A DNA stretch of 64,000 nt from an uncultured bacterium (GCA_963777505.1 CAVZQN010000004.1:1376001-1440000); one strand, 5' to 3'. Positions 1 through 64,000 are shown, numbered from the stretch's first letter. Program-made: numbers and translations. The notes: generated by a model from the letters alone, not told the origin.

Positions 1-32
1 ATTATTTTATTTCCTGCCGTTTTATTGAACTT

Positions 33-201
33 TAGCCCCCAGCGTAAGCTGGGGGTAGAAAGGATTCTGACGCGATCGAGCCCGCCATTTTAATGGCGGG
101 CGTAAGAGCAAATTCTAGAAACTAATTTTAATCTTGCGCCCGCCTAAGGCGGGCTAAAACATTCTGATACCCTTTATCCCCCGGCTTACGCCGGGGGCTA
201 C
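33..201. repeat. REP/REPIN-like nested palindromic element
   Basis: Outer arms tagcccccagcgtaagctggggg / ccccggcttacgccgggggcta are near reverse complements. Inner hairpins cccgcc-attttaat-ggcggg and cccgcc-taa-ggcggg. Confidence 0.75.
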
Positions 202-260
202 CTTCCGTGTTTCCGTGATATGCTTTCGGTTTTATTAACCACAAAGACACAAAGGACACA

Positions 261-935
261 ATGGAAATAATTAAGCAGTTGATCGATTTCATTCTTCACA
301 TTGACAGCCATATGGCTGAAATTATTCGCAGTTATGGCGTTTGGACTTATGCCATCCTCTTCTTAATCATTTTTTGTGAAACGGGATTTGTGGTTACACC
401 ATTTTTGCCTGGAGATTCACTCTTATTTGCTTGTGGCGCTTTAGCCGCGAGTACTGGAGCCTTAGATCCAACGCTTTTGATCGTTCTCTTATCCATTGCA
501 GCAATTGCCGGTGATACTGTGAACTATTGGATCGGAGCCTATATTGGTCCGAAAGCATTTGCGAAAGAGGACTCACGCTTTTTCAAAAGGAAATACTTGA
601 TTCAAACGCATGAGTTTTACGAAAAATATGGCGGTAAAACAATCATCATTGCCCGGTTTATGCCAATCGTGCGTACATTTGCGCCGTTTGTCGCAGGCAT
701 CGGCAAAATGACGTATCCAAAATTTCTTGCATATAACGTAATCGGCGGGATCGTTTGGATTACTAGTTTTGTTTTGCTTGGCTACTTCTTCGGTAATATT
801 CCTATAGTGAAAAGAAATTTCACTCTAGTGATCATTGCGATCATCATTCTCTCTATTCTTCCAAGCATCATCGAAGTAATCCGTCATCGCAGAAGAAATG
901 TAAACCGGGCCACTGAAGGTGACCCGGCGAAATAA
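261..935 (+). CDS. dedA: DedA family membrane protein
   Basis: IIFCETG..PFLPGDSLLF and IARFMPIVRTFAPFVAG motifs; several TM segments. Confidence 0.95.
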   Translation: MEIIKQLIDFILHIDSHMAEIIRSYGVWTYAILFLIIFCETGFVVTPFLPGDSLLFACGALAASTGALDPTLLIVLLSIAAIAGDTVNYWIGAYIGPKAFAKEDSRFFKRKYLIQTHEFYEKYGGKTIIIARFMPIVRTFAPFVAGIGKMTYPKFLAYNVIGGIVWITSFVLLGYFFGNIPIVKRNFTLVIIAIIILSILPSIIEVIRHRRRNVNRATEGDPAK

Positions 936-938
936 AGA

Positions 939-2438
939 TTATTTCTTATCTCCCATCAGCTTTGACATTACACTGTGATGTCTGCCATACGCAAAATAGA
1001 TGATGAAACCGATACCCAGCCAGATAACTAAACGTAACCAGTTTTCAGCAGGGAGGGAGAACATCAACGTCAAACAGAGGATGATTCCCATAATAGGAAC
1101 GAAAGGAACAAATGGGACCTTGAACGGCCGTTCTGCTTCCGGATGTTTCTTGCGCATGATCAGTACCGCTGCACATACGATTACAAACGCTAACAACGTG
1201 CCGATGTTGACTAGCTCCGCCAAAATGCGCAACGGGAGGAATGCAGCAAGAATTGCAACAAAGATTCCGGTTAATATTGTCGATTTCCATGGCGTTCTAA
1301 ATTTCTCATGAACTGCGCCAAAAAAACTGTTCGGTACCAACCCATCTCTTGCCATTGCAAGCAAAACGCGTGGCTGGCTGAGCATCATTACCAACAACAC
1401 AGATGTAATTCCTGCCAGTGCGCCTAAAGAAATCAGGAATTGTGCCCAGGTAAGTCCAACTTGTCTAAAGGCATCAGAAACAGGCGCATCAATATTTATG
1501 TTTTTGTAAGGCACCATTCCTGTGAGTACTCCTGAAACAAGAATGTAAAGGATTGTACAAATAATCAGTGATGCGATGATGCCGATTGGGACATCTCTTT
1601 TTGGATTTTTTGCTTCTTCCGCATGCGTTGATACAGAATCAAATCCAATGTAAGCAAAGAATATTGTGGCGGCTCCAGCAAGCATGCCGAGTGGCTCACC
1701 TCCTAACCCTTCTTGTCCGAACAAGGTTTTTCCAAAGAAGCTGATCCCAGTCAGTCCGAATGGTGCAAAAGGTTTCCAGTTATCGGGATTTACGTAAAAG
1801 ATTCCAACACCGATCACCATGAGTACAATCGCAAGTTTGACGACGACCATGGCCGTATTAAAACTCGCGCTCTCCCGAATCCCTTTTACCAATATTACAG
1901 TCACCATGAGTGCAATCAGGATCGCAGGGAGATCAAACCATGTTTGTGTTGATACTAATCTCCCGACTGATGGATCGTAATCGAAAGGAGCGGTGGTAAA
2001 AATGTGTGGAATCTTGATGCCAAATATTCCTATAAAATCCTGAAAGTAGTGGGACCACCCATGTGCCACTGTTGCAGATCCTACTGCATATTCGAGCACA
2101 AGATCCCAACCCATTATCCAGGCGAATAGCTCACCGAGGGTGGCATACGCATATGTATAGGCAGAGCCAGCAACTGGAACCATCGATGCAAATTCGGCGT
2201 AACACAAAGCTGCCATAATACAAGCAAGTCCTGCCACTACAAACGACAACATCAGTGCCGGACCGGTTTTGTCATGCGCAGCCTGTCCTACTAAAACAAA
2301 AATTCCCGTGCCGATAATCGCACCAACACCGAGACTTGTCAGTTGAACAGGACCAAGAATTCGACGGAGACGATTATCGCTCTCCATCTCTTCATAAAGT
2401 AGTTTCAGAGGTTTTCTCGCCCAAAGTTGACTACCCAT
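939..2438 (-). CDS. APC-superfamily (CAT-like) amino acid permease
   Basis: LGVGAIIGTGIF, YAEFASMVPVAGSAYTY and FFAYIGFDSVST motifs; about 12-13 TM helices. Confidence 0.95.
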   Translation of the reverse strand: MGSQLWARKPLKLLYEEMESDNRLRRILGPVQLTSLGVGAIIGTGIFVLVGQAAHDKTGPALMLSFVVAGLACIMAALCYAEFASMVPVAGSAYTYAYATLGELFAWIMGWDLVLEYAVGSATVAHGWSHYFQDFIGIFGIKIPHIFTTAPFDYDPSVGRLVSTQTWFDLPAILIALMVTVILVKGIRESASFNTAMVVVKLAIVLMVIGVGIFYVNPDNWKPFAPFGLTGISFFGKTLFGQEGLGGEPLGMLAGAATIFFAYIGFDSVSTHAEEAKNPKRDVPIGIIASLIICTILYILVSGVLTGMVPYKNINIDAPVSDAFRQVGLTWAQFLISLGALAGITSVLLVMMLSQPRVLLAMARDGLVPNSFFGAVHEKFRTPWKSTILTGIFVAILAAFLPLRILAELVNIGTLLAFVIVCAAVLIMRKKHPEAERPFKVPFVPFVPIMGIILCLTLMFSLPAENWLRLVIWLGIGFIIYFAYGRHHSVMSKLMGDKK

Positions 2439-2479
2439 CGTGGGTTACTCCTTGTGGTGAAGTTTAATCGTTTATGTTT

Positions 2480-4297
2480 CTAGAAAATAAAAACACCTAC
2501 GAGGTAAGCTGCTGTGAACAATGCTAAAACGATAGCAATGTTGGAAGCCTTTTGTGCGTTGACTAAGTTCTCTCCCGTAACACCGGCTTCTTTCGCACGG
2601 TTAGCGCGAATGATAATGACTGGAAAAAGAATGATCAAGAACAATGCCAATGGAACAATAAGCCAACCTGAGGCGTCAAAGAACCAACCAGCAGGCGTTT
2701 TTCCAGATTGTCTTGCTGCATCAGCAAAATGAGTAATGAACATGAGAATGATTCCCCAGACGGCCAAAAATGCACCATTTGATGCTGTCCTCGCATCATG
2801 ATTTGCAGTATTTTCAGCAAGGTGTCGTCCGGTAAGTCGACTCTTCACGCTGCCATACAATACATATACGATGATTCCAACACTTAACCACGCTGTAAAA
2901 CGCAACCAGGATGTGGGCGGCAAATAGCCAATTAAAAACAAACATCCAGCCGCTGCAGTGACTGGAAGTACGATGCCGAATGGCACACGAAATGGTCTGT
3001 GTCTATTGGGATCTTTTTTACGAAGAATAATAATACCAATACAAACCAGGATGAACGCGAAAAGCGTTCCTATGTTTGTTAAGTCCACCATTTCTTCCAA
3101 ACTTGTAAAAAGTGTAAAAATTCCTACACCGATACCAGTCAGAATTGTGGATCCCCATGGAGTCTTATATTTCGGGTGAACTTTTCTAAAAATCGCAGGT
3201 AGTAATCCATCACGAGACATTGAAAAGAAAATGCGAGTTTGTCCCATTTGAAATACGAATAAAACTGCCGTGTGCGCAATAACAGATCCAGCAGCTACGA
3301 TCTTTAAAGCCCATCCGCGAATGTTTGCATACTCCATCGCGATCGTGAGTGGTTCCGCTTGTTGCGTAGATAGAAGATTTTTTAGCGCGGAATAAGGAAT
3401 CATCCCGGTAAAAACTGCAGCGATCAAAATATAGAAAAGAGTACAGATAATGAGTGAGGCAATAATACCAATAGGAAGATTTCGCTGAGGATCACGCGTT
3501 TCTTCTGCCGCCGTAGAGACGGCATCAAATCCTATGTAAGCGAAAAAGATGACAGCGGCGCCTCGAAAAACCCCCACCCACCCATTTGGCATGAAGGGTA
3601 CCCAGTTTCCCGAATCAATAGCCTTCCAGCTTATGACGACAAAGAAGGTCAGCACGATGAGCTTGAGAACAACCATTCCCGCGTTAAACCAGGCACTTTC
3701 GCGAATGCCGATGAGTAAGATCCCGGTGATAATTGCGATAATCAGCAATGCAAGTACATTCACGATTATTGGAACGCCGAATATATGTGGTGCGCTTTCC
3801 AATAAGCCTGGGATTTTGTGAGCCGTATGATAGTCAACCGATAACCAGTCAGGGATGATTATCCCAATTTCGCGGGATAGGGTTTTGAAATAATTACCCC
3901 AACTAATTGCTACTGCGACGTTACCTACGCCGTATTCAATAATGAGATCCCAACCGATAATCCACGCGATGACCTCACCCAATGTTGCATATGAATAGGT
4001 ATATGCAGACCCAGCAATGGGTACCATTGCCGCAATTTCGGCATAACAAAGGGCCACGAATGCGCAAACAATTCCAGCAATCACGAATGAAAGCATGAGC
4101 GCCGGCCCTGCTCCGACTCGTTGGAGATCACCAGCGGCCGCCGTTCCGATAGTGGCAAAAATTCCGGCACCTATGATAGCGCCAACACCAAGCAATGTGA
4201 TATGAACTGGACCGAGAACTCTTCGCAGGGACTGATTTGGTGCTTCAGATTCTTTTAGAATGTCGTCAAGGTTTTTGACGGAAAACATGCCGCGCAT
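2480..4297 (-). CDS. APC-superfamily amino acid permease, paralogue with a C-terminal membrane extension
   Basis: Same motifs (GAIIGAGIF, AGSAYTYSY, FFAYIGFDAVST). Start placed at ATG 4297, downstream of an AGGAGG RBS. Confidence 0.92.
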   Translation of the reverse strand: MRGMFSVKNLDDILKESEAPNQSLRRVLGPVHITLLGVGAIIGAGIFATIGTAAAGDLQRVGAGPALMLSFVIAGIVCAFVALCYAEIAAMVPIAGSAYTYSYATLGEVIAWIIGWDLIIEYGVGNVAVAISWGNYFKTLSREIGIIIPDWLSVDYHTAHKIPGLLESAPHIFGVPIIVNVLALLIIAIITGILLIGIRESAWFNAGMVVLKLIVLTFFVVISWKAIDSGNWVPFMPNGWVGVFRGAAVIFFAYIGFDAVSTAAEETRDPQRNLPIGIIASLIICTLFYILIAAVFTGMIPYSALKNLLSTQQAEPLTIAMEYANIRGWALKIVAAGSVIAHTAVLFVFQMGQTRIFFSMSRDGLLPAIFRKVHPKYKTPWGSTILTGIGVGIFTLFTSLEEMVDLTNIGTLFAFILVCIGIIILRKKDPNRHRPFRVPFGIVLPVTAAAGCLFLIGYLPPTSWLRFTAWLSVGIIVYVLYGSVKSRLTGRHLAENTANHDARTASNGAFLAVWGIILMFITHFADAARQSGKTPAGWFFDASGWLIVPLALFLIILFPVIIIRANRAKEAGVTGENLVNAQKASNIAIVLALFTAAYLVGVFIF

Positions 4298-4400
4298 GCG
4301 TATCCCTCCTGTCGACTGCAAACACTATATCAGAGAAATAAAAAGGAACATATGGGATTTTCTGACACTTGAAACCGTGATATATACTGGCCGCAAATAG

Positions 4401-4895
4401 ATGAAAATAAAAGCATCTGATACGGTTCGAGTGTATCGTACCGGCGGGGGAGGGCCATACTTATTTATTTCAATTCCGATGATGGCAATGGGTGCATATC
4501 TATTTTATCTTGGAGTCGCCGAATTAACGCACAACCGTGAACCGATCCCCTCCATCGTTTTCCTGATTATTGGAACGATTTTTCTGCTGATTGGAACCCT
4601 TCTTACTTTGTTTCGCGCAGGAGTTACTTTAGACCGGATTCAAGGGACTGCATCTCAGTGGCGTAAAATATTTCGTCACAAAACAAATGCCGTTCATTAT
4701 TTAAGGGAGTTTAGTTCGATTCAGCTTTTTATTCATCGGAGTGCAAAACGTACTGGACATATTGTTCAACTTGCCGGTGAGTCTAAGAAGTTAATTCTGT
4801 GCGATCTCTTGAATCTTGAAGCTGCAAAGCAATGTGCCGATGATGCGTCCAGCTTTTTGTCGCTGCCTGTCGTAGATAGCGCGAGTGAGGTTTAA
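4401..4895 (+). CDS. Hypothetical protein with two N-terminal TM helices and a beta-rich soluble domain
   Basis: 164-aa ORF filling the gap; two hydrophobic segments. Confidence 0.7.
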   Translation: MKIKASDTVRVYRTGGGGPYLFISIPMMAMGAYLFYLGVAELTHNREPIPSIVFLIIGTIFLLIGTLLTLFRAGVTLDRIQGTASQWRKIFRHKTNAVHYLREFSSIQLFIHRSAKRTGHIVQLAGESKKLILCDLLNLEAAKQCADDASSFLSLPVVDSASEV

Positions 4896-4902
4896 TTCGG
4901 GA

Positions 4903-5052
4903 TTTGTACCGCTGGCTTCCAGCCGGCTCTAAACCCTTACCTACGAAGATCATGAAGAGCACGAAGTAGATAAATTATTTTCTTTTAAGATTGTTTTCCT
5001 TCGTGTGCATCCCTGGCTGTATGAGCTCTGCCGGCAATGCCAGCGTTACAAA
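4903..5052. repeat. REP-like inverted pair with nested cacgaag repeats, between convergent genes
   Basis: tttgtaccgctggcttccagccggc / gccggcaatgccagcgttacaaa enclose acgaagatcatgaagagcacgaag ... cttcgtg. Confidence 0.6.
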
Positions 5053-5060
5053 CCCCAAAA

Positions 5061-5477
5061 TCAATCCTTCTCTTCCTCTTTCTCTTCCTCATTTGCATCA
5101 AGTGAAATTGGAGCGCTAAAAAGCTGTCCCGATGGCTCTCGAACTCCGTACAATGAGGGTATACTTCCGCCTCGTTGATAGTATTCCGGATATGGTAACG
5201 GTGGTTGCCATTCATATGTTTCAATCGCCAGCCGTTGCTCTAGTGATGGCAATTGAATGTTCAATGCAGGATATTTTGTCGATTCGACTTCAACGACTTC
5301 ATGTTTACCTGTCATATCCGATGTGTCTACTTCAGGAAGGGGTCTCAAGAGTTCTTTTGGATAAACGAGAATACTCTTCTTTTGAGGCTCTTTTTTGGGG
5401 GTCTCTTGGGATTGTGGCTCTTCGCCAAAGATTGCTGTTGAAGCAAGGAGAAACACTAAGAGAATGAACATCCGCAT
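5061..5477 (-). CDS. Hypothetical exported protein
   Basis: AAGGAGG RBS; signal peptide MRMFILLVFLLASTAIFG; acidic C-terminus. Confidence 0.75.
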   Translation of the reverse strand: MRMFILLVFLLASTAIFGEEPQSQETPKKEPQKKSILVYPKELLRPLPEVDTSDMTGKHEVVEVESTKYPALNIQLPSLEQRLAIETYEWQPPLPYPEYYQRGGSIPSLYGVREPSGQLFSAPISLDANEEEKEEEKD

Positions 5478-5647
5478 ATTTTCCTCCTTCTTATAAGATA
5501 TAAGATTTTTGAGCTTACTGCTCGGACTTTTTTTGCCTTAATTATATGAAACGCTTTTACCAGGACAGAATAATCCGAAAGCACTACAAGAAAGCACGAT
5601 GGTAGATCAGATTTGATTTTACGTGCTGAATAGTCGAGAATTCTTAC

Positions 5648-5989
5648 ATGCAAATACGTTTTCTCAGCCGACTATTTCAAACAACGAAGGAACCAGAGTC
5701 GAAGCCCACAACAAGCGACTCGATTACGAAACCGGTTCAGCCGAAAATCTCTGAGGCGCAGGACAGCTTTGAGGCGGCACCCCAACGAGGTTCCTATTTT
5801 TCAGGAAAATACCTTTCACAAACAGATCTTCAGCAGGAACAGAATTATTCCAGGGATCAAAACTCCGAAAGTTTAGTGAAATTCGATGCCGGTGAAATTC
5901 GGAATGCGTATGTCATCGGAAACCTATGGGATTCTAAGGACACTCCAACTGCCATAAAAAAGAAAGATTCTGATTCGGATGATGATTAA
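5648..5989 (+). CDS. Small acidic hypothetical protein with a VgrG/Gp5 OB-fold-like motif near the C-terminus
   Basis: ESLVKFDAGEIRNAYVIGNLWDSKDTP resembles the EVLVAFExGDxxxPYVIGxLWNGxDxPP segment of baseplate spike proteins (by-eye recognition). Confidence 0.55.
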   Translation: MQIRFLSRLFQTTKEPESKPTTSDSITKPVQPKISEAQDSFEAAPQRGSYFSGKYLSQTDLQQEQNYSRDQNSESLVKFDAGEIRNAYVIGNLWDSKDTPTAIKKKDSDSDDD

Positions 5990-6022
5990 TTACTTTGTTC
6001 TAGCTGAAGGCTAACGCACCGA

Positions 6023-7138
6023 CTAAGAAGCGAGCCGTGGGGATGTTAATAGAATCCGAACTAAATCGGATTGGCGGTTAGCACCGGTTTTCAAAAAAAT
6101 AGATTTCAGATGGCTGCGGACCGTGTTCACCTTGATTTCAAATTCTCTTGCAACTTGCATGACATTTTTGCCCTGCAGCAGTGCTGAAGATAATCGCGCC
6201 TCCGTGGGAGTGAGTCCATAAAGTTTACGAAATATTTCCTTGGGACCTGGAATTGCCAGATCCGGATCGCTGATAAAAAGCGCGGCGACAGCAGTATGGT
6301 TTTCAAACGAATACTCTCGCGAAAGCAATGGTGAAATCAATACGGGCAATGGCTGTGCGTGAAGTCTCCGTGATACCATCAACGCTCCACCAGTATTTTC
6401 TAGAGATCCATTCAAGTCAGATGATGCTTTTCGGATTAGTTCCTGCAATTTCCTATTGTCAAAAGCATTGACGGCGTGTATTTCGTTCCGCTTAATGATC
6501 AACCCGTTGCCTTGACCAGTAACGGTTTTGGCACTTTTGTTTGCAAGAATAATCTTTTTACTCTGATCCACTAGCACTACACCTGTTGGTAAACGGTCTA
6601 ACACTTCGAGCAAAGTATCACGCTCACCTTCAAGCATCGTGATACGTCCCAAAAAATAATTCTTTAGAATCTCTGCCTTCTGTTTATTTTCATTTTTATC
6701 CTGGATCTGGATGTCAATTACATACCTAACCCGCTTTACTATTAGCTGGAGGAAATTCCATGTGTTCGCCCAAAAACTTCTCATCAAGCGCCGAAAATCT
6801 TCCCGTTTTAAGATGAACGCTGTAACACGAGTTTTTGCGATCAAAGAAATGCGAAAAGGGTCATCATCAATTAAAGCCAGTTCGCCGATTGTATCTCCCG
6901 GAATTCTATGAGTCACTAAACTTCCATCCAAAAAGACTTCTGCTGTTCCCTCAGTAATCACGTATAAAGCTTTCCAAGGTTGATTTTCTGCCTGGAGTTC
7001 TTCTCCAGGATTGAAGCGCACCTTCTCGATTTTTCGCGCAATCTTACGCAGTAATGTTTCGGGGAGTTTTGTAAAAACTTCGATCCGTTTAAGGAGAATC
7101 AGACTTTCATTGAAAGTAGTCTTTTTTCGTACAGACAT
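6023..7138 (-). CDS. Transcriptional regulator: cNMP-binding domain + PAS-like domain + LuxR-type HTH
   Basis: LYVITEGTAEV..PGDTIGELALID (cNMP); LDRLPTGVVLVD..ILAN (PAS); YGLTPTEARL..VNTVRSHLKSIFLKTG (LuxR HTH). Confidence 0.88.
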   Translation of the reverse strand: MSVRKKTTFNESLILLKRIEVFTKLPETLLRKIARKIEKVRFNPGEELQAENQPWKALYVITEGTAEVFLDGSLVTHRIPGDTIGELALIDDDPFRISLIAKTRVTAFILKREDFRRLMRSFWANTWNFLQLIVKRVRYVIDIQIQDKNENKQKAEILKNYFLGRITMLEGERDTLLEVLDRLPTGVVLVDQSKKIILANKSAKTVTGQGNGLIIKRNEIHAVNAFDNRKLQELIRKASSDLNGSLENTGGALMVSRRLHAQPLPVLISPLLSREYSFENHTAVAALFISDPDLAIPGPKEIFRKLYGLTPTEARLSSALLQGKNVMQVAREFEIKVNTVRSHLKSIFLKTGANRQSDLVRILLTSPRLAS

Positions 7139-7234
7139 TTTTTCTCTCTAAATATTCGCTTTCTTTTCTCCCTTAAATGGGTGTTGGGCGCGGAATTGTA
7201 TTTCCTTATTATACCAACCATTTACTACGGAAAG

Positions 7235-8170
7235 ATGATGCACCAGATGTCGAACACTATTTTAGCAATCGGAGCCCTATTCGGACCGTATCGAATCCTT
7301 TCTCGGTTAGTAATAAGAGGATCCGGAGAATTGTATCGAGTAAGGGACATCCAATCTGAACGAGAACTAGCACTCAAGGTTTTATCCACGAACACTCACG
7401 GCGATCGTGAAGGATTAAATCTTCTCAAACTCCATGTAAATGAACTGGCTCAACTCTCTCACAAAAACATTTTAGCCATCAGGGATGTGGGAGTGGAGAA
7501 TAACATCTGCTATGCGGTTACTGAACTGATCGAAGGACAAACTCTCCAATCAAAATTGTCCCAATTTCCAGTTTCCTGGCAAAAGGCGGTCCAGTGGACC
7601 ATTGATATCGCTGAAGCCCTTGCCGCGGCTCACTCCATCGGGATGGTACATGGTGACCTCAATCCAAAAAGTATCTATGTGACTTCCGATGAATGTATCA
7701 AGATCCTGGATTTCGGATTAACTCGTTTTAGCAAGCCAAGAGTCGGAGCTGTTATGAATTCTGCTCCTTATCTGTCTCCCGAGCAGGTAGCGGGAGATGA
7801 TGCCGATTTCCGCAGCGACATCTTTTCTTTGGGCTGTTTACTGTACGAGATGATCAGTGGCCGATATGCATTCGGGCGTCCTTCCGTATTTGAAACTGTA
7901 AGTGCCATCATGAAGCAAGAACCGCAGAAACTTTCGGAATTGAAGAAAGATATTCCGTTAGAGCTTGATCGGATCATCTCGCATTGTTTAGAAAAGAAGC
8001 GTGGATCTCGTTATGCGTCAGCACGCGATTTGATCTTGGAATTGCGTCAAGTACTCGATCTCCTGGATGGCCGGATGGGATTGCCAAAAAACCGGCACTG
8101 GACCGCGGCAATCTCCGCAACAGCGATCATGGTTACCCTGCTTTATCTCAAATTCTGTGCCGCAGGTTAA
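7235..8170 (+). CDS. Hanks-type Ser/Thr kinase-like protein with C-terminal TM helix, degenerate catalytic motifs
   Basis: LALKVL, HGDLNPKS, KILDFG, YLSPEQ and SDIFSLG motifs. Start probably ATG 7235-7247 rather than TTG 7181. Confidence 0.85.
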   Translation: MMHQMSNTILAIGALFGPYRILSRLVIRGSGELYRVRDIQSERELALKVLSTNTHGDREGLNLLKLHVNELAQLSHKNILAIRDVGVENNICYAVTELIEGQTLQSKLSQFPVSWQKAVQWTIDIAEALAAAHSIGMVHGDLNPKSIYVTSDECIKILDFGLTRFSKPRVGAVMNSAPYLSPEQVAGDDADFRSDIFSLGCLLYEMISGRYAFGRPSVFETVSAIMKQEPQKLSELKKDIPLELDRIISHCLEKKRGSRYASARDLILELRQVLDLLDGRMGLPKNRHWTAAISATAIMVTLLYLKFCAAG

Positions 8171-8308
8171 AACAAAAACAAAGATAAGCGCCTTTTATTT
8201 TGGATTCTTTCTTCTAACTCAAAAAGGGGTGCGATGCAATGTCGCGCCTCTTTTCTTTACGGAAAAAGCATATGAGAACAGTGATGAGAAGCATGATAAA
8301 ACAATCGT

Positions 8309-8638
8309 ATGATACCTATCCGGTGTCATGAAGGCATCCTGCTCGTTGATCCGGATAAAATCAGTTGGGTTAAAGCAGCACGAAACTCCGTGAAGGTTCA
8401 CTTTGATGGACAAGTGTGTTCTCTGAAAAGCTCCCTGGAGTGCGTGGAACAACAACTCTATAGTAGTAATTTTGTTCGAATTCAGAGATGTACTATTGTT
8501 AATGTGAATTGCATTCGTGAATTAAGGCATTGGCTGCGTGGAACCTTTCAGGTGCATTTAGAGGATGGAACGCAGTTGTTGTTAAGCAAAAGCTATCGGA
8601 TGAATTTTTTCAAACAGCTTCGGCTACAGTCATATTGA
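8309..8638 (+). CDS. Stand-alone LytTR DNA-binding domain protein
   Basis: ISWVKAARNSVKVH..FVRIQRCTIVNVNCI..LEDGTQLLLSKSY matches LytTR; no receiver domain. Confidence 0.85.
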   Translation: MIPIRCHEGILLVDPDKISWVKAARNSVKVHFDGQVCSLKSSLECVEQQLYSSNFVRIQRCTIVNVNCIRELRHWLRGTFQVHLEDGTQLLLSKSYRMNFFKQLRLQSY

Positions 8639-9987
8639 ATAAAACCTTTCGAATTTTTGCATTTATCTTGATTTCAGTCATGCTGATGCATTTTTCCGTT
8701 TCAGCAGACACAGACAAGGTCCAACTTGCGGAAAAAGTGCGGCAGGAATTTCTGCACTCGTGGAACGGCTACAAACAATACGCATGGGGACATGATGCGC
8801 TCAAGCCTTTGAGCAAAACTCATCACGATTGGTATGGCGTCAGTTTGCTGATGACTCCTGTGGATGCAATGGATACGATGTATCTGATGGGTCTTAAAGA
8901 AGAAGCCGATAAGACAAAAGAATATGTTGTCAATAATTTATCCTTTGAAAAAGATATTTTCGTTAAGAATTTTGAAATCACGATCCGCATTTTAGGCGGG
9001 CTGCTCAGCACATATCAAATCACTGAAGATAAGCGTTTATTAGAAAAGGCAGTAGATCTTGGCAATCGATTGCTGCCGGTCTTTGATTCTCCTACCGGAA
9101 TGCCTTACATGTTCATTAATTTAAAAACCGGCGTGGTGCGGGGAGCTGAAACGAATCCAGCCGAGATCGGTACGCTTCTCATAGAGTTTGGAACACTCAG
9201 TAAACTGACCAAAAATCCAGTTTACTACGATAAAGCAAAACGTGCTGTCGTTGAGCTTTATAAGCGTCGTTCCGAAAAAGATCTTGTGGGTTCATCTATA
9301 AATGTTGAAACAGGAAAATGGATCGATTCCATCAGTCACATTAGCGGCGGAATTGATTCCTATTACGAATATTTGCTAAAGTGTGCCCGTCTTTTTGATG
9401 ACAAAGAATTAGACCAAATGTGGCAAACAAGCATTAAAGCTCTTAATAAACATCTAGCGGATGATGCTCCCACAGGATTTTGGTATGGATACGTAAACAT
9501 GAATACGGCGGAAAGAATTTCCACACGATTTGGAGCATTGGATGCATTCTTCCCGGCAGTGCTGGCTTTGTCAGGCGATCTAAATCGCGCAAAAAAGTTG
9601 CAAGACTCGGCCTATAAAATGTGGACCATTCATGGAATTGAGCCGGAAGAAATAGATTATGTAACCCTCAAAATAACTTATGATGGTTACAAGCTTCGTC
9701 CCGAAATTATAGAATCAGCCTACTATCTGTATTCGATGACAAAAGACCCGCGCTATCTTGAAATGGGAAGCACTTTCTTTGACAGCCTCCTGCGATATTG
9801 CAGAACAGATACCGGATATGCAGCTCTTAGCAGCGTTGAAAATAAGGAAAAGAAAGATGAGATGGAAAGCTTCTTTCTTGCTGAAACGTTGAAATATTTG
9901 TATTTGCTGTTTGCGCCGCCGGAGACGCTTGATTTATCAAAGGTAACGTTTAATACAGAAGCCCATCCGATTAAAAAAACGTGGTAG
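8635..9987 (+). CDS. Secreted glycoside hydrolase family 47 (alpha-1,2-mannosidase)
   Basis: YAWGHDALKPLS, FEITIRILGGLLS, DSYYEYLLK, LRPEIIES, ESFFLAETLKYLYLLF and NTEAHP motifs. TTG 8635 overlaps the upstream TGA and gives signal peptide MNKTFRIFAFILISVMLMHFSVSA. Confidence 0.93.
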   Translation: MNKTFRIFAFILISVMLMHFSVSADTDKVQLAEKVRQEFLHSWNGYKQYAWGHDALKPLSKTHHDWYGVSLLMTPVDAMDTMYLMGLKEEADKTKEYVVNNLSFEKDIFVKNFEITIRILGGLLSTYQITEDKRLLEKAVDLGNRLLPVFDSPTGMPYMFINLKTGVVRGAETNPAEIGTLLIEFGTLSKLTKNPVYYDKAKRAVVELYKRRSEKDLVGSSINVETGKWIDSISHISGGIDSYYEYLLKCARLFDDKELDQMWQTSIKALNKHLADDAPTGFWYGYVNMNTAERISTRFGALDAFFPAVLALSGDLNRAKKLQDSAYKMWTIHGIEPEEIDYVTLKITYDGYKLRPEIIESAYYLYSMTKDPRYLEMGSTFFDSLLRYCRTDTGYAALSSVENKEKKDEMESFFLAETLKYLYLLFAPPETLDLSKVTFNTEAHPIKKTW

Positions 9988-10063
9988 GGGCGGGTCGTAA
10001 GATCAGCCCGCGTTAGTACGACGTACTAGACGATAACGGGCGTGGTCTAAGACCCGCCCCTAC
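9984..10063. repeat. GTAG-family REP doublet (REPIN-like) between convergent genes
   Basis: Perfect 13-bp terminal inverted repeat gtaggggcgggtc / gacccgcccctac. Its GTAG supplies the GH47 TAG stop. Confidence 0.85.
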
Positions 10064-10887
10064 TAGCAACTGGGGCATTCTTGTTCAAGCGCCGAAAGAA
10101 CTTGTTTGGCGCGCACTGCATTTCCACTTGTCGGATAACGCTTCATAAATGTACGCAAATATTCGAGCGCTTTTTGATTCGAATTCATTTCAATATGAAT
10201 TTGGGAGGAAAGTAGCAAAGCATCTTCATCAGAAGCGCCATTTTTATAAACTGTGTAATATTGATCGAGAGCTTTCAGTGCCTGATCACGACGGCCTAGA
10301 TAATAATCTGCCAGAGCGATTGAAAATTGAGCTTTTTCCTTTTGAACCGACGTTGACGAAGCGGACGTTAAAACTTTTTGATATCGTTGCTGAGCTTCCA
10401 TATACATTTGGCGTTCCAAATATGTACTTGCCAGCAGGAAAGAGGCATCAGCCTTTGCTGGCTCTCTCATTTCAACTTCGAGTAATTTTCGGACATGTTC
10501 AAGTTCTTCTATCAATTCCGCAGTATTCATATAGCCGCTGATACGATTGAGTACATTCCCGGATCCATCAGTAACAAGCATCGTTGGTAGGCTGTCAACT
10601 TTATATTTTTCAGCAACGGCGCTTCCTTTTTTACCGTCTTCGGAATCAATTCTTGCAAGAATGTAATTGTGCATGTAGGAGGTGAATTTTGGATCAGAGT
10701 AAACTTCCTTATCCAGCTTATGACACCATGTACACCAATCGGCAAAAACATCCAGAAATATCGGCTTTGATGTTTTCTTTGATTCAGCCAATGCTTGATC
10801 GAAGTCAGTGATCCATTGTGTAGATGCAGCGTGAGTAAGCGAAGCAGCAAAAAGAGTTAGAAGCGCAAAGACAGTTCCGATTTTCAT
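10063..10887 (-). CDS. Exported thioredoxin-fold protein with C-terminal TPR repeats
   Basis: Signal peptide MKIGTVFALLTLFAASLTHA from ATG 10887; WCTWC active site; TPR-like helices. Confidence 0.85.
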   Translation of the reverse strand: MKIGTVFALLTLFAASLTHAASTQWITDFDQALAESKKTSKPIFLDVFADWCTWCHKLDKEVYSDPKFTSYMHNYILARIDSEDGKKGSAVAEKYKVDSLPTMLVTDGSGNVLNRISGYMNTAELIEELEHVRKLLEVEMREPAKADASFLLASTYLERQMYMEAQQRYQKVLTSASSTSVQKEKAQFSIALADYYLGRRDQALKALDQYYTVYKNGASDEDALLLSSQIHIEMNSNQKALEYLRTFMKRYPTSGNAVRAKQVLSALEQECPSC

Positions 10888-10943
10888 GGTTAAATTATGA
10901 TAACGATGCCCACTAAAAATTACAATTTCCCGGTAAGAAGTCA

Positions 10944-12218
10944 ATGAGAGAATGGAACGCGCGATTTGTCGCCTATGACATTCTGAAAAAGCTTGAGGCA
11001 CGTCAATCAAATTCCGCTGTTTTACTGCAGAATTCGCTTACTTCGATTTCAAATCCTGCCGATCGGCGTTTGATCACAGATCTTGTCATGGGCACTCTTC
11101 GTTGGCGCAGCAAATTATTGCATATCATTCAACAATTCTCCAGGCGCCCGGTGGGTTCAATCGATTCCAATGTTCTGGTATTGCTCCAGCTAGGGGTCTA
11201 TCAACTTTTATTTACGCGAATTCCAGTTCATGCTGCGATTTATGAAACTGTGAATCTAAGCAAACGGATCCGAATGACTTCAGCTTCTTCCTTTATTAAT
11301 GGAATTTTACGCGCAGTGCAATCGAAAAAAGATACTGAAGTGATATCGAAAGCAGATGATGTCGCATCACTTGCAGTTTCGTATTCGCATCCCGAGTGGC
11401 TTGTTCAGCGATGGACAAATCGGTTTGGGATATCAGAAACGAAAGCGCTCATGGAAAAAAATAATGAGCCGGCACAGGTATATTTACGTGTGAATGAATT
11501 AAGATTTAGCCCACCTGAAGTCCTTCAGCATTTGAAAAATGAAGGAATTTCTGCTGTGCCTGTTGCGCCCGATTCTGCTGTATTTGTTGTAGAAGAAGGG
11601 GCGCCTCAGCTAACAAATTCCTTTGAAGCTGGAGAATTTTACATTCACGATGCTGGGATCGAATTGATCGGTGAACTCATGCGGCCTCAGTCAGGCCAGA
11701 ACGTTCTTGAAATTGCGGCAGCTCCCGGTGGAAAAACATTACAATTAGCAATTCGGATGAAAGATAGTGGCAGGATTGTTTCACTGGACACTGAATTAAA
11801 ACGCATGAAAATGTGGCAGCGAAATATCGACCGCCTGCAGATTCGATCTGCTGTTCCAATCGTAGCTGATGCACGCACTCTACCTTTTAGTAGAGCTTTT
11901 GATCTCGTTACAATTGATGCGCCATGTTCCAGTTTAGGGACAATCAGGCGGCATCCCGAAATAAAATGGTGGCGGCAGGAATCGGAATTTAAAAAGTTCA
12001 AGGAACTGCAATTGCAAATGTTAGAGTCGTGCGTTAAATATGTCGGAGAAAATGGAAATCTCGTTTATCTTGTTTGTAGTTTTGAACCCGAAGAAACTGA
12101 AGACGTTGCGAACGAATTTGTGACAGCGCATCCCGAGTTTAAAGAAGAAGAAAGAATGATCTTACTTCCTCATCGTGATAACACAGATGGCTTTTTTGCA
12201 GTACGATGGAGCCGGTAA
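10944..12218 (+). CDS. rsmB: 16S rRNA m5C967 methyltransferase RsmB/Sun (NusB-like + MTase)
   Basis: SYSHPEWLV, AAAPGGKT, DAPCSSLGTIRRHPE and DGFFA motifs. Confidence 0.93.
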   Translation: MREWNARFVAYDILKKLEARQSNSAVLLQNSLTSISNPADRRLITDLVMGTLRWRSKLLHIIQQFSRRPVGSIDSNVLVLLQLGVYQLLFTRIPVHAAIYETVNLSKRIRMTSASSFINGILRAVQSKKDTEVISKADDVASLAVSYSHPEWLVQRWTNRFGISETKALMEKNNEPAQVYLRVNELRFSPPEVLQHLKNEGISAVPVAPDSAVFVVEEGAPQLTNSFEAGEFYIHDAGIELIGELMRPQSGQNVLEIAAAPGGKTLQLAIRMKDSGRIVSLDTELKRMKMWQRNIDRLQIRSAVPIVADARTLPFSRAFDLVTIDAPCSSLGTIRRHPEIKWWRQESEFKKFKELQLQMLESCVKYVGENGNLVYLVCSFEPEETEDVANEFVTAHPEFKEEERMILLPHRDNTDGFFAVRWSR

Positions 12219-12233
12219 CGCCGGCGTTACACC

Positions 12234-14543
12234 ATGAATTTCAATAATGTTTTGGAACAATTTAAAAGACAGTTTGGCGAAAACGTTGTACACCACAGAA
12301 TCATTCCAGCAAAACCTCCCACGAATGTTCCATATCCAGGTTTCATTCCTGAAGGCATCATTCAGGCTTTAAAAGAGCGGGGAATAGATCTCCCATACAC
12401 TCATCAATTCGAAGCCTGGCAACTTCTTTCTGAAGGAAAGAATATCGTCATCATAACTCCTACAGCATCGGGAAAAACGCTTTGCTACAACGTGCCTGCT
12501 GTTTGCAAAATTCTTGAAGATCCAACAGCGCGCGCATTATATCTATTTCCAACAAAGGCACTTTCTCAAGACCAACTTTCAGAACTGCAAACGCTGTTGA
12601 ATATTGCCGCGCCGGAAGCAAAAGCGTTTACCTTCGATGGCGATACTCCTGCCGATGCGCGGCAAGCGATCCGCGCGAACGGACATATTGTAATTACGAA
12701 TCCTGACATGCTCCATTCAGGCATCCTTCCGCACCATGTAAAGTGGCAGAAATTGTTTGAAAATTTGAAGTTTATTGTGATCGATGAACTGCATTCATAC
12801 CGCGGCGTGTTCGGCTCTCATGTGACAAATGTAGTAAGACGCCTAAAACGGATTTGTGAGTTCTACGGAAGCCATCCTCAATTTATTTGTTGTTCTGCTA
12901 CGATTGCAAATCCGAAGGAACATGCCGAACAGATTCTCGAAGCGCCTGTGGATTTGATTTCTAAAAATGGAGCACCTGCAGGCGAAAAGCATTTTGTTTT
13001 TCTGAATCCTCCTGTCGTCAATGCAGCGCTTGGAATCCGGCGTTCTTTTGTAAAACAATCACAAGCGGTTGCCAATTTTTATCTGGATCACGATCAACAC
13101 ACGATTGTGTTTGCGCCAAGCAGGTTGATCATGGAAATATTGTTGACCTATTTAAAGGAACGCCAAACGGGTCACGTTTTGAAGGAAGGTGAAATCCGCG
13201 GTTACCGTGGCGGTTATTTGCCTTCGGTGCGGCGTGAGATTGAAGCAGGTTTGCGATCGGGTGAAATTCGGGGTGTTGTTTGCACGAATGCTCTCGAACT
13301 TGGAATTGATATTGGTTCGCTTGATGCCAGCGTGCTCGCAAGCTATCCCGGGACAATTAGCAGTTCATGGCAGCAAGCAGGACGCTCGGGTCGCCGCGAT
13401 CGTCCTTCCATGACAGTTCTTGTTGCAAGTTCTTCACCTGTTGATCAATTCCTAATGTCCAATCCGGAATACTTTTTCGGCGCATCACCTGAACATGCAA
13501 GAATCAACCCGGATAACTTGCACATTCTTGTAGATCACATCAAGTGTTCCACTTTTGAATTACCTTTTCGCGGAGAAGAAAAATATGGCCGCGAAAATCT
13601 TGATGAAATCCTCACATTTTTGAAAGAAGAAGGATTCGTCCATCAAGCCGGTGATGCACATCACTGGATCAACGAAGCTTATCCTGCGAACGCTGTTAGT
13701 TTGCGTCGAATCAGTTCGGATAATTTTCTTGTTGTTAATACGGAACGAGGCGACGAAATTATTGCTGAAGTGGATTTCAGCAGCGCATTAACGACACTTC
13801 ATGAAAAAGCCGTTTATATGTGCGAAGGCATTCCTTATTACGTCGATCAGCTTGATTTTGATGGCCGTAAAGCTTTTGTTCGTCCAGTTAAGGCAGATTA
13901 TTACACTGATGCTATTACGTATACCGATGTTCAGGTTCTCGAAATATTTGAGCAGCATGAACGTGATACATTTCTGCCTTCACATGGTGAAATTCAAATC
14001 ACTGAAGAAGTGGTCGGATTCAAGAAGTTAAAATTCTTCACGCTGGAAAATGTTGGTTCCGGCGAATTAAGTCTTCCTGAACATGAATGGCATACAACAG
14101 CATTCTGGTTCAGCATTCCACGTGAAGTCTTGGAAAAGGCGCCGTTCGATTCGGAAGAAAAAATCGATGGAGTCCGTGGATTTGCATATGCTTTGCGAGG
14201 AATCGCAGTCATTTCACTGATGTGTGATTTGCGGGATCTTGGAGTTTCTGTCATTGACACTGTGCAGGATCATAAAATCTATCAAATGCAGCTTCGACGG
14301 CCTGAGACTGCCGAGCGCTCTCGACTTGCTTTTCAACCGAATATTTATTTGTATGATAAATATCCGGGCGGAATTGGCTTCAGCAAAACGCTTTTTGAGC
14401 AAAACCGCAACTTACTTGCTGCAGTTGAAACTCTGGTACGGAACTGTGTGTGCGAAAACGGTTGCCCTTCCTGCCTCGGTGCGCCAGGCATTTACTCCCG
14501 CCGTACCCGCGAAGTAGTACTTTATCTACTCAGTAAGGCTTAG
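12234..14543 (+). CDS. mrfA: DEAD/DEAH-box helicase with C-terminal four-Cys DUF1998 domain (MrfA/YprA/Hrq1-like)
   Basis: TPTASGKT, DELH, SATIANP, ALELGIDIG, QQAGRSGR; C-terminal YDKYPGGIG..CVCENGCPSC. Confidence 0.9.
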   Translation: MNFNNVLEQFKRQFGENVVHHRIIPAKPPTNVPYPGFIPEGIIQALKERGIDLPYTHQFEAWQLLSEGKNIVIITPTASGKTLCYNVPAVCKILEDPTARALYLFPTKALSQDQLSELQTLLNIAAPEAKAFTFDGDTPADARQAIRANGHIVITNPDMLHSGILPHHVKWQKLFENLKFIVIDELHSYRGVFGSHVTNVVRRLKRICEFYGSHPQFICCSATIANPKEHAEQILEAPVDLISKNGAPAGEKHFVFLNPPVVNAALGIRRSFVKQSQAVANFYLDHDQHTIVFAPSRLIMEILLTYLKERQTGHVLKEGEIRGYRGGYLPSVRREIEAGLRSGEIRGVVCTNALELGIDIGSLDASVLASYPGTISSSWQQAGRSGRRDRPSMTVLVASSSPVDQFLMSNPEYFFGASPEHARINPDNLHILVDHIKCSTFELPFRGEEKYGRENLDEILTFLKEEGFVHQAGDAHHWINEAYPANAVSLRRISSDNFLVVNTERGDEIIAEVDFSSALTTLHEKAVYMCEGIPYYVDQLDFDGRKAFVRPVKADYYTDAITYTDVQVLEIFEQHERDTFLPSHGEIQITEEVVGFKKLKFFTLENVGSGELSLPEHEWHTTAFWFSIPREVLEKAPFDSEEKIDGVRGFAYALRGIAVISLMCDLRDLGVSVIDTVQDHKIYQMQLRRPETAERSRLAFQPNIYLYDKYPGGIGFSKTLFEQNRNLLAAVETLVRNCVCENGCPSCLGAPGIYSRRTREVVLYLLSKA

Positions 14544-14620
14544 AAAGATGCGGACTAGAAGTCTGCGGTCCCTTCGCAAAAAAAAATGATATAGTGAGTT
14601 AACAAGCTTCCAACAAGATC

Positions 14621-16249
14621 ATGTTACAGGAACGCACAGGATTAAACTTCGAAGATCTAGGCCAACACATTCGAGCAGCCTGTGAAAGAGTTGACTCATT
14701 ATCAACTCAAAGAGGCGGCTTTCAGCAGCAAGAAAAACTCTCCGAGGCTTTTGAAGACCTTTTCGTTTTATTAGAAGAGCTTCGTCTTGTCGAAAAAGAA
14801 TTGCGTGTTAAAGATGAGGACTTGATGTCCATGCGCGAGATTATGGACATTGAGCGAGAACGGTATCAAGAACTTTTTGAACATGCTCCCGATGCTTATT
14901 TGTTAACTGATCCTTATTTTCGGATTCAACAGTTTAATTTCTCATCAGCTGAACTCTTTCAAATACAAAATGAGGGACTCCTTGGCTTAACACTGATGTT
15001 ATTTATAGATGAATTGGATCATAAGGTTTTGCGGGAACAGATATCGAACTTAAAAGAAAAGAAAATTATAAAAGGGATCGAGCTTCGTCTTCAACCCCAA
15101 AAAGGTTCTGTGATTTATGCATTGATTACAGTTGGAGCGATCCATAATCCTGAAGGCTCGCTTACAGGGATCCACTGGTTTCTGCGCGATGTAACAGCAC
15201 AAAAGGAAGCTGAAAAAGCATTACAACTGAGTGAAGAAAGATTCCGGTCTATTGCTGCATCCGCGAGAGATGCAATCATTGTTGCCGATGACAAAAGTAC
15301 AATTCTTTCCTGGAATAAAGGTGCGGAACAAATTTTCCAGTTTTCTGAAAATGAGATGATCGGAAAGCCTTTGGATTCTCTAGTATCGGAACGATTTAAG
15401 GAAAGCGGAAAAGGTCTTCAACTCTCACATATTTTGCAAATCGTTGGCAAAACCTCAGAAATGTCAGGAATGAAAAAAGACGGCACCGATTTTCCTATGG
15501 AAATATCTCTGTCTGCATGGCATGCAAATGGAAATGATTATTACACCGGAATTATTCGGGATATTACTGAAAGAAAACAAGCGGATGAAACACGGATCCG
15601 CCTGTTGGAACGAATTCTTTCAGGTCAGGAAGAGGATCGTAGATGGATTGCGCGTGAACTCCATGATGAAACCGGACAATCCCTGAGCGCATTACTTGTT
15701 GGACTTCGCATCATTGAAGAGGCGAGAACTTTGAAAAAAGCAAAACTGGAGGCAAGCCGGCTTCGCAGTATTACAGCGCAGACGCTCGATGATGTTGGAA
15801 GACTCGCTAAAGGATTGCGGCCAATCATTCTGGATGACTTAGGCTTGATCGTAGCATTGAAAAGGCATGTATCCGACTTTGCACGCTCTTTCAATATCTC
15901 GATCGATTTCAAAAGCCGGGGTGTTGACTCAGAACGGCTTCCTCTGACCGCTGAAACTGCATTGTTCCGTATTTCACAAGAGGCCCTGACAAATATCGCA
16001 AAACATTCAGGGGCCAAAAATGTACATTTTTTTCTAGAGCAAAATGAAAATGAAATCTTATTATCAATTGAAGATAATGGCCGTGGATTTGAAGTAGAAA
16101 AAGCATTGAAAGCATCAACGGCATCCAATCATCTTGGAATTCATGGGATGCGCGAACGTGCTTCATTATTGGGAGGCACCTTATTTTTTGAATCATCACC
16201 GAACAAAGGTACAAAAGTTCTTGTTCGACTTCCAAAAGATGGTTTGTAA
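14621..16249 (+). CDS. Cytoplasmic PAS-PAS sensor histidine kinase (NarX/UhpB-type HisKA_3)
   Basis: Two PAS domains; EEDRRWIARELHDETGQ H-box; QEALTNIAKHS, EDNGRGF and GIHGMRERA; no TM helix. Confidence 0.93.
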   Translation: MLQERTGLNFEDLGQHIRAACERVDSLSTQRGGFQQQEKLSEAFEDLFVLLEELRLVEKELRVKDEDLMSMREIMDIERERYQELFEHAPDAYLLTDPYFRIQQFNFSSAELFQIQNEGLLGLTLMLFIDELDHKVLREQISNLKEKKIIKGIELRLQPQKGSVIYALITVGAIHNPEGSLTGIHWFLRDVTAQKEAEKALQLSEERFRSIAASARDAIIVADDKSTILSWNKGAEQIFQFSENEMIGKPLDSLVSERFKESGKGLQLSHILQIVGKTSEMSGMKKDGTDFPMEISLSAWHANGNDYYTGIIRDITERKQADETRIRLLERILSGQEEDRRWIARELHDETGQSLSALLVGLRIIEEARTLKKAKLEASRLRSITAQTLDDVGRLAKGLRPIILDDLGLIVALKRHVSDFARSFNISIDFKSRGVDSERLPLTAETALFRISQEALTNIAKHSGAKNVHFFLEQNENEILLSIEDNGRGFEVEKALKASTASNHLGIHGMRERASLLGGTLFFESSPNKGTKVLVRLPKDGL

Positions 16250-16274
16250 CAATCGAGCGATTGAGAAAAAATAA

Positions 16275-16913
16275 ATGGCAAAAATTCGCATTCTGATCGT
16301 TGACGATCACACTCTTTTTCGTTCCGGTTTGCGCATGCTGATTGGCGAACGCTCAGACATGGAAGTTGTCGGAGAAGCATCCGATGGTGAAGAAGCTCTT
16401 ACGTTGGCGAAAAAGCTCTCGCCGGACATCGTTCTCATGGATATTACGATGCCAGGGAGCGGCGGCCTTGTTGCAACAGAGAAAATTCGTGAAAATTGTG
16501 AGAAAACGCGAATCGTTATTCTCACAATGCATGAAGATCCCGTTTATGTGCGCTCCGCATTGGCAGCAGGAGCAACCGGTTATATTGTCAAAAAAGCAGC
16601 TGATTCTGAATTGATTTCAGCGATTCGGGCAGTCAACCACGGACGAACTTTCATTGATTCTTCCCAGGCGGAAGATACGCTATTTCCAGCAAATGGAAAA
16701 CGGAAACATGCACACGGCCAACTGAGCGAGCGGGAGTATCAAGTTTTAAAACTCCTCGCTCGCGGTTACACACATCACCAGATAGCCGAAGAAATTTCGA
16801 TCAGCGTTAAAAGCGTGGAAACATACCGCGCCCGCATGACCAAAAAACTAGAACTCCATAGCCGTGCCGATCTAATTCGTTACGCGCTGGAGACTGGTTT
16901 ACTTACAAGGTAA
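16275..16913 (+). CDS. NarL/LuxR-family response regulator
   Basis: IVDDH..LMDITMP receiver; LSEREYQVLKLLARG..SVKSVETYRAR HTH. Confidence 0.95.
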   Translation: MAKIRILIVDDHTLFRSGLRMLIGERSDMEVVGEASDGEEALTLAKKLSPDIVLMDITMPGSGGLVATEKIRENCEKTRIVILTMHEDPVYVRSALAAGATGYIVKKAADSELISAIRAVNHGRTFIDSSQAEDTLFPANGKRKHAHGQLSEREYQVLKLLARGYTHHQIAEEISISVKSVETYRARMTKKLELHSRADLIRYALETGLLTR

Positions 16914-16923
16914 AACGCTATCT

Positions 16924-17157
16924 TCACGCGGGTGGTAGCTTCGGACTCTTGGGATCAACAGGATCTTGTGGATTAATACTGGTAGAGTCCCTCGCAGTTG
17001 ATTTACCAGCTGGACGCCCTGCACCCGTTTCCTCAGTATCATAGCGACCCGGTTCTTTTCCTTCTTCTTTTATTATGTCTTCACCTTTCCGAGTTCCAGG
17101 TGTATGACTCGGTAATTCTTCCTTTGAATTTGTCTTAGATTTATTATCGTCAGCCAT
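16924..17157 (-). CDS. Small hydrophilic conserved-looking hypothetical protein
   Basis: AGGAGG RBS upstream; 77 aa with PSHTPG..STARDSTSINPQDPVDPKSP. Confidence 0.7.
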   Translation of the reverse strand: MADDNKSKTNSKEELPSHTPGTRKGEDIIKEEGKEPGRYDTEETGAGRPAGKSTARDSTSINPQDPVDPKSPKLPPA

Positions 17158-17267
17158 GTTTTTCCTCCTGACCTATTAAACATAGGTGTTTATTTCATCT
17201 TCAACCGTCACAATTTGTGCAGAAAAAATCGTTATCCATATGGCATTCATGTAGAAATCTAACGTGT

Positions 17268-17330
17268 TGTAGGTGTTATTCCTGACACGCTTAGAAAATG
17301 TGGGGGGATTCACCCGACAGTTAATAACTG
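17268..17330. promoter_or_regulatory. Candidate tandem operator sites upstream of the hydrogenase operon
   Basis: Imperfect palindromes tgtagg-N7-cctgaca (17268-17287) and tgtggg-N8-cccgaca (17299-17319), about 31 bp apart, plus cagtta-a-taactg. Confidence 0.4.
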
Positions 17331-17512
17331 AACAAAGACATAAAATATTTGTGTCTCTCAATTGGTTCTTCACAGCCAGAATCTTTTTCATGTAGGTTGC
17401 CGGTGAAAAATGGTCAACCATATCACTTCTACGAAAGTATTAGACACCTTCTTGCATATCTGTTTGTACGATCAGTTAACGCTTCTAAGTCCTTTGGAAA
17501 AGGAGGAGAATC

Positions 17513-18577
17513 ATGCCAGCAGAAACTGTGCCATACGGGCGCATAACACAGCGTGCTCCTGCAGTTAAAGAAATTCACATTTTGTGGATTACAGCCGGCT
17601 TGGGCTGTGATGGCGATTCAGTCGCAATCACAGGCGCAACGCAGCCTAGCATCGAGGATGTAATTCTTGGTGCAATTCCAGGCCTTCCGAAAGTTCATTT
17701 GCACAATCCGGTCCTTGCCTACGACGTAGGTGATGCTTTTATGAAACCGTTTTGGGACGGTAAAGAAGGAAAACTCGATCCGTTTGTTCTTGTAGTAGAA
17801 GGATCGATTCCGAATGAAAAGATTAAAAGCGAAGGATATTGGGCGGCTCTTGGTTATGATGAGAAAACAGGGCAGCCAATTACTACAAATCAATGGATCG
17901 ATTGGCTTACGCCAAAGGCACTTGCTGTGGTCGCGATCGGGACTTGTGCAACTTACGGTGGAATTCATGCAATGGCTGGCAATCCTACCGGGGCAATGGG
18001 TCTTGCTGATTATTTGGGTTGGAATTGGAAGTCGAAAGCAGGAATCCCAATTGTGAATGTGCCTGGATGTCCGGTTCAACCTGATAATTTCATGGAAACT
18101 GTCCTTTATCTACTGTATCAAGCTGCAGGGTTATCTCCCATGATTCCTCTGGATGAAGCGGGACGGCCAACATGGCTCTTTGGAAAAACGGTTCATGAAG
18201 GATGCGATCGTGCTGGCTATTATGAACAAGGAGATTTTGCAACAGAATATGGTTCCCCAAAATGTATTGTGAAACTCGGATGTTGGGGACCTGTAGTCAA
18301 TTGCAATGTTCCGAAACGTGGATGGATGAATGGTGTTGGTGGATGCCCTAATGTCGGTGGAATTTGTATTGGCTGTACGATGCCAGGATTTCCGGATAAG
18401 TTTATGCCATTCATGGATGAGCCTCCCGGCGGAAAATTATCTTCTGCTACGAGCGGTTTATATGGACGTGTAATCCGATCACTTCGAAAAATTACAAACT
18501 CAACTCTCAATCAAGAACCGAAATGGCGGCATCCCCGTCCTGAACTAACAACCGGTTATCGGCCGAAATCGTATTAG
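17513..18577 (+). CDS. hhyS: Group 1h (group 5) [NiFe]-hydrogenase small subunit
   Basis: GLGCDGDSV, GTCATYGG, PGCP, HEGCDRAGYY, CIVKLGCWGP and CPNVGGICIGC; no Tat signal; AGGAGG RBS. Confidence 0.96.
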   Translation: MPAETVPYGRITQRAPAVKEIHILWITAGLGCDGDSVAITGATQPSIEDVILGAIPGLPKVHLHNPVLAYDVGDAFMKPFWDGKEGKLDPFVLVVEGSIPNEKIKSEGYWAALGYDEKTGQPITTNQWIDWLTPKALAVVAIGTCATYGGIHAMAGNPTGAMGLADYLGWNWKSKAGIPIVNVPGCPVQPDNFMETVLYLLYQAAGLSPMIPLDEAGRPTWLFGKTVHEGCDRAGYYEQGDFATEYGSPKCIVKLGCWGPVVNCNVPKRGWMNGVGGCPNVGGICIGCTMPGFPDKFMPFMDEPPGGKLSSATSGLYGRVIRSLRKITNSTLNQEPKWRHPRPELTTGYRPKSY

Positions 18578-18587
18578 GGAGACTACT

Positions 18588-20384
18588 ATGTCAACAGCGA
18601 CTAAAACAGGATCAGAAACTCCAACTCAAAAACAAAATCTTGTTGAAATGAATTGGGATCCGATTACAAGGATTGTCGGAAGCCTCGGAATCTACACGAA
18701 AATTGATTTTGCGAACAGGCGTGTTGCTGAATGTTATAGCACTTCATCCATTTTTCGTGGATACAGCATTTTCATGAAAGGAAAAGATCCGCGTGATGCG
18801 CATTTTATTACAAGCCGTATTTGTGGGATTTGTGGAGACAATCACGCGACATGTGCAACCTATGCTCAGAATATGGCTTTTGGGTGCCGCCCTCCTGTTC
18901 TTGGTGAATGGATTGTAAATCTTGGTGAGGCAGCCGAATACATGTTCGATCACAATATTTTTCAAGACAATCTCGTAGGTGTTGATTTCTGCGAACAGAT
19001 GGTCAAGGAAACAAACCCGAGTGTTTGGGATAAAGCTCAAAAAACGGAAGCACCGAACGCCAAATTGCACGGCTATCGAAAAATTTCTGACATTATGACG
19101 GCGCTCAACCCATTTACTGGCGAATTCTATCGCGAAACTCTTCATGTAAGCCGGTACACGCGCGAGATGTTCTGTCTCATGGAAGGAAGACATGTTCACC
19201 CTTCAACACTTTATCCGGGTGGAGTGGGAACAACACCTACGATTCAGTTGTTTACTGATTATCTAGTTCGTTTGATGAAATATTGTGAATTTATGAAGAA
19301 GGTCGTACCTCTTCATGATGATCTTTTTAATTTCTTCTACGAGGCGTTGCCCGGTTATGAAGAAGTAGGACGCCGACGCGTACTTCTTGGATGTTGGGGA
19401 TCTTTCAACAATCCTAATGTGTGCGATTACACATACAAGAACATGTCCAATTGGGGACGTGGAATGTACGTGACGCCTGGTGTTGTTGTTGACGGCGAAC
19501 TTGTAACAACAGATCTGGTCGATATCAATCTGAACATTCGGATTCTACTTGGCAGTTCGTTCTACGATGGATGGGAAAATGCTGAAAAGTTTGTTAAGAC
19601 TGATCCATTGGGTAATCCTGTAGATCAAAACCATCCATGGAATCAAACCACAGTTCCGCGTCCACAAAAACGGGACTTCAATGGCAAATACACTTGGGTC
19701 ATGTCGCCCCGTTGGCTTGATCAACGCACAGGCGATCATCTTGCTCTTGATACCGGTGGTGGACCCATTGCGCGCTTCTGGGCAACTGCCAAAGCTGGAT
19801 TGGTAGACATCGGATATCTCAAAGCAACGGGAAATAGTGTAAAAATTTATCTTCCAAAAACTGCGACACTTCCTGAAGTTGAATTCGAATGGAAAATTCC
19901 AAAGTGGAGTAATGCGATTGAACGTGATCGCGCAAGAACATACTTCCAGGCTTATTCAGCAGCAGCAGCACTCTATTTTGTTGAACAAGCTCTTGCCGAA
20001 TTGCATGCAGGCAGAACAAAAACCTGGTCGGAGTTTACAGTTCCTGAGGATGCCATCGGTTGTGGATTCCATGAAGCAGTTCGTGGCGTTCTTTCACATC
20101 ATGTTGTGATTCGTGATGGTAAAATCGCGAACTATCATCCGTATCCACCGACACCATGGAATGCAAATCCGCGTGATATTTATGGAACTCCCGGACCATA
20201 CGAAGATGCGGTACAAAATACTCCAATCTTTGAAGAAAATGGTCCCGACAAATTCAAAGGCATTGACATTATGCGAGCCGTAAGAAGCTTTGATCCGTGT
20301 CTGCCTTGCGGTGTCCATATGTATCTCGGAAATGGAAAAGAAATTCAAGTTCGGCATTCTCCAACATTTGGACCGCGGCTTTAA
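18588..20384 (+). CDS. hhyL: Group 1h (group 5) [NiFe]-hydrogenase large subunit
   Basis: L1 TSRICGICGDNH and L2 RSFDPCLPCGVH followed by a C-terminal extension. Confidence 0.97.
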   Translation: MSTATKTGSETPTQKQNLVEMNWDPITRIVGSLGIYTKIDFANRRVAECYSTSSIFRGYSIFMKGKDPRDAHFITSRICGICGDNHATCATYAQNMAFGCRPPVLGEWIVNLGEAAEYMFDHNIFQDNLVGVDFCEQMVKETNPSVWDKAQKTEAPNAKLHGYRKISDIMTALNPFTGEFYRETLHVSRYTREMFCLMEGRHVHPSTLYPGGVGTTPTIQLFTDYLVRLMKYCEFMKKVVPLHDDLFNFFYEALPGYEEVGRRRVLLGCWGSFNNPNVCDYTYKNMSNWGRGMYVTPGVVVDGELVTTDLVDINLNIRILLGSSFYDGWENAEKFVKTDPLGNPVDQNHPWNQTTVPRPQKRDFNGKYTWVMSPRWLDQRTGDHLALDTGGGPIARFWATAKAGLVDIGYLKATGNSVKIYLPKTATLPEVEFEWKIPKWSNAIERDRARTYFQAYSAAAALYFVEQALAELHAGRTKTWSEFTVPEDAIGCGFHEAVRGVLSHHVVIRDGKIANYHPYPPTPWNANPRDIYGTPGPYEDAVQNTPIFEENGPDKFKGIDIMRAVRSFDPCLPCGVHMYLGNGKEIQVRHSPTFGPRL

Positions 20385-20398
20385 GGCGCTGATTTCAT

Positions 20399-21268
20399 AT
20401 GCCGGATGATCGAAAACTTCCGCAGCGGATACAGCAAATCGAAGGGCTGATCTCTAAAATAGAAAGTTACGCCGACCCGGATATTCGAGCCACTGCCAGG
20501 GAACTGGTTCAGTTGCTCATGGAAGCTCATGGTGCCGGATTAGAACGCATCATGGAAATTTTATGGCAATCTGAAAACGGGGAGACACTCACCGATCAGA
20601 TTGGCCGGGATGTCATGATCGGCCCTCTCCTTTTGCTTTACGGACTCCATCCTGTTGATTTGAAAACAAGGGTGCTGAATGCACTCGATAAAGTGCGTCC
20701 CTATCTTCAATCACACGGTGGGAATGTTGATCTCATTGATATTTCCAACACCGGAGATGTACGTCTTCGATTGCAAGGTAGCTGCAATGGATGTCCGTCC
20801 TCCGCAATGACACTGAAACTTGCGATTGAAGAAGCAATTGATGAGTATGCTCCCGATGTGAATAGTTTGAGTGTGGAAGGAGTCGTGGAATCGAAGCTAT
20901 CTTCCGGCTTTGTGCCAATTCAAAAGTTGAAGATGGAAAACGAACCGCAGGGAGGGTGGAAGGAAGTAAGCGGGCTGGATGCAATCACTCAAGGAATGGT
21001 GAAAACGCTGGAAGTCAGCGGCCAGCCTGTCTTGTTTTGCCGGATTGAAGAGTCGTACTATGCATATAGTACTACATGTCCGGATTGCACAAGCACTCTG
21101 CGAGGCGCGATCCTTGCAGAACCGTCAGCCCTTACCTGTCCGGCATGTGGACAAAAGTATGACGTACTCAGAGCGGGAAGAGGCCTTGATAAACCAGCGC
21201 TACATTTAGAGCCCTTTCCATTATTAATGGAGCATGGCCGCACTAAAATTGCGCTGCCGGCGTCATAA
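20399..21268 (+). CDS. hhyE: NifU/NfuA-like Fe-S protein with C-terminal Rieske-like domain (HhyE-like)
   Basis: VRPYLQSHGGNV..GSCNGCPSS NifU motif; C-terminal CPDC..CPACG. Confidence 0.85.
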   Translation: MPDDRKLPQRIQQIEGLISKIESYADPDIRATARELVQLLMEAHGAGLERIMEILWQSENGETLTDQIGRDVMIGPLLLLYGLHPVDLKTRVLNALDKVRPYLQSHGGNVDLIDISNTGDVRLRLQGSCNGCPSSAMTLKLAIEEAIDEYAPDVNSLSVEGVVESKLSSGFVPIQKLKMENEPQGGWKEVSGLDAITQGMVKTLEVSGQPVLFCRIEESYYAYSTTCPDCTSTLRGAILAEPSALTCPACGQKYDVLRAGRGLDKPALHLEPFPLLMEHGRTKIALPAS

Positions 21269-21291
21269 AATTCCGGATTTCTGGTGGTTAA

Positions 21292-21936
21292 ATGAAACAA
21301 GGATTTGGAGTTCTCCGCCAATTCATAAAGGAAAAAGAACCCCAGGAGCAATGTGATCTTTGCAGCCTCGGGCTCCCCTCACAGCATCAACATCTGATCG
21401 AGCCATCATCGCGGAAAATTGTTTGCTCTTGCGATGCTTGCTCAATTCTTTTCAGCGACCAACAAGGGTCCAAATTCAGACGGATCCCCCGCGATAGCAG
21501 GATCCTCACTGACTTTCATTTAACCAACGAACAATGGGACGAGCTCCTGATTCCGATCAGCATGGCCTTTTTCTTCTTCAGCTCAATGCACAACAAATTC
21601 ATTGTTCTCTATCCAAGTCCAGCGGGAGCAACTGAATCTTTGCTTCGTTTGGATTCATGGAACGATGTTATTCAACAGAATCCGGTTCTTCAGAAAATGA
21701 ATCCGGATGTGGAAGCATTGCTTGTAAACCGGATGCCAAAAGAACCGGAATATTTTATTACACCGATCGATCAATGCTTTAAGTTGGTTGGCTTAATCCG
21801 CTCGAAATGGAAAGGTCTTTCAGGCGGCACTGATGTATGGAAGGAAATTTATCAATTTTTTGAAACGCTAAAACAAAACAGTCTTGTTCTCAACAGCGGT
21901 GACACAGCACTGAGATCAATAATAAATAATGCCTGA
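21292..21936 (+). CDS. Conserved group 1h hydrogenase-associated protein (HhaA/DUF5947-like)
   Basis: EQCDLC..H.H..CSCDAC, YPSPAGATES, PIDQCFKLVG and WKGLSGG; position after the NifU-like gene. Confidence 0.8.
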   Translation: MKQGFGVLRQFIKEKEPQEQCDLCSLGLPSQHQHLIEPSSRKIVCSCDACSILFSDQQGSKFRRIPRDSRILTDFHLTNEQWDELLIPISMAFFFFSSMHNKFIVLYPSPAGATESLLRLDSWNDVIQQNPVLQKMNPDVEALLVNRMPKEPEYFITPIDQCFKLVGLIRSKWKGLSGGTDVWKEIYQFFETLKQNSLVLNSGDTALRSIINNA

Positions 21937-23818
21937 TCTGAATTTTGATGTAGAAGGAGCTGAACCTGTTGCGTATGCTGCGTCTCCGTTGATTGCATTC
22001 AAGCTCAGGATCACTGCCGATAATGAGAACGTTACCATTCATTCGGTAATGCTGCGATGTCAGATCATGATCGAATCAACGAAGCGTCATTATGATCCGT
22101 TAGAACAGAAGCAGATGTATGAGATTTTTGGAGAACCAGAGCGCTGGAGTCAAACACTCAGAACCATGCTCTGGACTCACGCGAGTGTGGGCATCCCGCG
22201 ATTTATCGGCAGCACAGTGATCGATCTTCCAGTGATATGTACTTTCGATTTTAACGTTGCAGCAACCAAGTATTTTTATGGGCTTGAAGGCGGTGAAGTA
22301 CCGTTATCGTTTTTATTCAGTGGTTCCATTTTTTATGAAGATGAAAATGCTGCGATGCAGGTCACACAAATTTCGTGGGAAAAGGAGTCTCGTTATCGCC
22401 TTCCAGTCGATGTGTGGAAGAAGATGATGGAGCACTATTATCCAAACTCAGTATGGCTTTGTCTCAGAAAGGATATATTTCAACGCCTTTATGAACACAA
22501 AATGGAACATGGATTTGCAACATGGGAACAAGTTCTTGAAAATGTTCTTCCGGTGAAAACCGTCATGAATCTTGAATTAGTGGAAAAGATCGCAAATGCG
22601 ATTTTATATGAAGGTTATCTTCTGTATCCATACCGTGCCTCGGCTGTAAAGAACCGGCATCGATGGACTTTCGGTGCACTTTATCCGCCTTCTTACAGCA
22701 AGCTTCAAAGCGAAAACGATCCCTCTTCAATGCAAACAGAATGTATTTTGAAAGGGACGGCCAATGCTTCATTTAATGTACGGCTTCGGTTTCTGCAACT
22801 TGTTTCGCGTGAAACTGGCAATCAATCCTGGCAAGAAGCTAAAGAACAAACTTTTGAAATTCCTGAAACGAAGCTGTCTTCTTTGAATTCTAACGTCACA
22901 AGATTTCCTTTCCGTTTCGAATCGATGCAAAAACAAGAAGGGTCAGCAGTCTTGCGCTGCGAAGAGGTTCAAGGCGTAGTTGAAATTAGCGCAGAGCAGC
23001 TTGCCGATCAAGCATACAAGTTAACGGTTTGTGTTTTGAATGAGACAAATTTTGAAAATGCTGAATCGCAGGGCCGTGATGAAGCTCTAATGCATTCCCT
23101 TGTTTCAACTCATTGCATTCTCAGTGTTCGAGATGGTGAATTTATTTCGTTGCTTGATCCACCGGTAGAATTTCTAGCTTTCGCAAAATCGTGTCATAAC
23201 ATTCGAAACTGGCCTGTTCTTGCAGGAAATGAGGGAGAGCGAAGTATGATGATCGCCTCGCCCATTATTCTGTACGACTATCCACAAATTGCAGAAGAGA
23301 GCGCCGGTGATCTGTTTGATTCAACAGAGATCGATGAAATTTTAAGTCTGCGGATTCTGACTTTAACAGATCAAGAAAAGGCAGAAATGCGGCGGGTTGA
23401 CGAACGTGCACGCAAACTATTGGAAAGGACAGAATCGATTCCACCAGAACAGTTTATGAAAATGCATGGAGCGGTTCGCGGTCTCAAACGAGTAATCCGG
23501 GATCCGGATCCAAAGGAGGAGCCTGTGGATGCTAACTGGAATCCTTATGAAAGCAAACCGCCGGTTGAGAAGGTTCAAGTGTTAGGGATTGATGTTAAAA
23601 AGGGAAGTCGTGTGAAGTTGTGGCCTGTAAAAACTGCCGACATTATGGATCTTGCACTTTCTGGACGCACTGCAATCGTTGAAGCGATCGAAGAAGACTA
23701 TGACGGTGTCGTACATCTAGCAGTTATTGTTGAAGATGATCCCGGCAAAGATATGGGTGAATTAAGACAACCCGGACACCGATTCTTTTTTACACCTGAA
23801 GAAGTGGAACCATTATGA
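21929..23818 (+). CDS. Group 1h hydrogenase-associated proteins (DUF6084-like plus the following conserved protein), apparently fused; probably two genes with a second start at ATG 22565
   Basis: N-part FGEPERW..LWTH..CTFDFNVAATKYF; C-part ANAILYEGYLLYPY..SPIILYDYPQIA..FDSTEIDEIL..GHRFFF. Confidence 0.75.
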   Translation: MPDLNFDVEGAEPVAYAASPLIAFKLRITADNENVTIHSVMLRCQIMIESTKRHYDPLEQKQMYEIFGEPERWSQTLRTMLWTHASVGIPRFIGSTVIDLPVICTFDFNVAATKYFYGLEGGEVPLSFLFSGSIFYEDENAAMQVTQISWEKESRYRLPVDVWKKMMEHYYPNSVWLCLRKDIFQRLYEHKMEHGFATWEQVLENVLPVKTVMNLELVEKIANAILYEGYLLYPYRASAVKNRHRWTFGALYPPSYSKLQSENDPSSMQTECILKGTANASFNVRLRFLQLVSRETGNQSWQEAKEQTFEIPETKLSSLNSNVTRFPFRFESMQKQEGSAVLRCEEVQGVVEISAEQLADQAYKLTVCVLNETNFENAESQGRDEALMHSLVSTHCILSVRDGEFISLLDPPVEFLAFAKSCHNIRNWPVLAGNEGERSMMIASPIILYDYPQIAEESAGDLFDSTEIDEILSLRILTLTDQEKAEMRRVDERARKLLERTESIPPEQFMKMHGAVRGLKRVIRDPDPKEEPVDANWNPYESKPPVEKVQVLGIDVKKGSRVKLWPVKTADIMDLALSGRTAIVEAIEEDYDGVVHLAVIVEDDPGKDMGELRQPGHRFFFTPEEVEPL

Positions 23819-24312
23819 CCAACATATTGATCGCTGGAATTGGAAACATCTTTTTTGGTGATGACGCTTTTGGATGTGAAGTCGTCAAAAAGCTATATCA
23901 ACGGAAGATGCCTGAGAATGTTCGAGTTGTGGACTTCGGTATTCGTGGCTTCGATCTGGCGTATGCCTTGATGGATGATAAAAATGATTTTTCAATTCTC
24001 GTTGATGCATTGCCGCGCGGTGGAAAGCCAGGCACTCTTTACACGATTGAACCTGAAGTTGAATTGACTTCGCCGGAGGATGCCAATGTAGAGACGCATG
24101 GAATGAATCCTATGAAGGTATTTCAGCTAATTCACGCTATGGGAGGACAAGTGAAACGCGTTTTGATTGTTGGTTGCGAACCCCAAACGCTTGGACCCGA
24201 AGAAGGACTCATGGGGTTAAGTGAGCCAGTTGAGTCCGCAGTTGACGAAGCAGTTGAGCTCATTGAATCACTTGTCGAATCGATCTCAAAAGAGAAACAG
24301 TTACTAACGTAA
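23815..24312 (+). CDS. Hydrogenase maturation endopeptidase (HybD/HupD family)
   Basis: AGIGNIFFGDDAFG, ILVDA, THGM and VGCEP motifs. Confidence 0.92.
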   Translation: MTNILIAGIGNIFFGDDAFGCEVVKKLYQRKMPENVRVVDFGIRGFDLAYALMDDKNDFSILVDALPRGGKPGTLYTIEPEVELTSPEDANVETHGMNPMKVFQLIHAMGGQVKRVLIVGCEPQTLGPEEGLMGLSEPVESAVDEAVELIESLVESISKEKQLLT

Positions 24313-24339
24313 TCGTAATAATCCAAAAGGAGGAACAAC

Positions 24340-24591
24340 ATGGAAGGGAACGGATTTGGAAAAAGCTTACTGGACAACAAAGAATTTTTTGAAGCAGCTG
24401 CCGGGGTTGCAATGATTGTTGCAGGTGCAAGTATTCTGCTTGCGAATCCACAAACTCGGGAATATGTAAAAGATGGTTTAAGGGCAGTGTTTCCAAATAT
24501 GGATATCGACAAACTTGAGGATCCGCTCGCAATGGGACTTTCAACTGTGATGCCAGATTTAGAAAGGTACTTAAAACTCAGGTCGATGTAA
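24340..24591 (+). CDS. Small hydrogenase-cluster protein with one hydrophobic helix
   Basis: AGGAGG RBS; C-terminal PDLERYLKLRSM motif, which I recall from small proteins in group 1h clusters. Confidence 0.7.
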   Translation: MEGNGFGKSLLDNKEFFEAAAGVAMIVAGASILLANPQTREYVKDGLRAVFPNMDIDKLEDPLAMGLSTVMPDLERYLKLRSM

Positions 24592-24592
24592 G

Positions 24593-25012
24593 ATGCACGA
24601 ATTAGCGCTCGCTGAAGGAATTTTAGGTGTCGCTCAAGATGCTGCTGGTGGCGAAAACATCACATCGATTCGAGTTCGAGTGGGCCGTTTGCAACACGTT
24701 ACACAAGATAGTCTTCGGTTCGCGTTCGAATTGGTAGCTCGTGATACGAACGCGGAAACAGCAACGATTGAAGTAGATCAAGTACCGATCAAATATCGTT
24801 GCAAACGATGTTCAAATGAAGGCGAAATTGAACTTCCGAATTTTAACTGCCTTTCCTGCTCTTCAAGTGAAGTGGAGATTTTATCGGGCGAGGAAATTCT
24901 TGTAGATTCTGTTGAATTACACAATGGGCAGGTAATTCGAAGGTGTGACGCGAATCTTCAGGATCTGCTCGATACGCATATCAAGGAACATCATGGAAAC
25001 GACAATCATTAA
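24593..25012 (+). CDS. hypA: Hydrogenase nickel metallochaperone HypA
   Basis: N-terminal MHEL; CKRC and CLSC zinc site; His-rich C-terminal extension. Confidence 0.93.
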   Translation: MHELALAEGILGVAQDAAGGENITSIRVRVGRLQHVTQDSLRFAFELVARDTNAETATIEVDQVPIKYRCKRCSNEGEIELPNFNCLSCSSSEVEILSGEEILVDSVELHNGQVIRRCDANLQDLLDTHIKEHHGNDNH

Positions 25013-25554
25013 TGGAAAAATTAATTCTGCTCGCAGCAGAATTACAGTCAAGGCATTTGCCTCCGGTTTGTTATCATCTTTTGGACACGATCCAACCTTT
25101 TCCATCAGAAACCCAACCGGTGAACTTAGCTTTTGTGCCAGATGATCCTAAAAGCGCAAAACTGAAAGTGATGATTCGCGCTGATTCGATTGAAGTGACC
25201 GGGGACATTAGTAGTAAAGATCGAAAGGAGATCGAAAAAACAATGCGTGAGGATGTTTTAGAAATCGATCGATTCCCTGAAATCACTTTTGAAAGCACAA
25301 GCATCGAAGGGGAAAAGATTTTTGAAAATCAGTATCGTGTTCAAATTCAAGGAAATTTTACTTTGCATGGAGAAACTCGGCTCGAGACAATTGAAGCTCA
25401 GGTTACTGTAAATGGTGATCAGGTCCGCGCATATGGTGACTTTCCGCTACGCCAAACGAATTACGACATCAAGCTCGTTTCTGTCGCTGGAGGCACACTA
25501 AAACTGAAGGATGAGCTGAGAGTATCTTTCGATATTACAGTACAGCCGCAGTAA
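24993..25554 (+). CDS. YceI-family lipid/polyisoprenoid-binding protein, interrupted by a +1 frameshift at tttt 25131-25134
   Basis: Removing one T joins METTIINGKINSARSRITVKAFASGLLSSFGHDPT..GELSF to VPDDPKSAK..FPEITFES..GNFTLHG; AAGGA RBS before ATG 24993. Confidence 0.8.
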
Positions 25555-25590
25555 CGCACGCTTACGGAGGTTGTCTCCAGAGATTTAAGT

Positions 25591-27862
25591 ATGATTCAAA
25601 GAATGCATATTCACGTTCAAGGAATGGTGCAAGGAGTCGGTTTCAGACCATTCGTATACAAACTTGCCAGGGAGCACGAGCTAACCGGCCATGTCTCTAA
25701 CAATACTCGTGGTGTGCATATAGAAGTCGAAGGAGAAGGAACCGCGATAGAAAATTTTTTGGGCGCTCTGAAAAGCCAGTCACCCCCGCTCGCTCATATA
25801 GAATCGATTCAATCAGACAACAATTTAAGTCCGATCGGATTTGAGCATTTTCAAATTGTTGAGAGTTCAAATCTCGAAGAAAGACTTGTGCGGATCTCCC
25901 CCGATGTAGGCACCTGCTTGGATTGTTTGGATGAGATTTTTGATCCAAACAGCAGGCGATATCGATATCCATTCACAAATTGCACAAATTGTGGACCCAG
26001 ATTTACGATCATTCAAGATGTTCCTTATGATCGGAAAATGACTACGATGAAATTGTTTCGTATGTGCGTTGATTGTGACCGTGAATATCACGATCCTGAA
26101 AATCGGCGTTTTCATGCTCAGCCGAACGCCTGCCCGAAATGTGGCCCGCAACTCAGATTTGTAGATCAGAGTGGAAACGTATTACACGCGGATGATGCAT
26201 TCAATGAAACGATACGTAGAATTCGAAACGGAAATATCGTTGCAATAAAAGGTATTGGAGGATATCACCTCTGCTGCGACGCGATGAATAACAATGCAGT
26301 GTCAATGTTTAAGAGCCCGAAAATTTCGCGAAGAGAAACCATTTGCATTGATGGCCGCGGATAATGAAGCGATCAGGAAATTTTGTTCAGTAAATGTTGA
26401 AGAAGAGGCGCTGCTAACTTCATATAGACGTCCGATAGTAATTTTAAGAAAGAAAGACGGATGCAACATTCCCGAAAGTGTTGCACCTAAGATTCATTCC
26501 CTCGGTTTCATGCTTCCTTACTCTCCGCTGCATCATTTGTTAATGGCTGAATTCAATAGTCCATTGGTGATGACGAGCGGCAATATTTCGGACGAACCGA
26601 TCACATATGATGATTGTGTTGCCATCGAAAGACTGGCGAAGATTGCTGATTGTTTTCTGACTCATAATCGAGAAATACACGTCCGCTGTGACGACTCTGT
26701 TGTCCGAGTTTCATCTGGTAAGCCATGCGTTATCCGCCGGTCTCGTGGTTATGCGCCTGATCCGGTGACACTTCCTTTTTCTATGTCGCTTCCAATACTC
26801 GCTTGTGGTGCTGAACTGAAAAACACGTTTTGCCTAGCAAAGCAGAATTATGCTTTTGTCAGTCATCACATTGGTGATCTGGAAAATTTCGAAACACTGA
26901 GATCATTTCAAGAAGGGATAGAGCACTTCAAAAAGCTATTCGATATCGAGCCCGAAGTGGTTGCCTATGACTTACATCCCGAATATCTATCAACGAAGTA
27001 TGCGCTCGAACTCCCCATTCCTTTGAAGATTGGTATTCAACATCATCATGCTCATGTTGCAAGCTGTATGGCGGACAACGGAATTACTGGCGATGTTATC
27101 GGCGTTGCAATGGATGGCCTCGGGTTTGGGTTGGATGGAAAATTCTGGGGTTGCGAATTCATGATTGCAAGCCTGGAGACCTTTCAGCGAGTCGCACATC
27201 TTCAATACTTGCCAATGCCGGGCGGTTCAAAAGCCATCCGTGAACCCTGGCGAATGGCTGCGACATATCTGCAACATGCATATGGGAAAGATTTCGTGAA
27301 TCTGGATTTGGACTTTTCAAAACGATTGGATTTTCAAATCTGGAAAGTGCTTGAAAAACTGCAGACACCTTTGACTTCTAGCATGGGACGTTGCTTCGAT
27401 GCTGTTTCAAGCTTGTTAGGAATCAGGGATTCCATCAATTATGAAGGGGAAGCTGCCATTGAACTTGAAATGATTGCGGATGAAAAAGAAGCAAATCGTT
27501 ATGAATTTGATATATCAGACGACAACACCACAATTGAAATAACTCCGGTAATTGTTGGCATCGTAAATGACATCCACGCCGGGATTTTGCCTTCACAGAT
27601 TTCAGCGCGTTTTCATAATGCAGTAGCAAACTTGATTGTCCGGATGGTTCTCAGAATCAGGGACAAGAATCAGTTGAACAGAGTTGCACTGAGTGGAGGT
27701 GTTTTTCAAAATACACTTCTGCTGAAAAAGACAATTGCGCTGCTGAAAGACGAACTCTTTCAAGTTTTTTTTCATCATCGTGTTCCTGCAAATGATGGCG
27801 GAATTTCACTGGGGCAAGCTGTTATCGCCGATGCGAGAATCAAGGCAGGACTTTCTATATAA
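25591..27862 (+). CDS. hypF: Carbamoyltransferase HypF, interrupted by a +1 frameshift near 26308-26312
   Basis: GMVQGVGFRPF, CTNCGPRFT and KGIGGYHL in the first ORF; HHIGDL, DLHPEY, QHHHAH and NDGGISLGQ in the second. One deletion restores AVSMLRARKFREEKPFALM. Confidence 0.95.
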
Positions 27863-27873
27863 GGAGGAAACCT

Positions 27874-28161
27874 ATGTGTTTAGCGATTCCAGGAAAAGTA
27901 ATTGAGATGCATGAATCGGAAGGAATTCTTTTGGGAAAAGTTGAGTTTGGAGGAATCGTTAAACAAGTTTGTTTGCAATATACTCCTGACGTTAAGACTG
28001 GCGAATGGGTCATTGTTCATGTTGGGTTTTCATTAAGCAAAATGGATGAAGAGGAAGCCGCTCGTACTTACAAATTGTTAGAAGAATTAAATCAGCTTTC
28101 TGAATTAGATATACCTGATATCGATTCCTCAGAAATTGCAAATATGAAGAGGGATGTATGA
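27874..28161 (+). CDS. hypC: Hydrogenase maturation chaperone HypC
   Basis: MCLAIPG start; [10 protein letters not shown]. Confidence 0.96.
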
Positions 28162-29267
28162 AGTATCTGGATGAATATCGTAGTGAGGAGATTGCACAAA
28201 AAATAGTAAACGAACTTCATCGCATTGTAACTCGCCCATGGGTAATTATGGAAGTTTGCGGAGGTCAGACGCATACGATAGTGAAGTATGGATTGGACTA
28301 CCTTCTGCCTTCTGAAATTGAACTTGTGCATGGTCCTGGATGTCCGGTCTGTGTAACGTCGCTTGAAATGATTGATAAGGCGCTAGCGATCGCTCAACAA
28401 CCGAACGTAATATTTTGTTCCTTTGGCGATATGCTTCGAGTGCCAGGATCGAAAGTTGATCTATTGATCTGCAAATCACGTGGCGCGGATGTTCGAATCG
28501 TTTATTCACCGATGGATTGTTTGAAAATTGCAAAAGCGAACCCTGATAAGAAAGTTGTATTTTTTGCAATTGGATTTGAAACAACAGCTCCTGCAAATGC
28601 TATGGCAGTCTGGCATGCGAAAAATGCAGGGATTACAAATTTTTCAATTCTGGTTTCGCATGTATTGGTCCCGCCATCGATGACTGCGATTTTACAGTCG
28701 CCGATGAATCGGGTTCAGGGATTTCTGGGTCCAGGCCATGTTTGTGCTGTTATGGGATACAAAGAATATGAGCCTGTGTCTGCTCGTTATGAAGTGCCGA
28801 TTGTCATTACAGGTTTTGAACCTGTTGATCTCTTGCAAGGCACGTTGATGGTTGTGCAGCAGCTAGAATCAGGTAGATTTGAAGTTGAGAACCAGTATTC
28901 GCGCGTCATTACGCGCGAAGGAAATCGCCCTGCGCAAGATCTCGTGAACAAAGTGTTTGAAGTATGTGACCGTAAGTGGCGTGGAGTAGGTACAATTCCC
29001 AAAAGTGGTTATAAGTTGCAGTATGAATTCCGTGATCATGATGCTGAACGATTGTTTGAGGTAGAAGAAATCGATACTCAAGAATCTTCTCTTTGTATAA
29101 GCGGTCTTGTTTTAAAAGGCGTTAAGAAACCGCATGATTGTCCCGCTTTTGGAAAGGAATGCAACCCGGATCATCCTCTTGGCGCGACAATGGTATCTGC
29201 TGAAGGCGCTTGCGCGGCTTATTATACATACGGACGTCATCTTCAAAATGAAGAGGTTCACCCTTAA
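28158..29267 (+). CDS. hypD: Hydrogenase maturation protein HypD
   Basis: [31 protein letters not shown] and [12 protein letters not shown]. Confidence 0.97.
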
Positions 29268-29872
29268 TGAATCGTACCGTTTCTGAAAGCACTCGCGAAA
29301 AAATAATGCGCAAGTGCCATGAAAGCATGGAAATGAAGGAGAAATTCTTCAGCCTCTACGCAGATCAAATTGACGTTCTTACTATGGAAATGGCGAAGAG
29401 GTTTTCTGAAGGTAAGAAGCTGCTTGTAATGGGAAACGGCGGCAGCGCTTGTGATGCTCTGCATGTCGCAGTTGAATTTGTGCATCCAATCATTGAAAAA
29501 AGAAAAGCGCTTCCTGCAATTGCGCTAATGACGGATATTGCTACGATAACGGCGATCAGCAATGATCTCGACTTTTCTAAAGTCTTTGTAAATCAAATTA
29601 AACTTATGGGACAGCCTGGAGATATGGCACTTGCCATCAGTACAAGCGGCAAATCACCAAATTTGATTTATGCATTACAAGCCGCGCGAGAAAAAGGAAT
29701 GCTCACGATTTCATTTTCAGGCAAAGACGGCGGACGTCTACCGGAAGTCTCTGATCATTGTTTTACAGTTCCATCCTTTAGCATTCATCGAATCCAGGAA
29801 GTTCAAGAAACTTTGTTACATATACTCTGGGATCTAGTCCACGTAAGCATGGGTGAGGAAGACGTAATCTAA
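29267..29872 (+). CDS. gmhA: SIS-domain phosphoheptose isomerase-like protein within the hyp genes
   Basis: GNGGSACDA.H, ISTSGKSPN and HRIQEVQ motifs. Confidence 0.88.
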   Translation: MNRTVSESTREKIMRKCHESMEMKEKFFSLYADQIDVLTMEMAKRFSEGKKLLVMGNGGSACDALHVAVEFVHPIIEKRKALPAIALMTDIATITAISNDLDFSKVFVNQIKLMGQPGDMALAISTSGKSPNLIYALQAAREKGMLTISFSGKDGGRLPEVSDHCFTVPSFSIHRIQEVQETLLHILWDLVHVSMGEEDVI

Positions 29873-29889
29873 TCCTCGAAAATAAAAAA

Positions 29890-30957
29890 ATGTCAGATCG
29901 CGATGATGTTTTAAATGCGCTATTGAATTCCTGTCCTATTCCCATTACCGATTACAAAGAAATAGTTCTTGGGCATGGAAGCGGCGGAAGGCTCACACAT
30001 CAATTGATTGAAAAGATGATGCTGCCACAATTTCGAAATGATTTGCTTGAACCATTACACGATGGCGCGATTTTTTCGTTGAATGGATGTCGTTTAGCTT
30101 TCAGCACCGATTCTTATGTGGTCAGTCCAATTTTTTTTCCAGGTGGGGACATCGGTCATCTTGCGATCAATGGCACAGTGAATGATCTTTCCATGTGCGG
30201 GGCAAAGCCATTATACCTTTCTGTCGCATTTATTCTTGAAGAGGGTTTCGCGATGGAAGATTTATGGCGGATCGTTCTTTCTATGAAGAAGGCTGCAGAA
30301 GATGCGGGCGTTACATTGGTGACAGGAGATACAAAAGTTGTTGATCGCGGTAAAGGCGACAAAATTTTTATTAATACGTCCGGTGTCGGTGTCATTGAAA
30401 CAGGTGTCAACGTTCATCCAAACCGAGTACAGGTTGGAGACCAAATTCTGATCAATGGTGCGATTGCAGCACACGGAATTGCAATTCTTGCCGTTCGAGA
30501 AAATCTGGAATTCGAATCACAAATCGTAAGCGATACAGCTCCATTGAATGATCTTGTCCAAACAATGCTTAATGCCAGCCACGAAATTCATGTTCTTCGG
30601 GATCCAACTCGCGGTGGTTTGGCCAGTACGTGTAATGAAATTGCCAAACAAGCGAAGGTTGGAATTACATTGAAGGAAAACCAGATTCCGATCGCTGAAG
30701 AAACCAAAGGGGCATGTGAAATTCTTGGACTCGATCCTTTATATGTTGCGAATGAGGGTAAACTGCTGGCATTTGTTGCGCCAACGGTCGCTGATCAGGT
30801 TCTTCATGCGATGAAGAATCATCCTCTTGGTAAAGAGTCGTCGGTCATCGGAGAAGTCGTGCAGGCACATGCCGGCACAGTCGTATTAAAGACCCGAATT
30901 GGCGGCAGCCGTGTTGTAGACATGATTTCTGGCGAACAACTCCCGCGCATCTGTTAG
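29890..30957 (+). CDS. hypE: Carbamoyl dehydratase HypE
   Basis: HGSGG, STDSYVV, GTVNDL, GDTKVV, RDPTRGG and terminal PRIC. Confidence 0.97.
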   Translation: MSDRDDVLNALLNSCPIPITDYKEIVLGHGSGGRLTHQLIEKMMLPQFRNDLLEPLHDGAIFSLNGCRLAFSTDSYVVSPIFFPGGDIGHLAINGTVNDLSMCGAKPLYLSVAFILEEGFAMEDLWRIVLSMKKAAEDAGVTLVTGDTKVVDRGKGDKIFINTSGVGVIETGVNVHPNRVQVGDQILINGAIAAHGIAILAVRENLEFESQIVSDTAPLNDLVQTMLNASHEIHVLRDPTRGGLASTCNEIAKQAKVGITLKENQIPIAEETKGACEILGLDPLYVANEGKLLAFVAPTVADQVLHAMKNHPLGKESSVIGEVVQAHAGTVVLKTRIGGSRVVDMISGEQLPRIC

Positions 30958-30980
30958 GTAAAATTTTCTTCACACTAAGA

Positions 30981-31012
30981 TCGCCGAGTTAACTCTTACA
31001 CTAACTCGGCGA
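30981..31012. terminator. Hairpin between convergent hypE and the peptidase gene, probable terminator
   Basis: 11-bp perfect stem tcgccgagtta / taactcggcga; no strong U-tract. Confidence 0.55.
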
Positions 31013-31031
31013 CCTGTGCTTCAAAAAGACT

Positions 31032-33788
31032 TTAATTCACCGTAACGGAATCGATACTGCCAGTGGAACCTCGGGACTGGAAGCCAATTGTGCCGGTTGG
31101 ATTTGTCCCAGCGCCTTTAGGCATTGTGATTAGCAAAGTATTGTTAATAAAGACCTGGAACTGGGTTCCGTTAAAAGTGATCCGAACGTCGTATGTTGTA
31201 TTTGGATCGATAGTTGCCAGGCCCTTTGCTTTAGCAACAATGGATTTGTTCACTTTTTGTTTGAGATTCCACGAGTCGCCTTGCTCATTCATCATCAATT
31301 CAACGGTGTTTTTCCTATCGAAGTACCAGGCCAGCAGCCAGACACGACTTTGTGGGCCGCCTGGTGATCGCATTTCTGCTTCAATTGTGCAATTCGAACA
31401 TCCGGTGAAGATAGGTGTTGCCACAACAACAGCTTTCTTTCCTGTTGGTGTCCCGGTTAAAAGCCCGCCTGCTTCAGCCCATGAGGGTTTGACATAGGTC
31501 CAGCCAGTGCTCAGAACGCTATCATTGAAATTGTCACAGAACAAACAGGTAACGCTTGTGATGACAATCGTGTATGAACGGCCTCCTGTGCAATCATTCG
31601 AATCCGTAGCTGTTACTACGAATGGAAAGTTTCCTGTTTGGGAAGGCGTTCCAGTAAGCGATCCATTGGACCCAAGAGTCAACGATGTAGGAAGGGACCC
31701 TGAAGTAACCGCATAGGTGTATGGTCCGGTGCCGCCAGTGGCAGTGATCGTTTGACTATAGGGTGTTCCCAATACTCCATTCGGTAGTGTTGCAGGGTTT
31801 ACTGTGATCGGTGCGCAGCCAGTAGCAGTGATTGTGAAGTTTATATTGGAAACATCAAAAAATACATTTCCCACTGCTTCTACTTTTACGCGAGCCATTG
31901 TTGAAGCGATAAATGGCACCGGTACATTTTGACTTCCATCATTCGGAGTTGATGCAAGTAGGACTGTCGGAAATGTTTGTCCGCCATCCGTTGAAAGAAG
32001 GATACGCACATTAGCAACTGAAATAGGAGCAGACGCTGTGCCTGCGACGTTCCATTCTACAGTTTCCGTCCCGCCGCCAGTCCATGTGATGGCTGTGTTG
32101 GGATCCGTAACCAGGAAAGGTCCTGCGTTATTTTCAACAGTGATAAGTGCGGTGTCGTGTGTCACGCCGCCGCCACCAACGCGATTGTCGCGCACGGTCG
32201 CACGAAAAGTGATCACGCGATCTGTTGTAGGCAGAGATTCGCCCAACGTTTCTGTGTTATTCAAAATGTCAGAAAGTTTTGGAAACGTGCGTGATGGAGA
32301 AGTGGATGGCGTAAAGGTCCGGAAGATCGGACGCGTCCCATCGTCTGTATTTGGCGGTGAAGCCGTCCCCAGATTCAGTTGTTCCCAGTTATATGTTATT
32401 GAATCACCATCAGGATCACTTCCCGTTGCAGTTAAAGTAAATGGAGTGCTTTTGGGAATTGTGTAATCGCTTCCTGCATTGCTGGTAGGAGGATTGTTTC
32501 CTGTTGCAGTTTCCGTATCACAAGTTACAGCCGTGGCAAGGTTATTCACTATATCGAAACTGCCTACATGATATTGGCTAAGCTTTCCGCCAGCTAAGTT
32601 TTCTGCACCACAAAGTCCGGCGTAGGACATGATTGTAGAACCACTGCCTGGTTCCCACGCAGTTGACGCACCGCGATTTCCACCGCCACAGTTACCAGTC
32701 GTGCCATTAAAGGTATGATGCGAACCTAATTGATGTCCCACTTCATGCGCAACAAGTAATAGATAACCGTTTCCAGTTGGATTGGTTGATGTTGAAACAC
32801 CTTGTGCTTTTAATCCTGCGTTGCATGGCGTACCGAGATACGCAACTCCATTTCCACCAAGACCTCCAAAAGCATGGCCAAGGTCATAGTTCGCTGTGCC
32901 GATTTCCGCATCAATATTCGTCTGGTTTTCTCCAAGCATTGTATTGGCGTTAGTTCCAGTGTAAGGATCAGTTGCGGGATCGGTATAGATAATCTCCAGC
33001 TCATTGTTTATAAGTACTAAACGAATTGTAAATTCACGTTCCAAAATTGCATTCAAGCTATTTGTGGTGGGAATGATGCCATTGTTTAATGCCGCATCTT
33101 TTGTTCCCGGTGGAAATCGTTGTGTATATTCACCGTTTCCAGCAATAGCCATCGTGAAATTACGAAGAGTGGCACCGGATAAAGGGACGTTCGTTACATT
33201 TTGAGGCTGAGCGATTCTTTCTTTACCTGCCGTCAAACATTCAAAGGCTTCGACGGCATCATCATCGCCCCAATAACTAATGTAGTGTTGAAGGTCGCCA
33301 TGCTGATATGCACTGATAGAAAAATTTCTATCCGCTGTTAAAACGAATGCATGAAACCCACCGGATGTCCATCCAAAGCGTGCAGTCATCGTTGCATCAT
33401 CAACACCTTGTGCGCGGTACGTTTTTATTTCTGGAAATTTTGCTGCGAGTCCAGACTGCATAATAGGTGATTCTTCGATCCTGAAACGAAGATATCGCCC
33501 ATCAGGTATGGGCAGCGAAACAATCACACTAATGCTTTTTGAGGCAGGCGTAAATTCCATGGGTGCCTGCTTCAGGAGACTTTGCAATATGTCTTTGTTC
33601 AACCGGAAACTTAAATATGCTTTCGGTTCTGTTGATCGACTGGATGTTTTTTGAATTGATTCTTCTGAAATGCGCTGCCAGATTCCATCATCCGAAAAAT
33701 CAGACGCAATCGACAACTTGCTGAAGAAAATTAAAACCAGAGTGAAAAGAAGAAACCGCCCCCACTTAATTACCATTCGAGCCCCCAT
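31032..33788 (-). CDS. Secreted M12 (reprolysin-like) zinc metallopeptidase with Ig-like domains and a conserved C-terminal domain
   Basis: Signal peptide; prodomain; HEVGHQLGSHH zinc motif; GSTIMSY Met-turn; PKD/He_PIG-like Ig domains. Confidence 0.9.
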   Translation of the reverse strand: MGARMVIKWGRFLLFTLVLIFFSKLSIASDFSDDGIWQRISEESIQKTSSRSTEPKAYLSFRLNKDILQSLLKQAPMEFTPASKSISVIVSLPIPDGRYLRFRIEESPIMQSGLAAKFPEIKTYRAQGVDDATMTARFGWTSGGFHAFVLTADRNFSISAYQHGDLQHYISYWGDDDAVEAFECLTAGKERIAQPQNVTNVPLSGATLRNFTMAIAGNGEYTQRFPPGTKDAALNNGIIPTTNSLNAILEREFTIRLVLINNELEIIYTDPATDPYTGTNANTMLGENQTNIDAEIGTANYDLGHAFGGLGGNGVAYLGTPCNAGLKAQGVSTSTNPTGNGYLLLVAHEVGHQLGSHHTFNGTTGNCGGGNRGASTAWEPGSGSTIMSYAGLCGAENLAGGKLSQYHVGSFDIVNNLATAVTCDTETATGNNPPTSNAGSDYTIPKSTPFTLTATGSDPDGDSITYNWEQLNLGTASPPNTDDGTRPIFRTFTPSTSPSRTFPKLSDILNNTETLGESLPTTDRVITFRATVRDNRVGGGGVTHDTALITVENNAGPFLVTDPNTAITWTGGGTETVEWNVAGTASAPISVANVRILLSTDGGQTFPTVLLASTPNDGSQNVPVPFIASTMARVKVEAVGNVFFDVSNINFTITATGCAPITVNPATLPNGVLGTPYSQTITATGGTGPYTYAVTSGSLPTSLTLGSNGSLTGTPSQTGNFPFVVTATDSNDCTGGRSYTIVITSVTCLFCDNFNDSVLSTGWTYVKPSWAEAGGLLTGTPTGKKAVVVATPIFTGCSNCTIEAEMRSPGGPQSRVWLLAWYFDRKNTVELMMNEQGDSWNLKQKVNKSIVAKAKGLATIDPNTTYDVRITFNGTQFQVFINNTLLITMPKGAGTNPTGTIGFQSRGSTGSIDSVTVN

Positions 33789-33863
33789 AACCTGTTTGAA
33801 CAGGCTTTTTTAATATTGTAGAGCTTGTGGGTTTAGGACGTCAATGGGAAAGTCAGAAGAAAG

Positions 33864-33924
33864 CGAGCAGGGGAACAGAGGGTAGGTCCTCTGCACCCCT
33901 GCTCCTCTGCACCTCGGCTCCCCG
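33864..33924. repeat. Octamer-type (gagcaggg / cccctgct) palindromic repeat
   Basis: gagcaggggaacagagg ... cctctgcacccctgctcctctgcacctcggctcccc. Confidence 0.6.
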
Positions 33925-33981
33925 GCAGAAGCGCGTAGCTACACTGACTCGTGCTATGATCAAAGTGGAGATGATTCAGGG

Positions 33982-35208
33982 ATGGAGCTACGGGACCGTC
34001 TGCGTGCTCTAAAAATAGCTTCCTCGGACAAAAAGCCCGATCTGCCTCGAAAGATGGGCCCACTTCCAAGTCTTTTGTCGACGACAAACGCATCTGGCCA
34101 AACTTATATTTGCGACAAAATCTACATTGAATACCATGGTCAAATTGATCTTAAAAATTTTCCGGAAATTCCCGCTAGCTCGTTGCGTTTTCTTACCTTA
34201 GATCGATCTATCCAGGAATTTAACCTCCAAAAAACACTTTTCTTCGATATAGAAACGACCGGCACAGCTGGAGGGACAGGAACGTATGCATTTCTCGTGG
34301 GGTTCGGTTATGTAGAAGAGGGATATTTTCAAATCCGCCAGTTCTTTTTGCACGATTTAGCTGAGGAATCTGCTTTTTTGCAGGCGATTGTAGAATTTGT
34401 TGAGAATTATGATTGTCTCGTAACCTATAACGGAAAATGTTTCGATACTCAAATTCTGAAAAACCGCTATTTAATGCATCGCAGAGACGATCCTCTGGAA
34501 GGCAAGCAGCATGTCGACATGCTCTTCGTTGCACGCAGACTCTGGAAAAGAAAACATACGGAATGTGATCTGATCAATTTAGAACGCTGCGTCTTGCAAT
34601 TTTTTAGAGAAAATGACATTCCCGGTCAATTAATTCCAGCAGCGTATTCAAACTATCTTCGTTACGCGAATACGAATTTGATTCAAGAAGTGCTTCACCA
34701 CAATCAGCTTGATATTCTTTCGCTTGCTGTATTGACTGCAAAAGCCTGTCTACTACAACAAGCCTCGCATGAGGCTTCACCTGAAGAACACTTTTCGCTA
34801 GGGGTTCTTTATGAAAGACATAAGGAATATCGTCAGGCAATTGAGCATTTGATACAGGCACTCCAAACTGATTCGGCAAAATTCAAAGATCAAGCATTGA
34901 TGGCTATTGCACGAAACCTGAGAAGAGTGAAAGATGTTGATCGGATGCAGTGGCTTCTTAGAGAAACAGGTGAGCAGGTAAGTGATGGCGATTTGTGTAG
35001 AAAGTTATGCATACTTTGCGAACATGATATGAAAGATCCTGAACTGGCAATGCGTCTTGTTGAAGGACAAATCAAGCGTCATGAAAAATTTCGTGGAATC
35101 AGCAGTAAACATTCGGAAGCAATTATGCCGTGGTATCATCGGAAAAAGCGTCTTGAAATGAAGCTTACTAAGCTTAACCGCAAAGGCGCGGAGATTCTTA
35201 GCTTATGA
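33982..35208 (+). CDS. mrfB: RNase H-like (DnaQ-fold) exonuclease with TPR C-terminus (MrfB/YprB-like)
   Basis: FFDIETTG.AGGTGTYAFLVG, VTYNGKCFD, HVDML..ARRLW and HNQLDILSL motifs. Confidence 0.88.
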   Translation: MELRDRLRALKIASSDKKPDLPRKMGPLPSLLSTTNASGQTYICDKIYIEYHGQIDLKNFPEIPASSLRFLTLDRSIQEFNLQKTLFFDIETTGTAGGTGTYAFLVGFGYVEEGYFQIRQFFLHDLAEESAFLQAIVEFVENYDCLVTYNGKCFDTQILKNRYLMHRRDDPLEGKQHVDMLFVARRLWKRKHTECDLINLERCVLQFFRENDIPGQLIPAAYSNYLRYANTNLIQEVLHHNQLDILSLAVLTAKACLLQQASHEASPEEHFSLGVLYERHKEYRQAIEHLIQALQTDSAKFKDQALMAIARNLRRVKDVDRMQWLLRETGEQVSDGDLCRKLCILCEHDMKDPELAMRLVEGQIKRHEKFRGISSKHSEAIMPWYHRKKRLEMKLTKLNRKGAEILSL

Positions 35209-36170
35209 GTGAAATGAAGATCCCGCAGCTCCAAGATGTATTAAATGCTCGACGAATCATTCGGAAGTATTTGCCGCCGACCCCATTGCACAATTATCCA
35301 GCCCTCGATCAAATCGTTGGTGCACGCGTTTTCGTAAAGCATGAAAATTATCAGCCGATCGGCGCATTTAAAATTCGCGGTGGAATCAACATACTTGCAC
35401 AGTTAAATTCACAAGAAAGAGAAGCAGGTGTTGCAACGGCTTCTACAGGTAACCACGGACAATCCATTGCATATGCTGCGCGGATTTTTGGAGTGCATGC
35501 GACGATTTGTGTTCCTGAAAAAGCAAACCCAATCAAGGTGGAAGCGATTCGAAGTCATGGCGCAGAAATTATTGCTCATGGCAAGGACTTCGATGAAGCA
35601 AAAGATTTTTGCGAGACAATGGCGCGTGAAAGGAGGATGCGGTTTATTTCATCGGGTGATGAGCCACATCTGATTTCTGGTGTCGCTACCCATACACTTG
35701 AAATTATGGAAGAGCTGCCCGATGTTCAAACGATTATCGTTCCTGTGGGTGGGGGAAGTGGTTCATCCGGAGCCTGCCTGACCGCTAAGACTATGAATCC
35801 TTCAGTTGAAGTAATCGCGGTTCAAGCCAAGGCTGCGCCTGCCGCGTATTTGACATGGAAAAATCAAAAAGCAACAGAATCAAAAATGGAAACGATGGCG
35901 GAGGGCCTTGCCTGTCGTGTTCCTTTTATGCTTCCGCAGCAGATTTTGTGGAAGTACCTTGATGACTTCGTCTTAATCGAAGAAGATGAAATGAAAAGCG
36001 CGATTCGCATTTATCTTGAGAAAGCCAAAACGCTCAGTGAACCTGCTGGAGCTGCTTCACTTGCAGCTGCATTGCGATTGAAGGATCGCATCAAAGGGAA
36101 AACGATTGCTCTGATTTTGTCAGGTGGAAATATTACGCCCGATCAACTACGAGAGATTCTGAACCGCTAA
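35205..36170 (+). CDS. PLP-dependent threonine/serine dehydratase family enzyme
   Basis: KHENYQPIGAFKIRGG, ASTGNHGQ, PVGGGSG and LSGGN. Confidence 0.92.
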   Translation: MSEMKIPQLQDVLNARRIIRKYLPPTPLHNYPALDQIVGARVFVKHENYQPIGAFKIRGGINILAQLNSQEREAGVATASTGNHGQSIAYAARIFGVHATICVPEKANPIKVEAIRSHGAEIIAHGKDFDEAKDFCETMARERRMRFISSGDEPHLISGVATHTLEIMEELPDVQTIIVPVGGGSGSSGACLTAKTMNPSVEVIAVQAKAAPAAYLTWKNQKATESKMETMAEGLACRVPFMLPQQILWKYLDDFVLIEEDEMKSAIRIYLEKAKTLSEPAGAASLAAALRLKDRIKGKTIALILSGGNITPDQLREILNR

Positions 36171-37217
36171 GACTCAGAGATTAGACCCAGAGGCACAAAG
36201 TTTGGGTTGATGTATTTTGTGCCGAGTTGGCCGCAAGCCGCACTGATATCAGGACCACGGCTTCTACGTACCGATACAATCCGTGCCACCATCCACTAAA
36301 ATTCCGGCAAATCTGCTGATCGTTTCATCATCAGGACGATCATAAGGCAAATGCGGATCAGGATTTAAGGGAATTAGATTGATCTTGCACCGTACAGCTT
36401 GTGTTGCTTCAAGAAGCTCATGAGCATGCTGCGCAGAATCATTCACACCTTTCAGCAAAACATATTCGAACGTAATGCGTTGTCTGTGACGCAGCGGTAG
36501 TTCCGTCAGTGTTTTGATTAATAATTCAATCGGATAGAGTCGATTGATAGGCATCAATTCACTTCGTAGTTTGTTATTCGGAGCATTGAGTGACACTGCA
36601 AGATTCGGAATTACTTTTTCATCTTTTAAACGCACCAAAGATGGAATGTATCCAACGGTTGATACCGTAATTCTTCGCGCTGAAATGGAAAGCCCTCGCT
36701 CATGTATCAGGATCCTGAACGCTTTCATAACATTGTCATAGTTGTGCATCGGTTCACCCATGCCCATAAAAACAATATTGAAAGCCTTCTCTCTTCCATG
36801 ACGCTGAATAGCAAGGAGGACTTGTCCCACAATTTCACCTGCAGATAAATGTCGCAGCAAGTTCATCCGGGCGGTCACACAGAATTTGCATCCAAAGGAG
36901 CAGCCTGACTGACTCGAAATGCAGAGAGTATCCCGCTTTTCGTCAGGCATATGGACTGCTTCGATGCTTTCGCCTGCTGTATTCAGAACGTACTTCGTTG
37001 TGCCATCGCTCGATTCCTGAAATTCCAATATGTTTGGCAGAGAGATGCTAAATCGTTGCGAAAGCTCCACGCGAAATTCCTGAGGCAAATTGCTCATCTT
37101 TTCGAAATCAAAGACATGCCGCGCATAGATCCATTCAAAAATCTGTGTCGCGCGGTATGCAGGCCCCTTAATAAGAGCTGCAATGTCTGGAATTTCAAGG
37201 CCTAAGATTTCTTGCAT
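36167..37217 (-). CDS. rlmN: Dual-specificity RNA methyltransferase RlmN, +1 frameshift at 36281-36282 near the C-terminus
   Basis: CISSQSGCSFGCKFC, MGMGEP, SLNA and EYVLL. The missing C-terminus IVSVRRSRGPDISAACGQL is in the adjacent frame, ending TAG at 36167. Confidence 0.93.
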
Positions 37218-37242
37218 ATTGTCATTATAATTTGATTGTCAT

Positions 37243-39313
37243 ATGTCTGCTCCTTTTGAATATCCCAAGACCCGTAAGTCTGATGTAGCCGAAAATCTTC
37301 ACGGAACGCTTGTGGAGGATCCTTACCGCTGGCTTGAAGATCTGGATTCCGAAGAAACTCGTGCCTGGATTGAAGATCAAAATCGTTTGACCTTTTCCTT
37401 TCTGGAACAAATTCCCAACCGCGAAGAGATTAAGACCCGCCTTACGAAACTTTGGGACTACGAAAAATTCGGGGTTCCTCACCGCGAAGGTAAGCGTTAT
37501 TTCTTTTCAAAGAATGACGGACTTCAAAATCAATTTGTGTTGTACACGACTGAGTCCCTTCATCAAGAACCGCGCGTTCTGTTGGATCCAAACTTGCTTT
37601 CCAAGGATGGGACTGTTGCACTTACAGGTTATGCAATTAACGATGACGGAAATTTAATGGCGTACGGCCTTTCTTCTGCCGGTTCGGATTGGATGGATTG
37701 GAAAGTCCGTAATGTTGTAAGTGGAGAGGATCTTGCTGATGTTTTGAAGTGGATTAAATTTTCTTCCGCATCATGGACAAAAGACTCCTCCGGATTCTTT
37801 TACTCACGATACGCTGAGCCAGATCCCGAAACGACAATGGAGCAAACAAATTATTTTCAGAAACTGTACTTCCATAAACTCGGAACTCCGCAATCGCAAG
37901 ATATTCTGGTCTTCGAAAACCAGAGCGAACCTGAATGGGGTTTTAGCGGTTATGTTACCGAAGATGGCGAATACCTGATCATCACAGTTTCAAAAGGTAC
38001 AGACCCGCGCTATGCGGTGTACTACATAAACTTACGCTCTGCTGGAATGGAACGTTAAAAAGTTGCTTGGCGACTTTGATGCTGAATATTCCTTTATGGG
38101 AAATGAAGGAGAACGGTTCTGGTTTAAAACAAATCTGAATGCTCCACGCGGCCGTGTCATTGAAGTTCACTTATCAAATCCAGCGCGCGATCAATGGCGT
38201 GAAATAATTCCTGAGATGACCGACACTTTGGAGAATGCACGCATTTTGAATCGTCAGATCCTTGGGTCTTATTTGAAGGATGCTCATTCAGACATCCGAA
38301 TTTTCGATCTGAACGGCTCTTTCATTCGCGACCTGGAGCTTCCAGGCACTGGAACAGCCGGTGGGTTTTCAGGAAAACAAATTGATGAGGAGACGTTTTA
38401 TCATTTTACAAGTTACACGAGTCCAGTCATCATCTACCGGCTCGATTTAAATACTGGCAAATCAACAATAGTTTGGAAACCAAAATTACTCTTTGATCCC
38501 AATCAATTCGAAACCAGACAAGTGTTTTTTGTAAGCAAGGATGGAACCAGAGTGCCGATGTTCATAAGCCATCGAAAAGGCTTGGCTCTGGATGAAAATA
38601 ACAAAACTTATTTATATGGATACGGCGGGTTCAACATTTCGATGACGCCGGCATTTAGTGTTGCAATGCTTGTTTGGATGGAAATGGGTGGTGTCTTTGC
38701 TCTGGCGAATTTGCGCGGCGGCGGTGAATATGGTGAAGATTGGCATCGTGCCGGTACAGTTCGTAATAAACAAAATGTGTTCGATGATTTTATTGCTGCG
38801 GCAGAGTGGCTGATCAGCAACAAATATACAAAGCCTTCATTGTTGGCAATCGGTGGTGGCTCGAATGGAGGTTTGCTCGTTACAGCAGCTATGATTCAAC
38901 GTCCTGATCTGTTTGGAGCAGTCATGCCTTCAGTTGGAGTCATGGACATGCTTCGTTTCCATAAATTTACGATCGGTTGGGCATGGATTGATGATTATGG
39001 AAACCCTGAGAATCCTGAACATTTCCGCGCGTTATATGCATATTCTCCACTTCATAATGTAAAGAAAGGGGTTTCATATCCTGCTGTGATGCTGACAACG
39101 GCTGATCATGATGACAGAGTTGTGCCTTCGCATAGTTTTAAATTCGCCGCAGCGCTGCAAGATGCTCAGGCAGGAGATTCACCGATACTCATTCGCGTTG
39201 ATGTTCGTGCAGGGCATGGCGCAGGTAAGCCGACTTCTAAGATGATCGATGAGATTTCGGATAAATGGGCTTTTTTGATGGAAATTTTGAACCGCAAAGA
39301 CACAGACCGTTAA
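37243..39313 (+). CDS. Prolyl oligopeptidase (S9A), +1 frameshift at about 38044
   Basis: DPYRWLED N-terminus, GYGGF, RGGGEYG, GGSNGG (Ser), DDRV (Asp) and AGHG (His). One G deletion restores SAEWNVKKLLGDFDAEY. Confidence 0.93.
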
Positions 39314-40368
39314 GTGTGTAGGACGGTTCGATTGCGGCCTGCTTCTTTTGCGCGATAGAGCGCTTGATCTGCAAGTTTGATGAGGTCTTCGATATTTTGT
39401 GCCGGTGAAATAGGATAGCAAGAAATTCCAATGCTTACTGTTGCAAAACGTTCTGCATCGGAAGTGTCCATGCTTTCGAAAGTTTTGCGGATCCGTTCTG
39501 CAAGCAGCACGGCACCATCGGACGCGGTTTCTGGAAGCAGAATCATAAACTCATCACCGCCGTAACGTGAGATCACATCTTCAAGGCGGCAGATAGACCG
39601 AAGTGTTGATGCAATTTTTCGTAAAACCACATCACCATGATCATGTCCGCGAGTATCATTGATCATTTTGAATCGATCCACATCAATCATCAAAATACTC
39701 AAAGGACGCTGACGTCTGAGCGCGCGTTTCCATTCGACTTGTGCTGCCGCAGTTGTGTAATGCCGTTGAAACAATCGGGTAAGCCCATCAAGAGAGGCCA
39801 TTTCAAACAAGTATGCATTTTCCAGCGCGAGCCCCGCGTTCAATGCAAGCGCATTCACGATCGCTTCTTCCATTTCGGTAAATGGTGTAGGACTTCTGCT
39901 GTCTTCATAGAGCACGCCAACGATCTTGCGTGTATCACTGATCCCCTGAATCGAACGATACGCAAACAAAGGCACACAGAAACCACTTTGAATTTTAAGA
40001 GCTCTCACACTATCACTTGTGAATTTGGACGTGTTGTTAAATGAAAATACTTTTTGTTGATCTACGGCTTTGCGGATCATCGTCTTGCTGACTTTGAATT
40101 GTTCTGAAGCGAGATTGTTCCCAGTATTATCGCGGCCGAGACGGAATTCAAGCTCCCGATCCTGATTAAACATCATGATGAAGCCACGCTGCATTCCGGT
40201 GAGTTCAAGCGCTGAATCAAGAACAATTTGAAGTGCTTTTTCGAGATCTAATGTGCTATGTAAGGTGTGGGTGTTTTTTAATAGCTTAAGCAGATTTTGT
40301 AGTTTTGCATCCCGGTTACGAGATGCATCGCTCACCTTATTCCCCATCCTTGGATTATTGTCTACCAA
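39310..40368 (-). CDS. GAF-domain diguanylate cyclase
   Basis: GAF domain, then DGLTRL, DVDRFKMIND and RLEDVISRYGGDEF (RxxD I-site present). Start may be ATG 40347. Confidence 0.92.
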   Translation of the reverse strand: MVDNNPRMGNKVSDASRNRDAKLQNLLKLLKNTHTLHSTLDLEKALQIVLDSALELTGMQRGFIMMFNQDRELEFRLGRDNTGNNLASEQFKVSKTMIRKAVDQQKVFSFNNTSKFTSDSVRALKIQSGFCVPLFAYRSIQGISDTRKIVGVLYEDSRSPTPFTEMEEAIVNALALNAGLALENAYLFEMASLDGLTRLFQRHYTTAAAQVEWKRALRRQRPLSILMIDVDRFKMINDTRGHDHGDVVLRKIASTLRSICRLEDVISRYGGDEFMILLPETASDGAVLLAERIRKTFESMDTSDAERFATVSIGISCYPISPAQNIEDLIKLADQALYRAKEAGRNRTVLHT

Positions 40369-40432
40369 ATGTTGCGGGAACGCAAAAAGAAGATTCCCTG
40401 ACGAGAGAACAGAATAGCTGCTACTCTACGGC

Positions 40433-40470
40433 AAAAAAAAGCGTTCTCCCCGCCGAAGCGGAGAGAACGC
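40433..40470 (-). terminator. Rho-independent terminator of the adhesin gene
   Basis: Minus strand gcgttctctccgc-ttcg-gcggggagaacgc followed by T8. Confidence 0.9.
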
Positions 40471-40495
40471 CTTAGGATTAGTGCTGATCGCTAGA

Positions 40496-43474
40496 TCAGT
40501 TTACAAGAATATGACCGAAGGTACCGGTTGTATTCCTTACTGCAAATCCAACGGTTCCGTTTGGAACTGAAGTAGTCGCGGGCATTGTGATTAATGTCTG
40601 CCCATCAACTTTCACTACGAAGTTCGTACCATCGAAACTCAGATCTACGCTGTAACTGATATTTGGTTGAATAACAGCAAGCCCTTTGGATTTGCTGACG
40701 ACCTTGCCGTTGACTCTGTGTCTCAAAAGCCATTTGTCGTTTTCTTCCTTCATCATTAACTCGATTGTGTTCTTCTTATCGATAAACCATGCAAACAGTG
40801 AGACGCGATTGCGTACTCCACCCAACGTACTCATCGTTGTATTGATGCTGCAATTTGTACAGCCGCTGAAAACGGGGTTTGCAACTGCAATCGCTTTACG
40901 TTTCGCTGGCGTACCTTGTAGTGAACCATTGGATTCAAACCAGCTTGGCTTTATATAGGTCCAATTCGTTGCAGTTACGCCATCTTCAAAATCGTCACAA
41001 AACATACAAGTTTCCGAGATTGTGATCGTGCCCTGAATGTCATCGATTGTCGCGCCATTCGGGTCGCTTAAACTTACAAGAATTGTTTCATTTTCTTCAA
41101 ACAAATCGTCATCCGCGAGAATTTGAATTGTAATCGTTGCGGAGGTATCGCCTGCTGGAATTGTTACTGAACCACTGTCTCCTGTGTAATCGGAATCTTC
41201 TGTTGCTGTTCCTTCGGCTGTTGCAAAATTAACTGTTACATCGGAACCTGACTCTGCGGACAATGTGATTGTTAAGGTCGCATTCACGGATCCATTCAAA
41301 GGTTCAATAACGCTGGTGTCACCAATGGAGACCGTAACGTCCGGAATCACCTGGTCAACAGTTATATTCACAGTGGCTGTATCCGAACCGCCATTTCCAT
41401 CCTCAATCGTGTACGTGAAACTGTCATCGCCAAAGAATCCTGTATTCGGCGAATAAGTAACGGTTCCATCATTATTGTTCGTTGCTGTTCCGTTGCTTGC
41501 GCTGCCTACGTTTGTGACAGTTAAAGTATCATCATCAACATCACTGTCATTATCCAGAACATTCACATTGACATCTGTATCCTGATCTGTTGTCGCCGAA
41601 TCATCAGTTGCCACTGGATCATCATTTACGGCGTCTACTGTGATGGTTACTGTCACAACTTGACTGTCATCGTTATCATCATTGGCTTTGTAAGTGAAAC
41701 TGTCGTTGCCGTTGAAGTCTGATGACGGTGTGTATTCGAACGAACCATCGTCATTCAAGGTAAGGTCGCCATTTGATGTGCTACTTACCAGGACCGCCGT
41801 TAATGAGTCACTCTCAACATCAGAATCGTTCGAAAGAACGCCATTACCTTCAGGAACGTTTAAGGTTTCATCTTCATTTACATTGTAAGAATCGTCTACT
41901 GCTTCGGGTACATCATTGACCGGATCTACTGTAATTGTAACCGTCGCGATTCCGCTATCTACGCTGCCATCATTGGCCTGGTACGTAAAGCTGTCGCTAC
42001 CATTGAAATCTTCATCCGGTGTGTAACCAAATGAACCGTCTGCATTCAGCGTGAGAGTTCCATTTGAAACATCGCTGACCAAAACTGCTGTTAAGCCGTT
42101 TCCGTCAACGTCACTATCGTTGCCAAGAACACCGTTTGCAGAAACATTTAAGGTTTCATCTTCATCGACATTGTAGGAATCATTGGCTGCTGCAGGAGCA
42201 TCATTAACGGCATCGACATTAATCGCTACTGTTGCAACGCCACTGTTTTCAGAGCCATCGTTTGCCTGATATGTAAAACCATCGCTTCCAGTGAAGTTAG
42301 AACTCGGCGTGTAAGTAAAAGAACCGTCTGGGTTCAGCGTGAGAGTTCCATTCGAAACATTGTTTACTAGATTAGCTGTTAAGGCATCGCCATCGACATC
42401 GCTGTCGTTATCAAGCACGCCGTCTGCTGAAATAGATAATGTTGCATCTTCATTCACATTGTATGAATCAGTTGTTGCACCAGGAGCATCATTTACTGGA
42501 TCAACTGTGATGTTTATGGTTGCGACATTAGAATCATCCTGACCATCGTTTGCTTTGAATGTGAAAGAATCAGAACCCGTGAAGTCCTGATTTGGAGTAT
42601 ATGTAAGGCTTGGTTCTGTTCCTGTCAATGTTCCATTGGAAGGGCCATCGACAACGCTATATGAAAGTGAATCGTTTTCAACATCAGAACCGCTTAAAGT
42701 AATTGCCAGATCGGTATCTTCATCTGTCGTGACGTTTTGACCGTTAGCTGTAGGCGCATCGTTTACTGGATCGACTGTGATGCTTATAGTTGCAATATTT
42801 GAATCAGACACACCATCGTTTGCCTCGAACGTGAAGGAATCAGGGCCTGAATAATTCTGATCTGGAGTGTATATAAGGTTTGGTTCTGTTCCAGACAATG
42901 TTCCGTTTGAAGGACCATTAAGAACGTTGAATGAGAGTGGATCGTTTTCCGGATCCGACGCGGTTAAAGTAATTGCCAAATCGGTATCTTCATCTGTTGT
43001 GACGTTTTGATTGTCAGCCGAAGGCGCGTCATTCGCATCAACAGTCGTTGATATGGACGACGAATTATTTCCAGGATTCGGATCGGATGCATGCGGATGT
43101 GACGATGTAATCGCAAGAACACTGCTAACTGAACCAGTTGCCGCGGCGTTAACATTAACAGTAACGTCAAACGCCTCAGATCCTACGGACATATTTCCGA
43201 TGTCACAGGTGACGGTTCCTGCATTCGAACTACAACCTGAACCGGAAACAAATGTAAGGCCGCTGCCCAATGCAATCGTAACTGAAACATTTTTTGCTCC
43301 GTCCGGTCCGAAATTATTTGCAGTGATGCTATATGTGATATTACTGCCGGCATTCACTGGATCCGGTGAGTCGACTCCCGATATTGATAAATCAGCAACA
43401 TCGACAGGTGCAGCAAGCGCTATATGGGCGCTTGCGATAAACAAAGCTAACAGAATAAGAATCGAACGATACAT
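40496..43474 (-). CDS. Large secreted Ig/cadherin-repeat surface protein (DUF11 + six tandem Big_9/tandem-95 repeats + Calx-beta + conserved C-terminal domain)
   Basis: Signal peptide; ADLSISGVDSPDPV..NNS (DUF11); six ND(A/V/D)P-initiated repeats; VSIGDTSVIE..GTATEDSDY (Calx-beta). Confidence 0.9.
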   Translation of the reverse strand: MYRSILILLALFIASAHIALAAPVDVADLSISGVDSPDPVNAGSNITYSITANNFGPDGAKNVSVTIALGSGLTFVSGSGCSSNAGTVTCDIGNMSVGSEAFDVTVNVNAAATGSVSSVLAITSSHPHASDPNPGNNSSSISTTVDANDAPSADNQNVTTDEDTDLAITLTASDPENDPLSFNVLNGPSNGTLSGTEPNLIYTPDQNYSGPDSFTFEANDGVSDSNIATISITVDPVNDAPTANGQNVTTDEDTDLAITLSGSDVENDSLSYSVVDGPSNGTLTGTEPSLTYTPNQDFTGSDSFTFKANDGQDDSNVATINITVDPVNDAPGATTDSYNVNEDATLSISADGVLDNDSDVDGDALTANLVNNVSNGTLTLNPDGSFTYTPSSNFTGSDGFTYQANDGSENSGVATVAINVDAVNDAPAAANDSYNVDEDETLNVSANGVLGNDSDVDGNGLTAVLVSDVSNGTLTLNADGSFGYTPDEDFNGSDSFTYQANDGSVDSGIATVTITVDPVNDVPEAVDDSYNVNEDETLNVPEGNGVLSNDSDVESDSLTAVLVSSTSNGDLTLNDDGSFEYTPSSDFNGNDSFTYKANDDNDDSQVVTVTITVDAVNDDPVATDDSATTDQDTDVNVNVLDNDSDVDDDTLTVTNVGSASNGTATNNNDGTVTYSPNTGFFGDDSFTYTIEDGNGGSDTATVNITVDQVIPDVTVSIGDTSVIEPLNGSVNATLTITLSAESGSDVTVNFATAEGTATEDSDYTGDSGSVTIPAGDTSATITIQILADDDLFEENETILVSLSDPNGATIDDIQGTITISETCMFCDDFEDGVTATNWTYIKPSWFESNGSLQGTPAKRKAIAVANPVFSGCTNCSINTTMSTLGGVRNRVSLFAWFIDKKNTIELMMKEENDKWLLRHRVNGKVVSKSKGLAVIQPNISYSVDLSFDGTNFVVKVDGQTLITMPATTSVPNGTVGFAVRNTTGTFGHILVN

Positions 43475-43597
43475 TTGAGTCCCCCTGACAATCTCTATTA
43501 CTTTTTTGCAGAGTTCATGCTGGACTCAATGATCCAGAGTGTCCCCCTCTGCGGAACAGAATGCGCCTATTACGCTCTTCCGAACTACTTTGCCTTG

Positions 43598-43613
43598 AGC
43601 AAGCTGTATGCCA
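43598..43613 (-). promoter_or_regulatory. Sigma-54 (-24/-12) promoter of the adhesin gene
   Basis: Minus strand TGGCATACAGCTTGCT has GG-N10-GC spacing, about 125 bp upstream of the ATG. Confidence 0.7.
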
Positions 43614-43767
43614 TTGTGGTCACCGTCGAGGTTGCGATTCACCCATTGGCTAAGAACCGGTCGGTCATCGATTGCAATCGGTTGAAAACAAATAACTTAC
43701 AGCGTCGACCCGATGGGACTGGGGATCTGTATGATTTTTGAGCAATGTGAATTAAAAGTCGAGAGTT

Positions 43768-45229
43768 TTAATCCATCTGGTAATTCGGGGATTCTTTGGT
43801 GATGATCACGTCATGGACGTGACTTTCTTTCAAGCTAGCGCTTGTGATGCGCATGAACCTTGCATTCTTGCGCATGTCATCAAGAGTGTGGCAGCCGCAA
43901 TAGCCCATTCCTGCACGCAGTCCACCGATGAGCTGATACACGATATTTGAAATAGAACCACGGTACGGAACGCGGCCTTCAATTCCTTCGGGAACCATCT
44001 TCATGGCATCATCTGTTGTCTGGCGATAGCGTTCTTTACTTCCGCGTTTCATGGCTTCGATCGATCCCATACCGCGATACATTTTGTAACTTCGACCTTG
44101 ATACAGGATTTGTTCGCCTGGTGCTTCGTCAGTTCCCGCAAACAGAGATCCGATCATTACGGAGCTCGCTCCCGCAGCAATTGCTTTCGCAACATCTCCT
44201 GAATATTTGATTCCACCATCCGCAATCAATGGAACTCCGTATTCGCGGCTTATGCGATAGCAGGAATCGATTGCTGTAATTTGAGGAACACCAGCACCTG
44301 TAACGACTCGAGTCGTACAAATAGAACCAGGACCCATTCCAACTTTGATTCCATCCACACCGCGCGTTATTAAAGCAGTTGCACCTTCTTCTGTTGCGAT
44401 ATTTCCTGCGACAAGATCAACCTGCGGAAACTTCTGCTTTATAAACGTGATCCCTTCCATGACTTTCTTGGAGTGACCATGTGCAGTATCAATCACCAAC
44501 ACATCTATTTGTGCATTGACAAGTGCTTGTGCGCGCTCTTCCATGTCATCGGAAGGACCAATTGCTGCGCCAACACGCAAACGCCCCATCGCGTCTTTGC
44601 ACGCGCTTGGAAATTCAATTGTCTTCTTGATGTCTTTAACAGTAATGAGACCTTTGAGCCGATACTCTTCATCCACGACCAGAAGTTTTTCAATTTTATG
44701 TTTGTGAAGAATTCGCTTTGCTTCATCCATGCTAATACCGACAGGCACAGTGATCAAACTTTCACGCGTCATGACCTGTGAGATTTTCTGATTGAAATTG
44801 CTTTCGAATCTCAAATCGCGATTTGTAAGAATTCCAACAAGCTTGCCATTGTGAGTGATTGGGACACCCGATATTTTGTATTTTTGCATAACGGCGAGAG
44901 CTTCGCTGATTGATTGATCGGGTGACATCGTAATCGGGTTTACAATCATTCCCGATTCAGACCTTTTTACTTTATCGACTTCATCTGCCTGATCGGTGAT
45001 CGACATATTCTTATGAATGATACCGATCCCGCCTTGTTGAGCCAGAGCGATTGCCATTCCGGATTCAGTAACAGTATCCATTGCAGCGCTTGTGATTGGA
45101 ACATTCAGTTGGATGTTTCGGCTGAACAAGGTGCGAACATCTGTTTCGGCTGGCAAAACATCAGACTCCGCCGGAACTAATAAGAACATCATCAAACGTT
45201 AATCCTTCTTCTAATGGTTTTTCGATCAT
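43768..45229 (-). CDS. guaB: IMP dehydrogenase with CBS domains, +1 frameshift at about 45185
   Basis: [29 protein letters not shown] and YRGMGS. The true N-terminus [15 protein letters not shown] lies one frame off from ATG 45229. Confidence 0.96.
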
Positions 45230-45254
45230 AACAACTCTTTTTTATCGCAGAGAC

Positions 45255-46367
45255 TCACGATTTTACTTCCTGTCCACATTTCAAGCAAAATTTTGCGCCA
45301 GGTGGCAATGCAGTTGAACACTTTGTGCAAGTTTGTGTCATAGATGTTCCGCATTTGCCGCAAAACTTTGCGTCCGGTGGAACTTGTGTTGTACATTTTG
45401 GACAAACAAGCCATGCCGCGATTTGCGCACCACAATTTGTGCAGAATTGAGCATCAGGCGCGAGTTGTGTTTTGCATTTATTACAAACTGGTCCAGTAAG
45501 AACAGGTTCCTGCGTTCCCTGTTGGCCAGCTTGCATCGATTGTGCAACCATTCCGGGCAGCATCATTCCTAAACCAGCGCCCATTCCCATACCCATACCT
45601 TGACCTGCGCCGCCACCTTCTTGTTTGGCAGCATCACCCACAGCCTGCGCCGCTTTATATTTCATATATTCATTCATGTTGCCCATAGCTGCCATGCCGC
45701 TTCGTTCATCGATAACCTTTTGAACTTCTTCAGGCGGAGTAATGGAATTGATGTAAAAATCTACAACTTCTAAACCATATTTTCCGAAATCTTCTTTAAT
45801 GCGCGTTTTCAACGCTACGCCAAGCTCATCATAATAACGAGGTAGATCCAGCAGTGTCTTCAGTGTTTCACCAAGGACATCAAACAATCGCGAAACGATT
45901 GAATCACGTAAAAAGCCTTCGATGTCGCCTGTCGTGTATCGTCCCTGAGTTCCAACAATTGTATTTACGAACAATTGTGGCTCGGTTACACGGATTGAAT
46001 AGACACCAAACGAACGCAAACGCACCATATTAAACTCAGTATCACGAAAAATTACCGCCTCTCGTGTTCCCCATTTCAGGTTAGTAAAAACCCGGCGGCT
46101 CACGAAATAAACTTCTGCTTTGAATGGTGAATCAAAACCAAATGGCCAACTCAATAGTTTTGTGAGGAATGGAAGATTCATCGTGGTTAAAGTGTGGCGG
46201 CCTGGGCCAAATGTATCGAGCGCTTTTCCATCTCGAAAAAATACTGCAGTCTGACTTTCATTAACGATCAATTGTGCGCCCATCTTAATTGAGTCAGAGG
46301 ACGAAAACCTGTAAACAAGTTCATCGCCGCCGCTATCTTCTTTCCATTGGATAACTTCAATCGCCAT
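45255..46367 (-). CDS. SPFH/band-7 domain protein (YdjI-like) with three C-terminal zinc ribbons
   Basis: GAQLIVNESQTAVF..GPGRHTL.T.NLP, KWGT; Gly/Met-rich linker; six CxxC motifs. Confidence 0.88.
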   Translation of the reverse strand: MAIEVIQWKEDSGGDELVYRFSSSDSIKMGAQLIVNESQTAVFFRDGKALDTFGPGRHTLTTMNLPFLTKLLSWPFGFDSPFKAEVYFVSRRVFTNLKWGTREAVIFRDTEFNMVRLRSFGVYSIRVTEPQLFVNTIVGTQGRYTTGDIEGFLRDSIVSRLFDVLGETLKTLLDLPRYYDELGVALKTRIKEDFGKYGLEVVDFYINSITPPEEVQKVIDERSGMAAMGNMNEYMKYKAAQAVGDAAKQEGGGAGQGMGMGMGAGLGMMLPGMVAQSMQAGQQGTQEPVLTGPVCNKCKTQLAPDAQFCTNCGAQIAAWLVCPKCTTQVPPDAKFCGKCGTSMTQTCTKCSTALPPGAKFCLKCGQEVKS

Positions 46368-46381
46368 CTCTTTATCTCCTT

Positions 46382-46852
46382 TTAACTTTCAAGCGAGAAT
46401 AAATGTTTACGATCATCCAGCTTTTGATCGATTGCTTGAATTTTGCTGTCCCATTCATGCGCGGCGTTTTGATCCTTCAAGCTTGTTTCCAGAGCTTCAA
46501 CATCGGATAACATCGAAAGATCAAGCTGATAAATTTGATCTAATTCGTTTTCCTGGATTTTTACCTGATCAAACAAGCCGGAATATCCGTAAGAAGCATG
46601 TCTGATTTGATTTGCTGATTTCATCATTTTTTGCGAAAGCCGATCGAGTTCTGCAAGTCCATCAAGTTTTCCTTGATTCACAAGAATGCGTTTCATTTCA
46701 TCCAGATTTCCGCGAGAGCGGTCGATTTTGTCAGCAAGATAGTCGCGAAAACGTTTATCAGTATCGCGGCGTGATTCTTTTTCGCGGTAACCCTTTAACC
46801 CAGGAATAGCATCAGCCAGTTTCTCCAAATAATTCTTTTCACTTTTTTCCAT
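46382..46852 (-). CDS. Conserved hypothetical helical protein co-oriented with the SPFH gene
   Basis: 156 aa; IPGLKGY..RRDTDK and ASYGYSGLFD motifs; 14 bp from the SPFH start. Confidence 0.75.
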   Translation of the reverse strand: MEKSEKNYLEKLADAIPGLKGYREKESRRDTDKRFRDYLADKIDRSRGNLDEMKRILVNQGKLDGLAELDRLSQKMMKSANQIRHASYGYSGLFDQVKIQENELDQIYQLDLSMLSDVEALETSLKDQNAAHEWDSKIQAIDQKLDDRKHLFSLES

Positions 46853-46875
46853 AGCACCCTCACTTTTTCTAACTT

Positions 46876-46948
46876 GTAGGGGCGGGTCTTGTGCCCGCCC
46901 GTAGAGTTAAGCTTAACGAACTCGGGCGACCACAAGGGTCGCCCCTAC
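46876..46948. repeat. GTAG-family REP doublet downstream of secA
   Basis: gtaggggcgggtcttgtgcccgccc ... gggcgaccacaagggtcgcccctac; first 13 bp identical to the 9984 element. Confidence 0.85.
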
Positions 46949-46952
46949 GAGA

Positions 46953-49481
46953 TTAATCGTTGATACCGCAGCAGCGTTTATATTTTTTTCCGGATCCGCA
47001 AGGGCATGGATCATTCCGGCCTACTTTTACTCCTTTACGTGCTGCAACCGCTACACCTTGTTCTAGCGATGGGCCTGAGAATTGCACTCTACGTGGAGCT
47101 CGTACTGGGCGTGGAGCCTCTTGCTCCTGAGGCGGCTGAGTTAAGAAAACATAACGGACGATATCATCTTCCATCCGGTTCATCATTTCTTCAAAGAGCT
47201 GGAATGATTCTTTTTTATACTCAACAAGCGGATCGCGCTGTCCGTATCCGCGAAATCCAATCCCTTCTTTCAAGTGGTCTAATGCATATAAATGATCTTT
47301 CCACTGTGTATCGATGACGTGCAACATCAGCATTCGTTCATGAAACGTCCAACGTTCATCACCGATTGCAGCTTTTTTATCAGTGTATTGTTGTTCAAGT
47401 TTTTGATACAGGAAGTCATGAATCTGTTCTTCATTTTCGAGCTGACGTAATCTTTCTTGATCTACGTCCATTCCGAATTGTCCATGTAAGTCGATCGCAA
47501 GATTTTGCATATCCCAATCACGAGGGTCACTTTTTTCTTGAATGCGTTGGCCGATCTGGTACTTCAAAATATCTTCCGAAAGTTCGAGTATGTATTCGGA
47601 ATGATTTGATTCTTCAAGAACTTTCCGGCGTAAGCCATAGATGGCTTCACGCTGCTTGTTCATAACATCATCGTATTCAAGCAAATGTTTGCGGATTTCA
47701 AAATTGCGTGTTTCAACTTGTTTTTGCGCATGCTCGATCGATCTCGTCACAAGCTTGTGTTCAATCGGGACACCTTCTTCCATTCCGAGGCGTTCCATAA
47801 CGCCTGAAATTCGATCGCTGCCAAAAATGCGCATCAAATCATCTTCGAGTGACAGATAAAATCGAGACGAACCAGGATCGCCTTGACGTCCTGCGCGGCC
47901 TCGAAGCTGATTATCGATCCGTCTTGCCTCGTGACGCTCTGTGCCGATAATGTGAAGTCCATCTGCTTGTGCTACTCCTTCACCAAGCACGATATCAGTT
48001 CCGCGGCCTGCCATATTTGTAGCAATTGTGACTGCGTTTGGTTGTCCGGCTTGAGCTACGATTTCAGCTTCCTTCTCATGATATTTTGCGTTCAATACAA
48101 CATGTTTTATGCCGGCACGTTTTAGCATCGTTGAAAGCCGTTCCGACTTTTCAATGCTCACAGTGCCTACGAGCGCCGGACGCTTTGACGATTGCAACTG
48201 TTTGATTTCTTCAACAACAGCCTCAAATTTTTCACGCTCAGTCCGATACACAACATCAGGATACGAAACCCGGATTAAATCCCTGTTGGTCGGAATCACC
48301 ATTACGTCAAGCTCATAAATTTTCCCGAATTCTACAGCTTCCGTATCTGCGGTACCTGTCATGCCGGCAAGCTTGTCGTACATTCTGAAGTAATTTTGGA
48401 GGGTGATGGTTGCAAGGGTTTGGTTTTCCGATTCAATCTTGACGCCTTCTTTTGCTTCCAGAGCTTGATGCAAGCCATCGCTATAACGACGACCCGGCAT
48501 CAGACGACCGGTGAATTCATCTACAATAATGACCTGCCCATCTTTAACGACATAATCATCATCAAGACCAAATAAAGCGTGTGCTTTCAATCCTTGATGA
48601 ATGTGATGAAGCCAATCCATATTGGACGGATCGTAAAGGTTGTCTATCCCAAGCATGCGCTCACTATGTGCAATCCCTTCTTCAGTCAAAGTTACAGAAT
48701 TTGCTTTTTCATCGATCGTGTAATCGGAATCTTTCTTAAGGCGTGGGATGATTCGATCGATTTTGTAATATTTATCCGTACTTTCTTCGGCTGGACCTGA
48801 AATAATAAGTGGTGTTCGGGCTTCATCAATCAGGATGCTATCGACTTCATCAACGATCGCATAATGATGAGCTGTTTGAACGTAATCGCCTAAATCAAAC
48901 TTCATGTTATCGCGCAAGTAGTCGAAGCCGAATTCGTTGTTTGTACCGTAGGCAATGTGACTGCGATATGCGACCTGCCGATCTTGCACGGATGAATCAT
49001 GTTGAATGATGCCGACTGAAAGTCCGAGTGCGTTGTAGATAGGTCCCATCCATTCGGAGTCGCGGCGTGCGAGATAATCATTCACAGTAACGATGTGGAC
49101 GCCCTTTCCGCTAAGCGCATTCAAATAGGCAGGCAATGTTGCAACAAGGGTTTTACCTTCACCGGTTGCCATTTCAGCAATTTTGCCTTCATGCAAAACC
49201 ATTCCGCCAATTAGTTGCACATCAAAATGGCGCATGTTCCGTACGCGTTTTGCAACCTCGCGGACGACTGCAAAAGCTTCAGGAAGAATATCGTCGAGCG
49301 TTGCGCCCTGGCTCAATTTCTGCTGAAACTCAGCAGTCTTTTGAGGAAAGTCATTCAGACTCAACTTCTGAACGCTTGCTTCAAATGAGCTAATCTTTTC
49401 GACCATGGGCCACAGTTTCTTGAGCTCGCGCTCATTCTTAGTGCCTACGATTTTGGTTAAGAAATACCCGAGTACTGTCAT
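46953..49481 (-). CDS. secA: Preprotein translocase ATPase SecA
   Basis: [46 protein letters not shown] and the SEC-C motif [18 protein letters not shown]. Confidence 0.98.
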
Positions 49482-49626
49482 CGTTTTATAGTGAAAGTAT
49501 AAGGATGGAAGTGCAGCGCTATCAAATCATTTCGCTGAGGGTTAAATCTAACAGGATCATCTCCTGTCGTCAACTTTTGAACTCAACCGCAAAGACGCTA
49601 AGTTCAGGTATACTCTTCTCATAAAG

Positions 49627-49962
49627 ATGGGGATTCTGATCAACGTTTTCGGCGTGATCTTGATTCTACTCGGGTTGATCTTCCTGATCGGGTTTCAAGG
49701 CCAGATCGGAAGATTGGTCATCGGAATTCTGCTTGTTGGTGGCGGTGTTTTGCTCCTAGCAGCATCACGGTTGCGCCCACGTCAGACAACTTTCGTTCAA
49801 CAATTGCACTTTACAGGTGATATCACTCCACAGGAACTCAAGTGCAAAAACTGTGGATCCACTCTCTCAAACAAATCCGTAGCCGTACGAGCTGGAGCCG
49901 TTTTCATTTCCTGTGAATCTTGCGGTACGCAGTACCAATTAGAGGAAGCGCCGAAATGGTAA
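49627..49962 (+). CDS. Small membrane protein with two TM helices and a C-terminal zinc ribbon
   Basis: Two hydrophobic helices, then CKNCG..CESCG, ending EEAPKW; stop overlaps the radical SAM start. Confidence 0.8.
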   Translation: MGILINVFGVILILLGLIFLIGFQGQIGRLVIGILLVGGGVLLLAASRLRPRQTTFVQQLHFTGDITPQELKCKNCGSTLSNKSVAVRAGAVFISCESCGTQYQLEEAPKW

Positions 49963-51434
49963 ACATCAGTTCATTGTTTCAAATCTTTAAGCCGGAGAAC
50001 GTCCTTCCCGATCCGGATTTATATACATACCACCTGACTGATTCCCGTGGGTATTTTCGGAGAGTTCATTTGCGAATTGAACCTGACAGACAAGGTGTTC
50101 TTTTTGTGGATGTGACTGATGTGATTCATCTCAATCCTACGGCGACTCAAATTGCATGGTTTGCACTTCAGAAGAAATCGGAAAAGGACACGATTCGCTA
50201 TTACCGGAAAAATTTTCGCGGCGAGTCAAAGCAGATCCAGAACGACATTCAAAGCATTTACAAGATGATTGATCACTTAGTGAGCGCTGATGGATGTCCT
50301 ACATGCGGACTCGATTTTATGGAACGGCGTCCACTGTTTTCAACACGCGCTCGTGCTCCATATAAAGCTGATGTTGCTTTAACGTATGGTTGTAACAACG
50401 CATGCAATCATTGCTATAACGCTCCGTCGCATTTAGGAATGGCCTCTCTGCAGGTTGAAGATTGGAAAAAAGTATTGATGCTGCTCAAGAAGAAAGGAGT
50501 GCCGCACATCATATTCACCGGCGGTGAAGCAACACTTCATCCAGATCTTCCTGAATTAGTAGAGTATGCGGACAAACTGGGTCAAATTACGGGTCTAAAT
50601 TCAAATGGGCGCCGCTTCTCCCAACCATCGTTTGTCGAAACCTTGCGCAAGGCCGGCCTCAATCATGTTCAGGTCACGCTCTCTTCAAGCCGTGCGCGAA
50701 TTCACGATCAAATCAATGGCGTCTCCGCATTTTCACAAACAGTAAAAGGAATCGAAAATTGTCTTTCCGGCGGTTTGCATGCAATAACAAATACAACTCT
50801 TATGAAATCAAACCGCGATCATGCGGAAGAGATTATCCAGTTCATCCATCGGTTGGGAATTCGGACATTTGCGATGAATGGAATGATTTATTCCGGCGGA
50901 GGTTATTGTGATCCGGAGGCGATTCCAGAAGAAGAGTTGCCACCTTTATTGATTCGAGTTCGCGATACAGCTCAGGAACTGGGTATGAAATTCTTATGGT
51001 ATACGCCTACCGAATATTGCCGAATGAACCCAATCGAACTTGAGATTGGAGCAAAGCGATGCAACGCTGCCGAGTATTCAATTTGTATCGAACCCAATGG
51101 AGATGTTTTACCCTGTCAATCTTTTTATGTATCGGCTGGGAACATTTTGAATGATTCCTGGGAAAAAATCTGGAATGGTGATTTGTTTCGCAGTTTTCGT
51201 GATCGCGAATTGGACCCTCGCTGGGCTGGATTGCCAGAAAAGTGCTGGGAGTGTCCTGAATTAAGTATTTGCGGCGGAGGATGTCGTATTGAACGCGAGG
51301 CGCGCGACGGCGAAACAGTTCATCAAGAAGGATCCTGTTCAAGCGGCAAAACTCAGAATCCGAGCTTTATTCCTATTGAATCACTTCAGCATATTGGAAA
51401 ACGCGCCGCAGGCAGGGGAGCAGGAGTCCGATGA
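49956..51434 (+). CDS. Radical SAM/SPASM enzyme with N-terminal PqqD/RRE-like domain
   Basis: CNNACNHC, FTGGE, SPASM RCNAA..CIEPNGDVLPC and CWECPELSICGGGC; N-terminal HLRIEPD..HLNPTATQIAW; AGAGG RBS before ATG 49956. Confidence 0.92.
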   Translation: MVNISSLFQIFKPENVLPDPDLYTYHLTDSRGYFRRVHLRIEPDRQGVLFVDVTDVIHLNPTATQIAWFALQKKSEKDTIRYYRKNFRGESKQIQNDIQSIYKMIDHLVSADGCPTCGLDFMERRPLFSTRARAPYKADVALTYGCNNACNHCYNAPSHLGMASLQVEDWKKVLMLLKKKGVPHIIFTGGEATLHPDLPELVEYADKLGQITGLNSNGRRFSQPSFVETLRKAGLNHVQVTLSSSRARIHDQINGVSAFSQTVKGIENCLSGGLHAITNTTLMKSNRDHAEEIIQFIHRLGIRTFAMNGMIYSGGGYCDPEAIPEEELPPLLIRVRDTAQELGMKFLWYTPTEYCRMNPIELEIGAKRCNAAEYSICIEPNGDVLPCQSFYVSAGNILNDSWEKIWNGDLFRSFRDRELDPRWAGLPEKCWECPELSICGGGCRIEREARDGETVHQEGSCSSGKTQNPSFIPIESLQHIGKRAAGRGAGVR

Positions 51435-52690
51435 GTGTGACATTTGGCGACCGGCTGAAAAAATACTTTATCCCTGAAATAGAGACAAACCAAAGCGGTG
51501 TCTATTCTTTTCGCCGTGAAAAAGGTGGAGCGATTACACGATTTCATTTAAGAATTGAAAAAAATGGCGCGGGAATGCTTCTGGCGAATTCTTCTGTTGC
51601 GTGCAGGCTTTCCCCATCAGGAGCTTTAATCGCAAAATCTTTACTTCAAGGGGAGAATGAAAACAAAATTCAATCCGACATCCGGAAAAATTTTCGTGAA
51701 GTACGCAGCGAAGAATTATCTCAAGACATTGAACGTGTCCGGCAATTTATTGAAACCCTTTCGATTCCTGATGATGCCTATCCGATTTTTAATTTGCAGG
51801 ATCCAGCACTTGAAACTCCGCGCAGCCTGATCGCGCCCTTTCATGCACAAATGCATGTCGGCTCGCCAGAAACTGTAAATCCGATCTTACAGAAACTGTG
51901 GGATGCGGGAATCCCTCATGTAACCTTCGAAGTAAGCAACATGCCTTCAATCGATGATTCCATTCGGAATGTTCAACGCGCAGAGGATATTGGCATGATT
52001 TGCGGAGTGCGCGCTCAGGGAAGCTGGTTTCAACAAAATGATGTCATGAAACGTCTTGCTCTTGCCGGAATCGACTACATTGTCACTCCGATTGTGAGTT
52101 CCGAAAAGGCCAATCACGACAAACTATTGGGTGCTGAAGATTATTCGGATACTTTGAAATGCTTCAGTGATTGCATTCAATGGGAAATATGTCCTGTAGC
52201 AGAGGTTGCAATCTTTAACGAAAACAAAAAAGACATTCCGAAACTTATTGGGACACTGAAATCGAAGAATGTAAGAAACATTCATTGCTTTGCGGTTGCT
52301 GAACCGTTGACCGAAGGGCTCAGTAGTAACGCAATTATTCAAACGGCTGTAGAAGTTCTTGAAGCTGCTAGCAAATTTGAAACACGTGTGATCTGGCTTC
52401 CTCCCGTGAGCCGGTCAACAAGCCTCGAAGAAGTTGTGAAAACGGGACCAAGAACCGCCGGAGATGTTTCTGTTTTTGTGGATCATTCAGGAAATGTATA
52501 CCCTTCGCGCGGACCGAAGGTTTCTGCAGGTAATCTTTTACAAATTCCCTGGAAAGAAATCTGGAGTTCGGGAGTTTTTCGGCAGTATCGTGATCGCGTT
52601 GAATCGAATACACACTGCAGTATCTGCCCAGGCATGGAAATCTGTGCAGCCGATTGCCCGGGCGATCCCAAAGGATGGGATACGGTATGA
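51431..52690 (+). CDS. Degenerate radical SAM/SPASM paralogue lacking CxxxCxxC
   Basis: Collinear with the upstream enzyme (HLRIE, GIPHV, GNVYP, SAGN.L..W..IW..F), but of the Fe-S motifs only the terminal CSICPGMEICAADC remains. Confidence 0.8.
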   Translation: MSVTFGDRLKKYFIPEIETNQSGVYSFRREKGGAITRFHLRIEKNGAGMLLANSSVACRLSPSGALIAKSLLQGENENKIQSDIRKNFREVRSEELSQDIERVRQFIETLSIPDDAYPIFNLQDPALETPRSLIAPFHAQMHVGSPETVNPILQKLWDAGIPHVTFEVSNMPSIDDSIRNVQRAEDIGMICGVRAQGSWFQQNDVMKRLALAGIDYIVTPIVSSEKANHDKLLGAEDYSDTLKCFSDCIQWEICPVAEVAIFNENKKDIPKLIGTLKSKNVRNIHCFAVAEPLTEGLSSNAIIQTAVEVLEAASKFETRVIWLPPVSRSTSLEEVVKTGPRTAGDVSVFVDHSGNVYPSRGPKVSAGNLLQIPWKEIWSSGVFRQYRDRVESNTHCSICPGMEICAADCPGDPKGWDTV

Positions 52691-54445
52691 AAGCTGCGAT
52701 CCGAATTTGGCTTAAGTACTATTGCTATAGTACTACTATTATCGCAAATCGCTTTAACGCAGAGCTATAAATTTGAAGTTCCCGAAGTCTTATTGGATGC
52801 GAAAATCAATCAAGACAGCACTGTGGAGCTCTACTATGAAATTCAGTTTCGCAACCTACCTGGCTCTCACGCGATTGATTATGTAGATATCGGCCTTCCT
52901 GATGTAGATCTTGATTTCGAGGTCATTGAAGCTGGGTGTGACGGCGTACCAGCAGCATCCTCTGGACCTTCGGAATATATACATCCTGGCATCGCAGTAG
53001 GACTTCAAAATCCGATCCCGGCTGGCGAATCGGGTAAATTTTATTATCGAATGCTCATCCGCAACAAAATGGTCTATCAAGACACCACTCGCGATAATTA
53101 CGCATCCTTCCAAATCACGCCTACATGGTTTGGCTCAGATTATGTTGTTGGCGTTTCGACTGTGACAATTCGTGCCATCTTGCCGGAAGGTGTATTGCCT
53201 TCCGAAGTGCTCAGTCAAAAAGTGCCGTTCAACAGAACTGAGACAGTGGATGGAAGAACCGCGGCAATTTTTAAACAAAATTATTTCTTTGCTTCGGCAT
53301 ATAAAGTTGGCGTTTCATTTCCATCCAGAAACATGACGGGCGTAATTAAGCAAACAACCTGGGATTTAATCGTGCAGTGGTATGAAAGGAACAAATTCTA
53401 CTTCAACTTTTTATTCATTCCTCTGACATTGTTTTTTACTGGTTGGGCAATGTTTCGAGCTGGAGGAAAAGGCTGTTTTGGAATCTTGCTTTTTTTCGTC
53501 CTGGGCTATTTCAACTTCGGTGAATATGTCGGACGAGGTCGACTCTTTTTGATATCACTGATGGCGGCTGGCTTTGTGGAGTTTCTGCGCAGGCTGCGGC
53601 GTCCTTCTTATTTGCCCGCGCTTGTCAGTGTTGAAGGCGGTGGTATTCGAAGAGGGCTAACAGCACCTGAAGCCGCCGTTTTGCTTGAGATTCCTGCGAG
53701 CAAGGTTGTTACGCTAATTCTGTTCGGTCTAATGAAAAAAGGGTTCATTCGTGAAAAGGAAAAAGATCCGCTTGAATTTGAGAAGATTAGTCCTCGACCA
53801 GATGATTCAGTTCTTCATGACTACGATACGCAAGCTTTAGAGATACTTGCAAGACCTTCGAATTATTCCCAGTTGAAGCCGTATCCTGTTAATGAAAGAG
53901 ATTTTGGTCCGGTGATTGATACGATTGTTGAATCTTTGAAGACAAAACTAAAAGGTCATAATCTTGATGAAACGCGTTCTTACTATAAACAGATCGTTTC
54001 GCGTGCATGGGTCGAAGCTAAGGAGATTGGGGATGTTCAGGCATGGAATAAAAAAATGGATGAAAAAATCGATTGGATGATGCTTGATTCTGATTTTGAA
54101 GATCGTTTTCGTCCTTATAACAATCGCTATACACCTCGTTCTAGCTTTCCATCGAGTGGCTCAGGGTCTTTCGGAACGAGAACCACTTCTGGACCTTCGG
54201 TGGGTGGCCCAGGAATTACAGACATTGCCGGATCCATGGCAGCATGGATGCAAACTACAGCAGGATCTGTCGTTTCTTCAGTTGTACCCAAAGACGCCGC
54301 CGCTCCTTTGTTTGATGGCGCAAAACTGATGAATTCAACTGGTGGTTCTGGTGGTAGCGGCCGTAGTAGTGGTGGTGGAAGCAGTTGTGCGTGTGCATGC
54401 GCGGGATGCGCCTGTGCGTGCGCATGTGCCGGCGGCGGACGTTAA
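52687..54445 (+). CDS. DUF2207-like membrane protein with Gly/Ser linker and C-terminal (Cys-Ala)n tail; +1 frameshift at about 52712-52715 in the signal peptide
   Basis: ATGA overlap with the upstream gene; one deletion restores MKAAIRIWLSTIAIVLLLSQIALTQSYKFEV; three TM helices; GLTAPEAAVLL; tail SSCACACAGCACACACAGGGR. Confidence 0.85.
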
Positions 54446-54519
54446 AAGATCAAAGATGAAAAATCAAAAATAAAAAATGAGCTCCAGTTTTTTATCTTTT
54501 ATTTTTCATCTTTGATCTT
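54446..54519. repeat. A-rich heptamer-repeat palindrome
   Basis: Perfect 19-bp arms aagatcaaagatgaaaaat / atttttcatctttgatctt filling the intergenic space. Confidence 0.8.
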
Positions 54520-54522
54520 GAA

Positions 54523-55227
54523 ATGTTTAGCCTTCCACAACATGAATTGCTACAACTGCAAGCTGAATGGCTTGCCGATGCACGTGCGCGCATATTGCGG
54601 CTTGCAGAAATCGCGCGCCGTAGAAGTGTTCTGGATCTCGGATGTGGCTCAGGCGTTACACTTCAAGAACTGCAACAGCGAAGTAGCGGTTCCGTTATTG
54701 CACTCGATCTGCAAATTGAAGCTCTTAGAAAATTAAAAAACGCAGTTAACGGCGATGCTCTTCATCTTCCATTTATTGATCAGAGTTTTGATCTGATTTT
54801 CAGTCAGAATTTTTTCCTATGGGTTCCGCAATTGGAGTCTGTAGTTCAACAAATCTATCGATTACTTGAACCCGGCGGCGTATTTGTAAGTATTGAACCG
54901 GATTATGGAGGACTCATCGAATTCCCTGCAGAAATCGAATCACAATTATTGTGGATCAATGGATTGCTTCGTGCGGGAGCGGATCCATTCATCGGCCGCA
55001 AGTTGCCTATTCTTTTTCAAGAGCCGAAATGGAGCGTGCGAGTTGAACTTCTTCCTAGAGTATTTTCTGCGAATCTCGATCGATTCCGTTTTCTTGAAGA
55101 TTTACCGCTGACTGCTGACGAACAGTTAGAATTGGTTCAAATCCGCAAAAACGTAACAGAAATTCCCGCACATTCCCAACTTGTTCATCTTCCTTATTTC
55201 CTGCTTCTCGCGGAAAAACGGATGTAA
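54523..55227 (+). CDS. Class I SAM-dependent methyltransferase
   Basis: VLDLGCGSG, IALD, GDALHLPF..SFDLI and LEPGG motifs. Confidence 0.9.
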   Translation: MFSLPQHELLQLQAEWLADARARILRLAEIARRRSVLDLGCGSGVTLQELQQRSSGSVIALDLQIEALRKLKNAVNGDALHLPFIDQSFDLIFSQNFFLWVPQLESVVQQIYRLLEPGGVFVSIEPDYGGLIEFPAEIESQLLWINGLLRAGADPFIGRKLPILFQEPKWSVRVELLPRVFSANLDRFRFLEDLPLTADEQLELVQIRKNVTEIPAHSQLVHLPYFLLLAEKRM

Positions 55228-55357
55228 AAGCGATCCTCAATACTCTATCTTCCATCCTCATCCTCTTATGGTAGAATGAGCCGTTTCATCACTCGCAAAG
55301 ACGCCAGAAGCGGCGCAAAGATGAAGCTTTGCGAGCTTTAAGGTTTCGACGCGAGGA

Positions 55358-56458
55358 ATGTTAAGGATTCAAAAAAGAGCGGCAGGAAGCCGTGCAAGGC
55401 TCGGACTGGTTTCGACCCCACGTGGCACATTTCCTACCCCCGCATTCATGCCGGTTGGAACTCAGGCCGCAGTAAAAGGGCTGTTACCCGTTCAACTCAA
55501 GGAAATCGGAACATCCATCGTACTGGCTAACACGTATCATCTATATTTGCGGCCAGGGAGTGATGTAATTCGAAAATTGGGTGGACTCCATCGTTTCATG
55601 GGGTGGGATGGTCCGATCTTAACTGACAGTGGTGGATATCAGGTTTTTAGTTTGAGTAAATTACGGAAAGTTACGCCAAACGGTGTGAGGTTTAAATCTC
55701 ATATAGATGGATCAGAACATGAATTTACACCGGAGCTTTCAATGAGTGTGCAGAAAGATCTGGGATCGGATCTTGTAATGGTATTGGATGAATGTCCTGT
55801 TTTTCCTACAAGTTATGATGATGCAAAACGATCCATGGATCTAACACATCGTTGGGCTGAACGCTGTAAACAAACTCCGCTTGGAGAAGGTCAAGCTTTG
55901 CTTGGAATTGTTCAGGGAAGTACATATCCGGAATTGCGCGAAGAAAGCGCTCGTACGCTTTCAGCAATGGAATTTGATTCGTACGCGCTTGGCGGTTTAT
56001 GTTTGGGAGAAAGCAAAGAATTACGCCATGACTTGATTGATGCAGCAATTGGACATTTGCCTGATGAAAAACTTCATTATTTAATGGGAGCTGGCACTCC
56101 TGAAGATATTGTCAAATCTGTTGATCAAGGGATCGACATTTTTGATTGTGTGCTTCCTACCCGGAACGCCAGAAATGGCTATTTGTTTACTTCAAAGGGA
56201 CCGGTGATCATCAAACAAAGCAAGTATCGTGAAGATCCAGAACCGCTGGATCCAGAATGTGATTGTTATGTTTGTAAGAATTTTTCGAGAGGCTATTTAA
56301 GGCATTTGTTCATGGCTGGTGAAATAAATTCTTCAATGCTAAATACCTATCACAATGTCTACTATTATTTGAACCTAATGAAAGAAATTCGCGAACACAT
56401 TGCCGCTGATACATTCAGCGATTTTTTTACCGCAAAGACGCAGAGAGGTGAGTTATGA
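55358..56458 (+). CDS. tgt: Queuine tRNA-ribosyltransferase
   Basis: TPAFMPVGT, NTYHL, TDSGGYQVFS, DCVLPTRNARNG and CDCYVC..H zinc site. Confidence 0.97.
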   Translation: MLRIQKRAAGSRARLGLVSTPRGTFPTPAFMPVGTQAAVKGLLPVQLKEIGTSIVLANTYHLYLRPGSDVIRKLGGLHRFMGWDGPILTDSGGYQVFSLSKLRKVTPNGVRFKSHIDGSEHEFTPELSMSVQKDLGSDLVMVLDECPVFPTSYDDAKRSMDLTHRWAERCKQTPLGEGQALLGIVQGSTYPELREESARTLSAMEFDSYALGGLCLGESKELRHDLIDAAIGHLPDEKLHYLMGAGTPEDIVKSVDQGIDIFDCVLPTRNARNGYLFTSKGPVIIKQSKYREDPEPLDPECDCYVCKNFSRGYLRHLFMAGEINSSMLNTYHNVYYYLNLMKEIREHIAADTFSDFFTAKTQRGEL

Positions 56459-56787
56459 ATTGGTTTTTGGCTGCAGATGCGCCACCGCCTGGTGGAGGCA
56501 TGATGCCTGCACTACTGACGCTTTTACCGTGGTTATTTTTTATTGTTGTGTTTTATTACTTTTTTGTTGCAGCACCGATGAAGAAGAAACAAAAAGCATT
56601 TCAAGAGATGATGTCCAATATTAAAACTGGAGACAGAGTCGTTACAAATGGCGGAATGTATGGTGTTGTTACTGGAATGACTGAGAAAACAGTCAAGCTT
56701 CGTATTGCAAACAATGTCGTAGTCGATATGGATAAGTCGGCGATTGCCGGAATGGCGACGGACGAAATTAAGGAGGAGAAGAAGTAA
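56455..56787 (+). CDS. yajC: Preprotein translocase subunit YajC
   Basis: FYYFF..P.KK and GDRVVTNGGMYG; position between tgt and secD. Confidence 0.95.
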   Translation: MNWFLAADAPPPGGGMMPALLTLLPWLFFIVVFYYFFVAAPMKKKQKAFQEMMSNIKTGDRVVTNGGMYGVVTGMTEKTVKLRIANNVVVDMDKSAIAGMATDEIKEEKK

Positions 56788-56821
56788 GCGGACAACTGTC
56801 CGTTGAATTGGAGAAGGACTT

Positions 56822-58378
56822 ATGAAGAATCTGCAGTGGAAAATAATACTTGTAGTTGCGCTTGCGGCGATCGCAGCATACGGCATCTATCCGCCTGAAA
56901 AAAGAATTAAGTTAGGTCTTGATTTGAAAGGGGGAATCCATCTTGTTGGTGAAGTAAAACTGGATGAAGCCCTTGCTGGATATTCAGATCAATTTATCGA
57001 TACGCTTCGTACTGAGCTTCAGGAAAAAAATGTTCCTGTAAAAAATATTACGCGTCAGACGAATACCTCTATTTTGATAGATGGGATTCCTCGTGACCGC
57101 GAAGCCAATTTGAAAAAGATCATGGAGCCGTTCGGCGAATGGGAACTTGGTTCGTTTCAGGATGGCAAAGTTATCGCTTCATTGCGTCAGGGTGTTATCA
57201 ATTCAAAAGGAGAGGAAGCTCTTAAGCTTGCCCTTCAAATCATTCGCGAACGTGTCGATACGTTTGGAGTTTCTGAATCTGTCGTTCAAAGGCAGGGACT
57301 AACCGGCAGTAGAGTGATTGTTCAATTGCCAGGTGTCGAAGATACGGATCGTGTGAAAAGGTTAATCGAAGGGACTGCAAAACTCGAATTAAAACTTGTA
57401 ACAGCAGGGCCGGCTCCGACGCGTGAAGCTCTTCTTGCAGCACAAAACGGTCAGGCACCTCCCGGAACAGAGGTTTTGCCACATAACGGTGTTCGTGACG
57501 ATGGAAGTGCTTTCGCAGAATATTTACTCGTTAACCGCAGCGCGGTTATTTCAGGCGAAGAACTCCAATCCGCTGCGCGTTCGGTTGATGAATATGGACG
57601 TCCTGCGGTTAGTTTTAACATTAAGTCGGGTTCAGCAGAAAAATTTGGACGCTTCACTGAATCCAATATAGGAAAGAGTCTTGCAATTGTTTTAGATTCG
57701 AAGGTTCAATCGTATCCCACAATTCAGGCGCGTATCAGTAACAGTGGAATCATTACCGGCCAATTTACAATTGAAGAGGCAAATGATCTGGGTGTAATGC
57801 TTCAATCCGGTGCACTTCCTGCTGGTTTACGCTTCCTTGAACAACGTGTCGTCGGACCTTCACTCGGCCTGGATTCAATCCGTAAGGGTGTATTAGCTTG
57901 TTTAATCGGTGCGGCAATCATCTTTTTGTTCATGCTGATTTATTACAAATTCAGCGGCGTTAACGCAGTGATTGCAATGTTATTAAACCTGCTATTTTTG
58001 ATGGCATTGATGACTTACTTTGAAGCGACTTTCACATTGCCAGGAATTGCCGGTATTATTTTGTCCGTTGCAATGTCCGTTGATGCAAACGTCTTGATTT
58101 TTGAACGCATTAAAGAAGATTTGCGTCTGGGAAAAACGGCGCGTTCGGCAATACAATCCGGATTCAGCAAAGCCTTCTGGCCGATATTTGATTCAAATCT
58201 CACAGTAATTATTGCCGGGATTTTCCTTTACTGGTTTGGAACAACGAATGTGAAGGGATTTGCGGTGACTCTCATTATCGGTATTACTTGTTCGATGTTT
58301 ACGGCAATTTTTGTCTCACGATTAATTTATGAAATTATTTTAAGCCGTAAGCGAAAAGTTGAGACAATAAGCATTTAG
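56822..58378 (+). CDS. secD: Protein translocase subunit SecD
   Basis: LGLDLKGG, RVDTFGVSE, VQLPG, SGALP, VGPSLG and VDANVLIFERIKE. Confidence 0.97.
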   Translation: MKNLQWKIILVVALAAIAAYGIYPPEKRIKLGLDLKGGIHLVGEVKLDEALAGYSDQFIDTLRTELQEKNVPVKNITRQTNTSILIDGIPRDREANLKKIMEPFGEWELGSFQDGKVIASLRQGVINSKGEEALKLALQIIRERVDTFGVSESVVQRQGLTGSRVIVQLPGVEDTDRVKRLIEGTAKLELKLVTAGPAPTREALLAAQNGQAPPGTEVLPHNGVRDDGSAFAEYLLVNRSAVISGEELQSAARSVDEYGRPAVSFNIKSGSAEKFGRFTESNIGKSLAIVLDSKVQSYPTIQARISNSGIITGQFTIEEANDLGVMLQSGALPAGLRFLEQRVVGPSLGLDSIRKGVLACLIGAAIIFLFMLIYYKFSGVNAVIAMLLNLLFLMALMTYFEATFTLPGIAGIILSVAMSVDANVLIFERIKEDLRLGKTARSAIQSGFSKAFWPIFDSNLTVIIAGIFLYWFGTTNVKGFAVTLIIGITCSMFTAIFVSRLIYEIILSRKRKVETISI

Positions 58379-58386
58379 AGGAAATT

Positions 58387-59556
58387 ATGGATCTGATTAA
58401 GAATACGAATATTGATTTTCTAAAATATAAGATCCCTGCACTTTTGTTATCACTGGCGATCATTGTTGCTGGTTTAGTTTTGATAGCTACAAAAGGCCTA
58501 CGCTATGGCGTAGATTTCGCAGGTGGTACGGCGATTCATGTGAAATTCAGGAAAGAAATTCCTGTGGATAAAGTGCGCAACACTTTACGCGATGCGGGAT
58601 TCCGTGATAGTGCCGTTCAAACTTTCAACGATCGCACTCAAATGCTAATACGGCTTTCACAAAAAGTTTCGTCCGGAGATCAAGTCGAAGCGTTGTCAAA
58701 TCGTGTAACAGAAGCCTTGTTATCGGCGATGGGCGGCTCAACATTGCCTGCAGGTAAACGGGATCTAAATCGGGCATCGGAGAAACAACTTCAGGAATAT
58801 TTTTCTGTTCGCGATCCCTGGGGTACCAAAAACCCTGAAAGTTATACAAGTGAAACAAAAAAGTTAGTCAATCTGCGAGTTCAAAATGCCGGCTTAATGC
58901 CAGCATTTGATAAGTTAGTTGGAATCGATCCAAAAATTATCGAATCGTTGCGCGAACAATATGTAGTCAGCGATATAGCGATTCTGAGCACTGAATATGT
59001 TGGACCGCAGGTTGGAGCTGAGCTGCGAGAGCAAGCCACACTCGCAATCATTTGGTCCGTTATCGCTTTGATGATTTATGTCTGGTTCCGTTTCCAATTA
59101 GTCTGGGGCGTTTCCGCAGTTTTGTGTCTCGTTCATGACGTCCTTGTTACTTTGGCGTTCTTTGCATTCTTCGATCGCGAAATCTCTTTAACTGTTGTTG
59201 CTGCGTTTTTAACGATTGTGGGTTATTCGATTAATGACACAATTGTTATCTATGATCGCGTTCGGGAGAACCTCCGAACGATGCGGACTCTCCCGCTTGA
59301 AGTCGTGATCAACACAACCTTAAATCAGATGCTCGGACGAACCCTGATCATCAACGGCCTCGTGATGGTAGTGGTACTTGTACTCTATTTCTTTGGCGGT
59401 GAAGTCATTAACGACTTTGCATTCGCAATGCTTGTAGGTTCAATTGCAGGTACATATTCAACAATTTATATCGCTAGCGCTTTAATCGTTTTCTATGATC
59501 GCTATTTCGGCAAAAAAGCGCAGCCTGCAAAAACCCGAGTCATTAAGGCTTCCTGA
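58387..59556 (+). CDS. secF: Protein translocase subunit SecF, with an inserted periplasmic segment
   Basis: GVDFAGG, VGPQVG, HDV and GYSINDTIVIYDRVREN. Confidence 0.96.
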   Translation: MDLIKNTNIDFLKYKIPALLLSLAIIVAGLVLIATKGLRYGVDFAGGTAIHVKFRKEIPVDKVRNTLRDAGFRDSAVQTFNDRTQMLIRLSQKVSSGDQVEALSNRVTEALLSAMGGSTLPAGKRDLNRASEKQLQEYFSVRDPWGTKNPESYTSETKKLVNLRVQNAGLMPAFDKLVGIDPKIIESLREQYVVSDIAILSTEYVGPQVGAELREQATLAIIWSVIALMIYVWFRFQLVWGVSAVLCLVHDVLVTLAFFAFFDREISLTVVAAFLTIVGYSINDTIVIYDRVRENLRTMRTLPLEVVINTTLNQMLGRTLIINGLVMVVVLVLYFFGGEVINDFAFAMLVGSIAGTYSTIYIASALIVFYDRYFGKKAQPAKTRVIKAS

Positions 59557-60476
59557 TGGCTGGCATCATAGATGGAAAGCAACTTGCGGAAACAATTCGG
59601 AAGGAAATAGCATCCGACGTTCAGGAATTTTTTAACACCTCCGGAAGACGCCCGCGGCTGGCGGCTGTTTTGGCTGGAGATGATCCTGCATCACATGTTT
59701 ATGTTCGGAATAAAGTAAAAGCATGCGAACAGGTCGGAATGGATTCGGAAAGCCATCTTCTCGATGCTTCTGTGAGCGAAGAAGAGCTTCTTGGATTGCT
59801 TCGTAAACTCAATGAATCGGATCCTGTTGATGGGATTTTGCTTCAACTGCCTTTGCCAAAAGGGATCAGCAAGATTAAAGCCCTTGATGCAATTCATCCT
59901 TCGAAAGATGTAGATGGTCTGCATCCATATAACGCAGGTCTCCTGGTTCAAGGCCGCGCTTCATTAGTTGCTTGTACTCCGCTTGGTGTTATTGAAGCGC
60001 TAAAAAGATATGATGTGCCTCTGGCAGGAGCTGATGCTGTTGTGGTTGGCCGAAGTGATCTTGTCGGTAAACCAGTTGCGACATTATTGATGCATGAAAA
60101 TGCAACGGTGACTGTGTGTCATTCAAAAACGAAAAATCTTCCACAAGTTGTTGCGCGCGCATCGATTCTTGTTGCAGCAATGGGGAAAGCTGGTTTTGTT
60201 ACGGAAGATTTCATAAAACCAGGCGCTGTAATTATTGACGTAGGTACCACCGTTTTGAAACAAGAGTCAGATGTTATACAGATCTTTGGAAATGGAAGCA
60301 AAAAGGTCGAAGATTTTCGTGCAGGAAAAACGGTTATAACAGGAGATGTGCATCCTTCGGCGTATGAAAAGGCCTCATTGTATACTCCTGTCCCGGGCGG
60401 AGTCGGTCCATTGACGATTACGATGCTTCTTCGAAATACATTAACTGCGGCAAAACAACGACAAAATCAAAAATAA
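59556..60476 (+). CDS. folD: Bifunctional methylenetetrahydrofolate dehydrogenase/cyclohydrolase
   Basis: YVRNK, GILLQLPLP, KDVDG, GRSDLVGKP and TPVPGGVGP. Confidence 0.97.
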   Translation: MAGIIDGKQLAETIRKEIASDVQEFFNTSGRRPRLAAVLAGDDPASHVYVRNKVKACEQVGMDSESHLLDASVSEEELLGLLRKLNESDPVDGILLQLPLPKGISKIKALDAIHPSKDVDGLHPYNAGLLVQGRASLVACTPLGVIEALKRYDVPLAGADAVVVGRSDLVGKPVATLLMHENATVTVCHSKTKNLPQVVARASILVAAMGKAGFVTEDFIKPGAVIIDVGTTVLKQESDVIQIFGNGSKKVEDFRAGKTVITGDVHPSAYEKASLYTPVPGGVGPLTITMLLRNTLTAAKQRQNQK

Positions 60477-60566
60477 AAAATCAAAAATAAAAAATAAAGA
60501 TACAATTGAACCACTCTGTTTTTCATTTCCTAATTTTTTATTTTTTATCTTTAATTTCTAATCTTT
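60462..60566. repeat. A-rich heptamer-repeat imperfect palindrome overlapping the folD stop
   Basis: (aaaatca/aaaataa)n followed by (ttttcat/tttttat/ctttaat)n; same family as 54446. Confidence 0.7.
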
Positions 60567-61181
60567 ATGTTAGTGGTAGGGTTAACAGGCGGAATGTGTT
60601 GTGGCAAGACGACAGTTTCCAGCATGTTTGCTGAACTGGGATGCCTTATCATCGATGCAGATTTAATTTCCCGAAAACTGGTTGAGCCCGCGGAGCCTTG
60701 TTATAAGCAAATCGTACGCTTCTTCGGAAAAGAAATTCTGCAAAAGGATCGGACGTTAGATCGCAAGAAGCTAGGCGCAATCATTTTTGAAGATCCGGCG
60801 AAAAGGAAACTCCTGAATTCCATTTTGCACCCTTCTATTATTAAAGAAGAAGACCGGATGATCCGTGAAGCCCGCGAAAAAGGCACACATAAAATTGCAA
60901 TCGTTTCTGCTGCATTAATGATCGAGGCGGGCAATTACAAAGCATTCAAAAAAATTATCGTAGTTCATTGCAGTCGCGAGCTTCAAATTGAACGGATCAT
61001 GAAGCGCGAAAAAGTATCGCGGCGAGAGGCCATACAGAGAATTGCTTCGCAGCTCGCGACACGAGAAAAGCGAAAATATGCAGATTATGTAATCAACACA
61101 TCTGGCCCTTTTACTCAGACTCGCAAACAGGTTGTCCAGGTTTATGAAAAACTCAGGAAAATTCCAGACGCGAAGAAATAA
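60567..61181 (+). CDS. coaE: Dephospho-CoA kinase
   Basis: VGLTGG..CGKT, IDAD, LDRKKL, ILHP and ADYVINT. Confidence 0.95.
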   Translation: MLVVGLTGGMCCGKTTVSSMFAELGCLIIDADLISRKLVEPAEPCYKQIVRFFGKEILQKDRTLDRKKLGAIIFEDPAKRKLLNSILHPSIIKEEDRMIREAREKGTHKIAIVSAALMIEAGNYKAFKKIIVVHCSRELQIERIMKREKVSRREAIQRIASQLATREKRKYADYVINTSGPFTQTRKQVVQVYEKLRKIPDAKK

Positions 61182-61197
61182 GAAAATCAGAGTCGCT

Positions 61198-61494
61198 ATG
61201 GAAAAACATGCTTTGAGTGAACCTGATCGAGAGGTGTGCGGATTTGTTTACCAGGATTTTTACCATCCATTACGCAACCTGGCATCCGGCCACAGCTCTT
61301 TTTATGCTGATCCGGCTGACATAGCTATGGCTCTGGTCCGATATGGGGAGCCTGCAGCCATCTTTCATACCCACCCTTGCGGTATCGATTCGCCATCGGA
61401 AACGGACCGCAGATTGTCGTACTATAATAATAGTACTACAATAATTGGAACCTTGAAGGGGGGAAGATTATTCGTCAAGGAATACAATCACTAA
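61198..61494 (+). CDS. Short JAB/MPN (Mov34) metalloprotease-like protein
   Basis: REVCGF and JAMM motif HTHPCGIDSPSETD; start uncertain (TTG 61132 or ATG 61198). Confidence 0.8.
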   Translation: MEKHALSEPDREVCGFVYQDFYHPLRNLASGHSSFYADPADIAMALVRYGEPAAIFHTHPCGIDSPSETDRRLSYYNNSTTIIGTLKGGRLFVKEYNH

Positions 61495-61502
61495 TCGTTT
61501 CT

Positions 61503-63011
61503 TTGATTCTACTCTCCGCAGCTTGTTCAGGTACAAGATCGTCATACCAGAAAGACACACTCGCTGTTGCCATCGATCAAACCCCGGTTAATCTTGATCC
61601 GAGAATTGGAATCGACAAATCCTCTGTCGATTTTCATCATCTGTTGTACAACGGATTGATGAAGAAAAACGAAAATGATCGCATGGTGCCTGATCTCGTT
61701 CGTGATGTCCAAATCGTCAATTCGAAGTTGTACAGGTTTTATCTGAAGCCTGGTATTCGCTTTCATAACGGTAATCAATTGCGGCCTGAAGATGTAGTTT
61801 TTACTTATAAGAGCATCTTGTCCGGCAAAGTTGTGTCAGCCAAAAGAGCATCGCTTGCAAGCATCGCTGATATCCGGGTGGTTGCCCGGGATGCAGTTGA
61901 AGTCAGATTACATGAACCATTCAATGGTTTGCTTTATAACATGAATATCGGGATCGTACCCGACGGATCAACTGCTGATTTTGCGCGAGATCCAATCGGG
62001 ACGGGCCCTTATCGAATTGTTTCTTATCAGCCTGACAGCGGGGCAGTGCTCCAATCATTTGAAGGCTATTTTGAAGGTAAACCGCGAATCCAAAATCTAA
62101 GGATACGAATTATTCCAGATGCAACAACCAGAGCGCTAGAGATTCGCAAAGGCACTATCGATTTACTTTTAGGGCCGGCTGCTGTTCCTCCAGATTATTT
62201 TCGGATTTTGCAGAACAATCCTGCATTAAAAACGATGACAAGAACGGGAAGTAATTACTTTTACGTTGCATTCAATTTGACAGATCCGTTATTAAGAAAA
62301 AGGGACGTTCGTTTGGCAATCGCTCATGCGGTCCGCAGAGATGAAATCATCAAAAATTTATTTCATGGAACGGCAACTCTCGCGACAGGATTACTTCCGC
62401 CTCACAATTGGGCTTATGAAAAGAATGTGCTGAACGTTTCGCATGATACTGATAGCGCAAAACAATTGTTAGATAGTGCCGGATTGATCGATCCTGATGG
62501 CTCTGGTCCTCAGATGCGTTTCTGGCTTACTTTGAAAACGAGTACAAGCGAATTTCGTCGTATCGTTGCTACTGTTATTCAAAAAAATCTTGCTTCTATT
62601 GGAGTGGGATTGAACATCCGTTCGTATGAATTCGGAACATACTTTTCGGATGTGAACCGGGGAAATTTTCAAATGTGCATGTTGATGTGGATTGGCGAAA
62701 GCGATCCTGACATTTATAGCACTGCTTTTTCTACGAAAGGCCCACGAAATCGTGGCAAGTATAGCAGCTTAGAAGTGGACGAATGGATCGAAATGGCAAG
62801 ACAAGCCCAATCAGAAAAAGAACAAATCCATTTGTATTCCTTAATTCAAAAAAGGATTGCTGAAGATGCGCCATACATCTCACTCTGGTATGAACCAAAC
62901 TTATGCATCATGCGGAGGGAACTACGTGGAATGGAGCTCACTCCGGATTCGGATTTCCGTGCGCTAAAAGATGTCTATTGGGGAAACGGAAGTAGAGAGA
63001 ATAGAGAATAG
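61503..63011 (+). CDS. Peptide/nickel ABC transporter substrate-binding lipoprotein (family 5)
   Basis: LDPR, FHNG..DVVFT, PIGTGPY and VRLAIAHAV motifs; lipobox LSAAC; true start probably further upstream. Confidence 0.9.
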   Translation: MILLSAACSGTRSSYQKDTLAVAIDQTPVNLDPRIGIDKSSVDFHHLLYNGLMKKNENDRMVPDLVRDVQIVNSKLYRFYLKPGIRFHNGNQLRPEDVVFTYKSILSGKVVSAKRASLASIADIRVVARDAVEVRLHEPFNGLLYNMNIGIVPDGSTADFARDPIGTGPYRIVSYQPDSGAVLQSFEGYFEGKPRIQNLRIRIIPDATTRALEIRKGTIDLLLGPAAVPPDYFRILQNNPALKTMTRTGSNYFYVAFNLTDPLLRKRDVRLAIAHAVRRDEIIKNLFHGTATLATGLLPPHNWAYEKNVLNVSHDTDSAKQLLDSAGLIDPDGSGPQMRFWLTLKTSTSEFRRIVATVIQKNLASIGVGLNIRSYEFGTYFSDVNRGNFQMCMLMWIGESDPDIYSTAFSTKGPRNRGKYSSLEVDEWIEMARQAQSEKEQIHLYSLIQKRIAEDAPYISLWYEPNLCIMRRELRGMELTPDSDFRALKDVYWGNGSRENRE

Positions 63012-63062
63012 AAGATAGAAGATGGAAGGAGGCTATCTTCTATCCTCCATTCTCTATCTTGT
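62993..63062. repeat. agaatag/agaagat heptamer-repeat palindrome between convergent genes
   Basis: agagaatagagaatagaagatagaagatgg ... ctatcttctatcctccattctctatctt; a related half copy lies at 55231-55265. Confidence 0.7.
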
Positions 63063-63065
63063 CTT

Positions 63066-64000
63066 CTAAATAATGGTTTCGCAGAAAGCTTGAACGCTTT
63101 CGGCTTTGGATAGGCGTTCCATCAAAACATCGAGGGCATCTTTAGGTTGTAAATTCGAAAGATGGCGTCGGAGTTTATGGGATGCATTGAGCCATACGGG
63201 GGGAAGAATTTTTTCTTCTTTACGTGTGCCTGACTGTGAAAGATCAACTGCAGGAAACACGCGGCCATCGGCCAATTTTCTATCTAAAACAAGTTCCATA
63301 TTTCCAGTACCTTTAAATTCCTGGAAGATAACTTCGTCCATGCGGCTGCCGGTGTCAATCAAAGCTGTTGCTACGATTGTGAGACTACCGCCTCCTTCAA
63401 GGTTGCGAGCAGAACCGAAGAATCGGCGAGGAAATTCAAGAGCGCGGCTGCCAACGCCACCACTGAGCGTTTTTCCGCGGTTTGTTTCTTCGCGATTGGA
63501 TGCTCGACCGAGACGTGTAATCGAATCAAGCAACAAAAATACATCACGTCCGCTTTCAGCCATGCTGCGTGCAAGATCGAGAGTCAATCGTGCTGTGCGT
63601 AAATGCGTAACAGCATCCTGATCGGAAGAAGATGCGATGACTGCGCCTCGAACACTTCTTTTGAAGTGTGTTACTTCTTCGGGGCGTTCATCGACCAGAA
63701 GGGCAATAAGATATGTTTCCGGATGATGTGTTGCGACAGCACTTGCAAGATCGTGAAGCAAAGTTGTTTTGCCTGTGCGAGGTGGTGCAACAATCAATGC
63801 GCGCTGGCCTTTGCCTATAGGTGTCATTAATTCTAACAATCTTAACGATCGTTCCGATTGCGGATCTGCCGCAGGAGTCAAAATGAATCGTTCAGTTGGA
63901 TCGATGCTTATCTGCCGCTCAAAAGAGTTCTCGGATGTAAATGAATCTACAGCAACATTATTAATGTCAAGAATTTTTGTAACGGCTGGAGATTGTCCGC
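63066..64000 (-). CDS. rho: Transcription termination factor Rho homologue, 5' end beyond the window
   Basis: PIGKGQRALIVAPPRTGKT, LVDERPEEVT, LDSITRL, EFKGTGNME and SGTRKEE. The frame stays open from 63881 to the window edge. Confidence 0.92.
   Translation of the reverse strand, partial: GQSPAVTKILDINNVAVDSFTSENSFERQISIDPTERFILTPAADPQSERSLRLLELMTPIGKGQRALIVAPPRTGKTTLLHDLASAVATHHPETYLIALLVDERPEEVTHFKRSVRGAVIASSSDQDAVTHLRTARLTLDLARSMAESGRDVFLLLDSITRLGRASNREETNRGKTLSGGVGSRALEFPRRFFGSARNLEGGGSLTIVATALIDTGSRMDEVIFQEFKGTGNMELVLDRKLADGRVFPAVDLSQSGTRKEEKILPPVWLNASHKLRRHLSNLQPKDALDVLMERLSKAESVQAFCETII

What the first reader, a model, noticed from the sequence alone, without database searches (positions are those of the whole stretch)
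49627..55227. Candidate undescribed system: RRE-radical SAM/SPASM pair acting on the (Cys-Ala)n tail of a membrane protein
Seen: four translationally coupled genes (overlaps at 49956-62, 51431-34 and 52687-90) plus a methyltransferase. They encode a zinc-ribbon membrane protein, an intact radical SAM/SPASM enzyme with a PqqD/RRE-like N-terminus, a dead paralogue, and a ~585-aa membrane protein ending GGSGGSGRSSGGGSS-CACACAGCACACACAGGGR. No short precursor peptide, protease or exporter is visible in the operon. Established: RRE-SPASM enzymes modify peptides, often Cys-rich ones (sactipeptide/ranthipeptide thioethers), and SPASM enzymes such as anSME modify whole proteins. Inference: the core peptide is fused to a membrane receptor-like protein, giving RiPP-style chemistry used for signalling, metal handling or a releasable product. 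I know of no characterised example.
Basis: partly seen in the sequence, partly recalled or inferred. Interest (0 to 1): 0.9.

Follow-up and report, generated by a model that had tools for sequence, protein, structure and literature searches.

The report
Radical-SAM cassette for Cys-Ala tail
A five-gene set found in many bacterial phyla puts a peptide-modifying radical-SAM enzyme next to a large membrane protein whose last 17-19 residues, an alternating Cys-Ala repeat, almost never change, which points to an undescribed enzyme-made modification on a full-size membrane protein.

Summary
The genes, their overlaps and the tail are in the sequence as described. One point differs. In this window the membrane-protein gene has one extra base near 52709-52715, so ATG 52687 is out of frame with the rest of the gene.

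1. Linkage. Of 40 tail-bearing loci with at least 4.5 kb on both sides, 38 have the radical-SAM genes within 6 kb. In 301 genomes of the window's phylum, the enzyme's orthologue (E <= 1e-100) occurs in 36. All 36 are among the 38 genomes that have the membrane protein, and none is among the 263 that lack it.
2. Fold. Both N-termini are PqqD/RRE-like. The active enzyme superposes on SuiB over RRE, radical-SAM core and SPASM domain (Z 27).

The tail is the best-conserved part of the protein. Its codons vary freely at synonymous sites. It was never found on a short peptide: 50 of 50 complete open frames in metagenomes are 423 aa or longer.

Most likely reading (about 0.6): the enzyme, helped by its inactive paralogue, modifies the cytoplasmic tail, probably through Cys-to-Ala thioether links. 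The chemistry is untested and the complex prediction gave no verdict.

I found no paper on the system. This scan has noted the same system before on at least 8 other genomes.

The parts
49627..49962 (+). Small membrane protein (111 aa): two N-terminal TM helices and a C-terminal CxxC...CxxC zinc ribbon. First gene of the cassette.
   Evidence: ORF. Weak zinc-ribbon Pfam hits. Present in 34 of 40 full-flank loci.
49956..51434 (+). Active RRE-radical SAM-SPASM enzyme (492 aa from ATG 49956).
   Evidence: Pfam Radical_SAM 4.6e-27 and SPASM 2.7e-12. Invariant CX3CX2C and 8 SPASM Cys in 28 homologues. AF2 model pLDDT 84. SuiB Z 27.2 and SkfB Z 27.0.
50013..50285 (+). N-terminal PqqD/RRE-like domain of the active enzyme (about residues 20-110: four strands, then three helices).
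   Evidence: Secondary structure. Profile hit to the lasso RRE TfuB1, E 1.4e-4. Pfam PqqD in 21 of 28 domains. The SuiB alignment starts at model residue 23 and chain residue 4.
50391..50414 (+). CX3CX2C radical-SAM cluster motif (C146, C150, C153).
   Evidence: Sequence. Invariant in alignment A2.
51431..52690 (+). Catalytically dead paralogue (419 aa): RRE-like N-terminus, barrel without CX3CX2C, SPASM CX2CX5CX3C kept.
   Evidence: Only SPASM is found by Pfam, at 25.7 bits. Alignment A3 of 24 homologues has no radical-SAM cysteines and an invariant R-x-H-L-R in the N-domain.
52687..54445 (+). Membrane protein (about 585 aa if read through). It has a signal peptide, an outer beta-sandwich, 3 TM helices, a cytoplasmic winged-helix plus helical domain, a disordered linker and the Cys-Ala tail. 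It is interrupted here by a 1-base frameshift; the main frame is open from 52691.
   Evidence: Model of the 99%-identical P0001. Fold matches. Single copy in the genome.
52709..52715 (+). Site of the extra base (frameshift) inside the signal-peptide codons.
   Evidence: Frames compared with P0001. One metagenome contig lacks one base at about 52709.
54215..54283 (+). Conserved leader-like motif upstream of the tail (consensus DVA.SFAGW.ENT). A low-confidence helix in the model.
   Evidence: Consensus. Segment conservation 0.65, against 0.41-0.44 in the flanking linkers. Helix 514-536 of the model.
54386..54442 (+). The invariant tail CACACAGCACACACAGGGR (19 codons). Proposed site of modification.
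   Evidence: Found in 117 of 120 homologues. Synonymous codon variation at every position. Segment conservation 0.95, the highest in the protein.
54523..55227 (+). Class I SAM-dependent methyltransferase (234 aa). Frequent last gene of the cassette.
   Evidence: Pfam Methyltransf_11, 2.1e-19. Present in 28 of 40 full-flank loci.

Best explanation
This is a copy of a widespread, unnamed five-gene cassette. The gene order is Zn-ribbon membrane protein, RRE-radical SAM-SPASM enzyme, inactive RRE-bearing paralogue, tail-bearing membrane protein, methyltransferase.

The membrane protein places a roughly 280-residue C-terminal part in the cytoplasm. That part consists of a winged-helix plus helical domain, a disordered stretch with two conserved motifs, a Gly/Ser spacer and the invariant (Cys-Ala)n-Gly-(Cys-Ala)n-GGGR end. 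This last ~110 residues is laid out like a RiPP precursor (leader, spacer, core) fused to a full-size protein.

Proposed mechanism (inferred):
1. One or both RRE domains bind the conserved motifs.
2. The inactive paralogue acts as a non-catalytic partner or chaperone of the active enzyme.
3. The active enzyme cleaves SAM and abstracts a hydrogen atom in the tail.
4. It most likely forms thioether bridges from Cys sulfur to the alpha or beta carbon of Ala, across a hairpin that turns at the central Gly. In such a hairpin every Cys faces an Ala.
5. The methyltransferase may add a further modification.
6. The Zn-ribbon protein may hold the enzymes at the membrane.

Shown: the gene link, the domain folds, the tail's invariance and its restriction to this protein family. 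Inferred: the topology, the enzyme-substrate relation, the chemistry and the roles of the accessory proteins.
For: **Linkage**
- 62 of 72 tail-bearing loci have an rSAM-like gene within 6 kb, as do 38 of the 40 with at least 4.5 kb on both sides.
- In 4 of 5 genomes tested where the genes are unlinked, the pair lies on another contig, with E 5e-67 to 6e-82 for the paralogue.
- In 301 genomes of the phylum, 38 have the membrane protein, and 37 of those have an rSAM-like match beside it.
- The enzyme orthologue at E <= 1e-100 occurs in 36 genomes. All 36 have the membrane protein. None of the 263 genomes without it has the orthologue; the best match there is 2.8e-71.

**Tail**
- Present in 117 of the 120 best homologues and in canonical form in 111 of 150 cluster representatives.
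- It is the most conserved segment: 0.95, against 0.76 for the next segment.
- Every codon varies synonymously in 66 + 14 tails.
- All 50 complete open frames that end in the tail in metagenome loci are 423-833 aa (stop to stop).

**Enzyme**
- CX3CX2C and 8 SPASM Cys are invariant.
- The best structural matches are RiPP maturases: SuiB Z 27.2 with 373 residues aligned, including its RRE; SkfB Z 27.0; then CteB.
- RRE by sequence: TfuB1 E 1.4e-4; Pfam PqqD in 21 of 28 domains.

**Topology**
The model shows a signal peptide plus 3 TM helices, followed by RRLRRP, so the tail should be cytoplasmic, where Fe-S enzymes work (positive-inside rule, inference).

**No alternative substrate**
No Cys-rich short ORF lies in the intergenic gaps.
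Against: - There is no direct evidence of binding or modification.
- The closest maturase families are matched far below their cut-offs (AlbA 86.8 against 850 bits, SkfB 69.5 against 300), so the chemistry cannot be transferred from them.
- Some Chloroflexota loci put the best-scoring active enzyme next to a tail-less short paralogue of the cytoplasmic domain. In 2 of 4 such genomes no tail-bearing copy was found; both are 2.5 Mb and their completeness is unknown. The cytoplasmic domain may therefore be the real partner of the enzyme.
- Three loci (L037, L038, L079) lack the paralogue, and 12 of 40 lack the methyltransferase, so these two genes are not obligatory.
- CxC repeats also occur in metal-binding proteins (recalled).
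- The gene is frameshifted in this window.
Confidence: 0.6

Rival explanations
1. The tail is a metal- or iron-sulfur-binding module, like a metallothionein with its CxC repeats. The radical-SAM pair would not modify the peptide. It would instead use the tail as a scaffold or donor to build or receive a metal cluster or sulfur-containing cofactor, or it would respond to the tail's metal or redox state.
For: The tail has 5-8 closely spaced Cys. SPASM enzymes carry several Fe-S clusters. The nearest published analogy, Cys-rich tails of TIGR04222 membrane proteins with MNIO enzymes, sits in a copper-handling context (PMC12452194, passages read).
Against: Simple chelation does not explain why every Ala and Gly between and after the Cys is invariant while synonymous sites vary freely. 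An RRE on both proteins points to peptide recognition. The five proteins contain no metal transporter or chaperone domain.
Confidence: 0.15
2. The membrane protein is a scaffold or regulator and not the substrate. Its winged-helix/helical cytoplasmic domain docks the enzyme pair at the membrane, and the enzyme acts on something else, such as a lipid, a small molecule or a peptide encoded elsewhere. The tail would serve another purpose.
For: Tail-less paralogues of the cytoplasmic domain sit directly beside the best-scoring active enzyme in L048-L053. The winged-helix segment is the second most conserved part, at 0.76. The top NCBIfam hits of the enzyme are tetrapyrrole-modifying AhbD/NirJ2, at scores far below cut-off.
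Against: This does not explain the near-absolute conservation of the tail or its strict co-distribution with this enzyme clade. No conserved extra gene that could encode a substrate was found across the 80 loci. G306 and G308, which have tail-less paralogues, also carry a tail-bearing copy elsewhere.
Confidence: 0.15
3. Local status: in this genome the cassette is defunct, because the frameshift in the signal-peptide codons is real and the membrane protein is not made or not exported.
For: ATG 52687 is out of frame. No ATG/GTG/TTG occurs in the main frame before 52793. A same-genus genome (G046, 96% complete) gave no match to the membrane protein or to either radical-SAM gene, so loss does occur in this lineage.
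Against: The other 584 codons are open and 99% identical to an intact relative, which suggests either no decay or a very recent event. A contig that is identical over 151 nt apart from this one base has the intact frame, which is compatible with an assembly error in the window. The four neighbouring genes are intact.
Confidence: 0.25

Closest known systems
RRE-bearing radical SAM/SPASM RiPP maturases (SuiB, SkfB, CteB; sactipeptide, ranthipeptide and streptide systems)
   Same: Same three-part architecture of RRE, radical-SAM barrel and SPASM domain with two auxiliary clusters. These are the best structural matches (SuiB Z 27.2, SkfB Z 27.0, CteB Z 24.8-25.5). The presumed target is Cys-rich, as in the thioether-forming members.
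   Different: The presumed substrate is the C-terminus of a roughly 600-aa integral membrane protein and not a short exported peptide. The cassette has no protease or exporter. An inactive paralogue is nearly always present. NCBIfam scores are far below every family cut-off.
MNIO (DUF692) enzymes with TIGR04222 membrane proteins (bioinformatic proposal; Microb Genom 2025, PMC12452194; passages read)
   Same: A RiPP-type enzyme is genetically linked to a full-size membrane protein that has a low-complexity, Gly/Ser- and Cys-rich C-terminal tail and is proposed as its substrate. This system is also uncharacterised.
   Different: The enzyme class differs (MNIO against radical SAM). The TIGR04222 tails are variable and predicted to be periplasmic, and the link is loose: a third of genomes with TIGR04222 lack MNIO. 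Here the tail is invariant and predicted to be cytoplasmic, and the link is near-absolute. The window's protein does not match TIGR04222.
anSME (anaerobic sulfatase-maturing enzyme), a SPASM enzyme that modifies a Cys or Ser of a whole protein
   Same: A SPASM radical-SAM enzyme that acts on a full-length protein and is structurally close in the catalytic part (Z 25.4-25.9 over model residues 133-454).
   Different: anSME has no RRE (its alignment starts at model residue 133). From recall, it makes a single formylglycine in a sulfatase motif. No sulfatase is present here.
Curated pseudo-rSAM partner families (NCBIfam TIGR04347 pseudo-SAM/SPASM; TIGR04304 GeoRSP SPASM-domain protein)
   Same: A radical-SAM-like protein that has lost the catalytic cluster but keeps SPASM features, encoded beside an active enzyme.
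   Different: Scores are far below cut-off (29.1 against 525 bits and 15.4 against 300 bits). The paralogue here carries its own RRE-like domain.
DUF2207 membrane proteins
   Same: The same overall layout is suggested by the language-model look-alike search (clusters carrying PF09972/PF20990 at scores 0.93-0.96). From recall, DUF2207 proteins have an outer beta-domain, TM helices, a cytoplasmic part and a Gly-rich end.
   Different: No Pfam DUF2207 match for the window's protein or for any of 29 homologues at E <= 1. PF09972 and PF20990 do not hit this gene in the genome.

Membership tests
Radical SAM superfamily (PF04055) | CX3CX2C motif that binds the SAM-cleaving 4Fe-4S cluster, in a partial TIM barrel | tested here: met
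   Gene 49956-51434: Pfam 95.7 bits against a cut-off of 29.5. C146/C150/C153 are invariant in 28 sequences. Barrel fold. The paralogue 51431-52690 does not meet this feature: it has no motif and no Pfam hit.
SPASM domain (PF13186 / TIGR04085) | C-terminal Cys-rich extension with CX2CX5CX3C that binds auxiliary Fe-S clusters | tested here: met
   Active enzyme: 47.2 bits against 21.5, with 8 invariant Cys. Paralogue: 25.7 bits against 21.5, keeping only CX2CX5CX3C. Type B paralogues have 1-2 Cys in all.
RRE / PqqD-like recognition domain (PF05402) | Winged-helix-like domain of three strands followed by three helices, homologous to PqqD | tested here: met
   The window's own N-domain scores 13.9 bits, below the 23.4 cut-off. 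However, 21 of 28 family N-domains match at E <= 1, the best at 2.6e-8. The profile hits TfuB1 at E 1.4e-4 and TbiB1 at 0.27. The model has strands 21-59 and then helices 61-110. The SuiB superposition covers its RRE. Peptide binding itself was not tested.
Sactipeptide / ranthipeptide maturases (AlbA NF012164, SkfB TIGR04403, StsB NF045574) | Membership by the curated equivalog score | tested here: not met
   86.8 against 850 bits, 69.5 against 300 and 83.1 against 625.
Sactipeptide / ranthipeptide maturases | Forms Cys-S to carbon thioether bridges in a leader-bearing precursor | not testable with these tools
   Needs mass spectrometry or NMR of the modified tail.
DUF2207 (PF09972, PF20990) | Match to the Pfam models | tested here: not met
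   No hit for the window's protein at E <= 0.01 or for any of 29 homologues at E <= 1. A genome-wide search with both models does not hit this gene.
TIGR04222 domain-containing membrane proteins | Match to the NCBIfam model | tested here: not met
   0 NCBIfam families for the membrane protein at E <= 0.01.
TIGR04347 pseudo-SAM/SPASM protein | Match over the curated cut-off | tested here: not met
   Paralogue scores 29.1 bits against a cut-off of 525.
Class I SAM-dependent methyltransferases (PF08241) | Rossmann-type SAM-binding domain | tested here: met
   Methyltransf_11, 70.4 bits against 21.2. No equivalog is reached; the best is the DVU_1556 family at 67.6 against 155 bits.

The most novel reading that the evidence does not exclude
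A radical-SAM enzyme builds a ladder of Cys-Ala thioether bridges (sactionine- or lanthionine-like) in the cytoplasmic tail of a full-length integral membrane protein. RiPP chemistry would then be used here to make a permanent, structured or metal- or redox-active device on a transmembrane protein that couples an outside beta-sandwich domain to the cytoplasm, and not to make a secreted natural product. It would be the first RRE-guided maturation of an integral membrane protein, and it is conserved across at least eight bacterial phyla.
Probability: 0.3. Interest if true: 0.9.

Novelty: new variant of a known kind. Interest (0 to 1): 0.75.

Why it matters
RRE-guided radical-SAM enzymes are known as makers of small secreted peptides. 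Here the same machinery appears to be aimed at the end of a 600-residue membrane protein.

The target sequence is held constant across Acidobacteriota, Chloroflexota, Planctomycetota, Armatimonadota, Hydrogenedentota, Nitrospirota, Elusimicrobiota and myxobacteria-like lineages (record titles). In a library of 1.84 billion cluster representatives, 763 clusters match at E <= 1e-10.

If the tail is modified, this would:
- extend RiPP-type chemistry to protein maturation;
- define a new post-translational modification;
- give a function to a large family of 'hypothetical' membrane proteins and to a class of inactive radical-SAM paralogues.

The system is small (3-5 genes) and its proposed substrate is a short, defined tail. 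The question can therefore be tested directly by co-expression and mass spectrometry.

Tried and rejected
- **Complex prediction.** Active enzyme with three 4Fe-4S clusters and SAM, plus residues 505-589 of the membrane protein: scores 0.04 and 0.01, controls not run, verdict 'no answer'. This counts neither for nor against binding.
- **Sequencing runs**. Five runs were listed, all with small shares (0.05-0.17), and no RNA holder was listed, so nothing can be said about expression. Laying contigs covered only parts of 52300-53300. Its one useful result is the single contig at 52596-52747.
- **Literature** (full-text library only):
  - the tail string: 0 papers
  - 'ACGX' with 'radical SAM': 0
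  - 'DUF2207' with 'radical SAM': 0
  - two broader term sets: 28 and 4 papers, judged from the search listings alone, none on this system
  - 'TIGR04222': 3 papers, of which I read passages of PMC12452194
- **DUF2207 kinship.** It is suggested only by the look-alike search. The Pfam models do not confirm it.
- **Further conserved cassette genes.** An all-against-all comparison of 3943 other open frames in the 80 loci produced clusters that sit mostly in other frames or on the opposite strand of the five genes, and I read them as shadow frames. The only real additions were lineage-specific: a kinase, a LiaI/LiaF-like protein and a MetH-activation-like protein in 7 loci, and an ABC ATPase in 14.
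- **Fold of the cytoplasmic domain.** The only match is GOLPH3/Vps74 at Z 8.5 and 6.4, which is too weak for a helical domain to name a fold.
- **Promoter and terminator scan**: counts do not exceed those of shuffled sequence.
- **Base composition**: GC 0.43-0.47 inside the cassette and 0.41-0.46 in the flanks, so there is no sign of a recent island.
- **Not followed up.** L080 has the tail protein but no radical-SAM gene within 4.8 kb downstream. I did not search its genome for the enzyme.

Full report
**1. What is in the window**

Five + strand ORFs lie between secA (46953-49481, - strand) and tgt (55358-56458).

| Gene | Coordinates | Product |
|---|---|---|
| 1 | 49627-49962 | 111-aa protein with two hydrophobic helices and a CxxC...CxxC zinc ribbon (weak zinc-ribbon Pfam hits) |
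| 2 | 49956-51434 | radical SAM/SPASM enzyme (Pfam Radical_SAM 4.6e-27, SPASM 2.7e-12) |
| 3 | 51431-52690 | paralogue; Pfam finds only the SPASM domain (25.7 bits) |
| 4 | ends at 54445 | membrane protein with the tail ...GGGSS-CACACAGCACACACAGGGR |
| 5 | 54523-55227 | class I methyltransferase (Methyltransf_11, 2.1e-19) |

ATG 52687 is not in the frame of the membrane protein. Its frame stops after 27 codons. The main frame is open from 52691 but has no ATG, GTG or TTG before 52793.

The open stretch 52691-52792 encodes a typical signal-peptide core. A 99%-identical relative (P0001, 589 aa) begins with the residues of the ATG frame and continues with those of the main frame. The window therefore carries one extra base at about 52709-52715.

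A 151-nt contig from a soil metagenome run is identical to 52596-52747 except that one base is missing at about 52709, which restores the frame. This rests on one contig at depth 2 and is weak evidence. I cannot tell whether the frameshift is an assembly error or a real, very recent lesion. The remaining 584 codons are open.

**2. The tail is not a chance low-complexity run**

- Protein search. It returned 252 relatives at E <= 0.001 among 7998 scored candidates. Of the 120 best, 117 end in the motif: 72 in CACACAGCACACACAGGGR, 44 in CACAGCACACACAGGGR and 1 in CAGCACACACAGGGR. The three misses are a 394-aa fragment, a protein with a frameshifted end and a near-variant. These proteins are only 30-73% identical to the window's protein elsewhere.
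- Conservation by segment. In an alignment of 29 homologues, with the frameshifted row left out, the tail is the most conserved segment. Its mean majority-residue frequency is 0.95, against 0.76 for the winged-helix segment and 0.61 for the outer domain.
- Codons. In the DNA of 66 + 14 tails from genome loci, every codon varies synonymously. Each Cys codon, for example, is TGC 34-41 times and TGT 25-32 times of 66. Selection therefore acts on the peptide and not on a DNA repeat. These loci were partly found with a pattern taken from eight tail residues, so this set cannot by itself measure how often the tail is present.
- Profile search. A search of 1.84 billion cluster representatives found 1034 clusters at E <= 0.001, 763 at <= 1e-10 and 392 at <= 1e-30. 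Of the best 150, 111 have a canonical tail and 15 have a variant. In several variants the central Ala-Gly is Ala-Ser, Val-Ser or Asp-Ser. The other 24 have none, and most of those are short fragments.
- Two tail types. In type A, (CA)1-3-G-(CA)4-GGGR, the cassette order is as in the window. In type B, (CA)3-5-G-(CA)3-GGGR, the order is Zn-ribbon, membrane protein, enzyme, paralogue, methyltransferase.
- Never on a short peptide. A degenerate DNA pattern for the type A tail was run against metagenome contigs. They held 80 distinct tail-ending frames. In 50 of these an upstream in-frame stop lies inside the locus, and those 50 measure 423-833 aa stop to stop. None is a short peptide. The other 30 run off the contig.

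**3. Linkage to the radical-SAM pair**

In 80 loci from species-representative genomes, 72 hold a tail-bearing protein, and 62 of those have an rSAM-like gene within 6 kb.

Among the 40 loci with at least 4.5 kb on both sides:

| Feature within 6 kb | Loci (of 40) |
|---|---|
| any rSAM-like gene | 38 |
| two rSAM-like genes | 32 |
| Zn-ribbon gene | 34 |
| methyltransferase | 28 |

Unlinked cases. I tested five genomes in which no radical-SAM gene lay in the fetched flank. In four, a paralogue orthologue (E 5e-67 to 6e-82) sits next to an rSAM-like gene on another contig. In the fifth there is only an rSAM-like match near a contig end.

A sample free of tail ascertainment. I searched 301 genomes drawn evenly from the window's own phylum.

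- 38 have the membrane protein at E <= 1e-10.
- 37 of those 38 have an rSAM-like match beside it on the same contig. The miss, G121, has only a truncated membrane-protein match.
- With the active enzyme as query, matches at E <= 1e-100 occur in 36 genomes, all among the 38. A 37th (G083) has a contig-truncated match.
- The best match in any of the 263 genomes without the membrane protein is 2.8e-71, and it lacks most of the N-domain.

These genomes are related, so the counts are not independent events. The distribution is still patchy. A same-genus genome that is 96% complete gave no match to the membrane protein or to either radical-SAM gene. The two genes therefore come and go together.

**4. 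The enzymes**

Active enzyme.
- In 28 homologues the CX3CX2C Cys and eight SPASM Cys are invariant.
- The AlphaFold model (pLDDT 84) has an N-terminal domain of four strands (21-59) and three helices (61-110).
- Foldseek ranks SkfB (8e-19), SuiB and CteB first.
- On a second alignment, SuiB gives Z 27.2 (rmsd 4.2, 373 residues aligned; model 23-453 on chain 4-428). That range includes SuiB's N-terminal RRE. SkfB gives Z 27.0. anSME, PqqE and ChlB align only from about model residue 131-135.

N-terminal domains. A profile of 28 N-domains from both proteins finds the lasso-peptide RRE TfuB1 (E 1.4e-4) and TbiB1 (E 0.27) among all PDB sequences. Pfam PqqD matches 21 of the 28 at E <= 1, the best at 2.6e-8. 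The window's own enzyme scores 13.9 bits, below the cut-off. Both proteins share an invariant R-x-H-L-R strand.

Paralogue. It has no radical-SAM cysteines. In type A cassettes it keeps CX2CX5CX3C. In type B cassettes it has only 1-2 Cys in all. It is conserved, with 52% mean column identity over 24 sequences, so it is a maintained non-catalytic partner and not a decaying gene.

No curated NCBIfam family is reached. The best is heme b synthase at 120 against 500 bits, and AlbA reaches 86.8 against 850.

**5. The membrane protein**

The model of the 99%-identical P0001 (pLDDT 72.8) shows these parts:

| Residues | Feature |
|---|---|
| 3-27 | signal-peptide helix |
| 33-214 | beta-sandwich |
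| 228-307 | membrane helices |
| 330-370 | winged-helix-like unit, carrying the family's EGGGIKRGLTAPEAA motif |
| 382-481 | helical domain |
| 490 to end | low-confidence region with one helix (514-536) over the conserved DVA.SFAGW.ENT motif; the tail itself is disordered |

The beta-sandwich resembles the luminal domain of the OST1/ribophorin-I subunit of oligosaccharyltransferase (Z 14.3 and 13.7) and the N-domain of M1 aminopeptidases (Z 11-12; Foldseek 1e-8). The cytoplasmic part gives only a weak GOLPH3/Vps74 match (Z 8.5).

With a cleaved signal peptide, three hydrophobic segments and RRLRRP after the third, the C-terminal ~280 residues should be cytoplasmic. This follows from the positive-inside rule and is an inference. 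It places the tail where an oxygen-sensitive Fe-S enzyme without a signal peptide can reach it. It differs from the periplasmic tails proposed for TIGR04222 proteins (PMC12452194, passages read).

No Pfam or NCBIfam family matches. The DUF2207 kinship hinted by a language-model search is not confirmed by the Pfam models.

**6. How it most likely works**

The last ~110 residues look like a RiPP precursor fused to a protein: two conserved motifs as the 'leader', a Gly/Ser spacer, then the invariant core.

I propose the following.
1. An RRE, on the enzyme, the paralogue or both, binds the motifs.
2. The paralogue pairs with the enzyme.
3. The enzyme modifies the core.

The chemistry is open. I favour thioether bridges for three reasons. 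First, the closest folds are thioether and crosslink maturases. Second, the only side chains available are Cys, Ala and Gly. Third, Ala is as invariant as Cys, which chelation alone does not require. In a hairpin that turns at the central Gly, each Cys faces an Ala.

My odds are about 0.6 that the tail is the enzyme's substrate and about 0.3 for thioether bridges specifically.

**7. What speaks against, and the rivals**

- In some Chloroflexota loci the best-scoring active enzyme sits next to a tail-less, 335-350-aa paralogue of the cytoplasmic domain (L048-L053).
- Two of four such genomes have a tail-bearing copy elsewhere. In the other two, both 2.5 Mb with unknown completeness, none was found. 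The cytoplasmic domain may therefore be what the enzymes dock to.
- Three loci have no paralogue (L037, L038, L079).

The rivals are a metal- or cluster-binding tail (0.15) and a scaffold role with another substrate (0.15). Separately, the local copy may be broken (0.25).

**8. Novelty**

I found no paper that describes the system (searches; the library holds open-access papers and bioRxiv only). The nearest published idea is the MNIO-TIGR04222 proposal.

This scan has met the same cassette before. Ten earlier notes, in at least 8 other genomes, reach the same reading. They are AI notes, so their agreement is not independent evidence. I re-tested the main claims here.

I file this as a new variant of a known kind: an RRE-guided radical-SAM maturation system whose target is a full-size membrane protein.

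Noticed in passing
window 54439-54526: A 39-nt imperfect inverted repeat (87% complementary, 10 nt between the arms), very A+T-rich, fills the whole gap between the membrane-protein stop and the methyltransferase start. It could be a transcript-processing or attenuation hairpin. I did not compare it with other loci.
   Followed up: partly
window 52709-52715: A one-base frameshift lies in the signal-peptide codons of the membrane protein. A near-identical metagenome contig lacks the extra base.
   Followed up: partly
L048 9876-12475 (-), L049 6090-8768, L050, L051, L052, L053: Tail-less paralogues of the cytoplasmic domain, 335-350 aa, keep the EGGGIKRGL motif and in four of the six loci end in ATFYG or ATYYG. 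Where flank is available (5 of the 6 loci) they sit directly beside the best-scoring active radical-SAM enzyme in some Chloroflexota.
   Followed up: partly
L001 2051-4744 (and L002-L004, L007, L009, L057): In L001 a Ser/Thr protein kinase, a LiaI/LiaF-like membrane protein and a MetH-activation-domain-like protein are inserted between the enzyme and the paralogue. Only the MetH-activation-like family was traced, to 7 loci in all.
   Followed up: partly
window 45255-46852 (-): Upstream there is an SPFH/Band-7 protein with three C-terminal zinc ribbons (Pfam Band_7_1, 4.3e-72) and a 156-aa protein weakly like the LIMLP_15305 family. They are separated from the cassette by secA, and no link to it is shown.
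   Followed up: no
window 46953-49481 and 55358-59556: By the look of their translations, the cassette lies between secA and a tgt-yajC-secD-secF block. These names are my reading of the sequences and were not tested. I did not check whether this neighbourhood recurs.
   Followed up: no
P0001 model residues 327-523 (window about 53650-54240): The cytoplasmic winged-helix plus helical domain gives its only structural match to GOLPH3/Vps74 (Z 8.5 with 162 residues aligned; Z 6.4). This is too weak to name a fold. The domain should be folded alone.
   Followed up: no
genome G046 (same genus as the window): A 96%-complete genome of the same genus gave no match to the membrane protein or to either radical-SAM gene. 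The cassette is gained or lost as a unit even among close relatives.
   Followed up: partly
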